A DNA stretch of 64,000 bases from Acinetobacter phage 133: the sequence record HM114315.1, one strand, 5' to 3'. Positions within the stretch are counted from its first letter, which is position 1. Each line of letters starts with the position of its first letter. This document shows positions 1 to 64,000 of this stretch, in pieces. The notes under the pieces are model-generated. The model had not been told where the DNA came from, searched no databases, and worked only from the letters and a program-made list of their open reading frames with translations. Position numbers and translations under genes: made by a program.

Positions 1-2208
1 TTAAAGGGTTTGGGTTAAGTTAGATTGTACGTCCTGAATTCCAAGCAAATGATACAGCTCTTTTTTAATTTCAGGGGTGTATGCGTAAGAACGCTCCATA
101 TAATAGCTAGCTACAATATGACCTTTTTTGAATTTTTCAATACATTTTTGAGCACGTTCTCGACCATCTCCGTATAGCGTGTCAATTTGAGTAACCACTT
201 TGGCCATGCCTTCCCATTCTGCACTTCGACTGAATGGGGTGCGATAATTTTCTTGATTGCGGTGCCAAGTGCGAATCGCTTTTGATGCAGACGTCGTATA
301 TGAATCGCCATACACAAACTTGCCTAGCTTCAGGGCGTCCACAGAGCTTGCCATTCGATCTTCGCCTGGCACAATGTAGTTTTGTACGTCTAATGTATCT
401 AAACTCGACTGGAGGCGAATGGCGAGCTCTACGAATACGCTTTTAAGCTTGTCGTTCGGCTTAACTTTAAAACGTGATATTACACTAGGTCGAAGCATGT
501 AATATTCCGTAATACCAACAGCTGACAAAGTACGGTTGTATGAACTATTCAGGTTGCTGATAAAGTGTCCATCAAGACTGGTAATGTCATCGCGATTAAT
601 GCCTACTGCAAAACCTTCCAATTTATCCAATTCACTGGCGGTTAAGCGTAATGACTCATAAGCCCAAATAGATCCATTATGAGTATATTTGTATACATTT
701 GGTACTGCAGGTCGAGTTTCACGAATTGTCACACCTTTACTATTTTTAATAGAAGGCGCTGCATATAACGGGTCATGATCTTTTAATTTATCCCAAAGAT
801 CGGACATTTGCCAAATGTAAACTGGATCAAGACCCATTACTTTTTTCAATTCCACCAGGGTATCCGCATCCATGTCATCCCATATTAGTACAGTAGCACC
901 ACTTGGCGGCATGTTCATTTCTGCACGTTTTTCTTCACTAAGGTATGACATACCTCGAATGACATTTGATACTTTGCTCTTTTTATCTTGCACAATAATA
1001 TCGATACGTTCTTGACGATAATCAATAAGATATTCTATTGAACAGTCATTCTTACGGTTTCCGACCATGGTCACATTTAAGCGACGTAACGACGCTTGTT
1101 TGCGTAATTGATAAGCTCGAGCATAAATTAAACTATTTAAACCTTTTGCTTTTTCCTTGCTATTAATTACATCGTTAATGGTTGAACCATCACTAAGGAT
1201 AACACCACGATTCTTAATAATTTCACGCTGGCTAGAGTTAAAGTTATTAAAAATGCGGGCCGCTTTGCGTACGTTTGGCTCATCTTGAATACTGCGGATT
1301 GCTTCTTCAAACAGCTCAGAATCAATAGTATTAATGCGTTCAAGTAACGCAGCAATAGTACGATCATCTAATGATAATTCTTCACGAGATGGTGCAATAT
1401 CAAGTTCACCTAATTTAAAGTTATAGAACGTTTTTGGGTATACGCTTTTTAACCATTCTGCTTTAAGCCCAGGTACATCAGTCAATGGATATACAATACG
1501 TCCATAGATTGCGTATAATCCTTTACTTTCCATTGCATCGGGTTTGACTACCATACAGGGTTCAGACATTTCTTCATCGGTAAAGAAATCAATTCCGAAT
1601 GATTGATTTTTAATCATTGGTTTTACGTCGCCAAATGTACGTAAAATATACGCAGCTTCTTTATCCCATAAAGAAAGATCACTCGGTTTTACAGGGACCA
1701 CAACTTCAAGGCCTGGTAAATCATCAGGTTTCATATCTTCAATGAACGTTTTACTGAGAACCGGACCCTGCTCTGTAAGTACAGCAGAGTACCCATATAC
1801 TTTCCCATTATGGAAACTATTCACATTAAACGAATGAGCATAGCTAAATGGAGTTTTAGCACCAAGGCCCAATCCACCAATTTGGTCATTAGTGTTAGTC
1901 TTGGTTGACATAAAGTAAACTGTGTAAATATCCACAATGTCTTCAGGACTAATGCCTGGTCCAAAGTCACGGATGATAAAACGCGGGTCCAATGTACAAG
2001 GCATTGTAATTTCAAATGGACGAGTTTGGCCATTCATCACATGAGCATCAATAGCGTTACATGATAATTCACGGATGATTGCACGCACTTTATGTTTGTA
2101 CAAATTACTGGATAGAATTTTAAATGCCTTTGGGTTTGCGGCAATTTTAAATTCTGCCGTTTGTTGTGCATTACCCATTACTACTTCATTGGAAGAATCA
2201 AAAATCAT
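1..2208 (-). CDS. rIIA: rIIA protein (membrane-associated; GHKL/HATPase_c-like N-terminal domain)
   Basis: Complete 735-aa ORF. The N-terminal region is highly similar in pattern to T4 RIIA (MGNAQ.TAEFKIAANPKAFKILSS, IGGLGLG ATP-lid). It sits at the genome start as in T4. Confidence 0.9.
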   Translation of the reverse strand: MIFDSSNEVVMGNAQQTAEFKIAANPKAFKILSSNLYKHKVRAIIRELSCNAIDAHVMNGQTRPFEITMPCTLDPRFIIRDFGPGISPEDIVDIYTVYFMSTKTNTNDQIGGLGLGAKTPFSYAHSFNVNSFHNGKVYGYSAVLTEQGPVLSKTFIEDMKPDDLPGLEVVVPVKPSDLSLWDKEAAYILRTFGDVKPMIKNQSFGIDFFTDEEMSEPCMVVKPDAMESKGLYAIYGRIVYPLTDVPGLKAEWLKSVYPKTFYNFKLGELDIAPSREELSLDDRTIAALLERINTIDSELFEEAIRSIQDEPNVRKAARIFNNFNSSQREIIKNRGVILSDGSTINDVINSKEKAKGLNSLIYARAYQLRKQASLRRLNVTMVGNRKNDCSIEYLIDYRQERIDIIVQDKKSKVSNVIRGMSYLSEEKRAEMNMPPSGATVLIWDDMDADTLVELKKVMGLDPVYIWQMSDLWDKLKDHDPLYAAPSIKNSKGVTIRETRPAVPNVYKYTHNGSIWAYESLRLTASELDKLEGFAVGINRDDITSLDGHFISNLNSSYNRTLSAVGITEYYMLRPSVISRFKVKPNDKLKSVFVELAIRLQSSLDTLDVQNYIVPGEDRMASSVDALKLGKFVYGDSYTTSASKAIRTWHRNQENYRTPFSRSAEWEGMAKVVTQIDTLYGDGRERAQKCIEKFKKGHIVASYYMERSYAYTPEIKKELYHLLGIQDVQSNLTQTL

Positions 2209-2363
2209 TGTTTTACCTCATAATAAGCATCGTTAATTTTTTGAGCAAGCAAACGGCCTGAGCGTAGTTTATAATCCACTCCAGCCGGTGTAATGTCAAA
2301 TATTACATCTAGTGGTCCAATTAAATCAATTAGTTGGCTGCGAGTAATTTGTATACGTTTCAT
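2205..2363 (-). CDS. small hypothetical protein (52 aa), rIIA.1-position ORF
   Basis: Hand-translated minus-strand ORF MKRIQITRSQLIDLIGPLDVIFDITPAGVDYKLRSGRLLAQKINDAYYEVKQ. Its stop overlaps the rIIA ATG (ATGA). It is below the 60-aa cutoff of the ORF track. Confidence 0.4.
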   Translation of the reverse strand: MKRIQITRSQLIDLIGPLDVIFDITPAGVDYKLRSGRLLAQKINDAYYEVKQ

Positions 2364-2385
2364 AATTTGTTCTCACGTTTGGTAT

Positions 2386-2436
2386 GAGAATCATAATAAC
2401 GAAAAAAGGGACTCATGTGAGCCCCCTAATTGAAAA
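2386..2436. repeat. copy 1 of a ~50-nt conserved intergenic palindromic element (A-tract + GGGaCTCAtGTGAGCCCC); acts as a minus-strand rho-independent terminator
   Basis: Near-identical to the copy at 28847..28897. The GC palindrome is preceded by AAAAAA on the plus strand, giving a U-tract after the stem on the minus-strand RNA. Confidence 0.6.
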
Positions 2437-2440
2437 TATT

Positions 2441-2656
2441 TTAAATATCGTATCCAATAATATTGTGTACAATTAAAATTGGACCTACCTTACGTGGAAC
2501 AGTATGAGTAGCGATGTGTTTTTTAAATTCCTCAATCATATGTTTACGTGGTCCACTTGGAAGTGTTCCAAAATCGACGTCATGGTTAATTTGCGACACT
2601 GCAACATGACCAGTATCCATATTTGTTGCAATAACTTCAATAATTAATTTGACCAT
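2441..2656 (-). CDS. hypothetical protein (71 aa)
   Basis: Minus-strand ORF co-oriented and packed with neighbours. Confidence 0.45.
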   Translation of the reverse strand: MVKLIIEVIATNMDTGHVAVSQINHDVDFGTLPSGPRKHMIEEFKKHIATHTVPRKVGPILIVHNIIGYDI

Positions 2657-3111
2657 TAGTATTCTCCGCCAGCTTCAAAGTTTTCAAGATATTTCAAGAA
2701 CGGTTCATAGTATCGATCGCTCGAAATTAAGAACTCTGCCCATAATTTATAGTCCGCATTAATAGCCAGATCCAAGTTAATGCCTTGATCTAGTCCCCAT
2801 GGGTAGAACTCATTTGATGCTGCATCCCAGCGTAAAGGCGATGCATTAACAGCAAAACATAGTTCCTGATCAGACCAGTGTTTTTTATTTGCTTTGTTGT
2901 ATGCATTAATAATTGCATTGCCTCGTTCAACGTAACCTTTACCGATTAGCCAGAACCCCCATGACCCGGCAAATACCTCACTGTCCATAAAATAGTCGGT
3001 GAATGATTCACCCGCTTTAAGTTCAAAGTTTTTAATGCGAGCTGCGAATGCATCAATGTTTTCTCGATCAACTTTAATCATAACTTCTCCAATGCAGCAC
3101 GGACTAAACAA
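2656..3111 (-). CDS. hypothetical protein (151 aa)
   Basis: Minus-strand ORF, ATGA-type junction with the downstream ORF. Confidence 0.55.
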   Translation of the reverse strand: MFSPCCIGEVMIKVDRENIDAFAARIKNFELKAGESFTDYFMDSEVFAGSWGFWLIGKGYVERGNAIINAYNKANKKHWSDQELCFAVNASPLRWDAASNEFYPWGLDQGINLDLAINADYKLWAEFLISSDRYYEPFLKYLENFEAGGEY

Positions 3112-3272
3112 TCTTTGGCTTCGAGTAACTTACGCAAGCCCGCATCTTTTTCAGCGCTGGCTGGAATTGTGTTATTCATATGAAAGGCCAAGTCGCCAAT
3201 TGGTTTTGATACTTCTTGTAAGTGAACAGGAAGATGCGAATAGTTAAAAAATTTCATATCTACTTTAGACAT
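3078..3272 (-). CDS. hypothetical protein (64 aa)
   Basis: Minus-strand ORF. It overlaps the 3' neighbour by 34 nt, so the start is uncertain. Confidence 0.35.
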   Translation of the reverse strand: MSKVDMKFFNYSHLPVHLQEVSKPIGDLAFHMNNTIPASAEKDAGLRKLLEAKDCLVRAALEKL

Positions 3273-3273
3273 T

Positions 3274-3603
3274 TTATTCCTTTTTAATACCCTGAATTAA
3301 AAGTGTAGGCTTAAAATTATTAGCGGCCGCTCGTACTACTTGGATATTATACACAACACGGGCTTCGCTAATATCACCGTACCAGTGTTGACCTTGCTGT
3401 CCAGGAGCAACAAATTGTTCGGTATATTCTAAATCCATTGCTAACAGCTCGCTGTATGTAGGGAACTGCTTGCGTAATGCGACAACTTGGTCTCGACAAG
3501 TCGCGAACGATTTATTGCACGCTGCATCATTGAATACTTTGACCAAGTTATTGTAAATTGTGGCACTAAGTGGCACCACATATACAGCGTTTAATTTAAA
3601 CAT
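3274..3603 (-). CDS. hypothetical protein (109 aa)
   Basis: Minus-strand ORF immediately downstream of the topoisomerase subunit gene. Confidence 0.5.
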   Translation of the reverse strand: MFKLNAVYVVPLSATIYNNLVKVFNDAACNKSFATCRDQVVALRKQFPTYSELLAMDLEYTEQFVAPGQQGQHWYGDISEARVVYNIQVVRAAANNFKPTLLIQGIKKE

Positions 3604-5431
3604 TTGGTTCTCCTACTGGATTTAACATCCATTCTTTACGTGGATCCGGATCTTTACCAAAAAGCATTTCAAATTGCTCTTTGTAGTCAGGTGGCAACAC
3701 AATAGTATCGTATACGGGGTTATTGATCACACGAGAATAGTTATCTTCAGTCAGAGTTCCTAACCCCTTAATGTATGATACCTTGTAACCTTTAAGCGTA
3801 TCACGTACTTTGTTATATTCGCTCATTGAATAAAAGAATAATTCTTCTTTGCCTTTAACTGCAATTGTAACAGGGGCTTTACATAATCGAATACGACCTT
3901 GTTCAAACAGTTCAGGCCAGTTACTGAAGAATGCCAATAATGATGGATAAATGGAACCTAAGCCATCAAAATCACTGTCAACAAAGATTGCAATGTATTT
4001 GTAATTCAGATTCTCCGCTTTATCACCCAGCTTTAACCCAGTAATGGCACAAATATCAAACAACTCTTTATTGGCCATCATCTGAGGATAAGTCTTGCCC
4101 CAAGTATTCAAAACCTTGCCGCGAAGTGGATAACCCCCATGAAGTTCTTGGTCACGAGTAGATAGTAAATAACCAATTGCAGAATCACCTTCCGTTAAGA
4201 ACAGTGTAGTTTCAGCAGGTTTGCCATATAAGTTTGCCTTGATATGCTTCGCCACTTTTGCTTTCTTTGCTGCATTATCCGCTTTAGTTTTCGCCGACTT
4301 TTCGGCGGCCAGTTGTTTGGCCAGAGCAGCTTCAATAATTGGCATCAGGATAGTTTCATTTTTCATGAATGAATTGGCCAGTTTACCAATATCAATATCC
4401 ACGTGCTTCTTGACTTCCCCCGTTGGACTGGTCAAACGTTCTTTTGTCTGAGAGTCAAAACGCAGGTTGCTCATATCTTTAATGAATAATAACAAAGTCA
4501 AACATTCTTTAATACGAGCTTTGTTAACCGTAATTTTATATTTGCGCTTGATCTTAGGGATTAACTCATTTGAGAGTTCGTCCATAATATAATCAACGTG
4601 TGACCCGCCTACTTTTGTATGAATTGAGTTTACATATGACAAATGGCGGAACCCATCTTCAGAACGAGCAAGACCTAACTGAATGTTATCAGTCACTGAA
4701 GTTAATACAGATTCATCATACTGCTTGGCATAGGTTTTAAAGTTGCCTTGGATTTTCTGTCCATTGAATTTAAATTCAATTTGTGGGTATACAACGGCTA
4801 AAGTTTGTAACTGATTACGAATAATCGCCATATCAATTTCGGTAAACCCAGTACAGTCAAAACGTTCAAAGTCAGGTTCAAATTCAACTTTAGTTCCTTT
4901 ATATTTTGCTTTCTTTTGAGTCCAGTCAATATTGGACATGTTATCGGTACAATGTAGTGAGATTTCGTTTTCACCATTACACGTTACAGCTTTAAAATCC
5001 TTTGCAAAGATATTGGCCAATGAGCCGCCCATTCCATGCATGCCCGCGGTTTTACGATCATCAAGGCCAAAGTTACCGCCCGCTTTAACTACGGTATATG
5101 CAACAACAGCACCTGGTAACTCAGCACCATCTTTGTCAACAACAATATTCTGAGGCAACCCACGACCATTATCTTGAATTGTGGCAACAGTTTCAGTCAT
5201 ATTGATGGCAATTTTATTCGCAAATTTAAAGTTGGTCCGAATCGCTTCATCCAATGAGTTAATGTAAGTTTCTTCAACTAGCTTGATCAGGCCTGTACAG
5301 AACACTTGAGGGCCATACACACCATCAATAAAGAGTTCTTGTGCTTCACGTGCAGTTGAGCCAACATACATGCCAGGTAATGCTAGACAGTGTTCGCGAT
5401 CGTCTAATGACGTGATTTTATTCTCAATCAT
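3596..5431 (-). CDS. 39: DNA topoisomerase II large (ATPase, GyrB-like) subunit, fused gp39+gp60 form
   Basis: 611 aa with GHKL ATPase motifs (DNGRGLP, GG.FG) and a C-terminal TOPRIM-like region. The length matches the unsplit T2/T6-type gene 39, not T4's 516 aa plus a separate gene 60. Confidence 0.9.
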   Translation of the reverse strand: MIENKITSLDDREHCLALPGMYVGSTAREAQELFIDGVYGPQVFCTGLIKLVEETYINSLDEAIRTNFKFANKIAINMTETVATIQDNGRGLPQNIVVDKDGAELPGAVVAYTVVKAGGNFGLDDRKTAGMHGMGGSLANIFAKDFKAVTCNGENEISLHCTDNMSNIDWTQKKAKYKGTKVEFEPDFERFDCTGFTEIDMAIIRNQLQTLAVVYPQIEFKFNGQKIQGNFKTYAKQYDESVLTSVTDNIQLGLARSEDGFRHLSYVNSIHTKVGGSHVDYIMDELSNELIPKIKRKYKITVNKARIKECLTLLLFIKDMSNLRFDSQTKERLTSPTGEVKKHVDIDIGKLANSFMKNETILMPIIEAALAKQLAAEKSAKTKADNAAKKAKVAKHIKANLYGKPAETTLFLTEGDSAIGYLLSTRDQELHGGYPLRGKVLNTWGKTYPQMMANKELFDICAITGLKLGDKAENLNYKYIAIFVDSDFDGLGSIYPSLLAFFSNWPELFEQGRIRLCKAPVTIAVKGKEELFFYSMSEYNKVRDTLKGYKVSYIKGLGTLTEDNYSRVINNPVYDTIVLPPDYKEQFEMLFGKDPDPRKEWMLNPVGEPNV

Positions 5432-5454
5432 TTCAATTCCTATAGTTCAAGATA

Positions 5455-5484
5455 GAGACATATTACAGTAATTTATTAAAGCAA
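5455..5484 (-). promoter_or_regulatory. candidate T4 middle (MotA-dependent) promoter upstream of gene 39
   Basis: On the minus strand, TGCTTTA (MotA-box-like) is followed ~11 nt later by TAATAT, about 25 nt upstream of the gene 39 ATG. Confidence 0.3.
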
Positions 5485-5508
5485 AAGGACCCGAAGGTCC
5501 TTTTATTA
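5483..5508. terminator. rho-independent terminator hairpin (AGGACC-CGAA-GGTCCT), bidirectional
   Basis: Perfect 6-bp GC-rich stem with A-tract upstream and T-tract downstream. It lies just after the stop of the amidase-like gene. Confidence 0.6.
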
Positions 5509-6027
5509 TTTTAGATGATCGGAAATTGCTTTAGCAATAGCTTTACAGATCACCCATTTCTTCGCATCCCAAATAGCAAGTTCTGCTTTATTTGTGATGA
5601 AGAACAGCTCGATAATAAGCCCACCCGCGCGCACAAATCCAAAGCGATGATGATCATTAGCATCATAGTACCAACCTTCATTGCGGCGCAGTTTAATACC
5701 GGTGGTGTCATGAATAGCACGAGCAATTGCTTTAGCTAAAGCCGCATCTTTGCTCTTAGCTAGGACTTCTACGCCATTTGCCGTTTCAGCGCCGGCATTG
5801 CAATGAACTTCCACTGAGATATCAGAACCTTTCTGTAACTTGATTGCTTCAGGTAGTTCCAAGTTCTGAGTACGATCCAGTCCATCAGAGACAACTTTAT
5901 GGCCCCATTGCACTAGATAGTATTTGATGATTTCACGGGCATCGACCGCAATATCAGCTTCACGACGACCATGCGCACACGCTCCAGGATCACGTACTGA
6001 GTGTCCTGCTGTAACTGTAATTGTCAT
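5506..6027 (-). CDS. N-acetylmuramoyl-L-alanine amidase-like protein (Amidase_3 family)
   Basis: The N-terminal TVTAGHSVRDPGA matches the Amidase_3 xIDxGHGGxDxGA motif, and VEVHCNAG matches the second His motif (xIHADA). No signal peptide. Confidence 0.65.
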   Translation of the reverse strand: MTITVTAGHSVRDPGACAHGRREADIAVDAREIIKYYLVQWGHKVVSDGLDRTQNLELPEAIKLQKGSDISVEVHCNAGAETANGVEVLAKSKDAALAKAIARAIHDTTGIKLRRNEGWYYDANDHHRFGFVRAGGLIIELFFITNKAELAIWDAKKWVICKAIAKAISDHLK

Positions 6028-6048
6028 AATACTCTCCTAAAATATTAT

Positions 6049-6642
6049 TTATTGTTGCGCTGCCTGCCACATGCGGAAGAATGACAAGTACACTTTATCC
6101 TGGGTGTCCAGTTCGGTAAAGAACCCGTAAAAAATGTGTTTTGATTTTAAATCAAACATGCGTTGGATATATTCGGTTTGAGTAGTGGCCCAGAAGTGTT
6201 GGTCCAACTCAACCCGGATACCTGAATACACGATGAATAATTCAATTACGGCTTCGCGCAGATCGTCCCGATAATCAATTGATTCTGTGTGGTCATGCCC
6301 TTCAATAATTTTGGCCATTTGGCCCAATACATTTGACAGTTGAGATTCCAGACGATCGGTACGATACATCAATGGGACTTCAGTCATGTCGGTTACAAAT
6401 TCACCTGACCATTTACTAAGTGCTGCAGACAAGCTGATATTCAATGCATTGGCCATTGACAACAGGCACGCAATGGCATCGCAATGCGAATCCAGGCGGC
6501 GAACTTTATTTGCAGAATATTTCACCATGTGATTATGCAAATGGGCCATACGACGCATCAATGGTAATCCGTATATGTCTGCATGATAACGGCGATCATG
6601 CAGGTCTTGGAAATATTGCAATTCAATTAGACTAACGTTCAT
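6049..6642 (-). CDS. hypothetical protein (197 aa)
   Basis: Minus-strand ORF; no motif recognised. Confidence 0.55.
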   Translation of the reverse strand: MNVSLIELQYFQDLHDRRYHADIYGLPLMRRMAHLHNHMVKYSANKVRRLDSHCDAIACLLSMANALNISLSAALSKWSGEFVTDMTEVPLMYRTDRLESQLSNVLGQMAKIIEGHDHTESIDYRDDLREAVIELFIVYSGIRVELDQHFWATTQTEYIQRMFDLKSKHIFYGFFTELDTQDKVYLSFFRMWQAAQQ

Positions 6643-6651
6643 GGTATTTCC

Positions 6652-7107
6652 TTACGCTGCAAATCGTAAACGACGGGCTTGGCGATTAGTTGGTGCGTGT
6701 GAGTTAAGTTTCAAGTTAGATCGAGGCAGGCGGTCTGTACTTTTAATACAGATAATTTCGCCACGAGGGTAACCCGCACCGATTACAATATCACGAGTTG
6801 GATAATTGTCTTTAGGTTGGTTGATCATGGCACCCATTAAATCCAATGGATTTGTTAAGGCTGGTGCTACTGGAGCACCGTCACCACGTTCAAAGAAACG
6901 TACTTCATTTGGCCAAATACAAGCCCACTCATTGTGAGTATTGTCACCATAAGTTACACCCATTGCAGCACCATCAGTCACACGAGTAACGATGATAATT
7001 CCACCCGTTGATTCAATTTCATTCGCTAAGTTCAAATTCGCGATGTTTGCATTGATAAAGCCTTGTTTATCAACCAATTTATATGTGCCTTTAGTAAACA
7101 TAATCAC
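6652..7107 (-). CDS. hypothetical protein (151 aa)
   Basis: Minus-strand ORF, ATGA overlap with the upstream ORF. Confidence 0.55.
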   Translation of the reverse strand: MIMFTKGTYKLVDKQGFINANIANLNLANEIESTGGIIIVTRVTDGAAMGVTYGDNTHNEWACIWPNEVRFFERGDGAPVAPALTNPLDLMGAMINQPKDNYPTRDIVIGAGYPRGEIICIKSTDRLPRSNLKLNSHAPTNRQARRLRFAA

Positions 7108-7412
7108 TCCAAAATAAATGTCATTTCACTTGTACTCACGTACTCGTATAAAGTTTCCCAGTTCACAACTCGATTTGTTGAACCATATGGTTTGCTTAAC
7201 ATGCCAACACGACAATAACGATCGCCTTTGGAAGCCCAGGATGAACCAACTTGATATGGCTTGCTTTCATACGCAAATAAACAACCATCTTCATCGGCAG
7301 CAATATATGTGGCCCATTCCGGAAGCACAACAGTATGCTGCGTAACTTGATCCGCAAAACGAACTTTAAGATCCAGTTTTGTTGCAAGAGGAAAGAAGCA
7401 TTGAGTATACAT
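7104..7412 (-). CDS. hypothetical protein (102 aa)
   Basis: Minus-strand ORF. Confidence 0.5.
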   Translation of the reverse strand: MYTQCFFPLATKLDLKVRFADQVTQHTVVLPEWATYIAADEDGCLFAYESKPYQVGSSWASKGDRYCRVGMLSKPYGSTNRVVNWETLYEYVSTSEMTFILE

Positions 7413-7696
7413 CAGTTATTCCTTAATGTAAATGTGCAATTGTGTTTTTGACAATAATGATGTACAATTTTCAATAGCGCATCAAGGCCGCCTGTAACAC
7501 TGATATTTGCATGTACGTTACGTTCTACATCACCAATTGTTGACTTAATGCGGTATGACACTTGGTCATCGCCCATTAAAGTACGGATTTCAGGCACCGC
7601 CTCATCGATCATGGTTTCAATCCCGTGTTGAATGTTTTCCCATACATCATCAGGGTGACACGGGCCAATAGTAAACAAAAAATCTAAACTAGTCAT
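7412..7696 (-). CDS. hypothetical protein (94 aa)
   Basis: Minus-strand ORF; preceded by palindromic element copy 2. Confidence 0.5.
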   Translation of the reverse strand: MTSLDFLFTIGPCHPDDVWENIQHGIETMIDEAVPEIRTLMGDDQVSYRIKSTIGDVERNVHANISVTGGLDALLKIVHHYCQKHNCTFTLRNN

Positions 7697-7730
7697 AATG
7701 TTCTCACATTTTGTTTGTTACGGCCATTCT

Positions 7731-7760
7731 AACGAAAAAAAGGGACTACGTGAGCCCCTT
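7731..7760. repeat. copy 2 of the palindromic intergenic element (AAAAAAA-GGGACTaCGTGAGCCCC), terminator after dexA
   Basis: Same A-tract plus GGGnCT.ACGTGAGCCCC core as the copies at 2408, 25472 and 28869. Confidence 0.55.
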
Positions 7761-7770
7761 TCGGAAAAAT

Positions 7771-8439
7771 TTACATTCTTTTCTTAACTGTCACAGGATC
7801 AGACTCAGCTTCAGTAGGCGCAGTTTCTAAGCCCATTGCGTAACGCTTGATATATTGCAACATAAGGACATCCTTGGCACAATCATGAATGGAGTCATGC
7901 ATTACAAAGCCAGGTAACAAACCTTTGCGCAGCGGAGTCATGGTGAGCCCACGGGTCAATGCAATAGCTTCAATGGCAGTACGAACATCACGACCATTCC
8001 AAAAAGCAGTAGGTTCAAGCTTCCCGGTATCTTTTACCCCAAATCGTTCTTGCAACATATTAATCCAGATTGGAATATCAAATGACATGCCGCGACACCA
8101 TAATTGACTTTTCCACAGGTCACAATTATTGACCTTTAAGAAATCTAGAATTTGATCTACTGCTTCATTTACAGTAAGATCTCCTGGTGCAGGAACTAAG
8201 TTTTTACGAGCAGCAGCGTCTTGTTCTTTCCACCAGTTTACCGTGCTTGCCATGATATGTCGTTTACCTTTTTGCGATGCTAAGTCCAACTTGAACTTTT
8301 TACCCTTAGCAACCAGGTCCTGAAATGACATGGGATTTTCAGGATCGTCTTTAAACGGGACAATACTGACTTCTACGATTACACTTTCGGGCACAGTGGA
8401 TAATGATTCAAAGTCGATCAAAAAATCAGTTGGTTTCAT
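7771..8439 (-). CDS. dexA: exonuclease A (DnaQ-like 3'-5' exonuclease)
   Basis: DEDD motif I (FLIDFESLS) near the N-terminus. Size (~222 aa from M15; the ORF track gives 236 aa from 8481) and position between gene 39 and dda match T4 dexA. Confidence 0.8.
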   Translation of the reverse strand: MKPTDFLIDFESLSTVPESVIVEVSIVPFKDDPENPMSFQDLVAKGKKFKLDLASQKGKRHIMASTVNWWKEQDAAARKNLVPAPGDLTVNEAVDQILDFLKVNNCDLWKSQLWCRGMSFDIPIWINMLQERFGVKDTGKLEPTAFWNGRDVRTAIEAIALTRGLTMTPLRKGLLPGFVMHDSIHDCAKDVLMLQYIKRYAMGLETAPTEAESDPVTVKKRM

Positions 8440-8689
8440 TGCGAATCTCCTGGATGCATGAAATACATTTAAATACCCCATCAGTCACTGGGACTTTGAT
8501 GGGTTCCTCTGTTACTTGTTGGGCCGCTTCAACCAACTTAATTGTTGTTTTAAGCTTGTTTACAATCCAACGTGCTTCAGCATGAATTGTAATATTGGAG
8601 TTGCCTTTATGCGTGCCGTCTGGCCCAGCTAAGGCATCTTTTGCAAATTGTAAAAAATCATTCGCGGATTTGAGGGAAACGTAATACAT
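8426..8689 (-). CDS. hypothetical protein (87 aa)
   Basis: Minus-strand ORF. Confidence 0.45.
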   Translation of the reverse strand: MYYVSLKSANDFLQFAKDALAGPDGTHKGNSNITIHAEARWIVNKLKTTIKLVEAAQQVTEEPIKVPVTDGVFKCISCIQEIRNETN

Positions 8690-8912
8690 CTTTGCGCTCG
8701 TGTAATAAACGGGTTAATATGTGTCGGTCAACATCACTGAACTTAATATCGACTTCAAGGGTTTCTTTTACAAATGATCCAACCTCTTTAGTAAAGTTGA
8801 TCTCATGATGTATATTGTTAGCAATATTTTGGTATGTATAATCTTGGTGTTTTTGAGCAGCATTGGACACTAAAGCCAAGAGTTTCCCCGCGGCGCGTAT
8901 TGACATTCTCAT
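8658..8912 (-). CDS. hypothetical protein (84 aa)
   Basis: Minus-strand ORF. Confidence 0.4.
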   Translation of the reverse strand: MRMSIRAAGKLLALVSNAAQKHQDYTYQNIANNIHHEINFTKEVGSFVKETLEVDIKFSDVDRHILTRLLHERKDVLRFPQIRE

Positions 8913-9253
8913 TTCAAGACTTCCTGATTAATAACTTCAATGCGAACATGATTGCGAACAAGCTCTTTCACTTGTTTTTCCACTTCATCATGCACCATTT
9001 TTTCAATGCGAGTAAGATCGGATTTAGACCAGCCATAATCAGCCTTACGTGCCAATTTGGCCACTTGTTCTAAGACTTCTTTACGGATAGTATATTGAAT
9101 TGTTTGCTCAATATTATTGGCCCCGAAGAACTGATTAACTCGCTTGCTTACATTTTCACGTAATGCATCCAAATACATTGTTTTAATTTCATCGCGGGCT
9201 ACGTTATTGCCTGCAATGATCGCTTGAAGATGACGAAGAATTTGCTTATTCAT
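8909..9253 (-). CDS. hypothetical protein (114 aa)
   Basis: Minus-strand ORF, ATGA junction. Confidence 0.5.
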   Translation of the reverse strand: MNKQILRHLQAIIAGNNVARDEIKTMYLDALRENVSKRVNQFFGANNIEQTIQYTIRKEVLEQVAKLARKADYGWSKSDLTRIEKMVHDEVEKQVKELVRNHVRIEVINQEVLK

Positions 9254-9301
9254 ATAAGTACCAATTATTTAATTTAAAGGTTTTCAGTTCGCATATTAAC
9301 C

Positions 9302-10639
9302 CTAGATAAAGTACACGTTATGGCGTGCACGGGTGGTGCCAACGTAGAGCAATTGACGCGCTAATTCAATATCGGCCTTGTGAATACATGGGGTATACAA
9401 GAAACAATTATCTACTGAAATGCCCTGGGATTTATGCACCGTGCTACATGGCAATGCTTTAACAGTCAAGAATGTGCGCTTGAGACGCCACCAACCAGCC
9501 CATTGACCTTTAACAGACGGCCCGTTACGATATGAGTCGGCAGCTTTGCCCAACATGAATCCAAGCTTATCCACTTCATCTTGGCTGGCCAGGACTTTAA
9601 TAGTACCTTCATTTTTTGATCCGTCAACATTAGGATCAACCGCTTCCAAGTCAAGTTCCCAATAACGAATCATTGTTGAACCCGAGGCACCTTTAACTTG
9701 GAACATATCACTAGTTAATTTACAATTCAAGATACGTACTTGCTCACCATTGTTAAACACAATTTCAGTGAACTTTTTGCCCTGGTATTCGACCGTCTTG
9801 ACCAATGGTTCCTGCATTACTACAACTTCGCCATCAATAAACATATCTTGGGTTTTGTACAATTGTTTACGGATAATACCGTTCAGATTTTCAACTGATT
9901 TATTTGTGTACGCTAGCATACGGTTTTCAAACAAATCATCTGGGGTTTGAACAATTTCAAAGTATTTCCCGAAGAAGTTACGTAATGACTCAGTGCCAGA
10001 TAAATCAAATACCCCTTGACCGTTTTGTACATTATTTCCAATCCATCCGCCGGTACGGATCTGCGTAGCGACCTCAATGATTGGAGCATTTGAACGTTTA
10101 ACTTCAGTCAAAGATACTTGCTTAAACTTATCGTTAATGAAGAACGGGGACACATTGTTTTCACCTGAACCTGGTGAAACTGGACGAATCTGAGCAACGT
10201 CACCTAACGCAATAATTGTACAATGGCGCGGAACTGAAGTCAAGATTAAACGGAACAATTCAGTATCGTACATTGATGCTTCATCACAGAATAAGACCTG
10301 ACAATCATCAAGCTCTGGGGTGTCGCGCTGTTCAAATACCGTTTTATCTTCGTAATTGCTTGGGTTAATCTTAAGCAATGAATGGATTGTACTTGCTTCC
10401 TGGCCGGCTAATTTAGACAGGACTTTTTTTGCCTGGTGTGTAGGGGCAGCTAAGAATACACCGTGCACACCTTTACGCGTAAAATAGTCCAACAAACATT
10501 TGGTCAATGTTGTTTTGCCTGTACCGGCAGGACCATTGATTGTTAAATGCGGTTGATCACCTGCGCCCTTTTTACCAACCGCTGCAACCGCTGCATCAAA
10601 GGCTAATTTTTGACCATCTGTTAAATTTTCATAATTCAT
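9302..10639 (-). CDS. dda: Dda DNA helicase (SF1B)
   Basis: 445 aa. Walker A TINGPAGTGKTT, then LAAPTHQAKKVLSKL and a C-terminal YVGTTRARHNVYFI. Length and motifs match T4 Dda. Confidence 0.92.
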   Translation of the reverse strand: MNYENLTDGQKLAFDAAVAAVGKKGAGDQPHLTINGPAGTGKTTLTKCLLDYFTRKGVHGVFLAAPTHQAKKVLSKLAGQEASTIHSLLKINPSNYEDKTVFEQRDTPELDDCQVLFCDEASMYDTELFRLILTSVPRHCTIIALGDVAQIRPVSPGSGENNVSPFFINDKFKQVSLTEVKRSNAPIIEVATQIRTGGWIGNNVQNGQGVFDLSGTESLRNFFGKYFEIVQTPDDLFENRMLAYTNKSVENLNGIIRKQLYKTQDMFIDGEVVVMQEPLVKTVEYQGKKFTEIVFNNGEQVRILNCKLTSDMFQVKGASGSTMIRYWELDLEAVDPNVDGSKNEGTIKVLASQDEVDKLGFMLGKAADSYRNGPSVKGQWAGWWRLKRTFLTVKALPCSTVHKSQGISVDNCFLYTPCIHKADIELARQLLYVGTTRARHNVYFI

Positions 10640-10926
10640 ATCACTTTCACCGTTTTTACATGGACTGTATTAAGTATCTGTTGTATATTTTGCCGCTGAA
10701 ATTCTTGAAGCGGATTAGGTTCAATAACTAAAATCAAAGGATCCCAAAATTTCCACCAGGGTCCCTTTTTGTGATATTCGACTGGGCCTAGTTGACTAGA
10801 TAATTTTTTAGTCAATGATTCCAATTTTTGGCCTGCTATGGATTTATGATCAAATACTAATACTTGACCATCATCAATACATGGGAGAACAAACCCATCT
10901 TTGTCTCTGTACATTAACGCATACAC
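10636..10926 (-). CDS. hypothetical protein (96 aa)
   Basis: Minus-strand ORF, ATGA overlap with dda. Confidence 0.5.
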   Translation of the reverse strand: MYALMYRDKDGFVLPCIDDGQVLVFDHKSIAGQKLESLTKKLSSQLGPVEYHKKGPWWKFWDPLILVIEPNPLQEFQRQNIQQILNTVHVKTVKVI

Positions 10927-11792
10927 TTTCTATACTCCTCTACAACCTTGACATGTTCAGGCGAACTATTCAAAGGCAGTCCAAATTTTACACACAATGC
11001 ATCATGATGCGATAAATTTTCAAAGCGCATGAGACCTAATAAAGCATATTTTAAGTATTCAATACGTTGGGCATTCTTTTTGGCCGTTTCATTCATTGTC
11101 GTTAACTGCTCATCTCGTGCAGTATTCCAGGTTTCCGCAAAGATGTTTGGCCTATCGGTGCGAACTGGAACTCGCTTAAATTTACGATATAGTGCCACTA
11201 ACTTTGTCTGAGTAATTGTAAGCTTGGCGGTTTCCTCCGCCAATAGTTGCCTATGCTTCTCAAGCGATCGCATACGGCCTTTAATTCGCGCTGGTTTGTC
11301 GTGTTTGAGCAATTGCAAGTGATCTTCTATAAGTATATTACGACGTTGAATTGCGCGGTTCTGAGCGTCCCACGCTCGCATAAGATCCTTGTATTTTGGA
11401 TTATTTGGATTGACCCGAGGTTTACAATCAACCGGGTACAACTCTCTAGGGTTCGCAATACTGTGCTCTGTACGTGTTTGATTTGACGACAAGGTATTAA
11501 TTAAATCGGCCAATTGCGGAATTGTATAGTTACTACGCGCGCTATTGATTGCGCGGGATACCACAATAACATTGCCATCTATGTAACCAATGTTATTATC
11601 AATTCGTTCAAAACTAAATTCATGTACACCTTTTAGGGGCAATCCTGAATATTGACAATGTGTTTGCTTTTTCAGAGCAGCGAACGTTTCAAAACTCATA
11701 TCGAATTTAATTCCACGCTGCTTTGCATTGCCCCGCTTTGCACTATAACAAGTGTACACTTCATTAGTTTGTTTGAATAACATATTGCTCAC
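10914..11792 (-). CDS. HNH-family homing endonuclease-like protein
   Basis: N-terminal AKRGNAKQRGIKFDMSFETF, then ERIDNNIGYIDGNVIVVSRAIN. This is the ...DRIDN.GY..NV......N motif typical of phage HNH_3 endonucleases. A ~150-aa C-terminal extension follows. Confidence 0.6.
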   Translation of the reverse strand: MSNMLFKQTNEVYTCYSAKRGNAKQRGIKFDMSFETFAALKKQTHCQYSGLPLKGVHEFSFERIDNNIGYIDGNVIVVSRAINSARSNYTIPQLADLINTLSSNQTRTEHSIANPRELYPVDCKPRVNPNNPKYKDLMRAWDAQNRAIQRRNILIEDHLQLLKHDKPARIKGRMRSLEKHRQLLAEETAKLTITQTKLVALYRKFKRVPVRTDRPNIFAETWNTARDEQLTTMNETAKKNAQRIEYLKYALLGLMRFENLSHHDALCVKFGLPLNSSPEHVKVVEEYRKCMR

Positions 11793-11832
11793 CGATCAAA
11801 AACTGATCATAAATAAAAATAAAAACTTTGAA

Positions 11833-12021
11833 TTACCCGTGCTGTGCAATGATGTCCATCGCAGCTTCTTGGTCTTCCTGGTTAGCTTCGCCGGCTTTGA
11901 TACGTTCCAGCATAGCTAGATTCTTTTCACGATCTTCGGCTGCGGCATCAATATCATAAAAACGTTCCATCGCATGATGGCGGGCTTTGATACCTTTTTC
12001 CAATTTAATTAAATCAATCAT
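11833..12021 (-). CDS. hypothetical protein (62 aa)
   Basis: Minus-strand ORF. Confidence 0.4.
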   Translation of the reverse strand: MIDLIKLEKGIKARHHAMERFYDIDAAAEDREKNLAMLERIKAGEANQEDQEAAMDIIAQHG

Positions 12022-12401
12022 GACATTTCCTTTATTTCTTTACGGACTTGTTTACGCAATTTCTTTGCGCGTTTCACCCACTGCTGAGAATGAACTTCAT
12101 GGCCATAATTAACAGTGAATAGCAATACTAATTTACATCGTAATTTACACGGTTGCTTTGTTGCCTGCATACCAGTAAAATCACTTACTTTGCGTCGGCC
12201 CGCAAATCCAAACAATGCGTTGAACTCGCCAAAATAGTGAGGTCTATTACTAACCGCGGTCAATTCTAGATTTTCCGTCAAGTGAATTCCCCATGCGCAC
12301 TCATCATATGCGTTCATATTAAACCATATATCTTTTGGCTTATAGAACTTGATTAAAGTGGTTAGGCCTTTTTCAATTTGCATTAATTCTTGAATAGTCA
12401 T
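12018..12401 (-). CDS. hypothetical protein (127 aa)
   Basis: Minus-strand ORF. Confidence 0.5.
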   Translation of the reverse strand: MTIQELMQIEKGLTTLIKFYKPKDIWFNMNAYDECAWGIHLTENLELTAVSNRPHYFGEFNALFGFAGRRKVSDFTGMQATKQPCKLRCKLVLLFTVNYGHEVHSQQWVKRAKKLRKQVRKEIKEMS

Positions 12402-12459
12402 ATCAATATCCTCAAATGATTACTCATTATAACCCAGATAATTTAAAAAGGAATTAAAA

Positions 12460-12486
12460 AGGACCCGAGGTCCTTTTATTTTAAAA
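12460..12486. terminator. rho-independent terminator hairpin (AGGACC-CGA-GGTCCT with flanking A/T tracts)
   Basis: Near-duplicate of the hairpin at 5483..5508. Confidence 0.55.
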
Positions 12487-12523
12487 AGTTTTATATTTCT
12501 CTTTGCGAGTATATTTCGTACGG

Positions 12524-12808
12524 TCACGGACCACTTGCATCTTGAATGCAGGCGTGCGCACGGCTTTTGCGATTGGATTTCGTTTTTTCAATTTTTTCTC
12601 CTAATGAAATAAACTTACGAATGCCATAAATTGATGACCATACTGCACCATAGGTTACTACTGCGGCAAGGTGTACACCTAATCCAACTACAGGCATCTG
12701 AGCCAGGTAGTCAAATTTATTTGGGCCTAAGTAACCATGATTATTTAGCTTCTGGTAATCGGTCCAGGCAAACTTGCCCTTTAGGTTTTGTTTAATGTGC
12801 TTAATCAT
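12524..12808 (-). CDS. small membrane protein (94 aa)
   Basis: Hydrophobic segment MPVVGLGVHLAAVVTYGAVWSSIYGI. Confidence 0.45.
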   Translation of the reverse strand: MIKHIKQNLKGKFAWTDYQKLNNHGYLGPNKFDYLAQMPVVGLGVHLAAVVTYGAVWSSIYGIRKFISLGEKIEKTKSNRKSRAHACIQDASGP

Positions 12809-13233
12809 AGTAGTTCCTTGATTTTGAGCAAGTTTTCCATGTCATTGGTATCCGCAATTTCTTTAATGATATCCAATTTCAAACGTTCGATGCCTGGAAA
12901 TACTTGGAGCCCATCAGATTTGATGGAAACATCATCTCCAATTGTCCATACGTCATGACCAATTTTAATTCGTCCTGGAGTCAAAAGAGTACATGATTGA
13001 ACAAACGTCAATTTGTATTCGTTCGTCAGTTTATACGAACTAGTAGTGCGAAGACCCATCACGAATGATTCATCTTTATCCGCTACGATCAATGATTGAC
13101 GACCTTTCGCTTCACCTTGCATTTGAATGCTTACCACATCACCAATATATAATTGGCGCCCATTAATGTCAGTTAACCCGGTTGCTGCGCCAACATCTCC
13201 GTATGGGGTGTGGTACTTATTAAAAATTTTCAT
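12805..13233 (-). CDS. hypothetical protein (142 aa)
   Basis: Minus-strand ORF. Confidence 0.5.
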   Translation of the reverse strand: MKIFNKYHTPYGDVGAATGLTDINGRQLYIGDVVSIQMQGEAKGRQSLIVADKDESFVMGLRTTSSYKLTNEYKLTFVQSCTLLTPGRIKIGHDVWTIGDDVSIKSDGLQVFPGIERLKLDIIKEIADTNDMENLLKIKELL

Positions 13234-13239
13234 ATTGGC

Positions 13240-13563
13240 CTACTTTACAGAAATATCAGATTTTGGTACCCACCAGCAATTTCTATTGAACACTAGGGAC
13301 ATAATTTGTTTATTTGGTATCGGAAACGAGCTGGATTGCCCATCGTGACCGGCCCAAGCCGGATTCCCGACAAGCACAGTACCATCGTGAGGCAATTCAG
13401 GATCGAACGCAGCAACTATCACACATTTGCGAGTTTTCATTTGAATAGTGCCATTAAGATTAGAATGGCTTAACACATAAGAAGTTGACACTTGCACTTC
13501 TTGTCCCACTTTTAGGAATTTCGCTATTCGGCGCTTAATTACACGACGTTGATGACTATTCAT
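13240..13563 (-). CDS. hypothetical basic protein, paralogue A of a tandem pair
   Basis: 107 aa. Shares a Lys/Arg-rich N-terminus and the V.V.AF.P......VL...P.W.GH..QS motif with the 13912..14259 ORF. Confidence 0.5.
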   Translation of the reverse strand: MNSHQRRVIKRRIAKFLKVGQEVQVSTSYVLSHSNLNGTIQMKTRKCVIVAAFDPELPHDGTVLVGNPAWAGHDGQSSSFPIPNKQIMSLVFNRNCWWVPKSDISVK

Positions 13564-13904
13564 TACAGAACCCCTGATTTTAACATGTATTGATGTAGAT
13601 AGTAGGCCTGGTCACGCTTAGAATGACCATTCTTAACTTCACGCAGTTGAACATATAACGCACTTAACGCGTTACGATCCAACAATGATTTTTGTTGTAA
13701 ACGGGCAAATTTCAAAATGCGACGGTCCATTTCTTTGATTGCTTGCTCACGTACTCGTGAATTACCATAGCTCAATTGGCGATGTTGAAGACGACGTTTT
13801 ACTTTACCCGCACGATTAATTTCAACCTGAGCAGAGTTTACTGCATTAATGGACCAATCCAGTTTGGTGCGAATAGAAAGCATTAATGGAGATTCTTTAA
13901 TCAT
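13563..13904 (-). CDS. hypothetical protein (~113 aa from an internal Met)
   Basis: Minus-strand ORF. The Met at 13904 was chosen to avoid a 65-nt overlap with the upstream gene. Confidence 0.4.
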   Translation of the reverse strand: MIKESPLMLSIRTKLDWSINAVNSAQVEINRAGKVKRRLQHRQLSYGNSRVREQAIKEMDRRILKFARLQQKSLLDRNALSALYVQLREVKNGHSKRDQAYYLHQYMLKSGVL

Positions 13905-13911
13905 GATATTC

Positions 13912-14259
13912 TCACTTATACATTTTCTTGAGTGGTTTGAACATAACTTCAGTAATAAACCAGGCATGTTTATCATTGATTAAATCCATAATACGACTAT
14001 CCGTAATCCGACTAAAGCAATGATCTGCCGACTGCGCGGTATGTCCTTCCCATTCTGGGTGGACAGCCAAAACCATATCACGGCGACCCACTTGTTTTGG
14101 ATACGCAAAAACCACAATAGCCTCCTGGCCAATTTTAGCACCGTCTGGCATATGTTCAGTGGTCAAGAGTTCAACCAATTGGCCTTGGTATAAAGCCGGC
14201 ATTTTGCGGTTATGAAACTTGCGTTTCTGTGATTTCATCTTACGTTGCTTAGTGTTCAT
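13912..14259 (-). CDS. hypothetical basic protein, paralogue B of a tandem pair
   Basis: 115 aa from MNTKQRKM (GGTGA RBS). It is homologous to 13240..13563. The longer ORF-track start at 14316 lies inside a terminator hairpin. Confidence 0.5.
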   Translation of the reverse strand: MNTKQRKMKSQKRKFHNRKMPALYQGQLVELLTTEHMPDGAKIGQEAIVVFAYPKQVGRRDMVLAVHPEWEGHTAQSADHCFSRITDSRIMDLINDKHAWFITEVMFKPLKKMYK

Positions 14260-14293
14260 ACTATCACCAAAATTATTTGATATCTCATTATAT

Positions 14294-14335
14294 GAAAAAA
14301 GGAACACTATGTACATAGTGTTCCTTTATTATTTT
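14294..14335. terminator. rho-independent terminator (GGAACACTATG/CATAGTGTTCC stem, 11 bp, A-tract before and T-tract after)
   Basis: Perfect inverted repeat with a TTTATTATTTT tail, immediately downstream of the RNA ligase 2 stop. Confidence 0.65.
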
Positions 14336-14339
14336 CAAA

Positions 14340-15353
14340 TTAGTTAATATCTAGAGTAACCCAGACTTCACGAACTTGAGTTTGCACAATCTTTTGCAAC
14401 TCACCTTTAAGGCGACTTGGGGAAATTGCTTGATCGATAGTAAGACCTTCACGTTCAGCTTCGACAAAAATGTCTCGCATAGTTAGGCCCAGGATTTTAC
14501 CAAAATCTTTCTTGGTAAGTTCACCAATGTGCGAGATGACATTCCCTACACGGGCGGGAGTTACGTACTCACTGAACTTGTCAAGCAAATCAATATCAGA
14601 TTGCTCCATTTCTTTTACAATCTTCGGTGCTTTGCCTTTGCCTTTTTCTTTAAACGCATCAGTCTTGTACTTAATAGCAAGACGTGATCCGCCTGGAAGA
14701 GTAATTGGGCGCTCGGGTTTAATAACCAGGCCTTCCGCTACATTTGACGCAGGGACACGTTGTTCATGTTCATACGAGATAGAAGAGTAATTCCCGTCGG
14801 CTTTGTACATTTCATTATACTCACCGATTACAGATTCAAATTCAACTGGTAATTTAAGCAACTCTTCCAGAGTACCACGCTTAATAAGAGGGGCAACCTT
14901 TAGACCTGAGTTTTCAGCAATAACTACCATATGTGAATCTTTCGCATAGGTTAGTTCACCATCAGGGCTAGTCACCAACACATCAAAGACATAAAGATCT
15001 TTATCGCCATAGTCAACTTCTTTCTGAATATTACCACCAGCGTATTCACCAAATACTTGATAGGTCCAGCCGTTCTGAATAAGGGCGTTAGCTTGAATAG
15101 ACTTAAAGCTATCTTTGTAACGTGCCATTAAATCTTCATACCCGAAGAACTTTTCAGTTTCCAGGATAGGACCAGTACGCTTCGCAGCTTGGATTGAATC
15201 TTTAGTGATGATCACGCTGAAGTTGGTTCCGTGAATTTTTTCACGCGCCACAAACTCAACGTTACGCAATTGGTTTTCATCAAGGAAATACCAAACTTTG
15301 TCAAGGAATTTATTGTTGGTGTGGTTTTCAAGGCTAGAATATTTAGTAAACAT
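14340..15353 (-). CDS. rnlB: RNA ligase 2 (Rnl2-like, covalent nucleotidyltransferase superfamily)
   Basis: 337 aa, close to T4 Rnl2 (334 aa). Nucleotidyltransferase motif I EKIHGTN with the catalytic Lys. Confidence 0.8.
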   Translation of the reverse strand: MFTKYSSLENHTNNKFLDKVWYFLDENQLRNVEFVAREKIHGTNFSVIITKDSIQAAKRTGPILETEKFFGYEDLMARYKDSFKSIQANALIQNGWTYQVFGEYAGGNIQKEVDYGDKDLYVFDVLVTSPDGELTYAKDSHMVVIAENSGLKVAPLIKRGTLEELLKLPVEFESVIGEYNEMYKADGNYSSISYEHEQRVPASNVAEGLVIKPERPITLPGGSRLAIKYKTDAFKEKGKGKAPKIVKEMEQSDIDLLDKFSEYVTPARVGNVISHIGELTKKDFGKILGLTMRDIFVEAEREGLTIDQAISPSRLKGELQKIVQTQVREVWVTLDIN

Positions 15354-15383
15354 AACAACTCCAAATAGATTGGGGCGCTGATC

Positions 15384-15527
15384 TTACATCAGCATGAACA
15401 TTTTAATTAAGTCAGTTAACATTGTAGCAGGGTCATCAGATGTATACATCACAGCTCCGACCGCTGCAGCAATTACAGCCCAAAGGCCAACAGATTTTTG
15501 TTTAGGGTTTAATTTGATTGGTTTCAT
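15384..15527 (-). CDS. small hydrophobic protein (47 aa)
   Basis: Hand-translated MKPIKLNPKQKSVGLWAVIAAAVGAVMYTSDDPATMLTDLIKMFMLM. Strong RBS AAGGAGAAACTT and an upstream TATAAATA late promoter. Confidence 0.4.
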   Translation of the reverse strand: MKPIKLNPKQKSVGLWAVIAAAVGAVMYTSDDPATMLTDLIKMFMLM

Positions 15528-15548
15528 AAGTTTCTCCTTTACCAAGAG

Positions 15549-15556
15549 TATTTATA
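15549..15556 (-). promoter_or_regulatory. T4 late promoter (TATAAATA on the minus strand)
   Basis: Exact gp55-type consensus ~22 nt upstream of the small ORF ATG. It overlaps the stop codon of the P-loop protein gene. Confidence 0.5.
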
Positions 15557-16061
15557 AAACATCCACCAAATATTGCCCTGCTTGTAGAACGATTTTATCT
15601 GCGGGATCTGATTCACAAGAATCAATAAAGTCGTCCCATTTGTTTTCCATCATCGTGATGAATGCATCAGGAGACCCACGTTTTTTGTATCGTTCAATGT
15701 ATTCAGATTTTAAAGATCGATCTGGATAAACTAACGTATAGGGTAGCCCTGCCTCTTGCATTGCTAAACGTACGTTGTCATGGCTTGATACTAACGCCAC
15801 GAAACCGTCCAGGATGTTGTTCTGGAGCGTTTGAACCATCCACTTGATATAATTACCAGGGAAGTATTCTTTATCGTAGGTGGACGAATCAGAGTCAAAT
15901 ACAGCAGGCACACCAGCAGGGCGAACCATACGATACACAGCATGCCCAGTTGGCCGCATTGGATATAATCCAAAACGATATCCATCCATATGAATTGTAG
16001 TTTTCCCACAACCAGGGAATGCACTCACAAACCCACGGGTTTGAATTTTACGATTTTCCAT
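15552..16061 (-). CDS. P-loop NTPase / kinase-like protein
   Basis: Walker A GFVSAFPGCGKTT. Start taken at MENRK; the ORF track starts 15 codons earlier at 16106. It lies directly upstream of rnlB. Confidence 0.55.
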   Translation of the reverse strand: MENRKIQTRGFVSAFPGCGKTTIHMDGYRFGLYPMRPTGHAVYRMVRPAGVPAVFDSDSSTYDKEYFPGNYIKWMVQTLQNNILDGFVALVSSHDNVRLAMQEAGLPYTLVYPDRSLKSEYIERYKKRGSPDAFITMMENKWDDFIDSCESDPADKIVLQAGQYLVDVL

Positions 16062-16162
16062 ATTACCCCCAAATAAGATACCCAATGCCAAGACCAATGA
16101 GACCAAATGTAAGCCCGCCGATTACCAAAATTGATATAATCATTTGCGCAAAGTCTTTCGAA

Positions 16163-16357
16163 TTAAACATCTTCATCACCAGGGTTTTCAAGTTTGGCCC
16201 GCTCTAATGAAGCACCATTTAAAATGGCCATTGCCACATTAGCATCTTTGTATTCGTCCGTATCGTAACAATGCACATTATCAAGCAAATCTTTTACATC
16301 AGAGATGTATTCGCGCAAATATGCAACTTGCTCCAGATTTAATATTAAATTATCCAT
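16163..16357 (-). CDS. hypothetical protein (64 aa)
   Basis: Minus-strand ORF. Confidence 0.4.
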   Translation of the reverse strand: MDNLILNLEQVAYLREYISDVKDLLDNVHCYDTDEYKDANVAMAILNGASLERAKLENPGDEDV

Positions 16358-16659
16358 TATGTGGCACCATAGTTTTCAGCAAATGTTTTAAGTAAATCAT
16401 AAAGGCCTTTATGGTCTTTAACATGAACAGCATATCCACAGCCAGACCCTGCAGGTTCATTGATTTCAAAGAAATCATATGAATTTTCAATAATGTCATC
16501 GATGACATTATCAACTTGTTCTTCGCGATCTTGCTCACGGCGAAGATCGGATAATGCATGATCATACCCTGACCAGTTATCAACCCCGCCTGCTTCTAAA
16601 GCAGAAAGTTTAGCTTCGGCCCGGAGTAGTTCTTTCATACGTGCTTCGGAAATTGTCAT
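16357..16659 (-). CDS. hypothetical acidic protein (100 aa)
   Basis: Minus-strand ORF. Confidence 0.5.
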   Translation of the reverse strand: MTISEARMKELLRAEAKLSALEAGGVDNWSGYDHALSDLRREQDREEQVDNVIDDIIENSYDFFEINEPAGSGCGYAVHVKDHKGLYDLLKTFAENYGAT

Positions 16660-16684
16660 GAGATTCCAGCTCCCTCGTAGGTCA

Positions 16685-16825
16685 TTACTGACCTACTGCT
16701 TGTTTAAGACGCTTGTTACGGGCAAACCCTAGTTCCAATGACAATTTCATTGTCGCTTTAGGATCACGCAATTTACCTACTTTAGAAGTAGTTACAGTTT
16801 CGATTTTCGCTTTAACTTTAGACAT
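16685..16825 (-). CDS. small basic protein (46 aa)
   Basis: Hand-translated MSKVKAKIETVTTSKVGKLRDPKATMKLSLELGFARNKRLKQAVGQ with strong RBS AAGGAAACTATC. Confidence 0.4.
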   Translation of the reverse strand: MSKVKAKIETVTTSKVGKLRDPKATMKLSLELGFARNKRLKQAVGQ

Positions 16826-16836
16826 GATAGTTTCCT

Positions 16837-17136
16837 TTATAGAGATTGAATTTCGTAAGTTTTTTCAAAAATATCAGGCTTACACGGATAAAATTCACCG
16901 TTTACGCCTTTGATAATATAATCGCCAATGGACGCCACCATCTGACCTTCTAAGGTAGAAATGGCATAGCCTCCCATATATTTTGCATCAGGACCATGTT
17001 CTTTCCAGTAATCTGGAAATACATCACCGAGGCTAAGATCCATAAACGTTCGGATTTCGTTGAATGATTCTAATGTACCAGTCCAAACAACGGCCTCAAT
17101 TAACACTGGTTTTTTGATTGCTTTAATTATAGCCAT
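16837..17136 (-). CDS. hypothetical protein (99 aa)
   Basis: Minus-strand ORF. Confidence 0.5.
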   Translation of the reverse strand: MAIIKAIKKPVLIEAVVWTGTLESFNEIRTFMDLSLGDVFPDYWKEHGPDAKYMGGYAISTLEGQMVASIGDYIIKGVNGEFYPCKPDIFEKTYEIQSL

Positions 17137-17650
17137 GAGATTCCTTTGTAAACCAACTAGGTATATTACGGAGTTTCCACGAAGTTATATGACGTTTTTC
17201 ATTCATGTATAAATCGCGATACTGTTTAACCGCATTTTCCGATGTTGACGTTGATATCATACCGGGTAAAACCGATACAAACGGAGTTAATTTATTTTCC
17301 CCACCTGGAATATGGGCCGTGTTATCTATCAATTTAGGAATTGTTCTTGATGCTGCATGAACTTTACCATACCGATATGAATATTCGTCAAATAGCTCAA
17401 TAGCTAGATTTAACAAATATTCATAATTATTTCTTGACTGTCTAGCCCACACAACACAAGGGTGATTAATATGAGTCTTTTTGTATAAACCGTCAGTGTC
17501 CAAATTAAAAAAATGGCACACTGATGACAATATTTGACAATACTCCGTACACATTTTAACAACGTGTTTATCACAGTGAAATTGTGCAGACATACGAGGG
17601 TCAAGATCCAAATGGAATATATTCATGGCGTGCTCCAAAATTTTAATCAT
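17123..17650 (-). CDS. hypothetical protein (175 aa, Cys/His-rich N-terminal region)
   Basis: Minus-strand ORF with FHCDKHVVKMCTEYC. Family not recognised. Confidence 0.5.
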   Translation of the reverse strand: MIKILEHAMNIFHLDLDPRMSAQFHCDKHVVKMCTEYCQILSSVCHFFNLDTDGLYKKTHINHPCVVWARQSRNNYEYLLNLAIELFDEYSYRYGKVHAASRTIPKLIDNTAHIPGGENKLTPFVSVLPGMISTSTSENAVKQYRDLYMNEKRHITSWKLRNIPSWFTKESHGYN

Positions 17651-17677
17651 TTTACATAATTAAAACTGAGTTGTACA

Positions 17678-17926
17678 CTATTCCATTGCAATAATTGCGT
17701 TTTTCCATTTGGCATACATCATTGATTTACTAACTTTTGTAAGACGAGTGACTTGCCAGCCCAACTTGATCATTGATTTAACATCAGATCGCAAAATAAT
17801 TCGCTCCTGGTAGTCAATACCGGCACCACGTGAGATTTCAACATACTCATTTTTAGGCACCCAATGCTTAGGTAGAAGGTCTGGAATTTCTACGCCTTCA
17901 ATCATTTCTTTTAAGTAATTCACCAT
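17678..17926 (-). CDS. hypothetical protein (82 aa)
   Basis: Minus-strand ORF. Confidence 0.45.
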   Translation of the reverse strand: MVNYLKEMIEGVEIPDLLPKHWVPKNEYVEISRGAGIDYQERIILRSDVKSMIKLGWQVTRLTKVSKSMMYAKWKNAIIAME

Positions 17927-17970
17927 TTTCTCACTCCAGCCGCATCACTTTTATGATGCGGCCCATTACA

Positions 17971-18489
17971 TTAGTATCCGTTATTCTGACGATCAAAGTT
18001 TTCTTTGTTCTTCAAGAAATATAACTCGAAGATTTCTTCTGCGTCCATGCCTAGGGCAACGTTCATATTCAAGAAGAAATGCCAGATATCAATTAATTCA
18101 AACTTAATTTCAAGTTGATCTTCAGGGCTTAAGTCTTCAATGCGAGTTGCACGTTTTTCCAGGTTATTTGATTTCCAAGCTTTCCAAACGCCAGAAGCAT
18201 CTTTTTCACCGCCGGACATACCGCCCAATGAAGTAAGCAGCTCACGGAATTCGTCAGACATGCAATCCCATTGTGTACGCATCCAATCAACTGTTTTACC
18301 AGCGGTATCCAAATCGTTCGGGTTCAAATTCATTTCAGGTTTTTCTTTGGCCAACTTGGTTTGTAAGGCACGCTGCATGTTGAGCATTGAATTCAAATAC
18401 TGTTCGCCATTACAGCGGATGTTTTCGGCTTCTTGACGAGCAGAATCAATACCAGCAACAAGTTGTGAACATTGGTTAAAATGGGCCAT
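17971..18489 (-). CDS. 56: dCTP pyrophosphatase (dCTPase/dUTPase, MazG-like)
   Basis: Near-colinear with T4 gp56: MAHFN..., FRELLTSLGGMS, EDQLEIKFEL.DI.HF.LNM, KENF.RQ..GY. Confidence 0.9.
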   Translation of the reverse strand: MAHFNQCSQLVAGIDSARQEAENIRCNGEQYLNSMLNMQRALQTKLAKEKPEMNLNPNDLDTAGKTVDWMRTQWDCMSDEFRELLTSLGGMSGGEKDASGVWKAWKSNNLEKRATRIEDLSPEDQLEIKFELIDIWHFFLNMNVALGMDAEEIFELYFLKNKENFDRQNNGY

Positions 18490-18556
18490 GTGTTTCTCCA
18501 AAGGTTTGGGATTAATTAATTTGTTTGATCATTATGACCGTTATTTTTGAAGCATT

Positions 18557-18772
18557 TCAAATAAGTGATGCTTCTAAAATATTGATTATTCTATTTAAAA
18601 CATCAGATAAATCCGGATATAATTTCAGATCTAGCTTTGCCAAGTATAATACTTCCTCATTATCATTAACAGATCGCGCATTAATAATACTGGTAAATTC
18701 AGACCACGCATCATCAGACAGGGATAGAAATTCTATAATAGCAGTTAAATTAGGTTCATATGAGTCTTTCAT
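18557..18772 (-). CDS. hypothetical protein (71 aa)
   Basis: Minus-strand ORF. Confidence 0.4.
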   Translation of the reverse strand: MKDSYEPNLTAIIEFLSLSDDAWSEFTSIINARSVNDNEEVLYLAKLDLKLYPDLSDVLNRIINILEASLI

Positions 18773-19423
18773 TTATAATACACCATGATTTCTTGATGCA
18801 CCAGATTGCTTACTTCCGCGAACATGGGACAATTTGTAATTCCACGCATTTCGACTGCAATTAAACTCATCTTTAGTGAAAGTGAGTTTTAAAAATGTAC
18901 GCAGAATCGGCTTATCCGTTTCATTTGCCACTGGGGCATGGACTACTTCCTGGCTAAGCTCGTACATAGTCTTGCTCAAAAGCGGGTAAACTGATTTGTC
19001 CTTTGCAGCAAGTTCCATTTCATGTAATGAAATGTTATGATCCAGGGTCAATTCAAATTCCCCTACCGCAACTTGAGTTGGCAAACAGTCGAACCATATA
19101 AAATTCAGCTGATCTGACATGAACCCGTCAATATGCCAACCTGGCCGCGTTCCAGTTGAACCTGGATTTACATACTCATGTTTCAGGGTCAGATAACAAT
19201 TATACGTCCAGTCAGAATGATACAGATGTTCTGCCAATTCGTGTGCTGCTGCTATCGCTTCATACACTACGGGCTCAATATTTTCAGGGACTTGGTATTC
19301 ACTATGACCAGCTTGCTTAATGCACATATTTGAAATATTGCAATACTCAAAGTCTGTACCAAGATCGAGATATGCCCCTCCAGGAGGCAATGAGCGGACT
19401 TTGATTTTATTCAGGCCCGTCAT
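18773..19423 (-). CDS. hypothetical protein, possible 2OG-Fe(II) oxygenase-like fold
   Basis: 216 aa with RPGWHIDG (an HxD-like motif). Weak evidence only. Confidence 0.3.
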   Translation of the reverse strand: MTGLNKIKVRSLPPGGAYLDLGTDFEYCNISNMCIKQAGHSEYQVPENIEPVVYEAIAAAHELAEHLYHSDWTYNCYLTLKHEYVNPGSTGTRPGWHIDGFMSDQLNFIWFDCLPTQVAVGEFELTLDHNISLHEMELAAKDKSVYPLLSKTMYELSQEVVHAPVANETDKPILRTFLKLTFTKDEFNCSRNAWNYKLSHVRGSKQSGASRNHGVL

Positions 19424-19739
19424 TTTGACATCCTATTTTAATATAACCATTTTCAATATTTGATTCGTAATATCGCATATTGATATCAGTGAACACCCAC
19501 ACTTGACCGTTTACAGAAGCAATGATTTTTTGGAATTTATTATCAAATAATTGCTCATGTATAGGTTCATCGCCATTTGTTGAATGGCATGAATTTAAAG
19601 GTACAGTCATTGAAATATTGCGAGATTTATGCTTTAATCCATCTAACGTAATATCAAGTTTAACATCATGGATTGATAATGCGGCCGGATAAAAACTAAT
19701 CCGATGTGAGTTGTCTAATTCAATAATAATGTGGGTCAT
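19407..19739 (-). CDS. hypothetical protein (110 aa)
   Basis: Minus-strand ORF. Confidence 0.5.
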   Translation of the reverse strand: MTHIIIELDNSHRISFYPAALSIHDVKLDITLDGLKHKSRNISMTVPLNSCHSTNGDEPIHEQLFDNKFQKIIASVNGQVWVFTDINMRYYESNIENGYIKIGCQNDGPE

Positions 19740-20140
19740 GCTTGTTCCATCCGTTGCATAAGAGTTTTAAGTAATGTCTTATTTGATTTAACAAATTGAG
19801 GACATACGCCTTTGTTCACATTATTCCGAGTGTTCTCAATCTGACGTTGTAGTTTACGTAAATATTTGCACTTCGCAGCAAGCATATTGCACTGTTCAAT
19901 CAAAGCGTCTCGAGTAGCACAAACAAAATTATATTCAGCTTTCATTCGCTTATATCGGAGCGAATACGTCTTGGCAAAAAGGTATTTCTCATCAATAATG
20001 TATTGATTCTTATTCTTTGCTACCATTAACAAATAAGGCTGAAGCGCTTCAGCCTTTTTAATATGTGTCGCAATCAAAGGGTTCAATTTTTTAATCTGAC
20101 TCTTTACCTGAATTACTTTGGGATGAGGTATCTTTTTCAT
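19736..20140 (-). CDS. hypothetical protein (134 aa)
   Basis: Minus-strand ORF, ATGA junctions on both sides. Confidence 0.5.
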   Translation of the reverse strand: MKKIPHPKVIQVKSQIKKLNPLIATHIKKAEALQPYLLMVAKNKNQYIIDEKYLFAKTYSLRYKRMKAEYNFVCATRDALIEQCNMLAAKCKYLRKLQRQIENTRNNVNKGVCPQFVKSNKTLLKTLMQRMEQA

Positions 20141-20550
20141 AGCAATTTTTCCATTTCAATTCGGCACAAATCAAGCTCACGATTCCACATAAATGAGCCC
20201 ACTTGCCCATGTTCAGCCGTATTGTTCTGAATAAATCGTAATCGCATGCACACGAGCTCCAACGGGCGACGAACACCTTCCAACAATTTAATTGCTGCTT
20301 CGGTGTTACGTAGTTGGAATATTGCTTCTTTATGTAGACGAGTGTGTTCTTTAGCGTCACCATAATTTTTAGACTTTAATTCCTGGTCTACTATAAGACG
20401 GTGATCCTCGGCCACTTCAGTTAACCAATTGCGATGTTGAGTAAGGGTTGCAATTGCCCGGTTATGCGGGATCATGCGAGCTTTCATCGTCAGTGCATCA
20501 GTACGGGCCAGGTTTGCAATACGTTGTTGCATTTCGTTATTGGTTGGCAT
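20137..20550 (-). CDS. hypothetical protein (~137 aa from an internal Met)
   Basis: Start trimmed to MPTNNEMQQ to remove a 116-nt overlap with the upstream gene. Confidence 0.45.
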   Translation of the reverse strand: MPTNNEMQQRIANLARTDALTMKARMIPHNRAIATLTQHRNWLTEVAEDHRLIVDQELKSKNYGDAKEHTRLHKEAIFQLRNTEAAIKLLEGVRRPLELVCMRLRFIQNNTAEHGQVGSFMWNRELDLCRIEMEKLL

Positions 20551-21079
20551 ATTCAATTGCTCCAATTTCATCAAAAATAGCATCTTGGTTAAGATATGGG
20601 TTATCAAATTTGGCAATAGCATTGGCTGCTTTAATAAGCATTTCTGGCTCAATCTGGAATAAAGGAATGAACATATTCACTGCATTATTATAAGCATTTT
20701 GTTCGGCTTTCAGTTTATATTTTTCAATATAAATTTTGCGAATTTCATCAGAGTCGCCGGATAAGAATAATTCCAATGGCACATCAATAATGTCCCATGT
20801 TTCTGGATCACCTGCGCAATCATCCCATGGGTCCTGGTCTTCAGAACAATGAATGTTAACTACTGGGGTTCGCACTAATGTGCCACCTGCAGGATATTCA
20901 TGGCGCTCTGTCTGGTACACATTGATGTGAATTTCACGGCTACTGAATCGAATAAAATCCGGTAATGATTCTGCTCCACCAGTTAGACTAGTAATAGCTT
21001 CAACCGCGCACCACACGTAGTGATGGGCAAGTATCTGAATTTCAGCTTGTGCTTTTTCTTGTGTTTCAAACACGTTCAT
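20537..21079 (-). CDS. hypothetical acidic protein (180 aa)
   Basis: Minus-strand ORF. Confidence 0.5.
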   Translation of the reverse strand: MNVFETQEKAQAEIQILAHHYVWCAVEAITSLTGGAESLPDFIRFSSREIHINVYQTERHEYPAGGTLVRTPVVNIHCSEDQDPWDDCAGDPETWDIIDVPLELFLSGDSDEIRKIYIEKYKLKAEQNAYNNAVNMFIPLFQIEPEMLIKAANAIAKFDNPYLNQDAIFDEIGAIEYANQ

Positions 21080-21368
21080 AATAATTCACCATTAATTGTT
21101 GGACCATAATTGACAGCACAGCGCTAATTAACATTTGGTTATCAAAAATTATCATTGATAAACAAACACTAATTGCAGTACACACAATCTGCACTTTGGA
21201 TTTATACTTAACCTGGACATGGCGTGTCCAACTGTATGCCATAATCACCATGATTCCATGATAAAGTATCAGTTCATACGGGCTAATATCATAGAAATAT
21301 GTCAATATCCAGGTTAAGGACAGGATTCCTACTATGCAAATACTATTCACGCAGCGCACCTGTTTCAC
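21066..21368 (-). CDS. small multi-pass membrane protein (100 aa)
   Basis: Three hydrophobic helices. Confidence 0.5.
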   Translation of the reverse strand: MKQVRCVNSICIVGILSLTWILTYFYDISPYELILYHGIMVIMAYSWTRHVQVKYKSKVQIVCTAISVCLSMIIFDNQMLISAVLSIMVQQLMVNYYERV

Positions 21369-21819
21369 GGAGGTGGGTCAATTCATCTAAACAGAACTGA
21401 GTATACTCCCAACGAATTGGGTTCAGCCACTTTTCATGACGCACATCACCATAAACTGGATACGACAAATATCTAGGAGAGTTAGAACTCCGAACTGGAT
21501 GTTCTTTGTTATAATACGTGTTTATGAATCGATGCGCAATATATAAAATTAATGGTAGAGAACCTAGTGGTGTGGGGATTTCTGGAATTCCTACATCATA
21601 TAGCTTCCATAAATTCGCGTTTGAACAAAGGCCATTGCGTAAATTAAATCCAAAGTGTTCACCCTTTAGCCCCTCAATTTGGATAGGTTCACCCAGATCA
21701 GGATCATTTTTAGCCATAAGAATTTCTTTATTAGCTAGAATTAATTGCAAATTTATAATGACGCGATTTAATATAATGCGGTCATTAATTTGCAATGATG
21801 GAAAAGTGAATTTGTTCAT
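21343..21819 (-). CDS. member 1 of a four-member paralogue family (C-terminal WLN..RW.Y..F...EL motif)
   Basis: 158 aa. Homologous to the ORFs at 27061, 27579 and 28031 in both the N-terminal (I.N.Q..L.NKE.I) and C-terminal (KWLNPIRWEYTQFCLDEL) regions. Confidence 0.55.
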   Translation of the reverse strand: MNKFTFPSLQINDRIILNRVIINLQLILANKEILMAKNDPDLGEPIQIEGLKGEHFGFNLRNGLCSNANLWKLYDVGIPEIPTPLGSLPLILYIAHRFINTYYNKEHPVRSSNSPRYLSYPVYGDVRHEKWLNPIRWEYTQFCLDELTHLRETGALRE

Positions 21820-22268
21820 TAATAAATCTCCGGGTATTCATAAAAGCGCATATCGTAATAATGGTCAGTTGTTAATTGCGTAAGTAAGTTACGCAAAATG
21901 CCCATTTCTTCGCGGATAATATACCAATCTGGCGGAGTAACCGGTTGATGATGTAAAGAAATCAACTGTTGAATGGCATTGCCGTATGCTTTTTGTTGCA
22001 TCACAAGACCAAATTTCACTTTGTCCAATGAAACCCAACGTTCATCATGACGGGCTTTGTGCTTGTCCATTGTTCGAGCCACTTTATACTGCAATGAACT
22101 GTCCTTTGTTGGGTCTTGCGCGTTTGCCAATGCTAGTTGTAATGCTTCATATGCAGCTTGCGAAGTCGCATCAATCATGCGTAACGTTGCGTTTACACGC
22201 TGAATATCAATCTTGATAAGTTTTGCTTTATCACGGAGTTGTTCAATTAATTTCAATCCAGTTTTCAT
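21819..22268 (-). CDS. hypothetical protein (149 aa)
   Basis: Minus-strand ORF. Confidence 0.5.
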   Translation of the reverse strand: MKTGLKLIEQLRDKAKLIKIDIQRVNATLRMIDATSQAAYEALQLALANAQDPTKDSSLQYKVARTMDKHKARHDERWVSLDKVKFGLVMQQKAYGNAIQQLISLHHQPVTPPDWYIIREEMGILRNLLTQLTTDHYYDMRFYEYPEIY

Positions 22269-22327
22269 AAGTTACTCACTTCAGTTACGGAATACGGTTA
22301 TATTATCACAACCATTTTAAATGTACA

Positions 22328-22807
22328 CTACTTTTTAATAGTTTTTGACTGTTCTAAAAGTTTTTCTGACATATATCGAGCCATTAAATTACCAATCTCA
22401 GAATCGGCCTGTTCCAGATGGATTAATTCGGGTACAGCCTGAATTGTCATCGCTAGTAAAGGATGATCTTTTACACTGAATGCCTTGAGAAACTTCAATA
22501 CCAATGCAGCATTAATTTTCTCCATTGCTTCTTTACTGGTCTCTAACCAGATAGGAATAATAGAATCGTCTACATTCAAAGCAGCATCCCGGCTACACAT
22601 AAAAGCAATTTTAGGTGACACATCTTTGAAGTTATACAGCCGCACTTCAACAATGTCCATCTGGTCGGTGTCCAGGATTTCAACATTGGCCAATTCATGG
22701 TGCTGAATAATTTTGTATACATCATTATCTTCTAGCAAGAAGAATAACTTTTTAGTAACCTCGGTTAAGGCGGCTCGGGATAGTTTGTATTTTTCTAAAA
22801 TGTCCAT
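22328..22807 (-). CDS. hypothetical protein (159 aa)
   Basis: Minus-strand ORF whose start overlaps the primase gene stop (ATGA). Confidence 0.5.
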   Translation of the reverse strand: MDILEKYKLSRAALTEVTKKLFFLLEDNDVYKIIQHHELANVEILDTDQMDIVEVRLYNFKDVSPKIAFMCSRDAALNVDDSIIPIWLETSKEAMEKINAALVLKFLKAFSVKDHPLLAMTIQAVPELIHLEQADSEIGNLMARYMSEKLLEQSKTIKK

Positions 22808-23820
22808 TATACTTTCCTATATTGTTTAAGTTTGAGTCTGGCCATATTACCAGAATAAGAATTATCCAAAATAAACTGTCTGAGTTCATCTGGCTTTGCC
22901 CCCTCTTTAATCATTTCATTGATGTCTTTTTCGTTCCAGGGGCAGTTCAACCAGAAACATACTTTTTCCCCAGCTTCAATCAAGCGTTCCATACGTTTAA
23001 TTGTATCAGGGTGGCGAGGCTCATGGTCCATTGCCCAGACTCGGTTTCCTTTAAATGGTACAGAGTCTAAGTCCAGGCTTCCCCCAGTGATTGCAATAGC
23101 ATTCTTAATGAATAAGCTATCTAATGGACCCTCCAGCGTGATTACAGTCTGGCTAGGATCAATGCGGTCAACCCCGTAAATCTTTGTCGCATCATCGCTT
23201 GACTTAATTGTAATGTACTTCTGAGGTGCATCGGGAGTTAATGCGCGCCCTTGGAATGATTCCATTTTACCGTCCGCATTATAAATTGGAATAACCAAAC
23301 GATATTCTTTAGGCTCCTTCTTATAAGTACCAGGTTTAACATGATTACAAAGTTTTGGCCATTCACCCGTAAAATATAAACGATTCCATTGATATTCAGG
23401 TATTTTACGCCCTTGTACATATTTGATGATTGGATGGTTCTTAGGCAATGTATCCAGTCGAACGGAGTAAGGAATCTGTTCAATCACCGGAGCCGCTTTC
23501 TTAATAATAACAGGCTGGGCCTTCGGCCTGTTAAATCCGTTGGATTTAGAAATTTCAAGCAACATTTCTCGATACATTGGTTCATCATATTCTTTGATGA
23601 ATGTACGAATGCCCATTGAAACGTCACAGTTATAACAGTGGACCATGATAGATCCCTGGTACTCGTATGCCCAAAAACGTGCTTTGAATTCATCCGTTGC
23701 TGAATCTCCACACACTGGACAACGACAGTTCAATTTAAATGGATTAATACTGACTTTACGGAATTGTCCGTAATTACAAAGTATTCGCTCTGCAAATTCT
23801 TGCTCTACCCATACTGACAT
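22807..23820 (-). CDS. 61: DNA primase
   Basis: 337 aa. N-terminal zinc ribbon FKL.CRCPVCGDS..D..KAR....H.. HCYNC, TOPRIM region, and YREMLLEI. Colinear with T4 gp61. Confidence 0.9.
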   Translation of the reverse strand: MSVWVEQEFAERILCNYGQFRKVSINPFKLNCRCPVCGDSATDEFKARFWAYEYQGSIMVHCYNCDVSMGIRTFIKEYDEPMYREMLLEISKSNGFNRPKAQPVIIKKAAPVIEQIPYSVRLDTLPKNHPIIKYVQGRKIPEYQWNRLYFTGEWPKLCNHVKPGTYKKEPKEYRLVIPIYNADGKMESFQGRALTPDAPQKYITIKSSDDATKIYGVDRIDPSQTVITLEGPLDSLFIKNAIAITGGSLDLDSVPFKGNRVWAMDHEPRHPDTIKRMERLIEAGEKVCFWLNCPWNEKDINEMIKEGAKPDELRQFILDNSYSGNMARLKLKQYRKV

Positions 23821-23833
23821 ACATTCACCTATT

Positions 23834-23853
23834 AAAAATGGGGCCGAAGCCCC
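23834..23853 (-). terminator. terminator hairpin (GGGGC-CGAA-GCCCC after A-tract)
   Basis: Between the 249-aa ORF stop and the primase start. Confidence 0.45.
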
Positions 23854-23897
23854 TATATCTACCGCCGCCCATAGTGGTGAGAAGCATTATAATTACA

Positions 23898-24647
23898 TTA
23901 TGCAATAGTTTTTTCTGATGCATTACAGAAAAGGTCAAGTAAAGTTCGTTTGGCTAAAGAACGATCACCTTGTGACCCAGTTACACCCGTGATTTTATTA
24001 AATGCAATTACTTGGTCCTGACATTTAATAGTGCCAATCACACCTTGTGTACCAGAACAGATTTCAAACGGTACCCAAGATAGGTTCATTAAAATTTTAT
24101 AGCGACCCGAATCTAAATTTGTAATTGCTGATGAAATACGCATAATGTTGGCGCCTTTATTAAAGTATTTGTTGTACTGAGTAATTGAAAAACTAATCCA
24201 ACGTTCCCGCGCTTCCCTTCCTTGATGTCGAGGAAATGATTTCCAATGGTGTGCAATTGCCGGGCTATCATTCAGCATATATTTTATGTTAATAAGTGCG
24301 TTGCGAAACCAAATTACATAATGTAGGCGGGACATATTTTTATTAAATTCCCCATACATTGCTTCGCGTGCATATTGGGCGCATCCTCCAATGGGGAAGA
24401 TACGTGACTCTTGCTTAGAATCGACCGTATGGTGCCACATGTCAATCAAAGCATATTGCCATGCTGCTGGAAGGTGATAAATTTTGGCCGCTTCGCACAA
24501 CCCCGATTGTAAAGAACCCCAGTTCAAAATAATTTTGTGCAAGTTCTTGATTACGTCATCTAATTTTTCATTAGGCATTTTCATGTTGTACTCCGTATTT
24601 CTCAATAAACAATTTTTTTCATAGATCCATACCTTTAAAAAATGCAA
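23898..24647 (-). CDS. hypothetical protein, permuted paralogue of 24619..25425
   Basis: 249 aa. Its central PIGG..Y......F.KN.SRL.Y.IWFRN segment matches the C-terminal half of the 268-aa neighbour. Its C-terminal GRYKIL...FNKITG matches that neighbour's N-terminal GRYDLV...FNNKTG. Confidence 0.55.
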   Translation of the reverse strand: MHFLKVWIYEKNCLLRNTEYNMKMPNEKLDDVIKNLHKIILNWGSLQSGLCEAAKIYHLPAAWQYALIDMWHHTVDSKQESRIFPIGGCAQYAREAMYGEFNKNMSRLHYVIWFRNALINIKYMLNDSPAIAHHWKSFPRHQGREARERWISFSITQYNKYFNKGANIMRISSAITNLDSGRYKILMNLSWVPFEICSGTQGVIGTIKCQDQVIAFNKITGVTGSQGDRSLAKRTLLDLFCNASEKTIA

Positions 24648-25425
24648 TCATATTTTCAGTTGATGTACATTCATTATACATAACCAAATAAATCTCAGGA
24701 TTTTGCATCAAGCGACACAAGTCCACCATTTTGTTTCGCAACCAAATTGCATAGTTCAGACGCAATGGATTTTTCCCAAATGAATTATACTGTTGGCAAG
24801 TATCGTATTCAATGGCTCCGCCAATAGGATAGACGTATAGATGGCGTGGGGCCAATGATTTAACATAGTCCGTCCCATAAGATTCAATCCAAATATAGGT
24901 TAACGCTTCTTTTAAGTAAAACGGTAAATCCCCAATGCGCAACTGATTACACACTCCAGTTTCCCAATCAAGATCATCCCAATTATTAATGCCATAGCTG
25001 GTTTCTTCAATAATACCCTGGATAGTACATACTTGTTGATTTGCATCTTTATAAAGTGCATTGACGCTACCAGGAGTAGTTTTTCCCGTTGTGCCAACAA
25101 TAAGTTGGAAATTTGGAGAATACACAATTTCCATCAATTCTTGCATCAATTCATGATATTGTTGGAAACGAACATTGGCTAAAACGGTTGAGTTATTACG
25201 CTTATCTACCATCGACATCAATGCACCAGTTTTATTATTGAAATAGAACATATGTTCTTTATACGTAATGATGTCGCAATTATATTGCTTGTGTAGATTA
25301 AATGTGCGTTTGCCATCCGTATACTGAGCATCAACACGGTATTTAAATTCTTCTGGTAACACCTGAGGATTAGCAACTTCAACTAAGTCATAACGACCAT
25401 TGATAAGCACTTTTAAAATTGTCAT
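24619..25425 (-). CDS. hypothetical protein, permuted paralogue of 23898..24647
   Basis: 268 aa; see the neighbouring entry. Confidence 0.55.
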   Translation of the reverse strand: MTILKVLINGRYDLVEVANPQVLPEEFKYRVDAQYTDGKRTFNLHKQYNCDIITYKEHMFYFNNKTGALMSMVDKRNNSTVLANVRFQQYHELMQELMEIVYSPNFQLIVGTTGKTTPGSVNALYKDANQQVCTIQGIIEETSYGINNWDDLDWETGVCNQLRIGDLPFYLKEALTYIWIESYGTDYVKSLAPRHLYVYPIGGAIEYDTCQQYNSFGKNPLRLNYAIWLRNKMVDLCRLMQNPEIYLVMYNECTSTENMIAFFKGMDL

Positions 25426-25460
25426 TTTGATTTACTCATTTGTTTAACTTGAGATCATAT

Positions 25461-25495
25461 TAACGAAAAAAGGGGGCTCACGTGAGCCCCCTTTA
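25461..25495. repeat. copy 3 of the palindromic intergenic element (AAAAAA-GGGGGCTCACGTGAGCCCCC), terminator
   Basis: Perfect 20-nt palindrome after an A-tract, immediately after the stop of the 43-aa ORF. Confidence 0.55.
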
Positions 25496-25496
25496 A

Positions 25497-25628
25497 TTAA
25501 ATAAAATTGTATTTCAATAATATCATATGTACAGTTAAGTACCAAGCATAAGGAGGAAATACAAATGCAACCAGTGTCAACCAAAATCCTTTAGCCAATA
25601 CAATGCCCGTGAAATAAATCAAGAACAT
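25497..25628 (-). CDS. small hydrophobic protein (43 aa)
   Basis: Hand-translated MFLIYFTGIVLAKGFWLTLVAFVFPPYAWYLTVHMILLKYNFI. It lies between the 155-aa ORF and palindrome copy 3. Confidence 0.35.
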   Translation of the reverse strand: MFLIYFTGIVLAKGFWLTLVAFVFPPYAWYLTVHMILLKYNFI

Positions 25629-25639
25629 AATAAATCCAA

Positions 25640-26107
25640 TTAGTCTTCCCATTTTTGTTTCCTTTTAGGCTTGACAGTTTGAGGCCCAGCTGAAACAATT
25701 GCACCTGATTTTACACCGGCTGCGATTTTGTCCGGGTCACCACCTGAATCACCTGTAACCATTTCTTCATACAATGGTTCGTCAAGTTCACGGGCAATAA
25801 GTGAAACATCTGATTCCGTCATACCAAAACGGCTTGCGATCGCGCTCCAGGAGCTCATGGCGGTTCCTAAGGTCAAAGCCCCTGGTACTGTACCTACCAT
25901 TCGTTTAAACGCGCGCACGGACGCGTGGAACGGCGTATACGCGGACTTCTCTTCATCAGTCTTTGGTCGTTTTAAAACGGACCCTCGATCATTGATAATA
26001 CCGAACTCGTATGCTTTCCAGTCTTTGAAATCTTTCTGCATCAAACGGATAAAACGATACGCATATAAACTGTCAGCAACAGTTTTTCCTGCACCTGTAA
26101 TAGACAT
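25640..26107 (-). CDS. hypothetical protein (155 aa), probably a late gene
   Basis: Minus-strand ORF with RBS AGGGAG and a TATAAATA late promoter 19 nt upstream of the ATG. Confidence 0.55.
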   Translation of the reverse strand: MSITGAGKTVADSLYAYRFIRLMQKDFKDWKAYEFGIINDRGSVLKRPKTDEEKSAYTPFHASVRAFKRMVGTVPGALTLGTAMSSWSAIASRFGMTESDVSLIARELDEPLYEEMVTGDSGGDPDKIAAGVKSGAIVSAGPQTVKPKRKQKWED

Positions 26108-26125
26108 AAATTACTCCCTTTACAC

Positions 26126-26133
26126 TATTTATA
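26126..26133 (-). promoter_or_regulatory. T4 late promoter (TATAAATA on the minus strand)
   Basis: Exact consensus upstream of the 25640..26107 ORF. Confidence 0.5.
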
Positions 26134-26407
26134 AACCGTATGGAAATAAGGCCGTAACCTGGATATCATACCAGATTGACTCACCATCGTAAGGCCTATA
26201 ATTGTGACTGATTGCATTGTTAGTGTGGAACTGGTCAAACATCGTTGACATCTGATCCCCACTGGTACCAATAAAACGTGCGTCATCGAACAAATTGTAT
26301 ACTGAATGTTCATTACCAATTTCAGTCCAACAATCTTCGATATAATCTCGACCATCTACATCTTGTCGTTGGATCTTGGTTGCTATTAGATAAGTAAACC
26401 CCATCAA
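26129..26407 (-). CDS. hypothetical protein (92 aa)
   Basis: Minus-strand ORF. Confidence 0.45.
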   Translation of the reverse strand: MMGFTYLIATKIQRQDVDGRDYIEDCWTEIGNEHSVYNLFDDARFIGTSGDQMSTMFDQFHTNNAISHNYRPYDGESIWYDIQVTALFPYGL

Positions 26408-26718
26408 GTTCTCCAGAATAATCGGTCTTGTTCAACAATTTTCATATCTTCTGAGCTGAACTGTACAAATTCCAAATCGACTGGGTCTTTACCAAAGAAT
26501 CGCAACAAATAACGAGCGGAAAACAATGCCCGTTTTATACATTCGTCTTGATCAAAATGTTTAGTCTGAAAACACTGGTATTCCAACAACGCATCCAGGA
26601 AATGTTCCCGGTTATCATGATCCCGGATAGCCCGAACAAAGAATTGAATGTTACCACTTGATTCTTTGGCCTTTACAATTTTCACTTTCACATTTTGCAT
26701 ATTTGTCAAATTAGCCAT
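26404..26718 (-). CDS. hypothetical protein (104 aa)
   Basis: Minus-strand ORF, ATGA junction. Confidence 0.5.
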   Translation of the reverse strand: MANLTNMQNVKVKIVKAKESSGNIQFFVRAIRDHDNREHFLDALLEYQCFQTKHFDQDECIKRALFSARYLLRFFGKDPVDLEFVQFSSEDMKIVEQDRLFWRT

Positions 26719-27095
26719 GATGGTTCATGCTCCGGATTTAAGATTAAAAAACGTGCCCAGAATCGTGCATCGCACTGATGCAATACATTTAAAGGATCTT
26801 CCTGTTGCACTGATATTTGTTCACCTAGACAGTCTAGTTCTACCTGGTATGAGTACGGAGCAAATGCAAAAAACGGACTTTGATGAGAATACTCCGTTAA
26901 ATAATCAGAAATGTTGTAATACCCCATATATGATACATATCGAATCCAACTGGGCCTTAACTTCCAACTCATCAAGTGCATCGCAAAGTAGCCGCGAGTT
27001 GGTTCGTGCTTTAAGATCAAGTCTGCTTTTGCATTAATCAGGGCCTGTTGTTCTTGCTGGTTAAGGTCGTGAAAGGTCATTATTGAATCGTCCAT
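26706..27095 (-). CDS. hypothetical protein (129 aa)
   Basis: Minus-strand ORF. Confidence 0.5.
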   Translation of the reverse strand: MDDSIMTFHDLNQQEQQALINAKADLILKHEPTRGYFAMHLMSWKLRPSWIRYVSYMGYYNISDYLTEYSHQSPFFAFAPYSYQVELDCLGEQISVQQEDPLNVLHQCDARFWARFLILNPEHEPSWLI

Positions 27096-27582
27096 TCATT
27101 AAGAAATATTCAAGTTCCGTTTTCAAAAATTTCAAATACAACCAACGTTGAGGATTTAACCAGGATTGGCTTCGATAGAAATAACCCTCATCATTAATTG
27201 GGTACGTAACCGTACCGTATGTTTTATACACGTAAATGAATTTTGATGCTAAAAATTCAAGTACATCCGTGACCATACCCACGTCAGGCAACGTTTCTAA
27301 TGTTGTAATCGTGCTTGGTTCTACGTAGTCTTTAACTGAATATTTATCAATCGCAAACAATTCACAATTTTTACATGACAGGTATCCCGTGTCAAATGTG
27401 AATTGATGCGAATTCGCATTTGTAATGTCATCATATGTACCCAATGTAATAGATGCATTCGGCCACTTTGACCCACTTCTTAAGACCAAATCCATAATTA
27501 AACTGCGATTTTCAAGGATTTTGGTTATACGATACAAACTGTCTTGTATGTCTTGACCTAAATCAGTTTCTGAAATATTCAT
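27061..27582 (-). CDS. member 2 of the four-member paralogue family
   Basis: 173 aa, C-terminal SWLNPQRWLYLKFLKTELEYF. Confidence 0.55.
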   Translation of the reverse strand: MNISETDLGQDIQDSLYRITKILENRSLIMDLVLRSGSKWPNASITLGTYDDITNANSHQFTFDTGYLSCKNCELFAIDKYSVKDYVEPSTITTLETLPDVGMVTDVLEFLASKFIYVYKTYGTVTYPINDEGYFYRSQSWLNPQRWLYLKFLKTELEYFLMNGRFNNDLSRP

Positions 27583-28031
27583 ATATTCACCTTGCCATTA
27601 TCTACGAAGTATTTTAATTCATCTAAACAGAATTGTACATAGTCCCAGCGAACTTCGTTTAACCATTTCCCTTGAACTGGCTCACCGTGACTCGCAATAG
27701 GATACATAATTGATCCACCCGTGTTACGAGTGATAATGAATTTTGCACCCAGGTATTCCAACATAGAATCGTGCACCGGACGGCGTGTGATACCAAGAAC
27801 ATTGTATTGCTCGCTTAATATTGCATGGCCGGCTTTATCAATTCGATATTCACCCAGTACCCAAAAATCCGCGTTATTACATACTCCGTCCCGATAGTAA
27901 AATGGATCATCCTCTCCAGGAATGTCCAAACGGCGGATAAGATCTTTACCTGCATGTTTTTTAATCAACTCCTTATTGTCAAGTAGGACCTGCAGGTTTA
28001 AAATGACTTGGTTGATATTATGAGAAATCAT
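27579..28031 (-). CDS. member 3 of the four-member paralogue family
   Basis: 150 aa, C-terminal KWLNEVRWDYVQFCLDELKYF. Confidence 0.55.
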   Translation of the reverse strand: MISHNINQVILNLQVLLDNKELIKKHAGKDLIRRLDIPGEDDPFYYRDGVCNNADFWVLGEYRIDKAGHAILSEQYNVLGITRRPVHDSMLEYLGAKFIITRNTGGSIMYPIASHGEPVQGKWLNEVRWDYVQFCLDELKYFVDNGKVNI

Positions 28032-28504
28032 TATCTAAACCCCATTACTTTGTTATTATCACGGTAATACGTAAGTTCAGCTTTAACAAACTCTACATAT
28101 TGCCAACGCATTTCAGTAGCCCAGAACGGTACACCTTCTGGTTCTTGGATTGGGTATCCTAGACTAACCCCTCGAATATTATGAATTTTAATAAACTTAT
28201 AACAAAGATACGCGACAATAGGGAACATTCCATCTATTTCCGACTGAGAGCACATACTCGATACTGACATTTCCGCAATGGCCTCTGGATTATTAAGAGG
28301 ACAGGTTGAGCGTAATTTGTAAATATCCATATTGCCACATGCTCGGATGAACGGTGTGAAATCCAATTTAAATGGAATTGTATCATGTTCTAATAAAATG
28401 CTTCCTAATCTAGGGAAATCCCGATTAGTTGCACGCTCAATAATGTGCGCTTTGTTTGCCAACATGATTTCAATATTGATAATTACTTTATCTAAATCAT
28501 TCAT
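28031..28504 (-). CDS. member 4 of the four-member paralogue family
   Basis: 157 aa, C-terminal FWATEMRWQYVEFVKAELTYY. Confidence 0.55.
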   Translation of the reverse strand: MNDLDKVIINIEIMLANKAHIIERATNRDFPRLGSILLEHDTIPFKLDFTPFIRACGNMDIYKLRSTCPLNNPEAIAEMSVSSMCSQSEIDGMFPIVAYLCYKFIKIHNIRGVSLGYPIQEPEGVPFWATEMRWQYVEFVKAELTYYRDNNKVMGFR

Positions 28505-28824
28505 ACAATTTCCTCACAAAAAGCCCATTTGCAGTGATACACACTTGCACCAGGATCATCATTCATACACACCACATCAACCGGTGCAATAACTTTAAAT
28601 AAAACCGGTTCTCCGCCAATTGATTTAGCGGCACGACCCGCATATATTTTAGCCAGTCCTAAATCAGCAGTAAAGAATACTCGCCCCAGGTTTTTATTAC
28701 GACCTTTTTCCGAAAGCACATTAGTTTCAGAAGGTGGACACAACATGTTTTCAATGCCTGCTTCTGTGCAGCTACCGTGATAAAACACTTTAGTCTCTGT
28801 AGGAAAGAAAGCATCTAAATTCAT
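28501..28824 (-). CDS. hypothetical protein (107 aa); weak resemblance to minimal H-Y-E ADP-ribosyltransferase motifs
   Basis: FYHGS, then an aromatic/Tyr region (AKIYAGRAA), then GEPVLF. Highly speculative. Confidence 0.45.
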   Translation of the reverse strand: MNLDAFFPTETKVFYHGSCTEAGIENMLCPPSETNVLSEKGRNKNLGRVFFTADLGLAKIYAGRAAKSIGGEPVLFKVIAPVDVVCMNDDPGASVYHCKWAFCEEIV

Positions 28825-28846
28825 GATTGTTCCGTCGCGTTAATAT

Positions 28847-28897
28847 GAGAGTCATAATAACGAAAAAAGGGACTCACGTGAGCCCCTAATTGAAATT
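28847..28897. repeat. copy 4 of the palindromic intergenic element (near-identical to copy 1 over ~50 nt)
   Basis: GAGAGTCATAATAACGAAAAAAGGGACTCACGTGAGCCCCTAATTGAAATT versus copy 1 GAGAATCATAATAACGAAAAAAGGGACTCATGTGAGCCCCCTAATTGAAAAT. Confidence 0.6.
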
Positions 28898-29210
28898 AAT
28901 TATAGTATTCCTGCATTGCAACAAATAATATGCGTTCATATTCTTCACGAGTAAGTTCACCGTCGAACTGAGTTTCATCAAATCCGATTATATGAAGACG
29001 AACCCAGGCCATCCATGGGATTTCATCTTCCAATTCGTAGATGTTACGCACATGCTCTTTAAAGTGATAATACATCTGGCGAGCTTCAATCAAAAGCATT
29101 TCTGAAGCTATGTTGAAGCTGTACTTACGGAACAATAATGCAAAGCACTGGTTTGCAAAGTCGGAACGCTCATCTAGATGGGTGCTGTTTTTATCCTGGA
29201 ATTTAAACAT
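28896..29210 (-). CDS. hypothetical protein (104 aa)
   Basis: Minus-strand ORF. Confidence 0.5.
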   Translation of the reverse strand: MFKFQDKNSTHLDERSDFANQCFALLFRKYSFNIASEMLLIEARQMYYHFKEHVRNIYELEDEIPWMAWVRLHIIGFDETQFDGELTREEYERILFVAMQEYYN

Positions 29211-29514
29211 TTGTAAGCTCTCCTTGGATACGAGGCTTAATCGATAGAGCCTTAAAATATTGGTGCGAATTGATAAGCCCCTTCAGCTTACATGGCACCA
29301 TAGATAATTCCATATAGGCCATTTGATCCACTTTGTCCTCACTGCTTCGCAACACTTTCATTGCGAGTTGAATATCTTTACGAGCGCGTAACAACAAATA
29401 CATCGGGTCAGATTCCAATGCAGCCTGGGCTTCTTGGTTTGTCCGGATTTCATATTCATGTTCGCTTTGGGCTTCGGCCATATCGATTGCTAATTGATTC
29501 ATTCTGTGCTCCAC
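29203..29514 (-). CDS. hypothetical protein (103 aa)
   Basis: Minus-strand ORF. Confidence 0.5.
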   Translation of the reverse strand: MEHRMNQLAIDMAEAQSEHEYEIRTNQEAQAALESDPMYLLLRARKDIQLAMKVLRSSEDKVDQMAYMELSMVPCKLKGLINSHQYFKALSIKPRIQGELTNV

Positions 29515-29957
29515 TGTTTAGTGCTTGAGTAATATGTAGCTGGGAAATTAAAACATTCTAACTCTGGACTAATATTCCATTTATTGGCAAGAGTTTCTAA
29601 TTCAGAAACTTTTGAGTGAATTTCTTCTTTAAGCTCGTTAATACGATCTGTATCATGCAACTCATCGGACAGTAACTGGGCTTGTTCATCAGTCAAGTCA
29701 CGTAAATTGATCTTATCCCAAGCCGAGCGCAAACAAAGTAATTTGCGCCAATATTCAGACACAATCACTTCATAATCGGTACTGTGACTAGGATTACCCA
29801 GCCAGCCGCGTTTCACCATCATATCATCATAGTCGGCAGGTACAGCGTATTCTTGTTTGATTTGTTCAATAGTCAGTCGCATATCAATACTCATGAAATG
29901 AAAGTTTATATGTAACACGTACAGTGGCCAGTTTTGCATAGGGTTTATCATTGCCAT
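29499..29957 (-). CDS. hypothetical protein (152 aa)
   Basis: Minus-strand ORF. Confidence 0.5.
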   Translation of the reverse strand: MAMINPMQNWPLYVLHINFHFMSIDMRLTIEQIKQEYAVPADYDDMMVKRGWLGNPSHSTDYEVIVSEYWRKLLCLRSAWDKINLRDLTDEQAQLLSDELHDTDRINELKEEIHSKVSELETLANKWNISPELECFNFPATYYSSTKQWSTE

Positions 29958-29996
29958 GAATAAACCGCAAGGACGGATTAAAAACGGAATCTTTGA

Positions 29997-30377
29997 TCAT
30001 TTTCCTTCATCCGTATAACGAAATAGCAAAGATTCCGTTTTAAAGTCCGTTTCAAACAAAGTCATTGCATTGTCATCCGGTAAAGCCACATGAATAATAT
30101 ATGTTACTCCGTTAAGAGTATTTTTATATGTGGTGTATACTGAACCCAATGTAGAATTTAATAAAGGGCCTTTAATCCGAATTAATTGACCTGGCGCAGC
30201 ATCATGAGTTAAATCTGTCACCAAGTCTTCAAATTGCTTACGCGTACCGCAAATGATTTCAGTGGTTTTAATAGGCGCATAGCGACGCGCCTTGACTAAA
30301 GCCGTGTTGAAATGAATTGCAGTGTCACCAACAATAAGTGGTTTTAAAGTTGTCATATAGTGTTCCTCAAGTTTCAA
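29997..30377 (-). CDS. hypothetical protein (126 aa)
   Basis: Minus-strand ORF immediately downstream of gene 41 and a terminator. Confidence 0.5.
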   Translation of the reverse strand: MKLEEHYMTTLKPLIVGDTAIHFNTALVKARRYAPIKTTEIICGTRKQFEDLVTDLTHDAAPGQLIRIKGPLLNSTLGSVYTTYKNTLNGVTYIIHVALPDDNAMTLFETDFKTESLLFRYTDEGK

Positions 30378-30388
30378 TTATTATGCAA

Positions 30389-30420
30389 AGAAAAAAGGGA
30401 ACTGTAAACAGCTCCCTTGA
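30389..30420 (-). terminator. terminator hairpin after gene 41 (GGGAACTG-TAAA-CAGCTCCC after A-tract)
   Basis: GC-rich stem with one mismatch, preceded by AAAAAA on the plus strand. Confidence 0.45.
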
Positions 30421-30422
30421 AA

Positions 30423-31877
30423 TTAATCGAATTTGGCACCAGATATATCTAACTTATTATTACCTAGACCCATGAAGTCTCCTGCGAGTAGGTCTAATTT
30501 GGCCCTGGTGGACTGTGGCTCAACAGTTTGTGCTTGGGCTGGTGTTCCTGAGCCTGAGTTGTTAAGTTGCGTCATGGGCTGATCTACGTCAAACCAGCGC
30601 TGATTACCTTTACGCACACCCATCATGAATGTATTCCAGATATCCTTATTGCCATAACGGGTCTTAAGTTGTTTGATCATTTGATTACCCTGCTGCTTGA
30701 TTTCTTCGGTCTCAATGACACCCAAGATAAAGTCACAGTGGTGAGTAATGCCTGCGGATTCTGCAATGTCAGAAAGGGCCATATCAGATTTCTCGCCACC
30801 ACCACGGTTTGTCTGCACGCCAGTCCATACTGGAACCTGTTGTTCAACTGCCACAGCACGAAGTTCTTCCGCAATAGCTTTGTTCAACGTATAAGTATTT
30901 TCCGTATACTTAATACGGCATGACGCACAAATACCAAGATAATCGACAATGATTACATCAGGTTTAAATCCTTTCTTGAGTTTAAGCTCATTGATCAAAC
31001 CTCGGAATGTATTACAGTCTGCACCACCAATTGGATATTGCTTAATTTTAAGCTTGCCCATGTTGGCTTTTTCACGCCACTTGGTCATCTTCAGTTTGTA
31101 TTCCTGGTATGTCATAACACCGTCTTCGATGTCATCCAGGGTTACATCCAATAAGTTCGCATCAATACGCTTGGCACATACAAATTCAGACATCTCCATA
31201 CTGATGTACAGAACGTTAAGACCCATCTGAATATAGTCAGCGGCAAGGGAACAAAGGCCTAATGATTTACCAACGTTGGTACCCGCCATTAATACATTCA
31301 GAGTACCCGTTTCAACACCACCTTTGGTGATCTTATTGAGCATATTACTTTTGAACGGAACTTTGTATGCTTTGGACTGGTATGCTTGCCAACGAGCCTC
31401 GAAGTCGTCTAACCAGTCATGTCCTACGCTGTTGTCAAACCCGACCGCTAATGCCTTCTGCATAATTTCAGGAATTGCGCCTACATCGGGAATACGACGA
31501 TCGCGTTTTTCCTCTGGGGCTTCAGCATTGGTTTGAATCTCAATAATGCGAGATGTGGCCAATTCAATTGCGACTTTTTTGATATACTTTTCCGTTTCCG
31601 GAACAGTCCATTCCAAGCTTTCTTTGTCGGTCTTTAATGCCTTCAATAACTCAATAGAGCCAGCATGTACATTTTCATTAATACCCGGGGTTGAATCAAC
31701 AGACACTTCCAATGATACTAAAGTTGGAGCTACATTGTACTGGTCAACGTGTTTCTTCATGGCCTTATATAAAACTTTTGGTGCCCCAGACGGGAAATAT
31801 TCTTCATTTAGATAAGGCCATACTTTACCGAAGTATTCTTGGTCTCCGATAAGTTGGCCTAAAATTACATCAATCAT
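30423..31877 (-). CDS. 41: replicative DNA helicase (DnaB-like)
   Basis: 484 aa. Walker A LMAGTNVGKSLGL, then YISMEMSE and the RecA-like C-terminal domain. Length and position match T4 gp41. Confidence 0.9.
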   Translation of the reverse strand: MIDVILGQLIGDQEYFGKVWPYLNEEYFPSGAPKVLYKAMKKHVDQYNVAPTLVSLEVSVDSTPGINENVHAGSIELLKALKTDKESLEWTVPETEKYIKKVAIELATSRIIEIQTNAEAPEEKRDRRIPDVGAIPEIMQKALAVGFDNSVGHDWLDDFEARWQAYQSKAYKVPFKSNMLNKITKGGVETGTLNVLMAGTNVGKSLGLCSLAADYIQMGLNVLYISMEMSEFVCAKRIDANLLDVTLDDIEDGVMTYQEYKLKMTKWREKANMGKLKIKQYPIGGADCNTFRGLINELKLKKGFKPDVIIVDYLGICASCRIKYTENTYTLNKAIAEELRAVAVEQQVPVWTGVQTNRGGGEKSDMALSDIAESAGITHHCDFILGVIETEEIKQQGNQMIKQLKTRYGNKDIWNTFMMGVRKGNQRWFDVDQPMTQLNNSGSGTPAQAQTVEPQSTRAKLDLLAGDFMGLGNNKLDISGAKFD

Positions 31878-32128
31878 TTTTTACTCCATAACATAAGAAG
31901 AAACTTTTTAATCATTGACCAGAGCGAAACCTCTTGATAAATTTTTATTTGTTCATCAACCTGGATTTGTAAACACTTCTCGATATGCGGCGCCAAGACG
32001 TCTTCATAGCCTTCTGATGCGGTACCAAATGCGTACTTAAGCCCCTTATCCGTCATTTCCAATTCGGTGATATAAACCAGGTGTTCTTGCCCGTCTAGTA
32101 AGATTGTCATTTCTTGTAGAACTGTCAT
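31874..32128 (-). CDS. hypothetical protein (84 aa), at the position of T4 gene 40
   Basis: Minus-strand ORF between uvsX and gene 41, ATGA overlap. No sequence-level match was verified. Confidence 0.4.
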   Translation of the reverse strand: MTVLQEMTILLDGQEHLVYITELEMTDKGLKYAFGTASEGYEDVLAPHIEKCLQIQVDEQIKIYQEVSLWSMIKKFLLMLWSKK

Positions 32129-32170
32129 TATATGCTCCTATATTAATGCGAAAGGGGCTTGCGCCCCTAC

Positions 32171-33334
32171 TTAGTCCTCGTCAACGAAGTCTTCAAGTTG
32201 TTGCTCTTTATCAGCAGCAGATTCAGCTGGGCCAAAATTAACACCACTAATTTTGGCCGTAGTTTTAGATCCGATAAGCGCATCCACTTCAGCATCCACT
32301 TCAGCATCAGATTCAATTGATCCTAATTGATATCGGGTTTCAATCGCTTTGCGGAACTCGTCGTGTTTAAATAGCGGTCCCCAGAAATCAATGCTATCAG
32401 TGTCTTTTGCACGCCATGATTTTTCTTCATGTTGCATCACACCATCCACCATCATTGCTCGTTTGTACCATCCCACTTTAGGCTTAACCACAAACCCTAG
32501 ATCGGTTGCCATTTCCAATAAACCTGAATACGGATCGATACCACCATCAAATTTAACAGTGATTGGGAACACTGATTTTTCTTTAACCATACGGGACTTT
32601 TCGGCCTTTAGAATAAATTCATACCCGGCCAGCTCGGTACCATCTTTAACCTGACGCTTGCCAATAAAGAACACTGTATCAGCAGAATACATTACGCCGG
32701 TTCCGCCCGTCATCACTTCTTTACTGAACATTTCAAGAGTTTGCAATGTATGGTTTACTGCTACACACGGAATATCTTTGATACTAAAGTATGGTGTAAC
32801 AATACGAAATAACGATTTAAGTGCTTTGGCCCGAGTCATATCCGCAGTTGTTTTTTCATTCAACGCGTCCTCAGTTTCCTTTTTAGAGGCCAGGTTACCA
32901 ATGGAATCAATAAAGACAATGACTTTTTCACCTCGCTTAACTTCTTCAAGTTGGTTTGTCATATCGATTTTTAATTGTTCGACCGACTGAACAGGAGTGT
33001 GAATAACACGGTCTGGATCAACGCCCATTGCTTTTAAATAAGCCGGTGTAATACCGAACTCAGAATCGTAGAACATACATACCGCATCTGGAAACGCTTT
33101 CATATATGCCGCAACCATAGTTAAACCCATATTGGATTTAAAGTGCTTTGACGGGCCTGCAAAAATAGTCAACCCTGATTGCATACCACCATTCAGGGCA
33201 CCTGAAATTGCAATATTCAACATCGGGATACGAGTACGGACTACAGTTTTATCATTAAAGAATTTGGATTTCGTTAACTCCGCGGTCATTTTTGATGTAG
33301 ATGCTTTGATTAAACGTTCTTTTAAACTTGACAT
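32171..33334 (-). CDS. uvsX: UvsX recombinase (RecA homologue)
   Basis: 387 aa. Walker A FAGPSKHFKS, then FIDSIGNL and the RecA fold. Colinear with T4 UvsX (391 aa). Confidence 0.9.
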   Translation of the reverse strand: MSSLKERLIKASTSKMTAELTKSKFFNDKTVVRTRIPMLNIAISGALNGGMQSGLTIFAGPSKHFKSNMGLTMVAAYMKAFPDAVCMFYDSEFGITPAYLKAMGVDPDRVIHTPVQSVEQLKIDMTNQLEEVKRGEKVIVFIDSIGNLASKKETEDALNEKTTADMTRAKALKSLFRIVTPYFSIKDIPCVAVNHTLQTLEMFSKEVMTGGTGVMYSADTVFFIGKRQVKDGTELAGYEFILKAEKSRMVKEKSVFPITVKFDGGIDPYSGLLEMATDLGFVVKPKVGWYKRAMMVDGVMQHEEKSWRAKDTDSIDFWGPLFKHDEFRKAIETRYQLGSIESDAEVDAEVDALIGSKTTAKISGVNFGPAESAADKEQQLEDFVDED

Positions 33335-33374
33335 AATTACCTCGGGTAATCATAATGTTCTCCTCACGTTTTAG

Positions 33375-33905
33375 TTAATGTTTGTAACGCCAAATGAATC
33401 CAAGAGATGTTTTGTTTCCATCGCTTAAATTCAATCGAGCACATGTAGATATTAAATCATTTTTTCTGAAGCATGGAGAAGAAATTGATTCTCCTGCGTC
33501 CATTGGTGATCGGTACACGGCCAGGATATTTCCTGTAATGGGTTCGATCTGAATAACTGGAGTTGCTGCCCATCTCGCCCGGGCACTAATCTTGGCGCAC
33601 GTATAAGACGATACATATCGCCCAGTTGCTTGCTCAATTACTTTGGCACGCTTAATTACATATGCCTTTGTACCTTGAGAACACATAAAATTCCAAGCGG
33701 CCCGCATTTCGGGGGAGTCTGGATAAATCTTACGCAATAACATATGTGCAAGACAATGTTCTCTTGGAGTCAAGGCAACCAGGTTTGATGGGTGGTCGGT
33801 ACCACCCAAAGATCTAGGCACAATGTGGTGTACTTCTTTAGGCGACGGTTCAGGGCGCTGACCAGCAATAGTCACGAGTTGATTATAGATCTTTAGGTAA
33901 TCCAT
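33375..33905 (-). CDS. HNH homing endonuclease
   Basis: Classic HNH motif VHHIVPRSLGGTDHPSNLVALTPREH near the N-terminus. Free-standing gene immediately upstream of uvsX. Confidence 0.75.
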   Translation of the reverse strand: MDYLKIYNQLVTIAGQRPEPSPKEVHHIVPRSLGGTDHPSNLVALTPREHCLAHMLLRKIYPDSPEMRAAWNFMCSQGTKAYVIKRAKVIEQATGRYVSSYTCAKISARARWAATPVIQIEPITGNILAVYRSPMDAGESISSPCFRKNDLISTCARLNLSDGNKTSLGFIWRYKH

Positions 33906-34357
33906 TATCGCACCTTTAGCTCAAATACAATACGAGCAGGGTATTCAGTGTGGTCACCCAGAGACGGACCGCTTGGTGGATCATACTTAACAGTGAGCTG
34001 GGATTTAAATGAACCCTCACGCAAACCTTTTTCAAGAGCATCGTACAGTTGGTACACAGTCATGCCTTGAATCTTTGGTGTCGTGACATGCTGGTATTTG
34101 TCATATGTATTGTTTGTTACGATTTGATAACGGATTTGTTCTTCTGCCTTACACAGTAAAATCCCAGCTTCAACTGTAATTCGTTCTTCTTTAGACTGAC
34201 ACATTGATAATAAATCGATACCCATATTTGATACCTCTGTAGGGTTTGACGGTTTAAATAATTGATAAAGTTTTTGGAAATCTATATATCCTGATTTATG
34301 CATCTGGTCAATTGAATAGAACCCAATGTAATGGATTTGACTCCATAGGTTCAACAA
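33905..34357 (-). CDS. hypothetical protein (150 aa)
   Basis: Minus-strand ORF. Confidence 0.5.
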   Translation of the reverse strand: MLNLWSQIHYIGFYSIDQMHKSGYIDFQKLYQLFKPSNPTEVSNMGIDLLSMCQSKEERITVEAGILLCKAEEQIRYQIVTNNTYDKYQHVTTPKIQGMTVYQLYDALEKGLREGSFKSQLTVKYDPPSGPSLGDHTEYPARIVFELKVR

Positions 34358-34751
34358 CTACCAATACTTCACCATCCCAGAAACGTACTTTATACTGAGG
34401 CTTAAGATCGCCAATACCACCTTCTGATAAAGGCCACCCATCAGTGGTGTCTAATGAGAACACAACTTCGACAATGCAAGGTTCCAATTTCAGCGCTTTA
34501 TCACGTTGTCGGGTAATGTTGGCAGTAGTCAAACAAATATCTGATTCCCGATCACGGGAGAATTCTGAAAAATTACGACCGAACTCGGTTATAACCCATA
34601 CCCATTTTGACCCCACTCGCTCTACTTCACCAGGCAATACTTTGAAGCCCATAATATCAAAAGGTACACCTTGCTTAAAAATATATCCTTCGAAAGTGCC
34701 GCATTCAATGCCAAAGGGTTTAAGTTCGCGATAAGGTAATTTCATTTTCAT
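34308..34751 (-). CDS. hypothetical protein (147 aa)
   Basis: Minus-strand ORF. Confidence 0.5.
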   Translation of the reverse strand: MKMKLPYRELKPFGIECGTFEGYIFKQGVPFDIMGFKVLPGEVERVGSKWVWVITEFGRNFSEFSRDRESDICLTTANITRQRDKALKLEPCIVEVVFSLDTTDGWPLSEGGIGDLKPQYKVRFWDGEVLVVVEPMESNPLHWVLFN

Positions 34752-35356
34752 TTCAGTCCTGTTGGAATAGCGTACGCATTATTGTGAAAATCATACGCTG
34801 GCATACTAAGGCCCATTTGAGATTCAATGTCAAACTGGGCAACGCCGTCAAAATAACGTGTATAAAACGCTTTACGAGCTGCAATAATATCACGAATTTC
34901 ATGAAGCGAAATTAATTTAAAGCCAATATTTTCCATTGAGGTATTGAAATAACGACAGTCGTTAATTGTAGCATGATGCACATGGCCATGGAGATTGACC
35001 TTACCCCGAAGCTCAGCAGGGTGAATCGGCGCGTGCGTGATCCAGAACTCTTTGTACTTGACCATTGCATGCACTTCATCAAAGCATTCAACCAGCACAT
35101 CCATTGGAACATGTTCTGTACAATGATTACCGGCTACTAACACCTTCTGACCGGGCCATTTAGCAATGCGGCGGGCCATTTCTTCGGTGAAGGCAGTATC
35201 CCCCGTCATATAGCACTTATCACGCTTAGTTACGCGATCATGATATGCTTTTTCAATTGCTTCAAAATGATCCTGGACATCGCGAAATTGTGGTCGATAT
35301 TTACAAATATTGTTGTGACCTAAATGGAAGTCACCGCCAAATAATACGTTACTCAT
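34748..35356 (-). CDS. calcineurin-like metallophosphoesterase
   Basis: GDFHLGH (motif I/II), GNHC (motif III) and GHVHH (motif V). Start taken at MSNVLFGGD, which gives an ATGA overlap with the upstream ORF. Confidence 0.65.
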   Translation of the reverse strand: MSNVLFGGDFHLGHNNICKYRPQFRDVQDHFEAIEKAYHDRVTKRDKCYMTGDTAFTEEMARRIAKWPGQKVLVAGNHCTEHVPMDVLVECFDEVHAMVKYKEFWITHAPIHPAELRGKVNLHGHVHHATINDCRYFNTSMENIGFKLISLHEIRDIIAARKAFYTRYFDGVAQFDIESQMGLSMPAYDFHNNAYAIPTGLK

Positions 35357-35691
35357 TTTTGGCCTCCAAATTTGACCAGGATTTGTTTTGAATGCCGAGC
35401 CTGGCAAATTAATTTATTGTACTCACGCATCTGATTTTCGCATTTTAACAACTGATGACTGTGAATTAATAGCCCTGGCATATACGTCATTTTACATTTT
35501 GCAATATGATCTTTGTGGTGACGAATCAAACGCTTTAAGTCATCTTTTAACCATATCAGAGCGTCAATAATTGAAACATGATAATCCAAGCTGCACGGGA
35601 TCGCATACATAATGTTAAAGCTATGTGATGGTATCGAATTTACAAGGTTTTCGTAGTGTCGTTTTTTCGTGTAGTAATTTAAATCATTCAT
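35353..35691 (-). CDS. hypothetical protein (112 aa)
   Basis: Minus-strand ORF. Confidence 0.5.
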   Translation of the reverse strand: MNDLNYYTKKRHYENLVNSIPSHSFNIMYAIPCSLDYHVSIIDALIWLKDDLKRLIRHHKDHIAKCKMTYMPGLLIHSHQLLKCENQMREYNKLICQARHSKQILVKFGGQK

Positions 35692-35692
35692 A

Positions 35693-36061
35693 TCACACCA
35701 TAAATTTGTGGCCTAAAAATAAGCCAATCATTAATCCAATAAAGGGCCCAAAAAATTGTAACCAGGAGAACCGCACACCTTCTGTCACCGCTCGAGCAGG
35801 CAACGTTTCCTCATTATCATAATCATACACCACAATAGGTGGACCGTCAATCTCCGGTGGTACAATAATTGGCTTTGGTTTCTCGTACAATTCAAACCGT
35901 TGTGGGTCGCCAGTGGAAACACACTTTAGTCTTTTCCCATTATACAAAACCAATTGGCCACGTTTGTACGTTTTGTCGGGTTGCCACTTAGTGATAGGTA
36001 AATCCGCAACGTTATATTGATCCATTAGTCCACCGTTGTATAAGGAATTGCCTTCAAGCAC
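35693..36061 (-). CDS. hypothetical protein with C-terminal transmembrane anchor (122 aa)
   Basis: C-terminal WLQFFGPFIGLMIGLFLG. Confidence 0.5.
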   Translation of the reverse strand: MLEGNSLYNGGLMDQYNVADLPITKWQPDKTYKRGQLVLYNGKRLKCVSTGDPQRFELYEKPKPIIVPPEIDGPPIVVYDYDNEETLPARAVTEGVRFSWLQFFGPFIGLMIGLFLGHKFMV

Positions 36062-36261
36062 TCAACTTGTTTGGGTTTCAAAATGGTTGATTTGCCAGTA
36101 CGCAAGTTTTTGGCCCCGATTTCAGCTGCGCACCCGTAACTGACTGAAGGCACATAACTCAGTTCTAGGTCAGTTGGGAATTGACCTTCACATAGCTCAA
36201 CAATTTTCACTCGACTTTTTGGATCTGTTTCAATTCGGATTGTACGTTTAAGCGTTAACAT
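36025..36261 (-). CDS. hypothetical protein (78 aa)
   Basis: Minus-strand ORF. Confidence 0.4.
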   Translation of the reverse strand: MLTLKRTIRIETDPKSRVKIVELCEGQFPTDLELSYVPSVSYGCAAEIGAKNLRTGKSTILKPKQVECLKAIPYTTVD

Positions 36262-36628
36262 ATGTGGAGTCTCCTCGGGTTAGGGTTACTTGGATGCTGA
36301 CTTGAGCAGTAAAAGATTTTGACACCAAAACCGACAACTGGTTATCACCCAATAAATCTGGATGAATGCCTCTCAACGATCGGCTCAGCTTTTCTTGTAG
36401 CTTTGCGGCTGAAAAAGTATGATCGCAGTCATATACTTCTTTGAACTCAAACGTATTACGGTTTGGGTTTTTAGTGACCGCTTCACTGAGTTTGGTAAAG
36501 ACATGATCCAACCATTGTTGTTTTTGCTTCGCAATATCAGCAGGAGGTTTTTTGTTTGGATTTTCCAACAGTAATTTATTAAAGTTCATTGAACACCTTC
36601 GATTCAATACCGTACGCAATAGGATCAC
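36248..36628 (-). CDS. hypothetical protein (126 aa)
   Basis: Minus-strand ORF. Confidence 0.5.
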   Translation of the reverse strand: MILLRTVLNRRCSMNFNKLLLENPNKKPPADIAKQKQQWLDHVFTKLSEAVTKNPNRNTFEFKEVYDCDHTFSAAKLQEKLSRSLRGIHPDLLGDNQLSVLVSKSFTAQVSIQVTLTRGDSTYVNA

Positions 36629-36986
36629 GGTGTAAAGTCATAGTAATTTTCATGTGTAAAGTTTCTGCGCCCTGCATGTTTGCGTTCGAGTTGGCCTTTT
36701 TAACGGGCTCCATAGATACGGATAAACGCGTCTTTTCTTCAGTCGTTAAATTGTTAACCAGATACGTCTTGAACTTCGTTTTGAATATATCCGGGTCGCC
36801 CTCATTTTGATGACCTTCGTATAAGTCAACATAATCGATCAGTTCAAACTTTTCTTTATACTGCACTAGACGGATTGAATTGCCTAGACCGTTAATAAAT
36901 GAGATAAAAGTCTGGTGAATTATACTTGTGTAATTAAACCCGTTTGGGTGTTTCGCAAGTTCTTCAAATAAATTGTTGCGTTTCAT
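36579..36986 (-). CDS. hypothetical protein (135 aa)
   Basis: Minus-strand ORF. Confidence 0.5.
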   Translation of the reverse strand: MKRNNLFEELAKHPNGFNYTSIIHQTFISFINGLGNSIRLVQYKEKFELIDYVDLYEGHQNEGDPDIFKTKFKTYLVNNLTTEEKTRLSVSMEPVKKANSNANMQGAETLHMKITMTLHRDPIAYGIESKVFNEL

Positions 36987-37327
36987 TAGTACATGTCCTC
37001 AGAATATAAAGTACCAGGTTGACCCGTAACACGACGAATTTGATTTGCATTCTTTGCAACTTCCCAGGCTTCTTCCCGTGTTAAGAAATCACGACGGTTT
37101 GATACAAAACCTTGATCCCAATCATGATAACGCACAAGTTCCCCAGACGGAGTGTGTGAACCAAAAATTTTATCTGTAATTTCGTAAAAGTCTGGAGACC
37201 CGTGACGCTTACACATAACCACAAGACCATCCGGGCTACGATTTGCTGCGCTAATAATAATCTCAGGTAACTCAATATAACCTGTACGTTCATTTACATC
37301 TTTAAGAGGTCGACCGGTCATTTGCAA
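36986..37327 (-). CDS. hypothetical protein (113 aa)
   Basis: Minus-strand ORF. Confidence 0.5.
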   Translation of the reverse strand: MQMTGRPLKDVNERTGYIELPEIIISAANRSPDGLVVMCKRHGSPDFYEITDKIFGSHTPSGELVRYHDWDQGFVSNRRDFLTREEAWEVAKNANQIRRVTGQPGTLYSEDMY

Positions 37328-37659
37328 TGCTCCTGTACAATATTCAAGTGTTTCAGTTTAAGATCCAAAAAGGAATCTCGTTGTACTTCGCCCGTAGAGA
37401 GGGCTTGCTGTTTACCATCGCGATTATACACAATTTTATATGTTACACCACGACCTTTAGAACGAATTTGAGGAAAAATCAAACATTGTCCTCGATCGCT
37501 AGCGATCATCATTTTTACAGATCGCGACACATACTCAGATTGGACTTTACCAGATAATGCATATTCGGGAACCTCATTACCATGGGCTGGACAAAATGCA
37601 CCGCCGATACCCAAAGCAAGAATAATACCAGTGCTGATAAGAAAACTACGAGGGCTCAC
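37318..37659 (-). CDS. secreted/periplasmic protein with N-terminal signal peptide (113 aa)
   Basis: MSPRSFLISTGIILALGIGGAFCPAHG. ATGA overlap with imm, as for T4 imm.1. Confidence 0.5.
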   Translation of the reverse strand: MSPRSFLISTGIILALGIGGAFCPAHGNEVPEYALSGKVQSEYVSRSVKMMIASDRGQCLIFPQIRSKGRGVTYKIVYNRDGKQQALSTGEVQRDSFLDLKLKHLNIVQEHCK

Positions 37660-37910
37660 ACAGATGCTCCCATTCCAAATAGCAATACCATAATTGCGAC
37701 TGCAATTGTCAACCCAGTAACAACAAGAAAGTTTTTAAAACTTGTGTTAAGCACGGCCATAATTAACGCTGCAAACCAACCCACAATAGTCCAACCAAGA
37801 CAAGTATTGATTAGAAAAATAATCATTGCTGGTGCAGCTTGGCCTTTCCAAGCAATAAAGGTTGGATAAAAATATACCAACACAAATAAAATACCGACAG
37901 TTAAAATCAT
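37656..37910 (-). CDS. imm: Imm-like superinfection immunity membrane protein
   Basis: 84-aa two-to-three-helix membrane protein immediately downstream of gene 43, matching T4 Imm (83 aa) in size, hydrophobicity and position. Confidence 0.55.
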   Translation of the reverse strand: MILTVGILFVLVYFYPTFIAWKGQAAPAMIIFLINTCLGWTIVGWFAALIMAVLNTSFKNFLVVTGLTIAVAIMVLLFGMGASV

Positions 37911-37925
37911 AGTTAAATTCCATAT

Positions 37926-37956
37926 GAATATGGCTCATTATAAACGAGCCATATTC
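37926..37956. promoter_or_regulatory. 11-bp perfect inverted repeat (GAATATGGCTC ... GAGCCATATTC) with a 9-nt loop containing a TATAAT-like sequence on the minus strand
   Basis: Lies between the gene 43B stop and the imm start. No U-tract follows, so it is probably a regulatory or processing hairpin rather than a terminator. Confidence 0.4.
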
Positions 37957-37973
37957 AATTGTACAACTTTATT

Positions 37974-39152
37974 TTAGAAGAAATCAAACATATCTGCCAA
38001 TGATGCACGATGTTCATAATGAATATCACATGCTGTACATAAAGCTTGCAATGGTTTAATGAATGATTTGGTGAATAGAGCAGGGTAATCAATTGCATCA
38101 ATTACGTCTTGTCGAATTTCCCGGGGCAATTCTGTTCCAGACGGCCATGCGATCGATTCAGAGTCAAACATATTGCCAGGTTGAAGAGGGAGTATCATTA
38201 CTTTTTCACCTTCACGAATTCGGACCATGCCTGGGAATCCGTCCGCGATTCGGTGATAGGCTAATACTGCTTTGATGTGGCCTGGGCATCCTTTAATTGG
38301 CAACCCCTTCGAGTCACTATATTTGGCAATATTATTGGCAGACGAAACTGATGCAATAGTTTTATAGTTCAATTGACGATACTCTTTTTCGTACTTCAGG
38401 AAGTATTCGTGCAATGAACTTTCACCTTCAATAAGCATCAGTCGAATTGACTCTTTTAATGCTTTTTGTACAGATTTTGGTGTGCTTGATTTCTGAGTTT
38501 CAAGGCCCATGATCTTAAGTTTAGGCTCAACAAAACGAACCCCTTCCATATCCCACACACAAAGAGCGTATCGTTTTTTCGCGGTCCAGAATCCACCCAA
38601 CCCGTGAGAACCGATTGGAGGACAAGCAATAGCTTCTCGGTCCATGAACATTAAATGTTCTCGGTTATTCATGTACTCGCATAGCTCACGATATCCTTTG
38701 TCAATGACTGGTTCCATGTTGTTCTTGCCAAATTTGTCCAGGAAGTCAACCAGCTTAGTTGTGGTGTCAAATTTGTCCATACCGAGTTTATTGATCAATA
38801 GTTCAACGTTTACATAGATAGAATCCGTATCACAATAGAAAACATACTCAAAGTTTGTGGTACCACATAATTGATTGAGATACTCATTTACTTTCCGGGC
38901 AATCCACTGAATAGCTACACGACCAAAGGTTGTAATGGCCGTTGCATTGCGCAGATCATACATACGGAAGTGAATGTTGCCCAGTGCACCGTATAATGAA
39001 TTTAATAAAATTTTTCGGTTCTGCTGGTTTGTGTCGCATTTTATTTCGTATCCATTACATTCAGCCAAGATGCGTTTAAGCTCTTCGTCCGTACATGTTT
39101 CAAGATACGCAATCTCGTCTTCATTAAATTTAATGCCGTAGTTTAATTCCAT
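37974..39152 (-). CDS. 43: DNA polymerase, C-terminal cistron (43B: fingers/palm/thumb)
   Basis: 392 aa from MELNYG (RBS GGAGACATA). Family B motifs KILLNSLYG (motif B) and YCDTDS (motif C). Colinear with T4 gp43 residues ~520-898. Confidence 0.9.
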   Translation of the reverse strand: MELNYGIKFNEDEIAYLETCTDEELKRILAECNGYEIKCDTNQQNRKILLNSLYGALGNIHFRMYDLRNATAITTFGRVAIQWIARKVNEYLNQLCGTTNFEYVFYCDTDSIYVNVELLINKLGMDKFDTTTKLVDFLDKFGKNNMEPVIDKGYRELCEYMNNREHLMFMDREAIACPPIGSHGLGGFWTAKKRYALCVWDMEGVRFVEPKLKIMGLETQKSSTPKSVQKALKESIRLMLIEGESSLHEYFLKYEKEYRQLNYKTIASVSSANNIAKYSDSKGLPIKGCPGHIKAVLAYHRIADGFPGMVRIREGEKVMILPLQPGNMFDSESIAWPSGTELPREIRQDVIDAIDYPALFTKSFIKPLQALCTACDIHYEHRASLADMFDFF

Positions 39153-39162
39153 TATGTCTCCA

Positions 39163-39195
39163 AAAATAAAAAGGACCACTAAGGTCCTTAATTAT
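39163..39195 (-). terminator. terminator hairpin (AAGGACC-ACTAA-GGTCCTT after A-tract) immediately upstream of 43B
   Basis: 7-bp perfect stem preceded by AAAAATAAAA on the plus strand. Confidence 0.5.
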
Positions 39196-39206
39196 ATCAA
39201 ATATGA

Positions 39207-39512
39207 CTAAAGCATACGGGCCGGCATATAAGGTGTATTTTTAGCACCTTTTACAGGAACCATAATGCGATCTTCAGACAACATTGTTCTGCACTTTTTA
39301 CACATTGTAATAGTTTCAACTTCAAACATTCGAGACGTTTGAGCATTGCGTTTACTCGCTTGAGTAAAATATGCCTTATGGTTAAATCCCGTGTTTTCAT
39401 ATTTGCCAGTGTATACCCCACGAGTCATTGGATCATGCTCGCAACGAAGTTTAAGTACAATTAATAAACGTTGAATCATTTTCTGTAAAAATTTCATAAT
39501 AAATTCCTTCAT
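39207..39512 (-). CDS. small Cys-containing hypothetical protein (101 aa, possible zinc ribbon)
   Basis: C..H.. and CKKC pairs. Last ORF of the gene 43 insertion. Confidence 0.45.
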   Translation of the reverse strand: MKEFIMKFLQKMIQRLLIVLKLRCEHDPMTRGVYTGKYENTGFNHKAYFTQASKRNAQTSRMFEVETITMCKKCRTMLSEDRIMVPVKGAKNTPYMPARML

Positions 39513-39583
39513 TGGTTTCGTTCATTGTATATTATATTATAGCTTAAGTACATCTATTTAAATTAACCCATCATTGGACACAA

Positions 39584-40321
39584 TCATAATTCCAATTTCC
39601 CGGCAAATTGGGCAATAGGTAGCCACTCTGTTTCTGATTCTTCATCATCTGCCCATGCAAATAATAATTGATCTACAGGACGCGGTGGTTGAGGGCTATG
39701 ACGGATTACATTGACCCATAGTTGCATAGATCCAGACGGCCCTTGCACAATTTCACTAATTGGATACCCTTGAAATAATTCTAAACCTTTATCATCCGTA
39801 ATATGGCGCACCATCACGCCAATTAAGGGATGAATAGGTTTCAAAGGCTTTCCCTCGGGTAAATCATCTAATTGGTACACAATGATGTCCAAATTCGGCG
39901 TTACTTCATTGATGATTTGTTCAATTACAGCCCAGTCACCACCTGCAATTCCAGCACCAATTTTTGGGATACCTACTTCAGGTCGACCTACTATAATGGA
40001 TGGTAAAATGAGGTCTAATTTTGTGAATAATGCGCGAATTGCGGTGTACAGATATTTAGGATCTGCTCGGCCTGGATTAAATTGTGTGTACCCGTTAACA
40101 ATTTTTCCATATGGTGTTTCGGCAAGCGTATATCCACCCCGTTTATCTCGACCATATTGGGTCAGCTTGTCAGCATCATACGCAACTGGAAATTGCTTTG
40201 CAATAGCCGCAGCGATACCAGCGCCCATAGTATGGAAGCAATTGCATCCATGCACAATAGCATCAAATTTACGCTCGCGGAAAGCGTCAAGTAAATCACC
40301 TTTTACGTATTGAGTAATCAT
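39584..40321 (-). CDS. macro-domain (ADP-ribose binding/processing) protein
   Basis: 245 aa from MITQYVKGDLLDAF. DAIVHGCNCFHTMGAGIAAAIAKQFP resembles the macro-domain signature VNAAN..L..GGGV.GAI. TAATG coupling with the upstream ORF. Confidence 0.65.
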   Translation of the reverse strand: MITQYVKGDLLDAFRERKFDAIVHGCNCFHTMGAGIAAAIAKQFPVAYDADKLTQYGRDKRGGYTLAETPYGKIVNGYTQFNPGRADPKYLYTAIRALFTKLDLILPSIIVGRPEVGIPKIGAGIAGGDWAVIEQIINEVTPNLDIIVYQLDDLPEGKPLKPIHPLIGVMVRHITDDKGLELFQGYPISEIVQGPSGSMQLWVNVIRHSPQPPRPVDQLLFAWADDEESETEWLPIAQFAGKLEL

Positions 40322-40623
40322 TATTTCTCCTCCGAATAAATGATGCATTGCATGAAAGTATGATAGTCCAAATACACGGTGTCGAGTCCGTCATCACAGT
40401 CAGCCCAAGCAAAATTCAAATAACAATCATCAAATACTTTGCCATCGTTGGTGTAAATTTTCAATCGAGGTGACATATTAGTATCAAAATATGAACGGAC
40501 CTCAACAACATGGCCTGTGATTTCAGGATGAGTTTTATGTTGGTATATTACACCAATTAACGGGTGTAATATAGTAGAGGGCCAGTTAGTCGTACCCTCT
40601 AAAATAGGTAAATGTGGAATCAT
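40321..40623 (-). CDS. hypothetical protein (100 aa), third gene of the coupled cassette
   Basis: ATGA overlap upstream, TAATG overlap downstream. Confidence 0.5.
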   Translation of the reverse strand: MIPHLPILEGTTNWPSTILHPLIGVIYQHKTHPEITGHVVEVRSYFDTNMSPRLKIYTNDGKVFDDCYLNFAWADCDDGLDTVYLDYHTFMQCIIYSEEK

Positions 40624-40904
40624 ATTTGCACTCCAAAGAAAGCAGTTAATACTTTAAACGGACGATTCAACGCCTGGTCAGTTAATAGACTATCGGTAGC
40701 CACCATGGTTACCAATTCAGGGCCGCCGTTTGGGCATTGAACATCAAGTGAAACTTTTAAATTACGTACAATATCATCAATTGTTCCACGGTGATTAGGC
40801 ATGGTATTCAACGCTTGATCAATAACCGGGTGTAATTCAACAACAAAACCATCTAGTCCAGGTTGGATAATCATTGGACCAACCATAATGTTAAACTGAT
40901 GCAT
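40620..40904 (-). CDS. hypothetical protein (94 aa), second gene of the coupled cassette
   Basis: Start set at MHQFNIMVGP. The ORF track's 154-aa form has an L/R-rich wrong-frame-like N-terminal extension. Start overlaps the stop of the 74-aa ORF (ATGCATCAGTTTAA). Confidence 0.5.
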   Translation of the reverse strand: MHQFNIMVGPMIIQPGLDGFVVELHPVIDQALNTMPNHRGTIDDIVRNLKVSLDVQCPNGGPELVTMVATDSLLTDQALNRPFKVLTAFFGVQI

Positions 40905-41115
40905 GTTCTTTCTCCGAATAGAAAGTATCAATTTTTTGCGTAACCTCATCCATTGATGCCGCGTCAAATGACGGATGATCAATAAGTGGGCAATACGCTT
41001 CCCAAGAAGTTTCAACCATACCACACCCACATTGGCATGAGCTAGCTGAAGAGGAGAGGTGATACTCGCGGTAAACGATTTCACCCTTTTCTACTGAAAT
41101 TGTAATCTGGCGCAT
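40891..41115 (-). CDS. small Cys-rich protein (74 aa, CQCGCG...C), first gene of the coupled cassette
   Basis: Protein-like composition in the overlap region. Preceded by an early-type promoter. Confidence 0.45.
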   Translation of the reverse strand: MRQITISVEKGEIVYREYHLSSSASSCQCGCGMVETSWEAYCPLIDHPSFDAASMDEVTQKIDTFYSEKEHASV

Positions 41116-41144
41116 GTTAATCTCGCGTTTGTTGACATGGAAGA

Positions 41145-41174
41145 ATATTAAACCAATAAAAATATTTTGTAAAC
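41145..41174 (-). promoter_or_regulatory. T4 early-type (sigma70) promoter: -35 GTTTAC, 18-nt spacer, -10 TAATAT (minus strand)
   Basis: GTTTAC matches the T4 early -35 consensus. It lies between the upstream terminator and the first cassette gene. Confidence 0.4.
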
Positions 41175-41182
41175 CCTAAAAC

Positions 41183-41204
41183 GAAAAAAGGTCCCGAAGG
41201 ACCA
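41183..41204 (-). terminator. terminator hairpin (GGTCC-CGAA-GGACC after A-tract)
   Basis: Perfect 5-bp GC stem preceded by AAAAAA on the plus strand. Confidence 0.45.
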
Positions 41205-41210
41205 TAAACC

Positions 41211-41531
41211 CTAGTTGTACTCTTTCTCGTCTACGTAAAACTCGATATCATGCATAATCCCATCGACAGTAACAACACCGGTTTCAAAATTAACATCCTT
41301 GACAAGAAATTTTACACGCCATGGATCAATTGTCCATCCAAATGGAGCTTTGCGATACGGACAAACATAATGTGCATTTGTAATTGTTTTGATTCCATCT
41401 TTAGTATTGATTTGGATTCCAGGGGCTCCAACGAATTGAACTACCCAACGTTCAGAAATGGTGTTACGAATGAAATCGTTATCCGTTGTCAATTTAACTT
41501 TTGATGAATCGAAAGAACTAACTTTAGCCAT
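41211..41531 (-). CDS. hypothetical protein (106 aa)
   Basis: Minus-strand ORF within the gene 43 insertion. Confidence 0.5.
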   Translation of the reverse strand: MAKVSSFDSSKVKLTTDNDFIRNTISERWVVQFVGAPGIQINTKDGIKTITNAHYVCPYRKAPFGWTIDPWRVKFLVKDVNFETGVVTVDGIMHDIEFYVDEKEYN

Positions 41532-41541
41532 ATCAGTTTAC

Positions 41542-41835
41542 TCATTTTGTTGCATGATTTGATAGAAACTCGTTACGAGCAGCGTTTTGCAAGTCGCGTA
41601 CGAATTGAGTTTTTTGATCTATATCATCCCAACGAACACCATATTGCAGATACCCTTTTTCATCCAGCATCTGGTTGATGCTGGCAATGATCTTTGCTGG
41701 CACTCGGACGCCATTATTAGGACCCAGTGAAAAACAACGGTTATTTTTTAAGGTGAAAATAAGACTAGGAAGCACGATAATTGCACGCATATTATTTCTC
41801 CACAGAAGTGTCAACAGGACGAACAGAATCAACAT
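41542..41835 (-). CDS. hypothetical protein (82-97 aa)
   Basis: Minus-strand ORF; the start may be the internal MRAII. Confidence 0.4.
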   Translation of the reverse strand: MLILFVLLTLLWRNNMRAIIVLPSLIFTLKNNRCFSLGPNNGVRVPAKIIASINQMLDEKGYLQYGVRWDDIDQKTQFVRDLQNAARNEFLSNHATK

Positions 41836-42073
41836 AAACCAGGTTTGCAGTTAGTGCTTTCAGTTCAAGGTCTAAGTTAAAAATAGTAGTGTCATTAATT
41901 GGTTCACCGATGTAACGGTGTAAGGCCGATTCGATATTTGCAACAACTTGTTTATTTGCAAGACGGTCAGCATGGTGAATATCCATTTTAATTGGGCATC
42001 CAGCTTGTACTGTAATTTTTACCATGCCGTAATCAAGAACAATTGGTTGTGTAGCAGATTGGATCAATTTCAT
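41792..42073 (-). CDS. hypothetical protein (93 aa), first ORF after 43A
   Basis: ATGA overlap with the 43A stop. Confidence 0.5.
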   Translation of the reverse strand: MKLIQSATQPIVLDYGMVKITVQAGCPIKMDIHHADRLANKQVVANIESALHRYIGEPINDTTIFNLDLELKALTANLVYVDSVRPVDTSVEK

Positions 42074-43590
42074 TTTTTACGTCTCGCAAGTATTGATTTA
42101 ATTACCTCGGCATTTTGTTCTGCCGTGATCATTTTTTTCTTCCATTCTTTACGCTGTACAAACATTTTAGTGGTTTCAATAGGAATGATTCCCTCTAAAA
42201 CTTTATCGTACATCATACCGTTTGGAGCACAACTAAATTCGGAGCTAGGTCTTGGAGCAGTCTTATCAATATACTGTTCCTGCGTACCGGGGCTAAACAT
42301 ACCACGAATTGTTTCGGGGCTAATATTGACCTGGCGAATAATGCTCGGGTACAAACTTGTTAAGTCAAAGCTCATCACATATTTTTGAAGACTTGGTGGA
42401 ATCTCTTTAACAAACGCACCAGGGAACTTCTGTTTAATGTGGCTTTGTGACTCAGGCAATACTACCTTGGTTTCTTTAAGCGAATTGAATAAAATCGCAT
42501 CCCATGTTTTTACCGGCGAAAGTACCGATCCAATGTTGATCTTAGCGTAATACGCCAAAGCAAGAGACAAGTCAATGAATCCGCGCTTTTTATCAATCAT
42601 CTGTACACAGTACACATCAATGATGTTATAGCTGATGTAACGTTGGTGGTTGGTCTCACGGAGTTTGTTAATAGGACCATCATACTCTAATTTTGAGACA
42701 TCTGTCTCCGCTTCAGAAATATAATCCAATGAATATGACGGTTGAGTCGTAAAGCCGAACTTTTTGTACAAGTCCATATAGTCAAGCACGTTAATTCCAG
42801 CAATGGTGAATAACTCGGCTTCATTATCATACTTATCCCGCATGACTTTTGAAGTTACACGACCAAAAGGTGACATACGCTTGACGAATGTCTGACCCAG
42901 CACATTCTTGATGCGGTTCATCACATATGGAATATCGAACTTGTCACAGTTCCAACCGGTCAACACCGCAGGAGGTTTCTGCTCAAATAAGTTGATATAC
43001 TCAAGCAATAATTCTCGTTCATTGTCAAATGGCATATAGACAACACGATCTAAAATGTGTTGAGGTACCATGTCCCCGCCTTCAGCTTCGGCCTTAGCCG
43101 CTATTTTCGCGCACCATTGATCCACAGTGGCCGATGTACTATGAGTTAAGTCAAATACATAGTAAGCATCATCAATTGAGTCATAATGTGTTATGGCATC
43201 AATCTCGTACACTGCAAGCATTGGTTCAGGGAAGTCAATACCGGTTACCTCGATGTCAAAATAAACAGTGCGGATTTTGGACTTATCGAATTCAACGTCG
43301 TCCTTGTAGATATCGCTGATATACGCCAGACGAAAGTCGTCCATGCCCATAATTTCAACGATGCCTTTTGTCTCGCGCATCCACTGTCGACAAGATGAAA
43401 TCCCATCAAACTTACGAGGTTTAGCATACTTTCCATAGATGTCTTTGTATTCAGACTCATCTTGGGTATGTACGAACATTGTTGGACCATAGTTAACCGA
43501 TCGAATTTGATCCTGTCCATCCACATCAATGTAACGCTCTAAAATTTCACCCCGATTGATGTCAACGTTAATATAAAATTCAGGTTTCAT
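42070..43590 (-). CDS. 43: DNA polymerase, N-terminal cistron (43A: N-terminal and 3'-5' exonuclease domains)
   Basis: 506 aa from MKPEFYINVD (RBS GGAG). Colinear with T4 gp43 1-~500: Exo I FDIEV, DAITHYDSIDD, NIIDV, YISYNIIDV, SFDLTSLYPSIIRQVNISPETIRG. Ends at a stop, after which unrelated ORFs follow. Confidence 0.9.
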   Translation of the reverse strand: MKPEFYINVDINRGEILERYIDVDGQDQIRSVNYGPTMFVHTQDESEYKDIYGKYAKPRKFDGISSCRQWMRETKGIVEIMGMDDFRLAYISDIYKDDVEFDKSKIRTVYFDIEVTGIDFPEPMLAVYEIDAITHYDSIDDAYYVFDLTHSTSATVDQWCAKIAAKAEAEGGDMVPQHILDRVVYMPFDNERELLLEYINLFEQKPPAVLTGWNCDKFDIPYVMNRIKNVLGQTFVKRMSPFGRVTSKVMRDKYDNEAELFTIAGINVLDYMDLYKKFGFTTQPSYSLDYISEAETDVSKLEYDGPINKLRETNHQRYISYNIIDVYCVQMIDKKRGFIDLSLALAYYAKINIGSVLSPVKTWDAILFNSLKETKVVLPESQSHIKQKFPGAFVKEIPPSLQKYVMSFDLTSLYPSIIRQVNISPETIRGMFSPGTQEQYIDKTAPRPSSEFSCAPNGMMYDKVLEGIIPIETTKMFVQRKEWKKKMITAEQNAEVIKSILARRKK

Positions 43591-43645
43591 CAATTTCTCC
43601 AAAAAGCATCAGAACTAATTTTAACATTTAGCCCTGATGCAAATG

Positions 43646-44002
43646 TCATTTGCCAATTGTATACTTTGGAACTAATTTCCATTCTGCTTTTTGAGAGTGT
43701 TTAATAATACGGAAGTTATTGGTTGGTACCAAGTCAGTCTGGGTTTCAATCTGGCATAAATCCCAAGACTCAAGCATTGTTGCGATAGATAAAGTACGTA
43801 CTTTATCTTCTTCGGTAATATCAGTTGGTTTACCATCAAGCTTCAAGAGGTCTTTGAAGTGTGCAATATAATAGCGGCCTTGCTTTTGCAAAATGTGGCA
43901 ACTTTGGTACAATACTTTGTCACGGCTATTGGCAATGCCCATGCGAGTTAGGGTTTCTTTAATCTGTAAGAATGCACCTTGATGTGGAGTAATTTCAATC
44001 AT
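43646..44002 (-). CDS. regA: RegA translational repressor
   Basis: 118 aa, near-colinear with T4 RegA (MIEIT..., KETLTRMGIAN..DKVLYQSCHILQK.G.YYI.HFK, EWKLVPKYTIG). Confidence 0.92.
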   Translation of the reverse strand: MIEITPHQGAFLQIKETLTRMGIANSRDKVLYQSCHILQKQGRYYIAHFKDLLKLDGKPTDITEEDKVRTLSIATMLESWDLCQIETQTDLVPTNNFRIIKHSQKAEWKLVPKYTIGK

Positions 44003-44562
44003 ACTAATTTCCTTAACTCTTTTTGAGTTTTTACATTTTTGGTGATGGTTTTTAAAAACGCATCAGTTACATAAGAAGAACAACGTTTCAGGTCAGACTC
44101 AAGACGGCCATTCTTTGTAAGAATTGTTTTGTACATTTTGGCATCGAGTTCATTGATATCATATAACAACATCAATAAGCGAATGACAAAGGTTTCTTTA
44201 ACGTCTTCATCAAGCTTGGCTTTAGATGCATATCGCTTGCCATGAGGAACTGCGTGCAGAAGATATCTAAAATGATCCTGGTCGCGCAATGTCTTGATAC
44301 CCAGGTTTGCCATATAGGCAGGATACAATGCGTCTGTATGGAGAGATAAGAGCTCAGTAATTAAGAACTTTGAATATGAGTCATCAACCATACGATGCTG
44401 CTTAAGATGATTAATCGCATTTAAATTTGCGAATAACTCAGACTCAGCAGATTCTTTATAGGAATCTGCTAGCTCTTTAACTTTTGCCCAATCTTTATCT
44501 TCCCATGCTATTTGATGCTCATTTAATTCGGGAGCTTGGATAAGATCAGTCAATAAGAACAT
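43999..44562 (-). CDS. 62: clamp loader small subunit
   Basis: 187 aa, same length as T4 gp62. ATGA overlap with regA, in the conserved position between gene 44 and regA. Confidence 0.8.
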   Translation of the reverse strand: MFLLTDLIQAPELNEHQIAWEDKDWAKVKELADSYKESAESELFANLNAINHLKQHRMVDDSYSKFLITELLSLHTDALYPAYMANLGIKTLRDQDHFRYLLHAVPHGKRYASKAKLDEDVKETFVIRLLMLLYDINELDAKMYKTILTKNGRLESDLKRCSSYVTDAFLKTITKNVKTQKELRKLV

Positions 44563-44563
44563 A

Positions 44564-45523
44564 TTAAATCCATTTCAATGTAAAGGCAAGACGAGCAACC
44601 AACATGCGCATATGTACTTTGTGGGAACCTGCAATACCGTAGAATTGGTTATTTTCGCCCATGATTTCAATTAATTGAACTTTGGATTGATCATCCACTA
44701 AAGGATAAATTTTGTCCATCAGTTGTTCAATTACGCTTGCATAGGAACCGACGTACTTATCGACCATAGGGAAAATCATTTTTACATCTTTTGTACGAAT
44801 TACGTGCATAAGATCTGATAAATCACGTTGTTCCAATACCAGGGTTAAAATACCCGAATCAATCACTTTATTCGAGCTATACAAATCCAGCAAGTTGGTA
44901 ACTTTACGGAAATCAGGGAAGTTCTGTAATACCAGAGCACCCAATACTTTAGGCTCCAGGATTTCGATCCCTTCGTTCGCACAAATTAATTGAGCGCGTT
45001 TAACCATTTGCACCATCATGGATTTGCGATCGGTTTCAGACGGAGTACCAAACTTAATTACTCGAGAACGAGAACGTAATGGCTTAACGATACCTTCCAA
45101 GTTATTCGCAGTAATGATAACTGAACAGTTATCACCGTATGCTTCCATGAAAGTACGCATATGAAGTTGTGCATCTTGTAAACCGTTACGGTCAAATTCA
45201 TCAATGACAATTACTTTTGGTCGACCATCATTTGAAAGAGAAGACGCAAACGTGGTTAACGGACCTCGCACAAAATCAATTTTACAATCAGACCCATTTA
45301 CAAACAACATATGGGCGTCAACACCATTGCATAATGCTCGTGCCACTGTTGTTTTGCCAGTACCAGGCTGGTCTGAATGTAGAATAAGATGCGGAATATT
45401 TCCAGATGCCACAATTGCTTTAAGAATGGCCTTATCCGCAGCAGGTAAAATGCACTCGTCAATATTATCAGGACGGTACTTCAATTCGAACATATGTTGG
45501 GTTTTATCAATTGAAAGTGTCAT
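44564..45523 (-). CDS. 44: clamp loader large subunit (AAA+ ATPase)
   Basis: 319 aa, same length as T4 gp44. Walker A HSDQPGTGKTT and Walker B VIVIDEFD. Confidence 0.9.
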   Translation of the reverse strand: MTLSIDKTQHMFELKYRPDNIDECILPAADKAILKAIVASGNIPHLILHSDQPGTGKTTVARALCNGVDAHMLFVNGSDCKIDFVRGPLTTFASSLSNDGRPKVIVIDEFDRNGLQDAQLHMRTFMEAYGDNCSVIITANNLEGIVKPLRSRSRVIKFGTPSETDRKSMMVQMVKRAQLICANEGIEILEPKVLGALVLQNFPDFRKVTNLLDLYSSNKVIDSGILTLVLEQRDLSDLMHVIRTKDVKMIFPMVDKYVGSYASVIEQLMDKIYPLVDDQSKVQLIEIMGENNQFYGIAGSHKVHMRMLVARLAFTLKWI

Positions 45524-45532
45524 TTTTTCACC

Positions 45533-46222
45533 TTAGAAACTGTGGCTTGAAGTTTTTTCTACAGAGATAATGTGCAATGCGCTTGCACTTTCGAAGCATG
45601 ATGCAATCTGCTTATCTTTAGCAAAGAACTTCACTTTATAATCATCCACTGGAATTTTCATGTTCTGCATATGAAGTACAAACTTAAATGGGGTGTTTAC
45701 TGGGCATGGCCCCATGTCAAGCGATACTAAAGGATTTGCTAAGTCTGCATCAGTAATGCGGTTGTAGCCGTCCATTACAATGCGATCGTCTTTCTTAGAA
45801 ACGGCGATCAAGTCAACAGCCAAGGCACGGGACACTCGTGTAAATTGTGACCAGTCATCGGATTTTAATTCAAACTCAATGGTCCCAGGTGGGAATACTG
45901 CAGTGCGAGCAGGAGTTAGAATTTTTTCAACATCAATTGTCGGCCAATAAATTACAGAACGCTCGCCTCGAATCGCTAAGCTGCCGTCAACCACCGTCAC
46001 ATTGGCATCTGCATCGGCAAGTTGCAAAATTGATAAGAAACCTGCTAAATCATGAATCGCGCATTCAATATCAATATTATCTTCAATTGTCGCATGGGCA
46101 TAGTTCGTAGTTGCACGGTTTGCAGTGCGGACCAGGTTGCCCGGGGTCAAATGAATTGATGGGTTAATAGTTGCAAAGTTTTTAAGCACAGCAATAGTAT
46201 TTTTACTAAATTTCATATTCAC
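45533..46222 (-). CDS. 45: sliding clamp (DNA polymerase processivity factor)
   Basis: 229 aa, colinear with T4 gp45 (MK.SK.T.A.LKNFATIN..I.L..G...). Confidence 0.9.
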   Translation of the reverse strand: MNMKFSKNTIAVLKNFATINPSIHLTPGNLVRTANRATTNYAHATIEDNIDIECAIHDLAGFLSILQLADADANVTVVDGSLAIRGERSVIYWPTIDVEKILTPARTAVFPPGTIEFELKSDDWSQFTRVSRALAVDLIAVSKKDDRIVMDGYNRITDADLANPLVSLDMGPCPVNTPFKFVLHMQNMKIPVDDYKVKFFAKDKQIASCFESASALHIISVEKTSSHSF

Positions 46223-46223
46223 C

Positions 46224-46589
46224 TCAAGGTTGTTGAACAGATAATTGAATTACTTCAAGAGCAGCATCAATAAGCATTTGATCTTGTTGATCGCAATATT
46301 CATCCGGTAAACGGTAGAAACCATTTACTCGAATCATTTTAACACCGTTTGCCAAAGCGTCTTCACGATGTTGACGCATTTTGCTGATCCAAAGTTCAAG
46401 GACTTCTTTATCCAACGATTTGTACAATGCTCGACGTGATTCCAAAGGCATGGCCTGGTACATTTCACGGAGTGTATCAGGAGTTTGAAGGACCCAAGCT
46501 TTACGGATTTTTGTATCTGCAGAATCTGAAATTTTGCCTTGAATATCTTGAACTGTAATAGTATTCATAACTACTCCACTAATAACCAT
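46224..46589 (-). CDS. rpbA: RNA polymerase binding protein RpbA (positional call)
   Basis: 121-aa ORF immediately downstream of gene 45, as in T4. No motif was verified. Confidence 0.5.
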   Translation of the reverse strand: MVISGVVMNTITVQDIQGKISDSADTKIRKAWVLQTPDTLREMYQAMPLESRRALYKSLDKEVLELWISKMRQHREDALANGVKMIRVNGFYRLPDEYCDQQDQMLIDAALEVIQLSVQQP

Positions 46590-46771
46590 AATTCATGTCG
46601 ACCCGATCGGATTCGGGCCAACTCATCTTCATTTTTGAATCGTTCGCGTAACATTGCATCAGTTACGCGAAACTCTTCATTATTGTAGAGGCAAATCAAT
46701 GTATATTGCTTAACCTCTGGGTAACATTCTAATTCATTTATTTCAAGCATTTGAAATGGTTTCCAACACAC
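46571..46771 (-). CDS. hypothetical protein (66 aa), gene 45.2 position
   Basis: Small ORF between gene 46 and rpbA, as in T4. Confidence 0.4.
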   Translation of the reverse strand: MCWKPFQMLEINELECYPEVKQYTLICLYNNEEFRVTDAMLRERFKNEDELARIRSGRHELWLLVE

Positions 46772-48446
46772 TAAACCGGCCGACTTTACGCATTTTTAAG
46801 TGTTGCCCATAGTCATCCGGGTTGTGATCACGGTGAGAAATAATAAAGCAATTTAAATCTGGAATAGAATTTAAGATCTGCTGAATTGCTTTAACCCCTT
46901 CGGCGTCCGTTGCCCCATCAGCAACTTCGTCCAAAATCAATGTTGATATATTAACACCTGTTACCGCCGAAGCAATCTTACGCCAAGTAAAAAGTAATGC
47001 AATGTCAATACGAGCTTTTTCGCCCTGACTGAACGAAGCATAACTAAAGTCTTCTCGACCTCGAGACTTGATGGATTCCCCAAATTCCTGGTTTAACGTG
47101 AATACATAATCAGCACCCATAATCTGCAAGTATTCATTGATGTATTTATTGAACAGAGGAACGTATTTCTGTACAATTGCGCCTTTAATACCAGAGTCCT
47201 TGAGCATTTCGGTAATACATCCGCGGCGGTACTTATCCATGACCATATCGGCCTTGTTTGTGTACTCGGCGTTTAGATCATCTTGTAAAGCCTGGATCTG
47301 CTGACTGTTATCAACATATTCTTTACTGGCTTCTTCAATCAGCGCTTTGATCTTCTTGGCCTGCCCTACCGCAGCCACAGCAGCGCTCTTAAATTGAGCC
47401 TGTTCGCTCTGTAAGGCGCGTATTTGATTTACGGCTGATAAGTATAAGCGTTGATCGTCTTGAGCTGAATTAAGCGACGCAGTGAGCGTATGGGCTGCTG
47501 TATCTTCAGCATCGCGGCGAGCTTTAATTTGGCCCACCAATTGAGGATTGCTCAACGGTTGAATGCAGGTCGGACACACCCCACCAGTATTGTATAGGTG
47601 TAGCACTTTATCATATTGATGACATTTTTGATCATGGACCGCCAAGTCGCGTTGGATGCGACCGATTTCCGTCGTCAAATCTGGAGGCGAAATGATTGCA
47701 TTAATTTTTTCCGAATGGGCAATAGCCTTATCCTTATTGGCGTTCACAATAGCAACTTGTTCATCGTACATTTTGTTTAAACGTATCAAGTTATCACCCG
47801 ATAAACGTTTCTGCTTTTCATCATGGTCCTGGTGGGTCTTGATTTGAATATTCAGGTGCTGAATTCGTTGGTCGCATAAAGATTGAGCAGTGTTTAGTTC
47901 CCGAATTGCAGTCTTATTCAACTTATCCATATCTGCAAGGACTGTGATTTCCAATAGGTCTTCAACTAGCTTGCGGCGGTTTGGTGCAGTCAATGCCATA
48001 AATGGAGTATAACCCGCCGTACCTAATACAATGATCTGTTTGAATGAGTTATAGTTCAATCCGATCAATTGTTCAAAGTATTCTTGGAAGTCTTTAGCCG
48101 AGGCTGACTCATCTAATGGAACACCATCACGTTTGATTTCAAAGATTGTGGGTTTCTGACCACGACGAACTTCAAATAATGAACCGTTAAAACGGATATC
48201 CACCTCAACCAGTTGGTCTTTTTTGTTCATTGAGTTAATAAGTTGACCTTTCTTAATGTCACGGAATGGTCGTCCAAAGATGCCAAATGTTAAAGCTTCA
48301 ATAAAGGTGGATTTACCGTCACCGTTTTTCCCTGTGACCAGGGACTTATGGCAACGATTCAAAAAGATTTCAATTGGCTGTTGTCCAACCGATAAGGTGT
48401 TTTTATATTTCACCCGTAAGATTTCAAGTTTTTTCATGCTGTACAC
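46743..48446 (-). CDS. 46: recombination endonuclease subunit (SbcC/Rad50-like ATPase)
   Basis: 567 aa. Walker A GKNGDGKST, central coiled coil with a CPTC zinc hook, C-terminal ABC signature and D-loop (LILDEV). Confidence 0.9.
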   Translation of the reverse strand: MYSMKKLEILRVKYKNTLSVGQQPIEIFLNRCHKSLVTGKNGDGKSTFIEALTFGIFGRPFRDIKKGQLINSMNKKDQLVEVDIRFNGSLFEVRRGQKPTIFEIKRDGVPLDESASAKDFQEYFEQLIGLNYNSFKQIIVLGTAGYTPFMALTAPNRRKLVEDLLEITVLADMDKLNKTAIRELNTAQSLCDQRIQHLNIQIKTHQDHDEKQKRLSGDNLIRLNKMYDEQVAIVNANKDKAIAHSEKINAIISPPDLTTEIGRIQRDLAVHDQKCHQYDKVLHLYNTGGVCPTCIQPLSNPQLVGQIKARRDAEDTAAHTLTASLNSAQDDQRLYLSAVNQIRALQSEQAQFKSAAVAAVGQAKKIKALIEEASKEYVDNSQQIQALQDDLNAEYTNKADMVMDKYRRGCITEMLKDSGIKGAIVQKYVPLFNKYINEYLQIMGADYVFTLNQEFGESIKSRGREDFSYASFSQGEKARIDIALLFTWRKIASAVTGVNISTLILDEVADGATDAEGVKAIQQILNSIPDLNCFIISHRDHNPDDYGQHLKMRKVGRFSVLETISNA

Positions 48447-49456
48447 TCAATCCACAACTGTTTAACCATATGTTTAATTGCAACGACATCTTCGGGGGTA
48501 CACTCCGGCATTGATGCTACATATTCATCCATTAACTCAGGCATTGACTTGATGGTCAAATCAATTTCTTCACCTTCTGCTAATTCAATGGAATTATCAA
48601 TACCTGATACCGTGCGCAAACTATGTACCACTTTTTCCAATTCATTTTCAAATGCCGGTAAATTCTTATCAACCGCTTCAATAACAACCCGCACCGACTT
48701 ATTTTTGAATTTTGAAAAATCAATGTCTGTAGCTGGGTAATAAATCTTCTCATGCCACATTGTTTCATTTTCAATGAAAGTGTACTTACGAGTTTCAGTG
48801 TCTAGGATTACAAATCCGCGAGGATCATTCTCATCACCAGCCGTTAAAGTATACGGGGTGCCAATATACTCGATGTTGCCTTTCTTTGATCGGGTGTGAA
48901 AGTGGCCAGACACGACGTGTTCGTATTTGGATAAGAAATCCGATTCAATACCATGAGATTTCAGTCCCTTGTAGAACCAGAACCCATTTAATTCCCAATG
49001 CCCAACACAATGGGTCGCAGCTGAGGTTTTAATATGTGTTAGGATTTCACTTGTATTGGTACTACACATCCAAGGAATAAGATCAATCCAGAGTCCATCA
49101 TAATCAACGGTAGTCGGTTTATCGTACACCTTGATATTGCTGTAATGTGTGAGTAACTCGGTGCAAGCGTTTGGGTTAACCGTATTTTTATGGTGCATAT
49201 CATGGTTGCCCACGATCACATCAATTTCAATACCTTCCGCAGCAATTTGTTCACACATCTCACGGTTAAATTCTAACGTGGTATGAGTAATCGCTTTGCG
49301 CACATCAAACCAGTCCCCAGTCTGAATCCACTTTTTAATACCATATTTGCGGCTAATTTCAATTGCTTGGCGAATACCATCGCGTTGAATAAATTGAATC
49401 CAGGGGTCATCCTGTTTAGCACCAAAGTGTAAATCGCCCAAATGTAAAATTTTCAT
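48434..49456 (-). CDS. 47: recombination endonuclease subunit (SbcD/Mre11-like nuclease)
   Basis: 340 aa. Phosphoesterase motifs MKILHLGDLHFG, GDWFD, GNHD and GHFH. Confidence 0.9.
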   Translation of the reverse strand: MKILHLGDLHFGAKQDDPWIQFIQRDGIRQAIEISRKYGIKKWIQTGDWFDVRKAITHTTLEFNREMCEQIAAEGIEIDVIVGNHDMHHKNTVNPNACTELLTHYSNIKVYDKPTTVDYDGLWIDLIPWMCSTNTSEILTHIKTSAATHCVGHWELNGFWFYKGLKSHGIESDFLSKYEHVVSGHFHTRSKKGNIEYIGTPYTLTAGDENDPRGFVILDTETRKYTFIENETMWHEKIYYPATDIDFSKFKNKSVRVVIEAVDKNLPAFENELEKVVHSLRTVSGIDNSIELAEGEEIDLTIKSMPELMDEYVASMPECTPEDVVAIKHMVKQLWIECTA

Positions 49457-49459
49457 TGT

Positions 49460-49717
49460 TTAACTGCCTCGTGAATGGTCCAAAAGAAAATCATTACTCG
49501 TCAGACCGCGTTTGCATAAAGTTGTTACTACTGTAACGCCCCCGGTCGAAGCAATAAAGGCATTACCAACATAAACTTTGACGCTTTTTGTACAGCGTTT
49601 ACTCCGTGTAAATCGAGTCTTTAATTCATACCGGTACAATTTGTAATTGCCCATGTGTAAACCATAAAATAGTGGTGGTAAAGGTTTAAAAGGTTTAGTT
49701 TTCATATCATACTCCAA
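49460..49717 (-). CDS. hypothetical protein (85 aa)
   Basis: Minus-strand ORF. Confidence 0.45.
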   Translation of the reverse strand: MEYDMKTKPFKPLPPLFYGLHMGNYKLYRYELKTRFTRSKRCTKSVKVYVGNAFIASTGGVTVVTTLCKRGLTSNDFLLDHSRGS

Positions 49718-49747
49718 AAAAACTTACTTATATTATCATGCTTAAAT

Positions 49748-49780
49748 GAAAAAAGGAGCCGAGGCTCCTTAATTATTTTA
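49748..49780 (-). terminator. terminator hairpin (GGAGCC-GA-GGCTCC with A-tract before and T-rich tail after)
   Basis: Perfect 6-bp stem. Confidence 0.5.
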
Positions 49781-50120
49781 CTTCTTGTTTCATTTTGACC
49801 ATTTCTTCACGGGCCAACAGAATCAATGCGGCATTATTACGATTCCACATTTCATCAGCTTCAGCAGTAGATAATGGTTTCTGACGATAGATACGACGCA
49901 GTTTTTGAATCGCGTATACATACCCGAACTTATTGCCTTCGATCATTGACTTTTCGGCCCAGGCCTTCAGGCGAGTAATTTCACGGCGGTTCTTTTTCAA
50001 GATTTTCTTGACTCGCTGATCAACTTCCTTTTTAACGTACTCTTCTTGTGCTTTGGCCAAAATATCATCATCATGATTTGGATCAAGGTCAACTTGGGAT
50101 AGATCAGTCGGTAGATTCAT
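49773..50120 (-). CDS. hypothetical protein (~115 aa)
   Basis: Start set at MNLPTDL so it does not overlap gene 55. Confidence 0.45.
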   Translation of the reverse strand: MNLPTDLSQVDLDPNHDDDILAKAQEEYVKKEVDQRVKKILKKNRREITRLKAWAEKSMIEGNKFGYVYAIQKLRRIYRQKPLSTAEADEMWNRNNAALILLAREEMVKMKQEVK

Positions 50121-50640
50121 TTTCTTCCTCGAATAAAAAAGACAGGCTTGTGTCAGGTAGGTTTTCAATTTGATTGTTTGCTTTTTTGTTCAGCGAAGTT
50201 TCAAATTTTTGCATTTTATCATATATGTCCTGGATGAAATCTTCATCAGCCATTGAGGCCATTTCAGGATCACGAGAATCATACACATTATGCACAAAGT
50301 ATGAATACTTTGTCGCTGCTTGCTTTTTCTCTTGTGTGATGCGTTGGATAAAGCAGTTATTGCATATCATGGTGATATAAGCGTGGGGATTTTTATATTT
50401 AGTCTCGTCAAAACGATCCAGATATTTGACCACAATTTCAATCGCGTCCCCAACCATTTCTTCTTTCCAATCTTCAGTGTATCGACTGAATTTATGGAAT
50501 GAACTAAACCCTCGAGCAATATCTATAATTGCATCGCCAATTGAATTGGGCATTTGCACTTTCTGACCTGCCTCGTAGCAGGCCTGTTTCCATGTGCAAA
50601 TATCCTCATACAATTTTTTATTGTCTACATAATTTGCCAT
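50104..50640 (-). CDS. 55: late-transcription sigma factor
   Basis: 178 aa, near-colinear with T4 gp55 (YVDNKKLYE, DETKYKNPHAYIT, KYSYFVHNVYDSRD, FIQDIYDKM). Confidence 0.92.
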   Translation of the reverse strand: MANYVDNKKLYEDICTWKQACYEAGQKVQMPNSIGDAIIDIARGFSSFHKFSRYTEDWKEEMVGDAIEIVVKYLDRFDETKYKNPHAYITMICNNCFIQRITQEKKQAATKYSYFVHNVYDSRDPEMASMADEDFIQDIYDKMQKFETSLNKKANNQIENLPDTSLSFLFEEENESTD

Positions 50641-50694
50641 TTAATTACCAATTCGCTTGTGTTGAATTATATTATACTAGGGATTACCAAAGCA

Positions 50695-50991
50695 TCATAG
50701 CTCAGCATCATGTCCCAAGTTAACCAGGGTTTCGCGTAACGTGTGTATTCGAGCAATATGATTATCAATAAAGATAACAGGATACACAATCCGACGAGAG
50801 GGTAACTTTGCACGGGCAACTAGGGAGTCAATAACGGCCAGATCATACTGAGGCATTCCATCAGGACCTTTGCTTAGCACCCGAATAAAGTTATATTCTA
50901 ACCCGGCTTCTGCACAAATCCGCTTTGCTTCCTTACATGAGAAGCATAAGAAATCATCTTCATGAATTCCGTAGATGTCTATTTTAGGCAT
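50695..50991 (-). CDS. nrdH: NrdH-like glutaredoxin
   Basis: 98 aa with a CFSC (CxxC) active site near the N-terminus, downstream of gene 55 as in T4. Confidence 0.65.
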   Translation of the reverse strand: MPKIDIYGIHEDDFLCFSCKEAKRICAEAGLEYNFIRVLSKGPDGMPQYDLAVIDSLVARAKLPSRRIVYPVIFIDNHIARIHTLRETLVNLGHDAEL

Positions 50992-51470
50992 TGGTTGTCC
51001 TTTAATATTTTGCGAATACCGTTACGATAGCATTTCACGAGCTGTTCTTTGCCCATAGTCAGATTGTGCATAATCGCTTGAGTATCGAGTTCTGCGATCA
51101 TCTCAGTCTTGTTTAAGCGGCTGAACCACTTAACTCGATCTGGGACGAACTGTGGATGAATAGAACTATCATGGACACACGTTTCATGGTATTCTACTAA
51201 TGACTTAAGCCATTCTACCATATCTATATCTTGACCCTTTAACCCAGATCTATCGAACTTGTGTTTAATTTGGCCTTCGGCTGCATTGCAGAGCGAACAT
51301 AAAAGTCCACGAACCTTGCCGGCACGTGGACCTGTTAAAGCGTGATCATGGTCCAGGTGATTGCTGTACACATCTGGATTTAGGCCACGCTTGCAGATTC
51401 TACACACTCCGTTTTGGACAGAGTATAAATGTAGTTTTTCTTCTTTAAGGGTTTTAGCAGTTAAAAGCAT
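50979..51470 (-). CDS. 49: endonuclease VII (Holliday junction resolvase)
   Basis: 163 aa, near-colinear with T4 gp49: MLLT.K..KEEK, NG.C.IC.R.LNPDV..NHLDHDH.L.GP.AGKVRGLLC.LCNAAEGQ.KHKF.RSGLKGQ. Confidence 0.92.
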   Translation of the reverse strand: MLLTAKTLKEEKLHLYSVQNGVCRICKRGLNPDVYSNHLDHDHALTGPRAGKVRGLLCSLCNAAEGQIKHKFDRSGLKGQDIDMVEWLKSLVEYHETCVHDSSIHPQFVPDRVKWFSRLNKTEMIAELDTQAIMHNLTMGKEQLVKCYRNGIRKILKDNQCLK

Positions 51471-51492
51471 ATCAAAGTCTCCTTTGATATAT

Positions 51493-51753
51493 TTAGCCTT
51501 TAATCACACGGATGAAATCAGTATCCATGAAAATGCACCATAGATCTAAATCTGTTGCTTCTGCAACATCAAGTTCATTACCGTCTGGATCTTTAACCAC
51601 AACAGCACCAGTTAAACCCATTAATGTACCTGATTCTACCACTTCATAGGAGTGACCCACTTTAATACCAAATCGAGCCGCAATTTCTGGATTATGCACT
51701 TGGTATAATTCATTGGGGACAATTTTATCACCAACTTCAATAATATCACTCAT
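51493..51753 (-). CDS. hypothetical protein (86 aa)
   Basis: Minus-strand ORF. Confidence 0.45.
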   Translation of the reverse strand: MSDIIEVGDKIVPNELYQVHNPEIAARFGIKVGHSYEVVESGTLMGLTGAVVVKDPDGNELDVAEATDLDLWCIFMDTDFIRVIKG

Positions 51754-52127
51754 ACCGGCACCATTTGATGTGAAGACAAAAAAACACCATCGTTATCTTG
51801 GGACCACGTTACAAAGGCCCAATAAGTAGTAGCAAATGGCGATCCAGTCAATAATGAATGCACTTCGCCGGTTACAGTGTTGCGAATTTCATCCGCAAAA
51901 TGAAAACCTAAACCTTCTTCAAATTTAATGTCGACAGGTTCATATACAGTGTCTGGACTCAGATTGAATTCTTGAGCAAATGCTTCAACATCATGTTCTG
52001 ATAAAAAAACGGGATCAAATTTAAATAACATTGTATTCACCTGGAATTGCAGTAGATAATAAAAGGGTATGTGGTTGAGCTTTGATAATTTCTTGGGTAT
52101 CCTCATTTTTAAGTGAAGTAACTCCAA
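51750..52127 (-). CDS. hypothetical protein (125 aa)
   Basis: Minus-strand ORF. Confidence 0.45.
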   Translation of the reverse strand: MELLHLKMRIPKKLSKLNHIPFYYLLQFQVNTMLFKFDPVFLSEHDVEAFAQEFNLSPDTVYEPVDIKFEEGLGFHFADEIRNTVTGEVHSLLTGSPFATTYWAFVTWSQDNDGVFLSSHQMVPV

Positions 52128-52260
52128 TAAATCCGTCGGTCATAACAGTCCGCTTCATTACTCGATATTTTACACCGAGTTCAAACTGACTTGCAAATTC
52201 TTCATTTCCATCAAACTCGAAGAATTCTGTGGTTAGATATACACAATCGCCTATGTTCAT
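52021..52260 (-). CDS. hypothetical protein (79 aa)
   Basis: Minus-strand ORF that overlaps its neighbour, so the start is uncertain. Confidence 0.35.
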   Translation of the reverse strand: MNIGDCVYLTTEFFEFDGNEEFASQFELGVKYRVMKRTVMTDGFIGVTSLKNEDTQEIIKAQPHTLLLSTAIPGEYNVI

Positions 52261-52487
52261 GGTGGAACCTCTTCTGAATAAAATTCTTGCTCGGTCATAT
52301 GGCCTAGATACGCAAAGCCAGTATATGTTACATCGTGTTCTAACATATGTTGTTCAAACTCTTTAAGACGGGCCAGATTCACTTTATACGGCCCATCAAA
52401 TGAAGCAATAACACGAGTCGTCTTATTTGCGGATAACCCTGCAAGCTCAACCCAATGTTTAGCCAATGCAGATTGATTTGTTTGCAT
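52257..52487 (-). CDS. hypothetical protein (76 aa)
   Basis: Minus-strand ORF. Confidence 0.45.
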   Translation of the reverse strand: MQTNQSALAKHWVELAGLSANKTTRVIASFDGPYKVNLARLKEFEQHMLEHDVTYTGFAYLGHMTEQEFYSEEVPP

Positions 52488-52944
52488 TTACTTTAGCCTC
52501 CAATTTTGAAGCAACTAACTTAGTGAAGGCTGTTTTTCGTTTATCTTTGAATGAAAACAATTCAACTAGCTCATCTTCAGTAAAAATAGCATCCAGTTGA
52601 CGAATAGCAAGCTCAACTTTATAAGTCTTGTCCGAAACCTCTTTTTGCTTTAAATATGCACTATACCAATTCCAGAAGACGTCAAAATTTGGTTTTTTCA
52701 AATCAATTGATTCAACAATTTCATTTGGAATATGGAGTACCGTATCAAAACGAGTAGCCCATTTTTCTGGATCGCGGTGAGAAACCGTTAAAATATAAGT
52801 ACCGTTATGAGCAGGCTCAATAACACCTTTTTCAGAACTTACACTCGAATCACGATAACTAATCTGTTCTGCCAGCATTGTCCCAATTCTTTCCATCCAG
52901 CGCATAAAATTCCACGCGGACATTGAATTTACATCTATGGTCAT
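52459..52944 (-). CDS. hypothetical protein (161 aa)
   Basis: Minus-strand ORF. Confidence 0.5.
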   Translation of the reverse strand: MTIDVNSMSAWNFMRWMERIGTMLAEQISYRDSSVSSEKGVIEPAHNGTYILTVSHRDPEKWATRFDTVLHIPNEIVESIDLKKPNFDVFWNWYSAYLKQKEVSDKTYKVELAIRQLDAIFTEDELVELFSFKDKRKTAFTKLVASKLEAKVNANKSICIG

Positions 52945-53270
52945 ACTGATACCTTCGCGAAAAAGTGTGGGGTTGATTCAGTAAAGAATGCCCAAAAATT
53001 TGGATCATCTTCCAGACGAAACACTTCTTTAGTATCCGTGTCTTGAAGAGTGACTACGCCAATAGTTAAACTGCGTAATTCAGTTTGATCATCCATTGCA
53101 TTTGACTCAACAAGGCGAAGGATTTTAAACTTTGCCCCAACTCGACCAAGACTTGGATTTTTCTTGATGTATAGTCGAACATTTTTACGACCTAAATCAG
53201 TCAGAGTTACAATTTGACCCACTTCAAGTTTTACTGGGTTTAGGTAAGTTTCCATTGACATATTATTCAC
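52941..53270 (-). CDS. hypothetical protein (109 aa)
   Basis: Minus-strand ORF. Confidence 0.5.
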   Translation of the reverse strand: MNNMSMETYLNPVKLEVGQIVTLTDLGRKNVRLYIKKNPSLGRVGAKFKILRLVESNAMDDQTELRSLTIGVVTLQDTDTKEVFRLEDDPNFWAFFTESTPHFFAKVSV

Positions 53271-54171
53271 CGTTCATAATGGCTTGGGCTTGAGTTAAAC
53301 ACACAATCTGTGCGGTTAATAGAAGGCAATCCTCTTGCAATTTAGACTGCTCTTTCTGTAAAGTGTTAGTACGTTCTTTATAAGTTTTTAACTTATCTTG
53401 CAACTCGAGTATTTTATCACTTAATTTTGGTTCTGTACATGGTGCTTCGGAAATAGTAGGGTCATTTATTGGCCCCGCCTTAGGTCCCACTGCATTAGCC
53501 ATAGAAATAAATGGATTAGCAGACTTTACTAAAATAACACCAATATTAGCCGAATTTTGATCAATGGTAATATCCAGATTATTGGATTGCTTCAAATATT
53601 CAACCAGTGTATTGGTAATTACATATACTTCTGATAGAGGTGTTTCCATTTTCACAGGCGATACTCGGATGGTGTACGGTCCTGGTCCTTTGAATCCCTG
53701 AATATACACCGCTCCATACTTAATTCCGTCTGGCTTAAATTCAAGCTTTAGAGTACGATGGTTCACTCTTGCGAATGACGCAATCAGATAATTTAATTCT
53801 TGATGCATGAAATAATTAAATGCCTGGTTTGTATGGTTAAGTGTGTACCGACCACGAAGTCCTGTTGCTTCACCACATACAAATTTACCAAACTGTGACA
53901 TACGTCGGTTATCAACTATCGTGCGAAACCACATGGTTTGTTGTAACTTTTTATTAATCAGTAAAATCGCAGGCTTACTTGAAGGAGATCCTTCGTATTG
54001 CAAATGTCGTTTAACAATACGCTCAACTGTTTTACTCGGAGGCAACCCAAATCGTGAAAATAAAGCCGTCGTGACATGATTTACATGCGCAGTAAGTTGA
54101 CCAGCATGAGAAGTGCGCGGCATCACTTGACGGAATGCCGCAGTTAGTTCATCGAGTATTTGTCGCTTCAT
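53263..54171 (-). CDS. hypothetical protein with C-terminal coiled coil (302 aa)
   Basis: Minus-strand ORF. Confidence 0.55.
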   Translation of the reverse strand: MKRQILDELTAAFRQVMPRTSHAGQLTAHVNHVTTALFSRFGLPPSKTVERIVKRHLQYEGSPSSKPAILLINKKLQQTMWFRTIVDNRRMSQFGKFVCGEATGLRGRYTLNHTNQAFNYFMHQELNYLIASFARVNHRTLKLEFKPDGIKYGAVYIQGFKGPGPYTIRVSPVKMETPLSEVYVITNTLVEYLKQSNNLDITIDQNSANIGVILVKSANPFISMANAVGPKAGPINDPTISEAPCTEPKLSDKILELQDKLKTYKERTNTLQKEQSKLQEDCLLLTAQIVCLTQAQAIMNGE

Positions 54172-54920
54172 ATTAAAGCCCCCATGTCAAAACCGTTCGC
54201 AACCCAAATCACATTACCAAGTTGCAGCACGTGCGTAATTGAGGTAATTTCAGTCACTTTCCATTCAGCTTTTTCCAAATTGCTGCATACTCGGAATGGA
54301 ATTGACGATGTATCATAAAACGCGACTTGTTTGACCCCAGCGTGACTAATCATCAATATGGCGAAATCCGCTTTATTTAATTTTTGCACACGAGCATTGT
54401 TTTTACGGTAGCCAGGTGAGCCAAAAATTGTATGCCCAACCTGTGGAATAGGCCGCACTTTAATACTGTCAATGGTGTGAATACCAAATTCACCAAACGG
54501 AAGTAATTCGCTGATTTCTTCATATGCGGTATCAAAAATGTCTTCATACTTACTAAAATCATCATCAAATTTTGATTGGAATTCTTCGCTGTTCAGGTCG
54601 ACCCCAAACAACATTGAAAACACGTGTGTAATTGTTTCATTTGATGCCTTGCGATTATCATATTCTTGTCGGGACCAATTATGATAATCTTCACGAGGAA
54701 ATAATAAAGTGGTACCCAATGTGTTCAGAAATTCCATTGTACCTACGCTAGGGTGGCCATCAAAAAATTTATTCTCTTCGAATAAAATTGGGTCAGGCTC
54801 ATGCGGGTTAAATGTAAATGAAGTATCGATATAATCACCATCATTTGTATCGCCACGGATGATGCATTCATGTGTATGGTTATTCATCGCCAAAGTCCTG
54901 TAATAAAGATAAAATTGCAT
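54168..54920 (-). CDS. hypothetical protein (250 aa)
   Basis: Minus-strand ORF. Confidence 0.5.
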   Translation of the reverse strand: MQFYLYYRTLAMNNHTHECIIRGDTNDGDYIDTSFTFNPHEPDPILFEENKFFDGHPSVGTMEFLNTLGTTLLFPREDYHNWSRQEYDNRKASNETITHVFSMLFGVDLNSEEFQSKFDDDFSKYEDIFDTAYEEISELLPFGEFGIHTIDSIKVRPIPQVGHTIFGSPGYRKNNARVQKLNKADFAILMISHAGVKQVAFYDTSSIPFRVCSNLEKAEWKVTEITSITHVLQLGNVIWVANGFDMGALI

Positions 54921-55239
54921 TTTTCATGCGTAAACGTTTTGCATTAGCTCGGTTCAACTCGTCTACGTACTTTTGGTTCAATGCCATAATTTGCATTAAC
55001 TTAGTATCGTGCTGGTCATCAAACACACCAACAATTTGGCTAATCCAATAGCACTTATCGTTCATGCTTTGGAATGTGTTATTGCCAACGCCTTGATCGG
55101 TTTTCACTTCGTGAAGTTCCAAGAAGGCGTCAATTTCAGGTCGACTGATAAGTACAAACTTGCCAGTTAAATTTTTAATTTTTTCCATGTTTTCCTCAAA
55201 ATTCAGTTGACCAAATACCCCAATATTTGCGAGCATCAT
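54880..55239 (-). CDS. hypothetical protein (119 aa)
   Basis: Minus-strand ORF. Confidence 0.45.
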   Translation of the reverse strand: MMLANIGVFGQLNFEENMEKIKNLTGKFVLISRPEIDAFLELHEVKTDQGVGNNTFQSMNDKCYWISQIVGVFDDQHDTKLMQIMALNQKYVDELNRANAKRLRMKNAILSLLQDFGDE

Positions 55240-56050
55240 CCGGATTCATTACACAACCATTGTTGTAAACATACTTGCCCATAGTCCATTCCCAATTGGT
55301 AATGTAAGAATACGCTTGTGGTTGTTCAAGAGCGTTAATATAATTTTTTGATGCGTTACGGAAAATTGCGCAATGTTTGTAATCTGAGCAATTTTTAATT
55401 TTGTACACCAAAACATTGGCCATACAGCCACCGTTGCGTACATGTTTGTCAACCATACGTTCGAGCTTGTTCAATGCCTTACGAAAGCCTGCATTATTGG
55501 CCCAGGTAGAGCAAGATTCATATTGATGCAAATGTTCTTTTACATCCGGATGATTGAACTTCGGATCATAGCGTTTGTGGTTATTTTCATGCTTCACAAA
55601 TTTACGCAGTTTATCAACATTTTTCAGATGTTTAAGATCCACACTTCCCCATACACCATGGTCATGATCAAAGTGCCAATCATAAAATTCTTCATCTGAA
55701 ATTGGTTCGTAATCTGGTTCAAAATCAGATGTAAAGTGATCGTACTCATCCCACCAGTTAGATGTCTGTACAATAGGCAAGACGTCATAGTTAATTCCAG
55801 CGATGTATTGGATCTTTTCATATTTAAAATATTCACCGTATCGACCAATTGATTTAAGTTTAGAGATAGGAACATCAATACCTTGTGCAGCCAGCCATTG
55901 TTGAATATATGGATAGTCTTCAAATTTTGCATCCATTGCTTGATCGTTCAGGAAACGAGCAGCAGTAATTGCAGTTGTTTCCATAGGAACCACAAATAAT
56001 AAATCTTTGTGGGCTTCGCTATCCGAAATATAAACTACGAAAAGATCCAT
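55196..56050 (-). CDS. hypothetical protein (284 aa, His/Trp-rich)
   Basis: Minus-strand ORF. Confidence 0.55.
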   Translation of the reverse strand: MDLFVVYISDSEAHKDLLFVVPMETTAITAARFLNDQAMDAKFEDYPYIQQWLAAQGIDVPISKLKSIGRYGEYFKYEKIQYIAGINYDVLPIVQTSNWWDEYDHFTSDFEPDYEPISDEEFYDWHFDHDHGVWGSVDLKHLKNVDKLRKFVKHENNHKRYDPKFNHPDVKEHLHQYESCSTWANNAGFRKALNKLERMVDKHVRNGGCMANVLVYKIKNCSDYKHCAIFRNASKNYINALEQPQAYSYITNWEWTMGKYVYNNGCVMNPDDARKYWGIWSTEF

Positions 56051-56055
56051 ATAAT

Positions 56056-56478
56056 TTAATCCTCAAATTCAATGATAGGACAAGACTTTTCTTTTTTCGC
56101 CTTGATGTATGATATCGTAACGCCGTTTTTGTTATTTGTAAACACTTTATCCTTAAGATTGCATGCGCAAACAACAAATATTGCAGAAACAATCACAATG
56201 ACTGTACCCACAATTAGGCCGACTATGGCCGAGGCCAGATAAGTTAGCCAGTGGTTTCCAACTGGAGCTACACTCATTTGAGTAATGATAGTTTCTCCAA
56301 TAGGAAATGTAACTATCACTGCAATGATGAATAATATTGCTAAAACCCCCAGAGGTTTTAGCACTTGCCAAACATAATCACATAGACCGTGTTTAGGGAT
56401 TTCCCCGGTTGCCTGGATGAAACGATAATGCCAAGAGTTCTTACTAATTTTCATAGTGTTTTCCACACGTATAAACAT
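56056..56478 (-). CDS. membrane protein, paralogue of 58377..58859
   Basis: 140 aa. Both proteins share N-terminal K..SWHYR and C-terminal SYIKAKKEKSCPIIEFE, with two to three TM helices in between. Confidence 0.55.
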   Translation of the reverse strand: MFIRVENTMKISKNSWHYRFIQATGEIPKHGLCDYVWQVLKPLGVLAILFIIAVIVTFPIGETIITQMSVAPVGNHWLTYLASAIVGLIVGTVIVIVSAIFVVCACNLKDKVFTNNKNGVTISYIKAKKEKSCPIIEFED

Positions 56479-56732
56479 GTCGCAATGACCAAAATTGCCA
56501 CCACGTCAACAATGGTCGTAGCCCGCATAATTCGCGATGAGTGCTTATTTCCATTGTTAACAGTGTACATTTCGCCATCAATGGTGCTCATCGGGAAGTC
56601 ATTGTCTTTGTGGCGAACCCAGAGGACCATCTTTGACCCTTGATGACGAACTGATACAATTTTAACAAATGTCATCATAGACCAGAGCCAGATATATTGT
56701 CCAGATTTGAAGTGCTTAAACTTTGAACTCAT
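56451..56732 (-). CDS. small protein with C-terminal TM helix (93 aa)
   Basis: Minus-strand ORF. Confidence 0.45.
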   Translation of the reverse strand: MSSKFKHFKSGQYIWLWSMMTFVKIVSVRHQGSKMVLWVRHKDNDFPMSTIDGEMYTVNNGNKHSSRIMRATTIVDVVAILVIATCLYVWKTL

Positions 56733-57789
56733 TTTGGTTCTCCGCTAGTTGAGTTAAGAAATATTCTGATACTTCCTTTGCATATACATGCTCGATCAGG
56801 TCGTACCAATAATCAAGGTCTACTTTATCGCGCCATCCATCCAAAGCACGTTTTTTGGCCAAGTTATCTACTTTCTCAACCAGTGTATCTAAATGTGTCT
56901 GAACGTCCGTAAACGGAATTATACCTTGTTTAATTTGAAGCAAATAATCAGCATATGGTAACGGGTAAACAATATCACCATTCGTGTAAATGTCTTCCAA
57001 TTGCAACCCACCACGGATTGCATGGTGTAATGATTTCCAATCGATGCCTTCATTTCGCTCGGCCTGGCGTGCTCGTTCTCCATAATCATTCCACTTACGG
57101 TTTACAGCATGTTTGAATCGCTTCACCGATAATGTACTTTGATACGCAGAACCCAATACTTTAAAGTACAAACCTTCGTTCACGGTGTCCATGAATGCAT
57201 ACTCCGGATCAATCGGAGCTTGGTCAAAGAAATCACCGATCAATGTGTCTTGGTGCATAACCCCATCCTGGAACGTCACATTTTTAATTCGCTTGTCACC
57301 TTCCACATAAAGATCTACTGGTTTTGTTTCGGGTAACGTAGCAGCCCAATCTTTAACTGTACGTAACGCACCAAGGCGCGAACCTTTGATTCCGTACTTC
57401 GCTGCTTGTCGCTTGACATAACCCAAGTATGCTTTCATGCTCGTAGTATAGAACAAATGCCGACGACTCTGAATCAATGTCCAAATATGGCCATATGTCG
57501 GGTCCAGTTCGACCATGTTCTCTGGTGCATGAAGCATGTCAATTGCAATAGTTTCGCCTTTGAATGCCATTTCCAGGAATGCCTGAAGGCTGAAGTATTC
57601 TTCATCTACGTCCTGGGCCGTATTTTTTACTTCATCGCTCGCAGTATTATGCAAGATGTTCTTTTTAACGTTGCCCATAAGAATGTCACGAGGCTCAGGA
57701 ATATAAATGCCCTTGTAGTCCGTGTCAGACTCTGGAGTTGAAGTTCCATATAGTTTAGAACCAAATTGTACGCGCATAATAAGTTTCAT
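56716..57789 (-). CDS. Pol-beta-superfamily nucleotidyltransferase (RlaP/DUF-type predicted NTase)
   Basis: Start at MKLIMRVQFGSKLYGTSTPESDTDYKGIYIP, which fits the GS-x9-13-D.D NTase motif. TAATG-type coupling with the upstream ORF. 357 aa. Confidence 0.55.
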   Translation of the reverse strand: MKLIMRVQFGSKLYGTSTPESDTDYKGIYIPEPRDILMGNVKKNILHNTASDEVKNTAQDVDEEYFSLQAFLEMAFKGETIAIDMLHAPENMVELDPTYGHIWTLIQSRRHLFYTTSMKAYLGYVKRQAAKYGIKGSRLGALRTVKDWAATLPETKPVDLYVEGDKRIKNVTFQDGVMHQDTLIGDFFDQAPIDPEYAFMDTVNEGLYFKVLGSAYQSTLSVKRFKHAVNRKWNDYGERARQAERNEGIDWKSLHHAIRGGLQLEDIYTNGDIVYPLPYADYLLQIKQGIIPFTDVQTHLDTLVEKVDNLAKKRALDGWRDKVDLDYWYDLIEHVYAKEVSEYFLTQLAENQNEFKV

Positions 57790-58112
57790 TATTTTCTCTC
57801 TACTGAAAAACGGATTCGTGTGGTTTCCCGACACGTTGTAATAGTGAATATGTCCAATTTTACATTTGTTCGGTCTCGGTGACAGATCAGGGCAGACCCA
57901 ACTGCATCAGAGCTCAAAAGTTTATTTGGGAGATGTCTGTTGTACAAGTCCCGGGAGTCAATTTCAATTTGCCAATTTGCCTGGGTAGGATTATGCCGGA
58001 TATACTCGGCCATACATTCTTCAACTTCGGCAAATACGGCTAGGGCAAAATCTTCTGTGTCGGCCTTGAACTTGGCTGATACTTCATCGATTAAATTTTG
58101 AAAGTCAAACAT
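57789..58112 (-). CDS. hypothetical protein (107 aa)
   Basis: Minus-strand ORF. Confidence 0.5.
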   Translation of the reverse strand: MFDFQNLIDEVSAKFKADTEDFALAVFAEVEECMAEYIRHNPTQANWQIEIDSRDLYNRHLPNKLLSSDAVGSALICHRDRTNVKLDIFTITTCRETTRIRFSVERK

Positions 58113-58113
58113 A

Positions 58114-58380
58114 TTACCTCAATTGTGAGTCTTTTGACCCACGCCTATTGTAGTACGACACATGCTTTGTATCATGATCGGATTGACACGATACGCAATA
58201 TTGCACACCTTTCACAGCCAATCTACGTCCTGCTGGAATCTCATTATCACAATCAAGACAATGAGTTTCAGTGGGTTTACTTTCTTTTAATTCCAGGTCC
58301 AATCTAGCCCAGTCAATAGCGTCATTAATTGTTGACGTCATTGTTTCAAATACTGGATCGCTTGGACCCCACCCGTTCAA
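58114..58380 (-). CDS. DksA/TraR-family C4 zinc-finger protein
   Basis: CLDCDNEIPAGRRLAVKGVQYCVSCQ matches the TraR/DksA C-x2-C-x17-C-x2-C finger. Confidence 0.65.
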   Translation of the reverse strand: MNGWGPSDPVFETMTSTINDAIDWARLDLELKESKPTETHCLDCDNEIPAGRRLAVKGVQYCVSCQSDHDTKHVSYYNRRGSKDSQLR

Positions 58381-58859
58381 TGTTCAATCTCAATCATTGG
58401 ACAAAGTTTCTGCTTACGAGCTTTGATATAAGAACGAACTAGACCAGGCTCTTTTGGTTTATGTGTAATGTATTTGTTATACTTGCGATTATAAATCAAT
58501 TTAGATATCGCCTCACTCAATTCAATTACGATTCCGATCGCAAGACATACCCCACCTACGATGAAAACCGTAGTCAATATGCCCAAAAGTAATATCAATG
58601 GCCAGATATCAGGTGAATACCAATGTAGGTATAATGTATTAACTTCAAACACACCGGCTGCATTACCTAAAAAGCCCACTGCAACTGTACCTAGGAACCA
58701 AATGACAATCGCTGTGATTAATGCAATTGCGGCTAGACCCATTAAACGATACAAAGTTACCCGCACATATGGGCATAGTGAAGGGGGAACCGATTCATCC
58801 CAGTTTTTGCAGAATGAAGTATTAAGACGGTAATGCCAAGAAGTAGCTTTAATTTTCAT
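58377..58859 (-). CDS. membrane protein, paralogue of 56056..56478
   Basis: 160 aa; see the paralogue entry. Confidence 0.55.
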   Translation of the reverse strand: MKIKATSWHYRLNTSFCKNWDESVPPSLCPYVRVTLYRLMGLAAIALITAIVIWFLGTVAVGFLGNAAGVFEVNTLYLHWYSPDIWPLILLLGILTTVFIVGGVCLAIGIVIELSEAISKLIYNRKYNKYITHKPKEPGLVRSYIKARKQKLCPMIEIEH

Positions 58860-59089
58860 TGCGGATTACCTTTAATAATGGTCAATACTACACGCTGTTC
58901 TTCACCATTTAAAAATGCATATTGACATACACCCGTTTGATCAACAGTTTCAATGATCGAAGCTGGGATACCTTTTGCATTGAAGGTCGCCACATGATTA
59001 GTGAATGCAAAATCAAACTGCTCGGTTGACAATGTAGATTGCCCTACAATTTGGGTTACGATAATATAATTAACCATTTTATTTCTCAC
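58856..59089 (-). CDS. hypothetical protein (77 aa)
   Basis: Minus-strand ORF. Confidence 0.45.
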   Translation of the reverse strand: MRNKMVNYIIVTQIVGQSTLSTEQFDFAFTNHVATFNAKGIPASIIETVDQTGVCQYAFLNGEEQRVVLTIIKGNPQ

Positions 59090-59143
59090 GTTGGTTGGAA
59101 TAAGAGAATATTAAACCGATAGAAATAAAAAGTAAACCCTAAA

Positions 59144-59175
59144 ACGAAAAAAGAGAGCATATGCTCTCTTTTCTT
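59144..59175. terminator. rho-independent terminator (AGAGAGCAT/ATGCTCTCT stem with A-tract before and T-tract after)
   Basis: 9-bp perfect palindrome. Confidence 0.55.
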
Positions 59176-59455
59176 AAGTTATTGGGACGTAAGGCTGTTC
59201 ACGCAGGTTTGCATACCAGCTATGACTTCGCCACTCAATGTTAAATGGAAATGGTTTGTTATATTCAACAGTCGAACTTAGAATTTTCTTCCATGCTCGA
59301 TATTGCGTACCATCAGGCATTGTAAATGTTGCAATTGGGTAGTTACCCAGGAATTCTTTCCCTACTTCCGTGAGAAAACGCGCGCGCTCTCCCTCGATTA
59401 GGTAAAAGCGGTCATTTTTCAACAAATGCATGGTTGGCGTATAGTCAAAACTCAT
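59174..59455 (-). CDS. hypothetical protein (93 aa)
   Basis: Minus-strand ORF. Confidence 0.5.
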   Translation of the reverse strand: MSFDYTPTMHLLKNDRFYLIEGERARFLTEVGKEFLGNYPIATFTMPDGTQYRAWKKILSSTVEYNKPFPFNIEWRSHSWYANLREQPYVPIT

Positions 59456-59727
59456 TTATTATCCTTTTCCTTGACTTGAATGTTTTTACGTTTCACATAT
59501 TCCTTGGCTGTGACTTGGCCCCATTCCGTGCAGTCATTTTTACAACTAGTTTCGGTCCATTTGCTTTTAACAAAAGCGTAGAATCGTTCAGATTCGTCCT
59601 TGCTGGGATTTTCGAATTGGGAATATACAGTCATTGCACCCTCAAAATAGGTGTTAAACTTATCGGGGTTCTTAGCCGAACAGGCCAGACTGACAGTTAT
59701 AGTCAGCATCATTATTACCCACTTCAT
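59452..59727 (-). CDS. putative lipoprotein (91 aa)
   Basis: Signal peptide with lipobox VSLAC. Confidence 0.5.
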   Translation of the reverse strand: MKWVIMMLTITVSLACSAKNPDKFNTYFEGAMTVYSQFENPSKDESERFYAFVKSKWTETSCKNDCTEWGQVTAKEYVKRKNIQVKEKDNK

Positions 59728-60032
59728 TATTTATCCACCATCTTTTTCTCATTTTCCAGGCAGGTCTCCATAAAAATGGAGTCGAAATTATCAATTACCC
59801 ATTTCTTATGTGAAACATCTTTATCCGGAATAGTCTTTAAATAACTATTCTTAACGTCTTCCAGCCCAGACCGGTTTGGGCACAGGTTAGATACGTAGAC
59901 TGGATATGCGTATGCAATAGACTTAGCGTTACGTTGATATTCATCTACGCCCCCATTTCTGGGAACCTGGAACAAAACCAAGTATATAATAACTAAGCCG
60001 AAGATTATGTATCCTACTGGGTTATCATTCAT
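59727..60032 (-). CDS. N-terminally membrane-anchored protein (101 aa)
   Basis: N-terminal TM helix YIIFGLVIIYLVLF. Confidence 0.5.
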   Translation of the reverse strand: MNDNPVGYIIFGLVIIYLVLFQVPRNGGVDEYQRNAKSIAYAYPVYVSNLCPNRSGLEDVKNSYLKTIPDKDVSHKKWVIDNFDSIFMETCLENEKKMVDK

Positions 60033-60444
60033 TTTTAGACTCCTCTAAAGGGCCTAAGTTCTCAAACTTGTACGTTGTGTGTTCATTGTACATATTCCAT
60101 ACGCGTAGGAACATAGGTCGTTTGCAATCAATAAAGACCCGATGTAGATCGGGGCCTGAATTTGAGTTTATACTTTCCTTGACAATTGCCCCGGTTGTTG
60201 TCGTACCACAAGAACGCATGTTAAACATGCCGTAATTCGCTGTGGTTCGCTCACCATCGCGCGATATAAAATACAGCTTAAAATCATCAGCCCTACTATT
60301 ATAAATCAGTTCTGCGAAGGGTAGGGAGTCTGTACGATCAACCGATATTTTAGTACCATAACTGCTGTAAGTTGAATCCGCAACTTTCTCCCAGGCAAAT
60401 GCGACTGGGGATAATAGAGCCAGTAATAGGACCAGGTATTTCAT
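60025..60444 (-). CDS. secreted protein with signal peptide (139 aa)
   Basis: MKYLVLLLALLSPVAFAW. Confidence 0.55.
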   Translation of the reverse strand: MKYLVLLLALLSPVAFAWEKVADSTYSSYGTKISVDRTDSLPFAELIYNSRADDFKLYFISRDGERTTANYGMFNMRSCGTTTTGAIVKESINSNSGPDLHRVFIDCKRPMFLRVWNMYNEHTTYKFENLGPLEESKNE

Positions 60445-60764
60445 CGATCAAGTAATCCTGTGATGTATTGTAACATTAATTTTGATTTGTAAGCTTCACA
60501 CATCTTTTTCTCAGGTGCGTATTCACAATAACCGGATAGTTCTCGATGTTTGCGATTGACTAGTGTTCCGATTGTAACCGGGTCACGTTCATTTAGGCCC
60601 TGGAAGTACATGCTTTCCAGTTCTAATGAGATGACATCAATGCATTCTCGGTTTGTTGAGCAAAACCAGCCTGCTTCTTTTTGAACTTCATTTGCACTGA
60701 GTTTGGCATCAGCTGCCATAAAGGGCGTTAATACCAGTGCTAAGGCTAGTGCGATTTTCTTCAT
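60441..60764 (-). CDS. secreted protein with signal peptide (107 aa, Cys-containing)
   Basis: MKKIALALALVLTPFMAADA. Confidence 0.55.
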   Translation of the reverse strand: MKKIALALALVLTPFMAADAKLSANEVQKEAGWFCSTNRECIDVISLELESMYFQGLNERDPVTIGTLVNRKHRELSGYCEYAPEKKMCEAYKSKLMLQYITGLLDR

Positions 60765-61267
60765 TTTTCAACCTTCAATATGTTATTAGTTTTAAGGTAT
60801 TGGGCCTTCTTTAAAACACTACGAGAGTATCCTTGACCTTTGTGAATTTGCCATCCGGCATTATATGAAGCAATGGCTTTGCTTATATTGCCATTATGTA
60901 CCTTGAGCCAATACTCAAGTTCTACATTTGCCCAATGTGCTGAGGTATTAAAGCTGCGTAAATCCCCAGCAATTTGAGCATTGGTCTTAGTGACACCGTT
61001 TTGTTTCATGCGACTTTTAACGGTAGGAATATAATTCTGGAATGGCCCTACAGCGTGACCATTCTTTCCGCAGTTAATACCTGCGCTAGATTCCTGCCAG
61101 AGTATAGCAGCCATGATATATCCACGATCTAAATTGCCAGATCGGGACTGCGGGACTTTCTTCCCGTATTGATACGCCTTATGCATATTTTGGATTTGAG
61201 TGTCACTGAAATTATATGCCCATACGGGCGAGGCTACCAAGGCCAATATTAGTAATAGATATTTCAT
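60761..61267 (-). CDS. secreted SLT-domain lytic transglycosylase-like protein
   Basis: Signal peptide MKYLLLILALVASPVWA. Catalytic-Glu motif AILWQESS, then GPFQ and YNAG, as in family-1 lytic transglycosylases. Confidence 0.6.
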   Translation of the reverse strand: MKYLLLILALVASPVWAYNFSDTQIQNMHKAYQYGKKVPQSRSGNLDRGYIMAAILWQESSAGINCGKNGHAVGPFQNYIPTVKSRMKQNGVTKTNAQIAGDLRSFNTSAHWANVELEYWLKVHNGNISKAIASYNAGWQIHKGQGYSRSVLKKAQYLKTNNILKVEK

Positions 61268-61295
61268 GGGTTCTCCATATATTTACGGTTATTTT

Positions 61296-61637
61296 TTAGC
61301 CAGTATAATAAAATGCGGAAATAATAGCAATCACAATAAAGTGCAATGCCTGGTCCACATGCAAATTAATTTTACCTTCGCATTTTAATGTGTCAATTAC
61401 CCAGTGAGTAACGAACATGAATAGGCCTAGATATAGGCTTTTGGTAATTAACAAAACTGGCAGTGCATGGATTGCAGCATGTGCAGTAATACAATGTAAC
61501 CAAAACTCATTTGGACCATCATTTACCCAACGAGCTTTATATTTTGCGATAAAGTCACCTTGCAGAGGATAATCACATAAAAAGTGAATGGCCATAAAAA
61601 CAGCAAAGATATAAAATAAATTTTCGTAGTCCATCAT
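61296..61637 (-). CDS. multi-pass membrane protein with conserved His residues (113 aa)
   Basis: Three hydrophobic helices and several His residues. Confidence 0.5.
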   Translation of the reverse strand: MMDYENLFYIFAVFMAIHFLCDYPLQGDFIAKYKARWVNDGPNEFWLHCITAHAAIHALPVLLITKSLYLGLFMFVTHWVIDTLKCEGKINLHVDQALHFIVIAIISAFYYTG

Positions 61638-62062
61638 TTTTCCTTTTTCCTGAGGCGGCCCTCAGTCATTTTAGTATACCAATCCATATAGAAAAATGGA
61701 TCTTGCATTTTAAGTTGAAATCTACGAGAAGCATATTCAGATCTGGCTTGTCGATCTTCTTTAGACAGTGTTTGATTGACATAATCAAATCCGCCTTTGC
61801 CTCCCAATTTAACATTGTATGTATCTGGCCTAGTCAGAAATTCTTCGGTTACAATGCTAGCTTCATGTTTGTACATGTCTTCCTGATTATAGTGCACCTT
61901 TAAAATCTCAGTATGGAAATTTTCAGGACCATACTTTTTAATTGCAGTTTTTAAAACTTTACCTGAACCAAGGTAATTGTCATATAAGTTTGACGTTTTA
62001 TGCACACCAACATAAAAATTTCCATTCTTGATGTTGGTGGTTTTATACGTAAAGTAGAACAT
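61634..62062 (-). CDS. GIY-YIG endonuclease domain protein (Seg-like)
   Basis: FYFTYKTTNIKNGNFYVGVH ... YLGSG, a classic GIY-x10-YVG motif. At 142 aa it lacks the long DNA-binding tail of the T4 Seg proteins. Confidence 0.65.
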   Translation of the reverse strand: MFYFTYKTTNIKNGNFYVGVHKTSNLYDNYLGSGKVLKTAIKKYGPENFHTEILKVHYNQEDMYKHEASIVTEEFLTRPDTYNVKLGGKGGFDYVNQTLSKEDRQARSEYASRRFQLKMQDPFFYMDWYTKMTEGRLRKKEK

Positions 62063-62104
62063 AACAGGTACTAAAAGTATTAATACCTGTATTTATTCAT
62101 TTGC

Positions 62105-62398
62105 TTATTTAACGAGCTTGTCCAATGCAGAAGGGTCTACTTCCAACACATGCTGGACAGTTTTGCCGCTATACTTGCCACGAGCAACATAGATTTTACT
62201 ATTATGTACTTCAGCCGGGCTTTCACCAACAACCGATGGGACCATAATAGTTGACACTGTTGGATCAAGGCTTGCCATTGAAACATTTTTACCGTTGAAT
62301 CGGAAGTTCGCAGATTCATGCAATTCAGTGAATGATTTCATAATTGTTCCAGGTTTAAAAATATATTTACAGAATAATAAAAATCGCTTCGGGATCAA
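62105..62398 (-). CDS. hypothetical protein (97 aa)
   Basis: Minus-strand ORF. Confidence 0.45.
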   Translation of the reverse strand: MIPKRFLLFCKYIFKPGTIMKSFTELHESANFRFNGKNVSMASLDPTVSTIMVPSVVGESPAEVHNSKIYVARGKYSGKTVQHVLEVDPSALDKLVK

Positions 62399-62804
62399 CT
62401 AAGCTGTATAAGTGCATAATCGTACGATTTCGCTTATTATGGTTCGTATGATCCTGAAAGTACATACCCTGGAAGTCAATAAACACTCGTTTGACATAAG
62501 AAAGGTCTTGGCCTCTCAAACAATTTGCGTGGTGTCGACCAATTGAGAACCTAGCAAGTTTCGGTGAAATTGAATCAGCGAACTTATCAGACTCTTTTGA
62601 CAGTGGGCCCACGTACATATCCGTATGAGGATTCAATGTCTGCTTTAACTGTTCAACAATGAATTTTTTAGAACAACTCGGCAATGCAACCATACGAGTT
62701 GCCACAACATCCATGTAACTTGGGCCAGTGTAATAACGAGTGTATTCAGACTCTGGTGTTAGTTCAAGTGTTAGTTCATTCAAAATATTTTGTAGAATGC
62801 TCAT
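62367..62804 (-). CDS. hypothetical protein (145 aa)
   Basis: Minus-strand ORF. Confidence 0.5.
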   Translation of the reverse strand: MSILQNILNELTLELTPESEYTRYYTGPSYMDVVATRMVALPSCSKKFIVEQLKQTLNPHTDMYVGPLSKESDKFADSISPKLARFSIGRHHANCLRGQDLSYVKRVFIDFQGMYFQDHTNHNKRNRTIMHLYSLVDPEAIFIIL

Positions 62805-63091
62805 GATAAGGCCTTTGTTCGCTGTTTGACGGTCATTAAGCCATAATGACCAAATGTATTACGGGAAGTAGAATTCAGCATGCAATAGTATTTCATGTCC
62901 CAAATGCGAGAATCATTTTTTACTAAGCAATATAAAGAGTGAGCGTCTTTGGTAGACCATTCACATTTTGGGCGGCTATTTTTAATTGCATTCAATTGGA
63001 TTTTCGTACTGTTGGTGCAATACTTATAGCAATCATTCATAAATGCAATCAATTGTTTACGCTTATGTAACTTGTAATGCTTGTTATTCAT
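62801..63091 (-). CDS. hypothetical Cys-rich protein (96 aa)
   Basis: Minus-strand ORF, ATGA junctions. Confidence 0.5.
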   Translation of the reverse strand: MNNKHYKLHKRKQLIAFMNDCYKYCTNSTKIQLNAIKNSRPKCEWSTKDAHSLYCLVKNDSRIWDMKYYCMLNSTSRNTFGHYGLMTVKQRTKALS

Positions 63092-63579
63092 TAGTACGCT
63101 CGATAAATGCAGAGGTCAACCGATGATTGATCCACAGGTTCACCCGGGATTGTATTATTCTCTTTGCATGTAGCATAGAGCTCTTTGTAACGATGGCTTG
63201 ATTTATCCATACCAGATGTATAATCAACAGGCTGTGACCAGTCGTCAGTAATAAAATCGTTTAGTTGTTCTTGAATGCAGTATTTTAAGTTTGAATAATA
63301 CTGAGTAAGAATTTTTGCACCTTCCTCGGTGGATGAGTCTAAATTTTGGTCTAAAGAACTGGCATAGCGTTCATGGCAAATATTTGCGGCCTTATGGTAA
63401 TCTTTACCATACTTGTCCATCAATGGCTCAAGCTCAGCGGTAACAAAATCAGTACCAAGTCCAGCATAATTGGAATCGGGAGTTTCATTCATTTCGTCAC
63501 TGAAACTATGTGAAAGGTCAACGTGAGTATTTGTACAGCCCACCAATAAAAATGATAATGCAATTAATTTAAATTTCAT
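63091..63579 (-). CDS. putative lipoprotein (162 aa)
   Basis: Signal peptide with lipobox LLVGC. Confidence 0.55.
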   Translation of the reverse strand: MKFKLIALSFLLVGCTNTHVDLSHSFSDEMNETPDSNYAGLGTDFVTAELEPLMDKYGKDYHKAANICHERYASSLDQNLDSSTEEGAKILTQYYSNLKYCIQEQLNDFITDDWSQPVDYTSGMDKSSHRYKELYATCKENNTIPGEPVDQSSVDLCIYRAY

Positions 63580-63750
63580 GATACGATACCTAAAATTGAT
63601 AAAAATATGAGTACGGCACCAATCACAAAATGAGTTAAAGCCGTGTGAAAATCTTTAGGATGGCGTTTACTTGGCCATATACAAACTGCAGCCGAAATGA
63701 TCAATAAACACCCAACAAAGAGACTAATTAAAAATCCTGTATTATCCATG

Positions 63751-63975
63751 TTATCCTCGTAATTTCTTTGCGTTGAGTATCATATAACCGTCTAGATCAA
63801 AGTGAAACATTCCGAGCATTGACGCTGTGGGGTCGCCTGCAGAAGAGTATACTTCATAAATGGCATAGTCATAATCCATATCGGAATTAATATATTTAAC
63901 CAAGTATTTCCCCGGTTCTAAAATAGGGTCTTGATTTATTCTAAACGGCGGGTCATATACAATATCCGGACCCAA
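63751..63975 (-). CDS. hypothetical protein (74 aa)
   Basis: Minus-strand ORF near the window end. Confidence 0.4.
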   Translation of the reverse strand: MGPDIVYDPPFRINQDPILEPGKYLVKYINSDMDYDYAIYEVYSSAGDPTASMLGMFHFDLDGYMILNAKKLRG

Positions 63976-64000
63976 ATTGATTTTAGGGTCAAAGGTATAA

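Follow-up and report, generated by a model that had tools for sequence, protein, structure and literature searches.

Acinetobacter phage 133 encodes its DNA polymerase, the product of gene 43, in two ORFs separated by 2.9 kb of other genes. Are these ORFs two working halves of one enzyme, and how did the genes between them come to lie there? We analyzed a window of 64 kb, whose proteins are exact matches to those of phage 133 (gp43A, AAT38486.1; gp43B, AAT38494.2; likewise the macro-domain protein Tk.4 and the cargo protein c3). The window is therefore part of the phage 133 genome. A split in the gp43 fingertip has already been published for this phage, the two cistrons lying approximately 3 kb apart (Petrov et al. 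2006, as cited in PMC3061061), and our 43A and 43B do not differ from the deposited sequences (Petrov et al. 2006 J Mol Biol 361:46; GenBank AAT38486-AAT38494; RefSeq YP_004300660-669). The split gene is both genuine and functional; as an already published example, it holds no novelty in itself. What we add is a comparison that sets phage 133 beside later genomes and its wild relatives.

Both cistrons lie on the minus strand. Gene 43A (42070..43590; 506 aa from the ATG at 43590 of the ORF 42070..43602) comprises the N-terminal domain and the 3'-5' exonuclease domain, together with palm motif A and the first finger helix, and ends at a TGA within the fingertip. Gene 43B (37974..39152; 392 aa from the ATG at 39152 of the ORF 37974..39179) holds the second finger helix with motif B, palm motif C, the KKRY motif, the thumb and the C-terminal tail, and its own ATG follows a ribosome-binding site (GGAGA, 39161..39157) by 4 nt. 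The initial annotation had described the two ORFs as colinear with the N-terminal part and the remainder of T4 gp43, and the alignment bears this out, with T4 residues 3-502 matching 43A and residues 512-897 matching 43B. Pfam assigns DNA_pol_B_exo1 and the first part of DNA_pol_B to 43A, and the rest of DNA_pol_B to 43B. All exonuclease and polymerase motifs are intact in 43A (FDIE111, NCDKFD214, YNIID321 and DLTSLYPS409, the last being palm motif A) and in 43B (KILLNSLYG47, motif B; DTDS108, palm motif C; KKRY192), whose C-terminal tail ASLADMFDFF aligns to the C-terminus of T4 gp43.

Intact motifs do not fit well with the view that the halves are decaying pseudogene remnants and that the working polymerase is encoded elsewhere. 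The inspected part covers 64 kb of a 159.8-kb genome, which leaves space for such a copy; within it we found no second gp43-like segment, and the canonical 44-62-regA-43-imm gene context is retained around the split gene. Compared with its counterpart in the sibling contig L007, 43A shows 8 synonymous and 0 non-synonymous differences, while 43B shows 43 and 4, respectively, across three siblings (pN/pS 0-0.04 in both halves). Judged by these substitution patterns, 43A and 43B are under strong purifying selection and are both functional genes, and we consider decay extremely improbable.

We also asked whether gene 43 could be continuous, with the insert or the stop codon an error of sequencing or assembly. 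This concern is legitimate in principle because the first assembly of phage ZZ1 contained spurious split genes (PMC4177764), but nothing in our data supports it. Seven independent sequencing runs yielded contigs, 73-99.9% identical at the nucleotide level, that have the same architecture wherever they cover the locus, with the same 43A stop, the same overlap with the first cargo gene and the same 43B start. The GenBank record of phage 133 is identical, and the architecture is common to six other annotated phages. In ZZ1 itself, whose genome was checked by PCR, gene 43 is split (PMC4177764). An artefact is almost inconceivable.

A further possibility is that the 2.9 kb are removed or bypassed, through a group I intron, an intein, a split intein or a ribosomal hop, to yield one polypeptide. 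Such elements do occur in this gene in relatives: siblings of 133 carry a group I intron at motif A of 43A, and contigs L014 and L020 show what appears to be a split intein in 43B, at motif C. In phage 133, however, an Rfam search of positions 37000..44500 returned no intron match. The two proteins together (506 + 392 = 898 aa) are as long as T4 gp43, which leaves no space for intein halves, and no intein sequence is present. The insert moreover has promoters and two terminators of its own, as predicted from their motifs, and eight ORFs that appear to be under selection. The earlier claim that the frame is not restored by an intron or an intein thus holds, and the chance that the insert is removed or bypassed is negligible. 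Phage 133 instead encodes its family-B replicative polymerase in two independently translated cistrons, divided at the tip of the fingers. By analogy with Aeromonas phage 25, whose 43A and 43B co-purify and have polymerase activity (PMC2988022), gp43A and gp43B would associate non-covalently and form one active site with residues from both chains.

The break falls in the variable fingertip ahead of motif B, at the same alignment column as in the Acinetobacter phages Ac42, Acj61 and ZZ1 and in Aeromonas phage 44RR, in agreement with the initial annotation, which had placed it in a poorly conserved region shared with the known splits. Aeromonas phages 44RR2.8t, 25 and 31 (Petrov et al. 2006, 2010) resemble 133 both in the break column and in the N-terminus of 43B, which is alike in the Aeromonas and Acinetobacter phages (M-x-L-x-F..F..EE..YL). 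The gap of 44RR, however, is approximately 50 bp long and gene-free. Across the 133/44RR/31/25/65 sub-family, the spacing between the gp43 cistrons is given as ranging from 2 bp in an Aeromonas phage to 3 kb in an Acinetobacter phage, and insertion elements have already been described as having a hotspot in the fingers domain (PMC3061061, citing Petrov et al. 2006, 2010). The suggestion of a tolerated hotspot for accessory genes, although previously proposed, gains direct support from the gene-content polymorphism that we observed among close relatives.

A split with a multi-ORF insert is annotated in five other Twarogvirinae (Ac42, Acj61, Acj9, ZZ1 and AB1I1M-1), where, as in 133, inserts of 1.9-4 kb hold 6-10 small co-oriented ORFs; the proteins are only 60-65% identical to those of 133. 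In phage 133, the insert consists of eight co-oriented ORFs on the minus strand after correction of three start codons. This count confirms the one originally given, and RefSeq likewise has eight protein numbers between YP_004300660 and YP_004300669. The ATG of the first gene, c1 (41792..42073; 93 aa; phrog_21960), overlaps the 43A stop codon (ATGA), and c1 is the first ORF past 43A in six out of six Acinetobacter-phage inserts compared. It is followed by c2 (41542..41790; 82 aa from an internal ATG), which is confined to the phage 133 lineage (88% identical in L031), and by c3 (41211..41531; 106 aa; Acj133p085; phrog_18665, 8e-58), which is restricted to Acinetobacter T4-like phages and usually lies approximately 70 kb from gene 43. 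The cysteine-rich c4 (40891..41115; 74 aa) is again specific to the 133 lineage, with a version of equal length and 82% identity in L031. The true start of c4b (40620..40904; 94 aa; phrog_36432, 5e-56) is an internal ATG of a 154-aa mechanical ORF; c4b is the second cargo family found in six out of six inserts, and its order relative to c1 is identical in all of them. Next comes c5 (40321..40623; 100 aa), paralogous to the C-terminal domain of c6 and to Ac42p091 (common motifs PLIGV and FAWAD-DDE-ET-WL). The last ORF ahead of 43B is c7 (39207..39512; 101 aa, or 96 aa if translation starts at the ATG at 39497), with a homologue, Ac42p089, in the same position in Ac42.

The remaining gene, c6 (39584..40321; 245 aa; phrog_335, 7e-65), encodes a protein identical to AAT38492.1 ('tk.4'). 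Its macro domain, residues 1-150, is of the Tk.4 type and belongs to the Poa1p/TARG1/DarG class, with 40% identity to T4 Tk.4 (E = 1e-34). It is followed by a module of approximately 95 aa, predicted to be all-beta and related to c5 and Ac42p091. This C-terminal fusion, absent from Tk.4, is found in the 133 lineage alone among approximately 1,100 homologues, and c6 lies inside the polymerase gene rather than between tk and vs. The macro domain matches the PADLOC DarG model (4e-8), and the macrodomains of Poa1p, TARG1 and DarG are the structurally nearest to the predicted c6 model. In contrast to DarG, c6 has no DarT-binding C-terminal half and no adjoining darT. Most likely, the c6 macro domain acts during infection by stripping ADP-ribose from a target, either protein or nucleic acid.

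Substitution counts indicate that the cargo, too, is under purifying selection. Synonymous and non-synonymous differences number 12 and 0 in c6, 35 and 6 in c4b (compared with L027), 3 and 0 in c2, and 2 and 0 in c1.

Several observations could suggest that a recent, phage-specific event split an intact gene, through a mobile cassette or an insertion driven by a homing endonuclease. Among the annotated relatives above, 133 alone has the macro-domain fusion, c2, c3 and c4 within the insert; the others have a standalone macro gene (approximately 150 aa) and a c3 homologue 26-70 kb away. Some of the cargo seems to have moved recently: c3 shares 82% identity with its Acj9 counterpart at another locus, compared with approximately 60-65% for gp43 between 133 and its nearest annotated relatives, and c3 is missing from the insert in siblings L031 and L032. 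In addition, siblings L027 and L032 carry a free-standing HNH homing endonuclease gene in the gap, directly upstream of 43B and on the opposite strand. Phage 25 also has a homing endonuclease gene tied to its split gene 43, although of the seg type (GIY-YIG). Endonuclease genes also lie at the gap in Aeh1 nrdA, split by mobE, and in T4 genes 39/60, split by mobA (Friedrich et al. 2007, as reviewed in PMC2988022), which like gp43 yield an essential enzyme in two reassembling polypeptides. The gap of phage 133, instead, holds eight non-endonuclease genes, and profile searches of these ORFs found no endonuclease. Furthermore, the break column is identical across these phages, Ac42 has counterparts of c5, c7 and the C-terminal part of c6 at matching positions, and the insert must be old because every one of the six Acinetobacter-phage inserts contains c1 and c4b, with their order unchanged. 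A recent split is thus very unlikely, and the 2.9 kb are an old, inherited, still-changing accessory-gene region. The cargo combines ancestral residents (c1 and c4b, along with c5, c7 and the C-terminus of c6, which Ac42 also has) and genes located elsewhere in relatives (the Tk.4 macro domain and c3). We are highly confident that a two-cistron polymerase with such an insert is the best explanation of the locus as a whole.

As to the origin of the split, the fingertip could have been broken independently several times, in 133, other Acinetobacter phages, Aeromonas phages and L014/L020, rather than once in an ancestor. In a gp43 tree, two unsplit phages, T4 and CC31, are nested among split Acinetobacter phages, and 44RR has unsplit Phi1 as its partner. 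A break at the fingertip is also seen in distant metagenomic phages, where the cargo is unrelated. This tree, however, is a crude neighbour-joining one with several weak nodes (43-66%), and the identical break column, the similar 43B N-terminus in Aeromonas and Acinetobacter phages, and the cargo common to 133 and other Acinetobacter phages all speak against repeated splitting. We regard independent splits as possible but rather unlikely; a single ancient origin is not established because the tree scatters the split phages.

The two terminator-like hairpins and the early-type promoter originally reported between the halves were all located on the minus strand, and the layout of the insert suggests three expression units. 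Promoter and terminator assignments are putative, as they derive from consensus matches. In the first unit, c1-c3 would be read with 43A, through the ATGA start/stop coupling, as far as a hairpin at 41190..41203 (GGUCC-UUCG-GGACC, then U6) that is conserved in L031 and ends the 43A-c1-c2-c3 unit. The second, c4-c4b-c5-c6 and possibly c7, would start from a T4 early-type promoter motif upstream of c4 (GTTTACA-17 nt-TAATAT, 41145..41174), also conserved in L031, although GTTTAC by itself shows no enrichment across the window (5 occurrences, 2.3 expected). For the third, 43B may be transcribed from a MotA-box middle-promoter-like motif overlapping the c7 stop codon (TGCTTTA-11 nt-TATAAT, 39191..39214), a type found six times in the window where 1.56 are expected (0 of 100 shuffles reach 6). 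This motif lies just upstream of a hairpin that would stop incoming transcripts (AAGGACC-UUAGU-GGUCCUU, 39171..39189; -10.1 kcal/mol, then a U-run), itself followed by GGAGA and the 43B ATG. The hairpin could be a terminator of the cargo transcripts, a 43B leader structure, or both. Similarly, a 13-bp hairpin followed by a U-run (43606..43640, minus strand; approximately -15.9 kcal/mol), detected from sequence and fold between the regA stop and the 43A ribosome-binding site (GGAGA, 43600..43596), could be the regA terminator, a 43A leader structure, or both.

Gene 43 of phage 133, which encodes the DNA polymerase gp43, is divided into two separate cistrons on the minus strand. The N-terminal cistron, 43A, is an ORF of 506 aa that runs from an ATG at 43590 to 42070, and the C-terminal cistron, 43B, is an ORF of 392 aa that runs from an ATG at 39152 to 37974. 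T4 gp43 aligns with 43A over residues 3-502 and with 43B over residues 512-897. According to Pfam, 43A contains the family-B exonuclease domain and the beginning of the polymerase domain, which continues in 43B. The motifs Exo I (FDIE), Exo II (NCDKFD), Exo III (YNIID) and motif A (DLTSLYPS) are all found in 43A; motif B (KILLNSLYG), motif C (DTDS), KKRY and the C-terminal tail (...ASLADMFDFF) are in 43B, whose own ribosome-binding site and start codon read GGAGA-4 nt-ATG. ORFs, domains and T4 alignment thus confirm two colinear cistrons, the second with its own translation start, as the initial annotation had described them. The 43A stop codon separates the two finger helices at the fingertip, at about T4 residue 502-510. 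A joint alignment puts the break of phage 133, Ac42, Acj61, ZZ1 and Aeromonas phage 44RR in one common column (approximately T4 residue 510), so the proposal that the break precedes motif B at the place of the known splits holds to the very column. In the sequence features tested, 43A and 43B match the bicistronic fingertip-split PolB (gp43A/gp43B) of T4-related phages.

The arrangement could have been an artifact of assembly. We found the same architecture, with the 43A stop followed by c1, the first ORF of the insert, and/or the last ORF, c7, followed by 43B, in contigs of seven independent sequencing runs, at 73-99.9% nucleotide identity, which excludes this explanation. Neither a continuous gene 43 in these seven runs nor any gp43-like sequence other than 43A and 43B in the 64-kb window was detected, either of which would have spoken against a genuine split. 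Differences from wild relatives of phage 133 (hereafter siblings) are mostly synonymous: 8 synonymous and 0 non-synonymous in 43A, and 43 and 4 in 43B when compared with three siblings. The same is seen in the insert, with 12 and 0 in the macro-domain ORF c6, and 35 and 6 in c4b against the sibling contig L027. Both halves are working genes. We also considered whether an intervening element might restore the reading frame. The search of Rfam over 37000..44500 returned no intron, and nothing up to E = 1 except a chance sRNA match. An intein is likewise rejected, because the two cistrons together (506 and 392 aa) are as long as T4 gp43, at 898 aa, and leave no space for intein halves. Phage 133 gene 43 is therefore not a polB interrupted by a group I intron or an intein, in agreement with the earlier claim that no such element rejoins the frame.

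The two intact cistrons, each under selection and with its own translation start, divide the catalytic motifs between two chains: motif A belongs to gp43A, motifs B and C to gp43B. In the structures of RB69 and T4 gp43, a variable tip connects the two antiparallel helices that make up the fingers, and segments from either side of the fingers together form the palm. An active site can therefore arise only if the two chains pack against each other. The intact motifs and the purifying selection lend indirect support to the association of phage 133 gp43A and gp43B into an active polymerase. In phage 25, whose split enzyme is homologous, 43A and 43B co-purify with polymerase activity, and the split there is accompanied by a seg-type endonuclease gene (PMC2988022).

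Exact protein matches identify 43A as AAT38486.1, 43B as AAT38494.2, c6 as AAT38492.1 ('tk.4') and the insert ORF c3 as Acj133p085, all of phage 133, whose genome is 159,801 bp. This gp43 is approximately 60-65% identical to its closest annotated relatives. At the nucleotide level, a phage collection that does not include phage 133 yielded nothing beyond short stretches of 72-80% identity. The closest IMG/VR relative of 43B shows 58% identity, and no contig matched the exact 43B sequence, although a 43B cluster exists. The split fingertip is described as characteristic of the '133/44R/31/25/65 sub-family' in a passage of PMC3061061 that cites Petrov et al. 2006 and 2010. Given the exact protein identity and the accounts in PMC3061061 and PMC2988022, our finding re-describes a published type case. 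Phage 133's split polymerase has had a GenBank entry since 2004 and a published description since 2006; the hotspot reading, too, is already published. Of the initial account of the split gene, the observation is confirmed and the interpretation supported, while the novelty is lost to this reference example. Phage 133 offers a natural example of a family-B polymerase that tolerates a fingertip break, a tolerance already used in engineering a split Pfu enzyme (PMC3061061).

In the phages Ac42, Acj61, Acj9, ZZ1 and AB1I1M-1, 43A and 43B are annotated 1.9-4 kb apart with 6-10 small co-oriented ORFs between them, whereas just ~50 bp separate the cistrons of Aeromonas phage 44RR2.8t. A single origin of the split was looked for in a simple neighbour-joining tree of concatenated gp43 (the window, L001-L006, L008, L009, L024, L029, L030, L037 and L038). 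In this tree, split polymerases are intermingled with unsplit ones: the split lineages are not monophyletic, T4 and CC31 are nested among Acinetobacter phages, and 44RR has Phi1 as a weakly supported partner. The tree therefore does not uphold a single origin, and the gene may have been split once, long ago, and later re-fused, or split several times independently. The nine extra fingertip residues of T4, KGAGSCSTK, sit exactly where split phages have a stop codon and then a Met, and the continuous T-even gene 43 may possibly have arisen secondarily, by re-fusion of a gene that was split in the ancestor. In two distant T4-like metagenomic phages (L014:4134-9771 and L020:4834-9771; IMG/VR UViGs 3300037320_000108 and 3300037321_000056) 43A also ends at the fingertip, and a gap of ~1.5 kb with five unrelated small ORFs follows. 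Their 43B appears to be broken again at motif C, reading 'YGDTDS|VIGST...', an ORF of 344 aa in L014 or 124 aa in L020, and '...ILVHN|SLYLS'. This second break resembles an apparent split-intein 'fractured gene'.

The insert of phage 133 contains eight co-oriented ORFs (c1, c2, c3, c4, c4b, c5, c6 and c7 from 43A to 43B), after correction of three start codons on the basis of ribosome-binding sites, overlaps and homologues. The start of c1 overlaps the 43A stop in an ATGA, and c4b/c5 and c5/c6 overlap too. A hairpin with a UUCG loop and a T-run (41203..41190, minus strand) follows c3, and a consensus match to an early-type promoter, GTTTACA-17-TAATAT, lies at 41174..41145 on the same strand. 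A second hairpin with a T-run (39189..39171, minus strand) adjoins the 43B ribosome-binding site, and the TGCTTTA-11-TATAAT just upstream of it fits the pattern of T4 MotA-dependent middle promoters. The MotA-type pattern occurs 6 times in the window compared to 1.6 expected, with five of the six on the coding strand. Since the GTTTAC early-promoter pattern shows no significant enrichment in the window, the early promoter is assigned on its position and its conservation in sibling L031. The eight ORFs, two terminator-like hairpins and early-type promoter originally annotated between the halves are all present, the signals as consensus matches, and for this reason we infer the use of promoters and terminators, which would yield a layout of three transcription units. 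In the other Acinetobacter T4-like phages L001, L002, L003, L029 and L030, both the 43A and 43B leaders carry (A)CCC(T) ~8-12 nt before GGAG, which could be a common translational operator. What precedes both cistrons in phage 133 is a hairpin followed by a U-run and GGAGA.

We compared the cargo all-against-all across the six inserts of phage 133, Ac42, Acj61, Acj9, ZZ1 and AB1I1M-1. All six contain c1, always first after 43A, and c4b. Both c5 and the C-terminus of c6 match Ac42p091, and c7 matches Ac42p089, the final ORF before 43B in Ac42. The remaining c2, c3, c4 and macro module are present only in the insert of the 133 lineage. By this distribution, the insert is an old and inherited one that has seen turnover. 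The c3 family is confined to the T4-like phages of Acinetobacter, in which some 70 kb separate it from gene 43; the phage 133 and Acj9 copies share 82% identity, compared with ~60-65% between gp43 and its closest annotated relatives. In siblings L031 and L032, c3 is absent from the insert (window 41203-41578 versus L031:13136-13154), and c2 leads directly to the same terminator and early promoter, both conserved. Judging from these contigs, c3 is a presence/absence polymorphism inside the insert. In sibling L027, c4b shows 85.6% nucleotide identity (window 40620-40904 versus L027:268-552), while the adjacent c5 and c6 show 99.7%, a contrast that reveals mosaic recombination within the insert.

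Residues 1-150 of c6 are the orthologue of T4 Tk.4 (40% identity, E = 1e-34), which in T4 is encoded between tk and vs at a distance of ~31 kb from gene 43; the macro gene is likewise far from gene 43 in ZZ1 and others. The macro fold is recovered by phrog_335 (7e-65) and by sequence matches to PDB entries 2afc, 6lfu, 5m3i and 4j5r, and the GxG and GAGIAGG columns, the conserved glycine-rich ADP-ribose-binding loops, are invariant. The Pfam Macro score of c6 by itself is 19.9 bits versus a curated cut-off of 22 bits. Most blocks of residues 1-150 have a pLDDT of 87-96 in the AlphaFold model, which Foldseek matches with probability 1.00 to Poa1p, TARG1 and DarG. On sequence and model, this region is thus a macro domain of the Poa1p/TARG1/DarG class. 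The C-terminal ~95 aa of c6 are a paralogue of c5. Their fold is not confidently predicted (block-mean pLDDT 36-74), and tblastn of this domain against phage records gave no match. Among ~1,100 homologues, the fused form of macro and C-terminal domains is confined to the 133 lineage.

A DarG antitoxin of DarTG2 would have both a macro and a DarT-binding domain and lie next to darT. PADLOC does return a DarG match in c6, but it covers only profile positions 3-143 of 329. The C-terminal domain of DarG binds DarT, whereas that of c6 is an unrelated 133-lineage module, and no ADP-ribosyltransferase (darT) is found among the neighbours of c6. We therefore rejected this assignment; c6 could act like an orphan antitoxin. 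Since DarG2 antitoxins use a macrodomain and T4 without adfA and adfN is still DarTG2-resistant (PMC11825919), an anti-DarT role for c6 is a reasonable hypothesis. The macro domain would probably remove ADP-ribose. The relocation of the macro-domain gene and its fusion with a resident ORF are a minor addition to what was known. We consider it rather improbable that the Tk.4-type domain, now part of the polymerase operon and joined to the insert-resident beta module, is an orphan DarG2-like antitoxin stripping ADP-ribose from phage DNA, placed between the halves so as to be produced alongside the replisome and perhaps recruited to it. If it were so, the cargo would have a functional tie to replication and would not be a random passenger.

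Siblings differ from phage 133 in the mobile elements of this region. In L027 and L032 a gene for a 344-aa HNH homing endonuclease (phrog_655, 9e-28; L027:2003-3037, minus strand, and L032:15158-16192) lies between c7 and 43B on the opposite strand, at the position between 39163 and 39152 of the window, after the hairpin and before 43B. The initial ~105 nt of 43B in both contigs are a diverged allele, and near identity resumes at the EIKCDTNQ codons, which looks like the pattern expected of homing with co-conversion. These two siblings thus have 'genes in pieces' of the mobE/nrdA type; phage 133 does not, and none of its eight cargo ORFs matches an endonuclease family. In L031, L032, L033 and L035 an element of ~1.1 kb (L031:11233-12352; L035:11233-12353) is inserted inside motif A of 43A, DLTSL|YPS, corresponding to codons 413/414 of the window 43A, near 42352-42359. 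It encodes a 276/277-aa HNH endonuclease (phrog_12434, 1e-100) and is flanked by sub-threshold Rfam group I intron matches of ~22-23 bits. Its boundaries fit group I rules, with exon 1 ending in U and the intron in G, and gene 43 of coliphage ECD7 (L039) carries the same element at this very site, with ~68% nucleotide identity. The element has features of a group I intron. Both sibling endonucleases were identified by PHROGs, and neither had a match in Pfam. Phage 133 represents the intron-less, endonuclease-less allele. The variation of siblings in the HNH gene, the motif A element and c3 supports the initial view of a tolerated hotspot for accessory genes. That wild relatives differ in a homing endonuclease gene, a putative group I intron at motif A and a cargo gene is a modest addition, as population-level evidence of a gene still being invaded and remodelled today.

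Further endonuclease-like genes were seen away from gene 43. In the gene 46/47 neighbourhood, sibling L035 has an additional gene (L035:3278-4138) for a 286-aa endonuclease, assigned to phrog_10820 and weakly matching GIY-YIG; phage 133 is without it at the equivalent position, approximately 49437-49465 of the window. Directly upstream of uvsX, at 33375-33905 on the minus strand, lies a 176-aa ORF with an HNH-type motif (EVHHIVPRSLGG...N...H). Over 53 aa it shows 45% identity to the 344-aa endonuclease of the siblings, and it may thus encode a homing endonuclease, either free-standing or degraded. Just past this ORF (about 34405-34717), identity to sibling L026 falls from 98% to 86%.

Follow-up and report, generated by a model that had tools for sequence, protein, structure and literature searches.

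The 64,000 nucleotides of Acinetobacter phage 133 analysed here (the window, sequence record HM114315.1) carry a DNA polymerase gene split into two cistrons, and the gap between them holds a module with its own terminator and a T4-type early promoter followed by five genes. The sole enzyme encoded in this module is a macrodomain protein resembling Tk.4/AdfM, and on balance we lean towards the view that it acts against a DarT2-type toxin. The idea that a phage macrodomain reverses DarT modification is already known from the work on Tk.4. What is new here is the fusion of the macrodomain to a C-terminal domain, and the phage 133 cassette is an unusual variant of a known counter-defence, not a new type of system. 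The features relevant to the discussion, in the order of transcription, are as follows.

42070..43590, minus strand: gene 43A, N-terminal cistron of the split PolB DNA polymerase, 506 residues counted from the ATG
41792..42073, minus strand: 93-residue gap gene of the Ac42p095 family (46% identity to Ac42p095, E 1e-16; phrog_21960, E 3e-11)
41542..41835, minus strand: listed open reading frame of 97 residues
41211..41531, minus strand: 106-residue gap gene, the last in the upstream transcription unit (phrog_18665, E 8e-58)
41184..41203, minus strand: intrinsic terminator found by hairpin scan, a GGTCC-TTCG-GGACC hairpin then TTTTTT, directly upstream of the promoter
41145..41174, minus strand: T4 early-type promoter GTTTAC-18-TAATAT (equivalent to TTTACA-17-TAATAT), with GTTTAC at 41174-41169 and TAATAT at 41150-41145
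40891..41115, minus strand: 74-residue gene, product acidic (pI 4.6) with a CQCGCG...C cluster; 83% identity in the relative L003, dN/dS 0.12
40620..40904, minus strand: 94-residue gene of the Ac42p093/phrog_36432 family (E 5e-56), a core resident of the gap; dN/dS 0.03
40321..40623, minus strand: 100-residue gene (Acj133p082), a free-standing, predicted KOW/SH3-like domain with the pattern HPLIGV...FAWAD..ET.WL
39872..40321, minus strand: 245-residue gene, macro domain part (residues 1-150), Tk.4/AdfM family, SCO6735-like Asn27/Gln80 type
39584..39871, minus strand: 245-residue gene, linker and predicted C-terminal KOW/SH3-like domain (residues ~151-245) with the stop codon
39207..39497, minus strand: 96-residue gene of the Ac42p089 family, product basic (pI 10) with a C-x-H...C-x-x-C pattern; the fifth gene, followed by the next hairpin
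39171..39216, minus strand: MotA-box-like TATGCTTTA and TATAAT separated by 11 nt, followed by the hairpin AAGGACCTTAGTGGTCCTT with its T-run, just ahead of the 43B ribosome-binding site
37974..39152, minus strand: gene 43B, C-terminal cistron of the split DNA polymerase, 392 residues

Genes 43A and 43B are two separate cistrons, jointly colinear with the single gp43 of T4. The alignment of 43A with gp43 spans residues 3-502 with 60% identity, and that of 43B residues 512-897 with 59% identity. The initial annotation described the cassette as lying inside the polymerase gene and considered this striking. The cassette does sit between polymerase parts, but these are two separate cistrons and the placement is not exceptional. 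The 43A/43B split is already annotated in phage Ac42, where four of the seven open reading frames in between are homologous to phage 133 gap genes, and has also been reported from Aeromonas phages (PMC2988022). Gene 43 is divided likewise in Aeromonas phages 25 and 44RR, but there the two cistrons are separated by untranslated sequence, which in some cases also contains a homing endonuclease (PMC2988022), whereas in phage 133 the gap accommodates eight protein genes along with a terminator and promoter of its own. Across the phage 133 clade the gap is conserved as a region of accessory genes. Its content and copy number vary widely among relatives, with one to three copies of the KOW-like domain and a Pyr_excise-like gene in some; among the phages examined a macrodomain gene is found inside it in the phage 133 lineage only. 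An Rfam scan of the whole window at gathering thresholds detected no structured RNAs. Upstream of the module, the 97-residue reading frame has no Pfam or PHROG match and no detectable family; judged from the translation it probably starts at an internal ATG at 41790, preceded by a GGAG ribosome-binding site, to give 82 residues. The 106-residue gene occurs also in the relative L004.

The early-type promoter recognised in the initial annotation is present on the minus strand, 29 nt from the first ATG of the cassette, and is backed by an equivalent module in relatives. In the window GTTTAC-18-TAATAT is matched exactly at two positions, 41174 and 59137, each time on the coding strand, against a chance expectation of about 0.03 estimated from base composition. 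A looser pattern is not enriched in the window, with 5 matches against 3.3 expected and, in a second scan, 13 on the minus strand against 10 on the plus strand. The promoter is identical in L003, and a GTTTAC- or GTGTAC-18-TAnnnT element occupies the equivalent site in Ac42, L006 and L009. The succession of hairpin, T-run, GTTTAC-like element and TAnnnT recurs at the equivalent position in four to five diverged relatives, Ac42, L006, L008 and L009 among them, with 43A proteins 65-77% identical (77% for L008 and 65% for L006 against phage 133). The terminator stems of L009, L008, L006 and Ac42 differ in sequence but keep their complementarity. We take the promoter and terminator to be real because the module recurs in relatives with stems that stay complementary, which is the best evidence, and because of the exact pattern. 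The GTTTAC and TAnnnT elements, their spacing, position and conservation point to a promoter of the T4 early type, and the consensus would imply early timing.

The initial description of four overlapping genes on the minus strand, encoding 74, 94, 100 and 245 residues, holds for every coordinate. The overlaps are ATGCATCAGTTTAA (14 nt) between the first and second genes, ATGA between the second and third, and TAATG between the third and fourth, and a GGAG-type ribosome-binding site precedes each downstream start. Together with the 96-residue gene they probably constitute one operon of five. All five genes are conserved in L003 with dN/dS values of 0.03-0.22 where computable, indicative of purifying selection, a range that excludes the 100-residue gene as its synonymous sites are saturated in this comparison. 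The 94-residue protein shares 49-56% identity with its homologues in Ac42, L006, L008 and L009. The 96-residue protein is 81% identical in L003 and 27-44% identical to its homologues in L009, L008, L006 and Ac42. For the 74-residue gene BLASTP found no homologue in the gaps of Ac42, L006, L008 and L009, and this gene is detected only in the phage 133 lineage. Its product was initially called Cys-rich, which is a weak description for four cysteines in 74 residues, though three of them lie in the conserved CQCGCG cluster. The leader and first eight or so codons of this gene resemble the 5′ end of the 94-residue family gene.

Could the four or five coupled genes encode a single complex, with the small proteins acting as cofactors of the macrodomain or regulating it? 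The overlapping stops and starts behind a single promoter suggest co-expression in a fixed ratio, L003 keeps the cassette order, and a domain common to the 100-residue and macro proteins makes hetero-oligomers conceivable. However, gene overlap is the norm in early regions of T4-like phages. The 94-residue, 100-residue (barrel-domain) and 96-residue families are found together in the 43A-43B gaps of Ac42, L006, L008 and L009, and those gaps have no macro gene. A search for Tk.4 homologues yields more than 1,000; among the 120 best, almost every one stands alone, with a length of about 142-199 residues; the homologue in phage ZZ1 is located elsewhere in that genome. We regard the single complex as very unlikely. 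The suggestion in the initial annotation that the three small proteins are cofactors is not supported by this comparison; because the 94-, 100- and 96-residue families are present even in relatives without the macro gene, such a role is unlikely and the small gap genes are better described as long-standing residents. The accompanying claim that the small proteins belong to no recognisable family is only partly right, failing for the 94-residue protein (phrog_36432, Ac42p093).

We attach equally little probability to the proposal that the gap genes (the 93- and 94-residue families, the KOW-like domain and the zinc-ribbon-like 96-residue protein) serve the split polymerase, for example in the assembly or regulation of gp43A/gp43B, with the macro fusion as a passenger. 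In all relatives examined these families were seen only in the 43A-43B gap, which this proposal would explain; it would also account for the position of the basic C-x-H/C-x-x-C protein, always directly upstream of 43B. The 100-residue gene evolves too fast for a core replication factor though, its product being 48% identical in L003 as against 95% for 43B, and the widely varying gap content and copy number suit accessory genes. Moreover, in Aeromonas phage 25 the two polymerase halves, gp43A and gp43B, are purified together and show activity, and the source makes no mention of extra factors (PMC2988022). The dN values relative to L003 are 0.22 for the macro protein and 0.34 for the 100-residue protein compared to 0.04 for 43B and the 94-residue gene, a rate five to nine times faster. 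Such rapid amino acid change in the macro and 100-residue proteins fits a role in host interaction.

The prediction that residues 1-150 of the 245-residue protein adopt the three-layer α/β/α macro fold is clear. The AlphaFold model has pLDDT values of 95-98 in this region and the domain matches phrog_335 with an E value of 7e-65. The Pfam Macro profile (PF01661) scores 20.0 bits, under the gathering score of 22, while covering profile positions 1-117 of 118, and most homologues, including P0002 with 67% identity, have a precomputed PF01661 match. Foldseek comparisons with the PDB identify TARG1, Poa1p and DarG (E about 1e-9 to 1e-10, target TM 0.76-0.81), with E 3e-10 and a target TM of 0.81 for TARG1; BT1257 and SCO6735 are also matched. 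There are 196 PDB matches at E<=0.001, and those listed are mostly macrodomains. The initial assignment of a macro domain to the last of the overlapping genes is thereby upheld, and the profile and Foldseek results for the 39584..40321 reading frame extend it to an ALC1-like domain with an Asn27/Gln80 pair.

Asn27 and Gln80 are invariant across 63 homologues. The ADP-ribose-binding loops, with an Asn after strand 2 and the glycine-rich diphosphate loop, are also conserved: Asn27, Gly33/Gly35 and P119-x-x-G122-x-G124-x-A126-G127-G128 show little or no variation in the same set. When the family profile is compared with solved structures SCO6735 ranks first (E 7e-16), with the DarG macrodomains 5m3i (E 5e-10) and 5m31 (E 1e-8) also matched. 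As judged by sequence, the domain belongs to the ALC1-like class with an SCO6735-type active site, in which Asn27 and Gln80 feature, not the lysine of DarG and TARG1. Gln80 occupies what we take to be the position of TARG1 Lys84, in a hand alignment made from the profile alignment with the OARD1 sequence.

A characterized relative is T4 Tk.4, 40% identical to residues 1-148 (E 1e-34). Both proteins come from T4-like phages, the whole macro domain is homologous with membership of phrog_335, and the two share the N...YTQ...IGAGIxxGxW motifs, including the glutamine where TARG1 has Lys84. Tk.4 has just one domain and 155 residues and is encoded in the tk-vs region, whereas the phage 133 protein, of 245 residues, has the added KOW/SH3-like domain and its gene sits between 43A and 43B behind its own promoter. 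Knockout of tk.4 renders T4 sensitive to DarTG2, a bacterial defence that ADP-ribosylates DNA; tk.4 was the single significant result of that T4 screen and was named adfM in 2025 (preprint, bioRxiv 10.1101/2025.11.20.689424). The anti-DarTG2 phenotype is known from T4 only.

SCO6735 from Streptomyces coelicolor (PDB code 5E3B) frees DNA of ADP-ribose linked to thymidine, and cells exposed to DarT are rescued by it (PMC9411070). Its Gln85 and Asn27, equivalent to Gln80 and Asn27 of the phage 133 protein, are required; the Q85A substitution abolishes activity and N27S nearly does so (PMC9411070). The backbone of Val25 (or isoleucine) holds the proposed catalytic water, and Lys34 and Lys89 are DNA-contact lysines (PMC9411070). 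In our reading of the alignment, which assumes a 20-residue tag offset in the 5e3b chain, Val25 and Lys34 correspond to Gly25 and Ala34 in phage 133; the role proposed for Val25 is through its backbone. SCO6735 differs from the phage protein in being a bacterial housekeeping or orphan-antitoxin enzyme, in lacking the C-terminal barrel and in sharing only about 20% identity in the structural alignment.

A different substrate for the macrodomain is possible, though we consider it less likely. Candidates are ADP-ribose-1″-phosphate, implied by an old ‘phosphatase’ annotation, O-acetyl-ADP-ribose, NAD-derived immune signals, or RNA and protein ADP-ribosylated by CmdT-like host toxins or phage Alt/Mod-type transferases. 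Poa1p, an ADP-ribose-1″-phosphatase, and TARG1 match equally well by structure and by sequence, SCO6735 de-modifies proteins as well as DNA (PMC9411070), and a comparative-genomics survey by Aravind and colleagues argues that most phage macrodomains act on soluble, low-molecular-weight ADP-ribose derivatives (PMC9503650). The names of homologues in databases include ‘phosphatase’ and ‘O-acetyl-ADP-ribose deacetylase’, but these are annotation transfers and not assays. Set against these points, the sole phenotype reported for a member of the family is the loss of DarTG2 resistance in T4 tk.4, and the invariant Asn/Gln pair is the pair that SCO6735 needs for activity on DNA (PMC9411070). The matters that we counted against an anti-DarT2 function are the Gly25 and Ala34 replacements, the survey and the activity of SCO6735 on proteins.

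Given the 40% identity to Tk.4, for which the evidence is genetic and from a preprint, an anti-DarT2 role transferred from that homologue is the most likely for the 245-residue protein. The initial annotation had suggested reversal of DarT-type DNA ADP-ribosylation, which the Tk.4/DarTG2 work and the SCO6735 Asn/Gln pair make reasonable.

DarG belongs to the same macrodomain class (5M31 and 5M3I, Foldseek E about 1e-8 to 3e-9) and, in common with the phage 133 protein, consists of a macrodomain and a second domain. The PADLOC DarG model matches the macro part only (positions 3-143 of 329, E 4e-8), leaving the DarT-binding domain unmatched, and the NCBIfam DarG model scores 30.5 bits against a cut-off of 250. 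DarG and the PhiKZ gp104 AdfM have a catalytic lysine (Lys80 and Lys78, respectively) where phage 133 has Gln80. A PADLOC scan of seven neighbouring gap proteins gave no match to any model, and so revealed no darT gene. We rejected the identification of the 245-residue protein as a bona fide DarG on the basis of the glutamine in place of the catalytic lysine, the missing DarT-binding domain and the lack of a visible darT neighbour. The PhiKZ macrodomain, likewise named AdfM, removes DarT2 adducts in vitro (PMC13309987).

The C-terminal 95 residues of the 245-residue protein are, on sequence comparison, a paralogue of the 100-residue protein and homologous to Ac42p091. BLASTP aligns the domain with Ac42p091 (29% identity over 87 residues, E 1e-6) and with a paralogue in L008 (38%, E 5e-11), and hhalign gives P 2e-4 for the first motif. 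The paralogy of the 100-residue protein and the C-terminal third of the macro protein was missed in the initial annotation. Modelling suggests a KOW/SH3-like small β-barrel. The model of the barrel, built on 8 sequences, has a pLDDT of 75, and in the full-length model the domain reaches only 38-74. A KOW-like fold does not point to any particular partner. None of the eight members of the domain family has a match in Pfam or PHROGs, KOW, Tudor and SH3 profiles included.

An exhaustive HMMER search of 1.84 billion protein representatives returned eight matches for this family. Six are known members; of the other two, both weak, one is a protein of 134 residues, equal in length to a paralogue in L008, and the other match is spread over several stretches of an 823-residue protein. 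A word-indexed search gave 7 clusters, and a search of a viral structure library matched only the 245-residue protein itself. The family is, as far as such sequence searches indicate, confined to the phage 133 clade. L008 has three copies of the barrel domain. A 147-residue L008 gene beside a domain gene was considered as a stand-alone macrodomain, a case in which the two fusion partners would have been adjacent genes, and proved to be another copy of the barrel. Full-length homologues with both macro and C-terminal domains number just two among the best 120, P0001 and P0002. Four independent assemblies, one of them with only 67% identity, contain the fusion, and an assembly artefact is thereby ruled out.

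On the reading that we prefer, the early-type promoter would drive expression of the five tightly packed genes (74, 94, 100, 245 and 96 residues). A DarT2-type toxin of the host would place ADP-ribose on thymidine bases of single-stranded phage DNA and, early in infection, the macrodomain would hydrolyse it from thymidine, as the homologues suggest. With the adducts gone replication could continue. Judging from the gene order, a tk.4-like gene that had stood alone may have inserted between two tandem barrel-domain genes and become fused to the downstream copy. The fused barrel might, tentatively, have a targeting or binding role, with DNA, the replisome or the toxin as its partner.

A more specific proposal, which we judge improbable, is that the KOW-like barrel is a hitherto unrecognised counter-defence domain of the binding, non-catalytic type, directed at a DarT-like toxin or at single-stranded DNA of the replication fork, so that the fusion would rebuild the two-part design of DarG independently, with an adduct-erasing enzyme linked to a module for blocking or locating the toxin. 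The 100-residue protein, Ac42p091 and the three L008 copies may then be stand-alone inhibitors diversifying in an arms race. A conserved acidic stretch and the high amino acid substitution rate are compatible with a binding-type domain. The family as a general DNA mimic was discarded; the members are not uniformly acidic, with pI values from 4.6 to 8.9, and only a local acidic motif is conserved.

The Tk.4/AdfM-type macrodomain, recognised as anti-DarTG2 only in 2025-26, is now placed in T4-like Acinetobacter phages. Phages of this kind are phage-therapy candidates, and A. baumannii genomes are known to contain DarTG systems (PMC11723918). The rare fusion to an orphan domain provides a ‘Rosetta stone’ hint that small proteins specific to this clade may share the pathway or cellular site of the macrodomain, and gives an experimental handle on phage genes that have no assigned function. 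The gap in the split polymerase can be viewed as a stable, promoter-equipped landing pad for accessory genes. At its downstream end, the element at 39171..39216 may be a terminator, a middle promoter or a 5′-UTR element.

The polymerase gene of Acinetobacter phage 133, a T4-related phage with a genome published in 2010 (HM114315; PMC2993671), is split into two cistrons, 43A and 43B. In the phage collection the record nearest to the window is Acinetobacter phage Ac42. The 43A and 43B products sum to 898 aa, the length of T4 gp43, and the split falls at approximately gp43 residues 503-511, presumably near the tip of the fingers domain. The 43A-43B gap contains eight ORFs (93, 97, 106, 74, 94, 100, 245 and 96 aa) and every gene of the region is on the minus strand. 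The initial annotation described a promoter followed by a cassette of four overlapping genes (74, 94, 100 and 245 aa); all are present as reported, although the location inside the polymerase gene, there called striking, is an already-known feature of this phage group. The main features are as follows.

42070-43590, minus strand: 43A, N-terminal polymerase cistron, 506 aa, aligning to T4 gp43 residues 3-502
41203-41184, minus strand: hairpin GGTCC-TTCG-GGACC with a T-run, after the 106-aa gene
41174-41145, minus strand: GTTTAC-18-TAATAT, downstream of the hairpin and ahead of the four cassette genes
39207-39497, minus strand: fifth gene, 96 aa, after an 86-nt spacer following the 245-aa gene
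39189-39171, minus strand: second hairpin, directly ahead of 43B
37974-39152, minus strand: 43B, C-terminal polymerase cistron, 392 aa, aligning to T4 gp43 residues 512-897

The last 44 nt of the 93-aa gene also lie within the 97-aa ORF (41542-41835, minus strand). An ATG at 41790, apparently behind GGAGAAATAAC as read back from the translation, would be the likelier start, giving 82 aa.

The cassette genes overlap, in order, through ATGCATCAGTTTAA, ATGA and TAATG, and a GGAG-type ribosome-binding site precedes each downstream start. A loose promoter pattern showed no enrichment in a scan of the window. The exact GTTTAC-18-TAATAT occurs twice there, both times on the coding strand, against approximately 0.03 expected by chance on our own estimate from base composition. 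The second copy (59108-59137, minus strand) ends in GGTTTAATAT, as does that at 41145-41174, and is probably a further promoter of the same class. Conservation in relatives is stronger promoter evidence than pattern counts. We compared phage 133 with four relatives, Ac42 and the metagenomic contigs L006, L008 and L009, whose 43A proteins are no more than 65-77% identical or which come from other lineages. A hairpin, T-run, CATTTA, G(T/G)TAC-type -35 and TAnnnT -10 occupy the equivalent place in all four, and the hairpin stems vary but remain complementary (GGTCC/GGACC, CCTCC/GGAGG, AGCTCAC/GTGAGCT and GCCACTC/GAGTGGC). A closer relative, contig L003, retains the promoter and the entire cassette, with dN/dS of 0.03-0.22 for the genes allowing computation; synonymous sites of the 100-aa gene are saturated, hence it has no ratio. 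Both the gene architecture and a regulatory module conserved in relatives are established, and the cassette comprises genuine genes behind a genuine module. The consensus suggests early timing, such that the cassette would be transcribed early in infection.

Ahead of 43B, positions 39171-39216 (minus strand) carry a MotA-box-like TATGCTTTA, 11 nt, TATAAT, then hairpin AAGGACCTTAGTGGTCCTT, a T-run, GGAG and the 43B ATG. One possible reading is a middle-type promoter whose 5'-UTR contains a hairpin, instead of or besides a terminator. Might the hairpin be an operator for 43B translation?

The 245-aa product, the macro protein, scores 20.0 bits with Pfam Macro, just under the 22-bit threshold, while phrog_335, the family of the T4 macrodomain protein Tk.4, matches with E 7e-65, and relatives turn up in 2,740 phage records by tblastn. 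Tk.4 itself shares 40% identity with the macro domain (E 1e-34). An AlphaFold model has pLDDT 95-98 over residues 1-150, and its structural neighbours, TARG1, Poa1p, DarG macrodomains, BT1257 and SCO6735 from Streptomyces coelicolor, establish a fold of the ALC1-like class. Among solved structures, a profile of 64 family members placed SCO6735 at the top (E 7e-16). This enzyme removes ADP-ribose linked to thymidine in DNA by hydrolysis; where TARG1 and DarG have a catalytic Lys it has Gln85, Q85A abolishes activity, and Asn27 is also required, N27S nearly abolishing activity (PMC9411070). The counterparts in the phage family, Q80 and N27, are invariant throughout. Because of the Tk.4 homology, the top-ranked solved structure and these conserved active-site residues, we assign the macro protein to the Tk.4/AdfM family, SCO6735 type. 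With neither the catalytic Lys nor a DarT-binding domain, and with an NCBIfam DarG score of 30.5 bits where the cut-off is 250, the protein does not qualify as a DarG.

The initial annotation had guessed at an anti-DarT-type macrodomain, a sound proposal since published for the T4 homologue. In a T4 transposon library challenged with DarTG2, a defence that ADP-ribosylates DNA, tk.4 was the sole significant hit, and a clean knockout was sensitised, the gene being named adfM (2025 preprint, bioRxiv 10.1101/2025.11.20.689424). PhiKZ gp104, an unrelated phage macrodomain also called AdfM, takes DarT2 adducts off DNA (2026, PMC13309987). The phage 133 macrodomain would likewise hydrolyse DarT2-type thymidine-ADP-ribose on phage single-stranded DNA. 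Other substrates, namely soluble ADP-ribose derivatives, RNA or protein, are a less probable option that nevertheless deserves consideration.

The novelty here lies in an AdfM-type macrodomain that is fused to an orphan, probably KOW-like domain; that domain is restricted to the clade and also occurs as free-standing, fast-diverging paralogues. Nearly every homologue lacks this predicted C-terminal barrel (residues ~155-245): of the best 120, just P0001 (identical) and P0002 (67% identical) are full length. Two motifs, P-x-x-(I/L)HPLIGV and (L)FAW(A/V)D-acidic-(E/D)T-x-(W/Y)L, recur in both the barrel and the neighbouring 100-aa protein (Acj133p082 of phage 133, 100% identity), with their order preserved and their spacing similar. 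The barrel is linked to the 100-aa protein by Ac42p091, which matches both (29% identity over 87 residues, E 1e-6, and 30% over 70 residues, respectively), and an L008 paralogue matches the barrel with E 5e-11. The family, in which ten residues never vary, numbers seven clusters in a word-indexed search and eight proteins in an exhaustive HMMER search of 1.84 billion representatives; Pfam and PHROG searches gave zero matches.

All placeable barrel copies sit between 43A and 43B: one each in Ac42, L006 and L009, two in phage 133 and three in L008. That the gap genes serve the split polymerase is, we judge, improbable. The L008 gap (3824-6441) encodes HPLIGV/FAWAD paralogues of 134, 147 and 146 aa, two of them adjacent and overlapping; the longer forms have a C-terminal extension of ~65 aa, common to P0125 from L006. 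In phage 133 a barrel gene precedes the macro domain and a barrel domain follows it, and phage ZZ1 has its tk.4 homologue as a separate 147-aa gene near srd and dda. Together with the adjacent L008 barrels, these arrangements suggest that a tk.4-type gene inserted between tandem barrel genes and then joined the downstream one. The barrel may be a targeting or binding module; that it is itself a binding-type counter-defence module, the fusion imitating the two-domain logic of DarG, is rather doubtful.

The small proteins had been proposed as cofactors of the macro protein, which now appears unlikely. A true multi-protein complex of the cassette products would accord poorly with the 94-aa (Ac42p093), barrel and 96-aa (Ac42p089) families travelling together in gaps without a macro gene, and we give it little credence. 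In L009 the order is 94-97-94-43B behind the same type of promoter. Identity to L003 is 67% for the macro protein and 48% for the 100-aa protein, as opposed to 95% for 43B; these two are the fast-evolving members, which fits host-interaction genes.

The 74-aa gene has no detected homologue in the 43A-43B gaps of Ac42, L006, L008 and L009. Its 5' end (41085-41140, minus strand; leader and ~8 codons, MRQITISVE) resembles the start of the 94-aa gene (MHQYTIQVG) in L009:445-500, L006:5190-5240 and Ac42 (L001:8575-8630), where the 94-aa family gene directly follows the same promoter. The 74-aa gene has the look of an insertion specific to this lineage, reusing a duplicated 5' end.

The 96-aa protein (39207-39497, minus strand) is basic (pI 10) with a zinc-ribbon-like C-x-H...C-x-x-C pattern. 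Homologues lie shortly upstream of 43B in Ac42 (p089), L006, L008 and L009, immediately next to it in Ac42 and L009, so that no other gap gene is as constant in position. Gap content is mosaic. A gene of 155-165 aa in Ac42 (L001:7772-8242), L006:5507-6004 and L008:4790-5257 is absent from phage 133; the L006 copy weakly matches Pfam Pyr_excise and that of Ac42 is annotated 'DNA binding protein'. In the Ac42-like L006 (7030-9313), and in contig L007, 43B is broken into pieces of 72 and 336 aa, both matching 43B, ~210 nt apart and with a 270-aa ORF upstream; an intron, a mobile element or a frameshift might account for the interruption.
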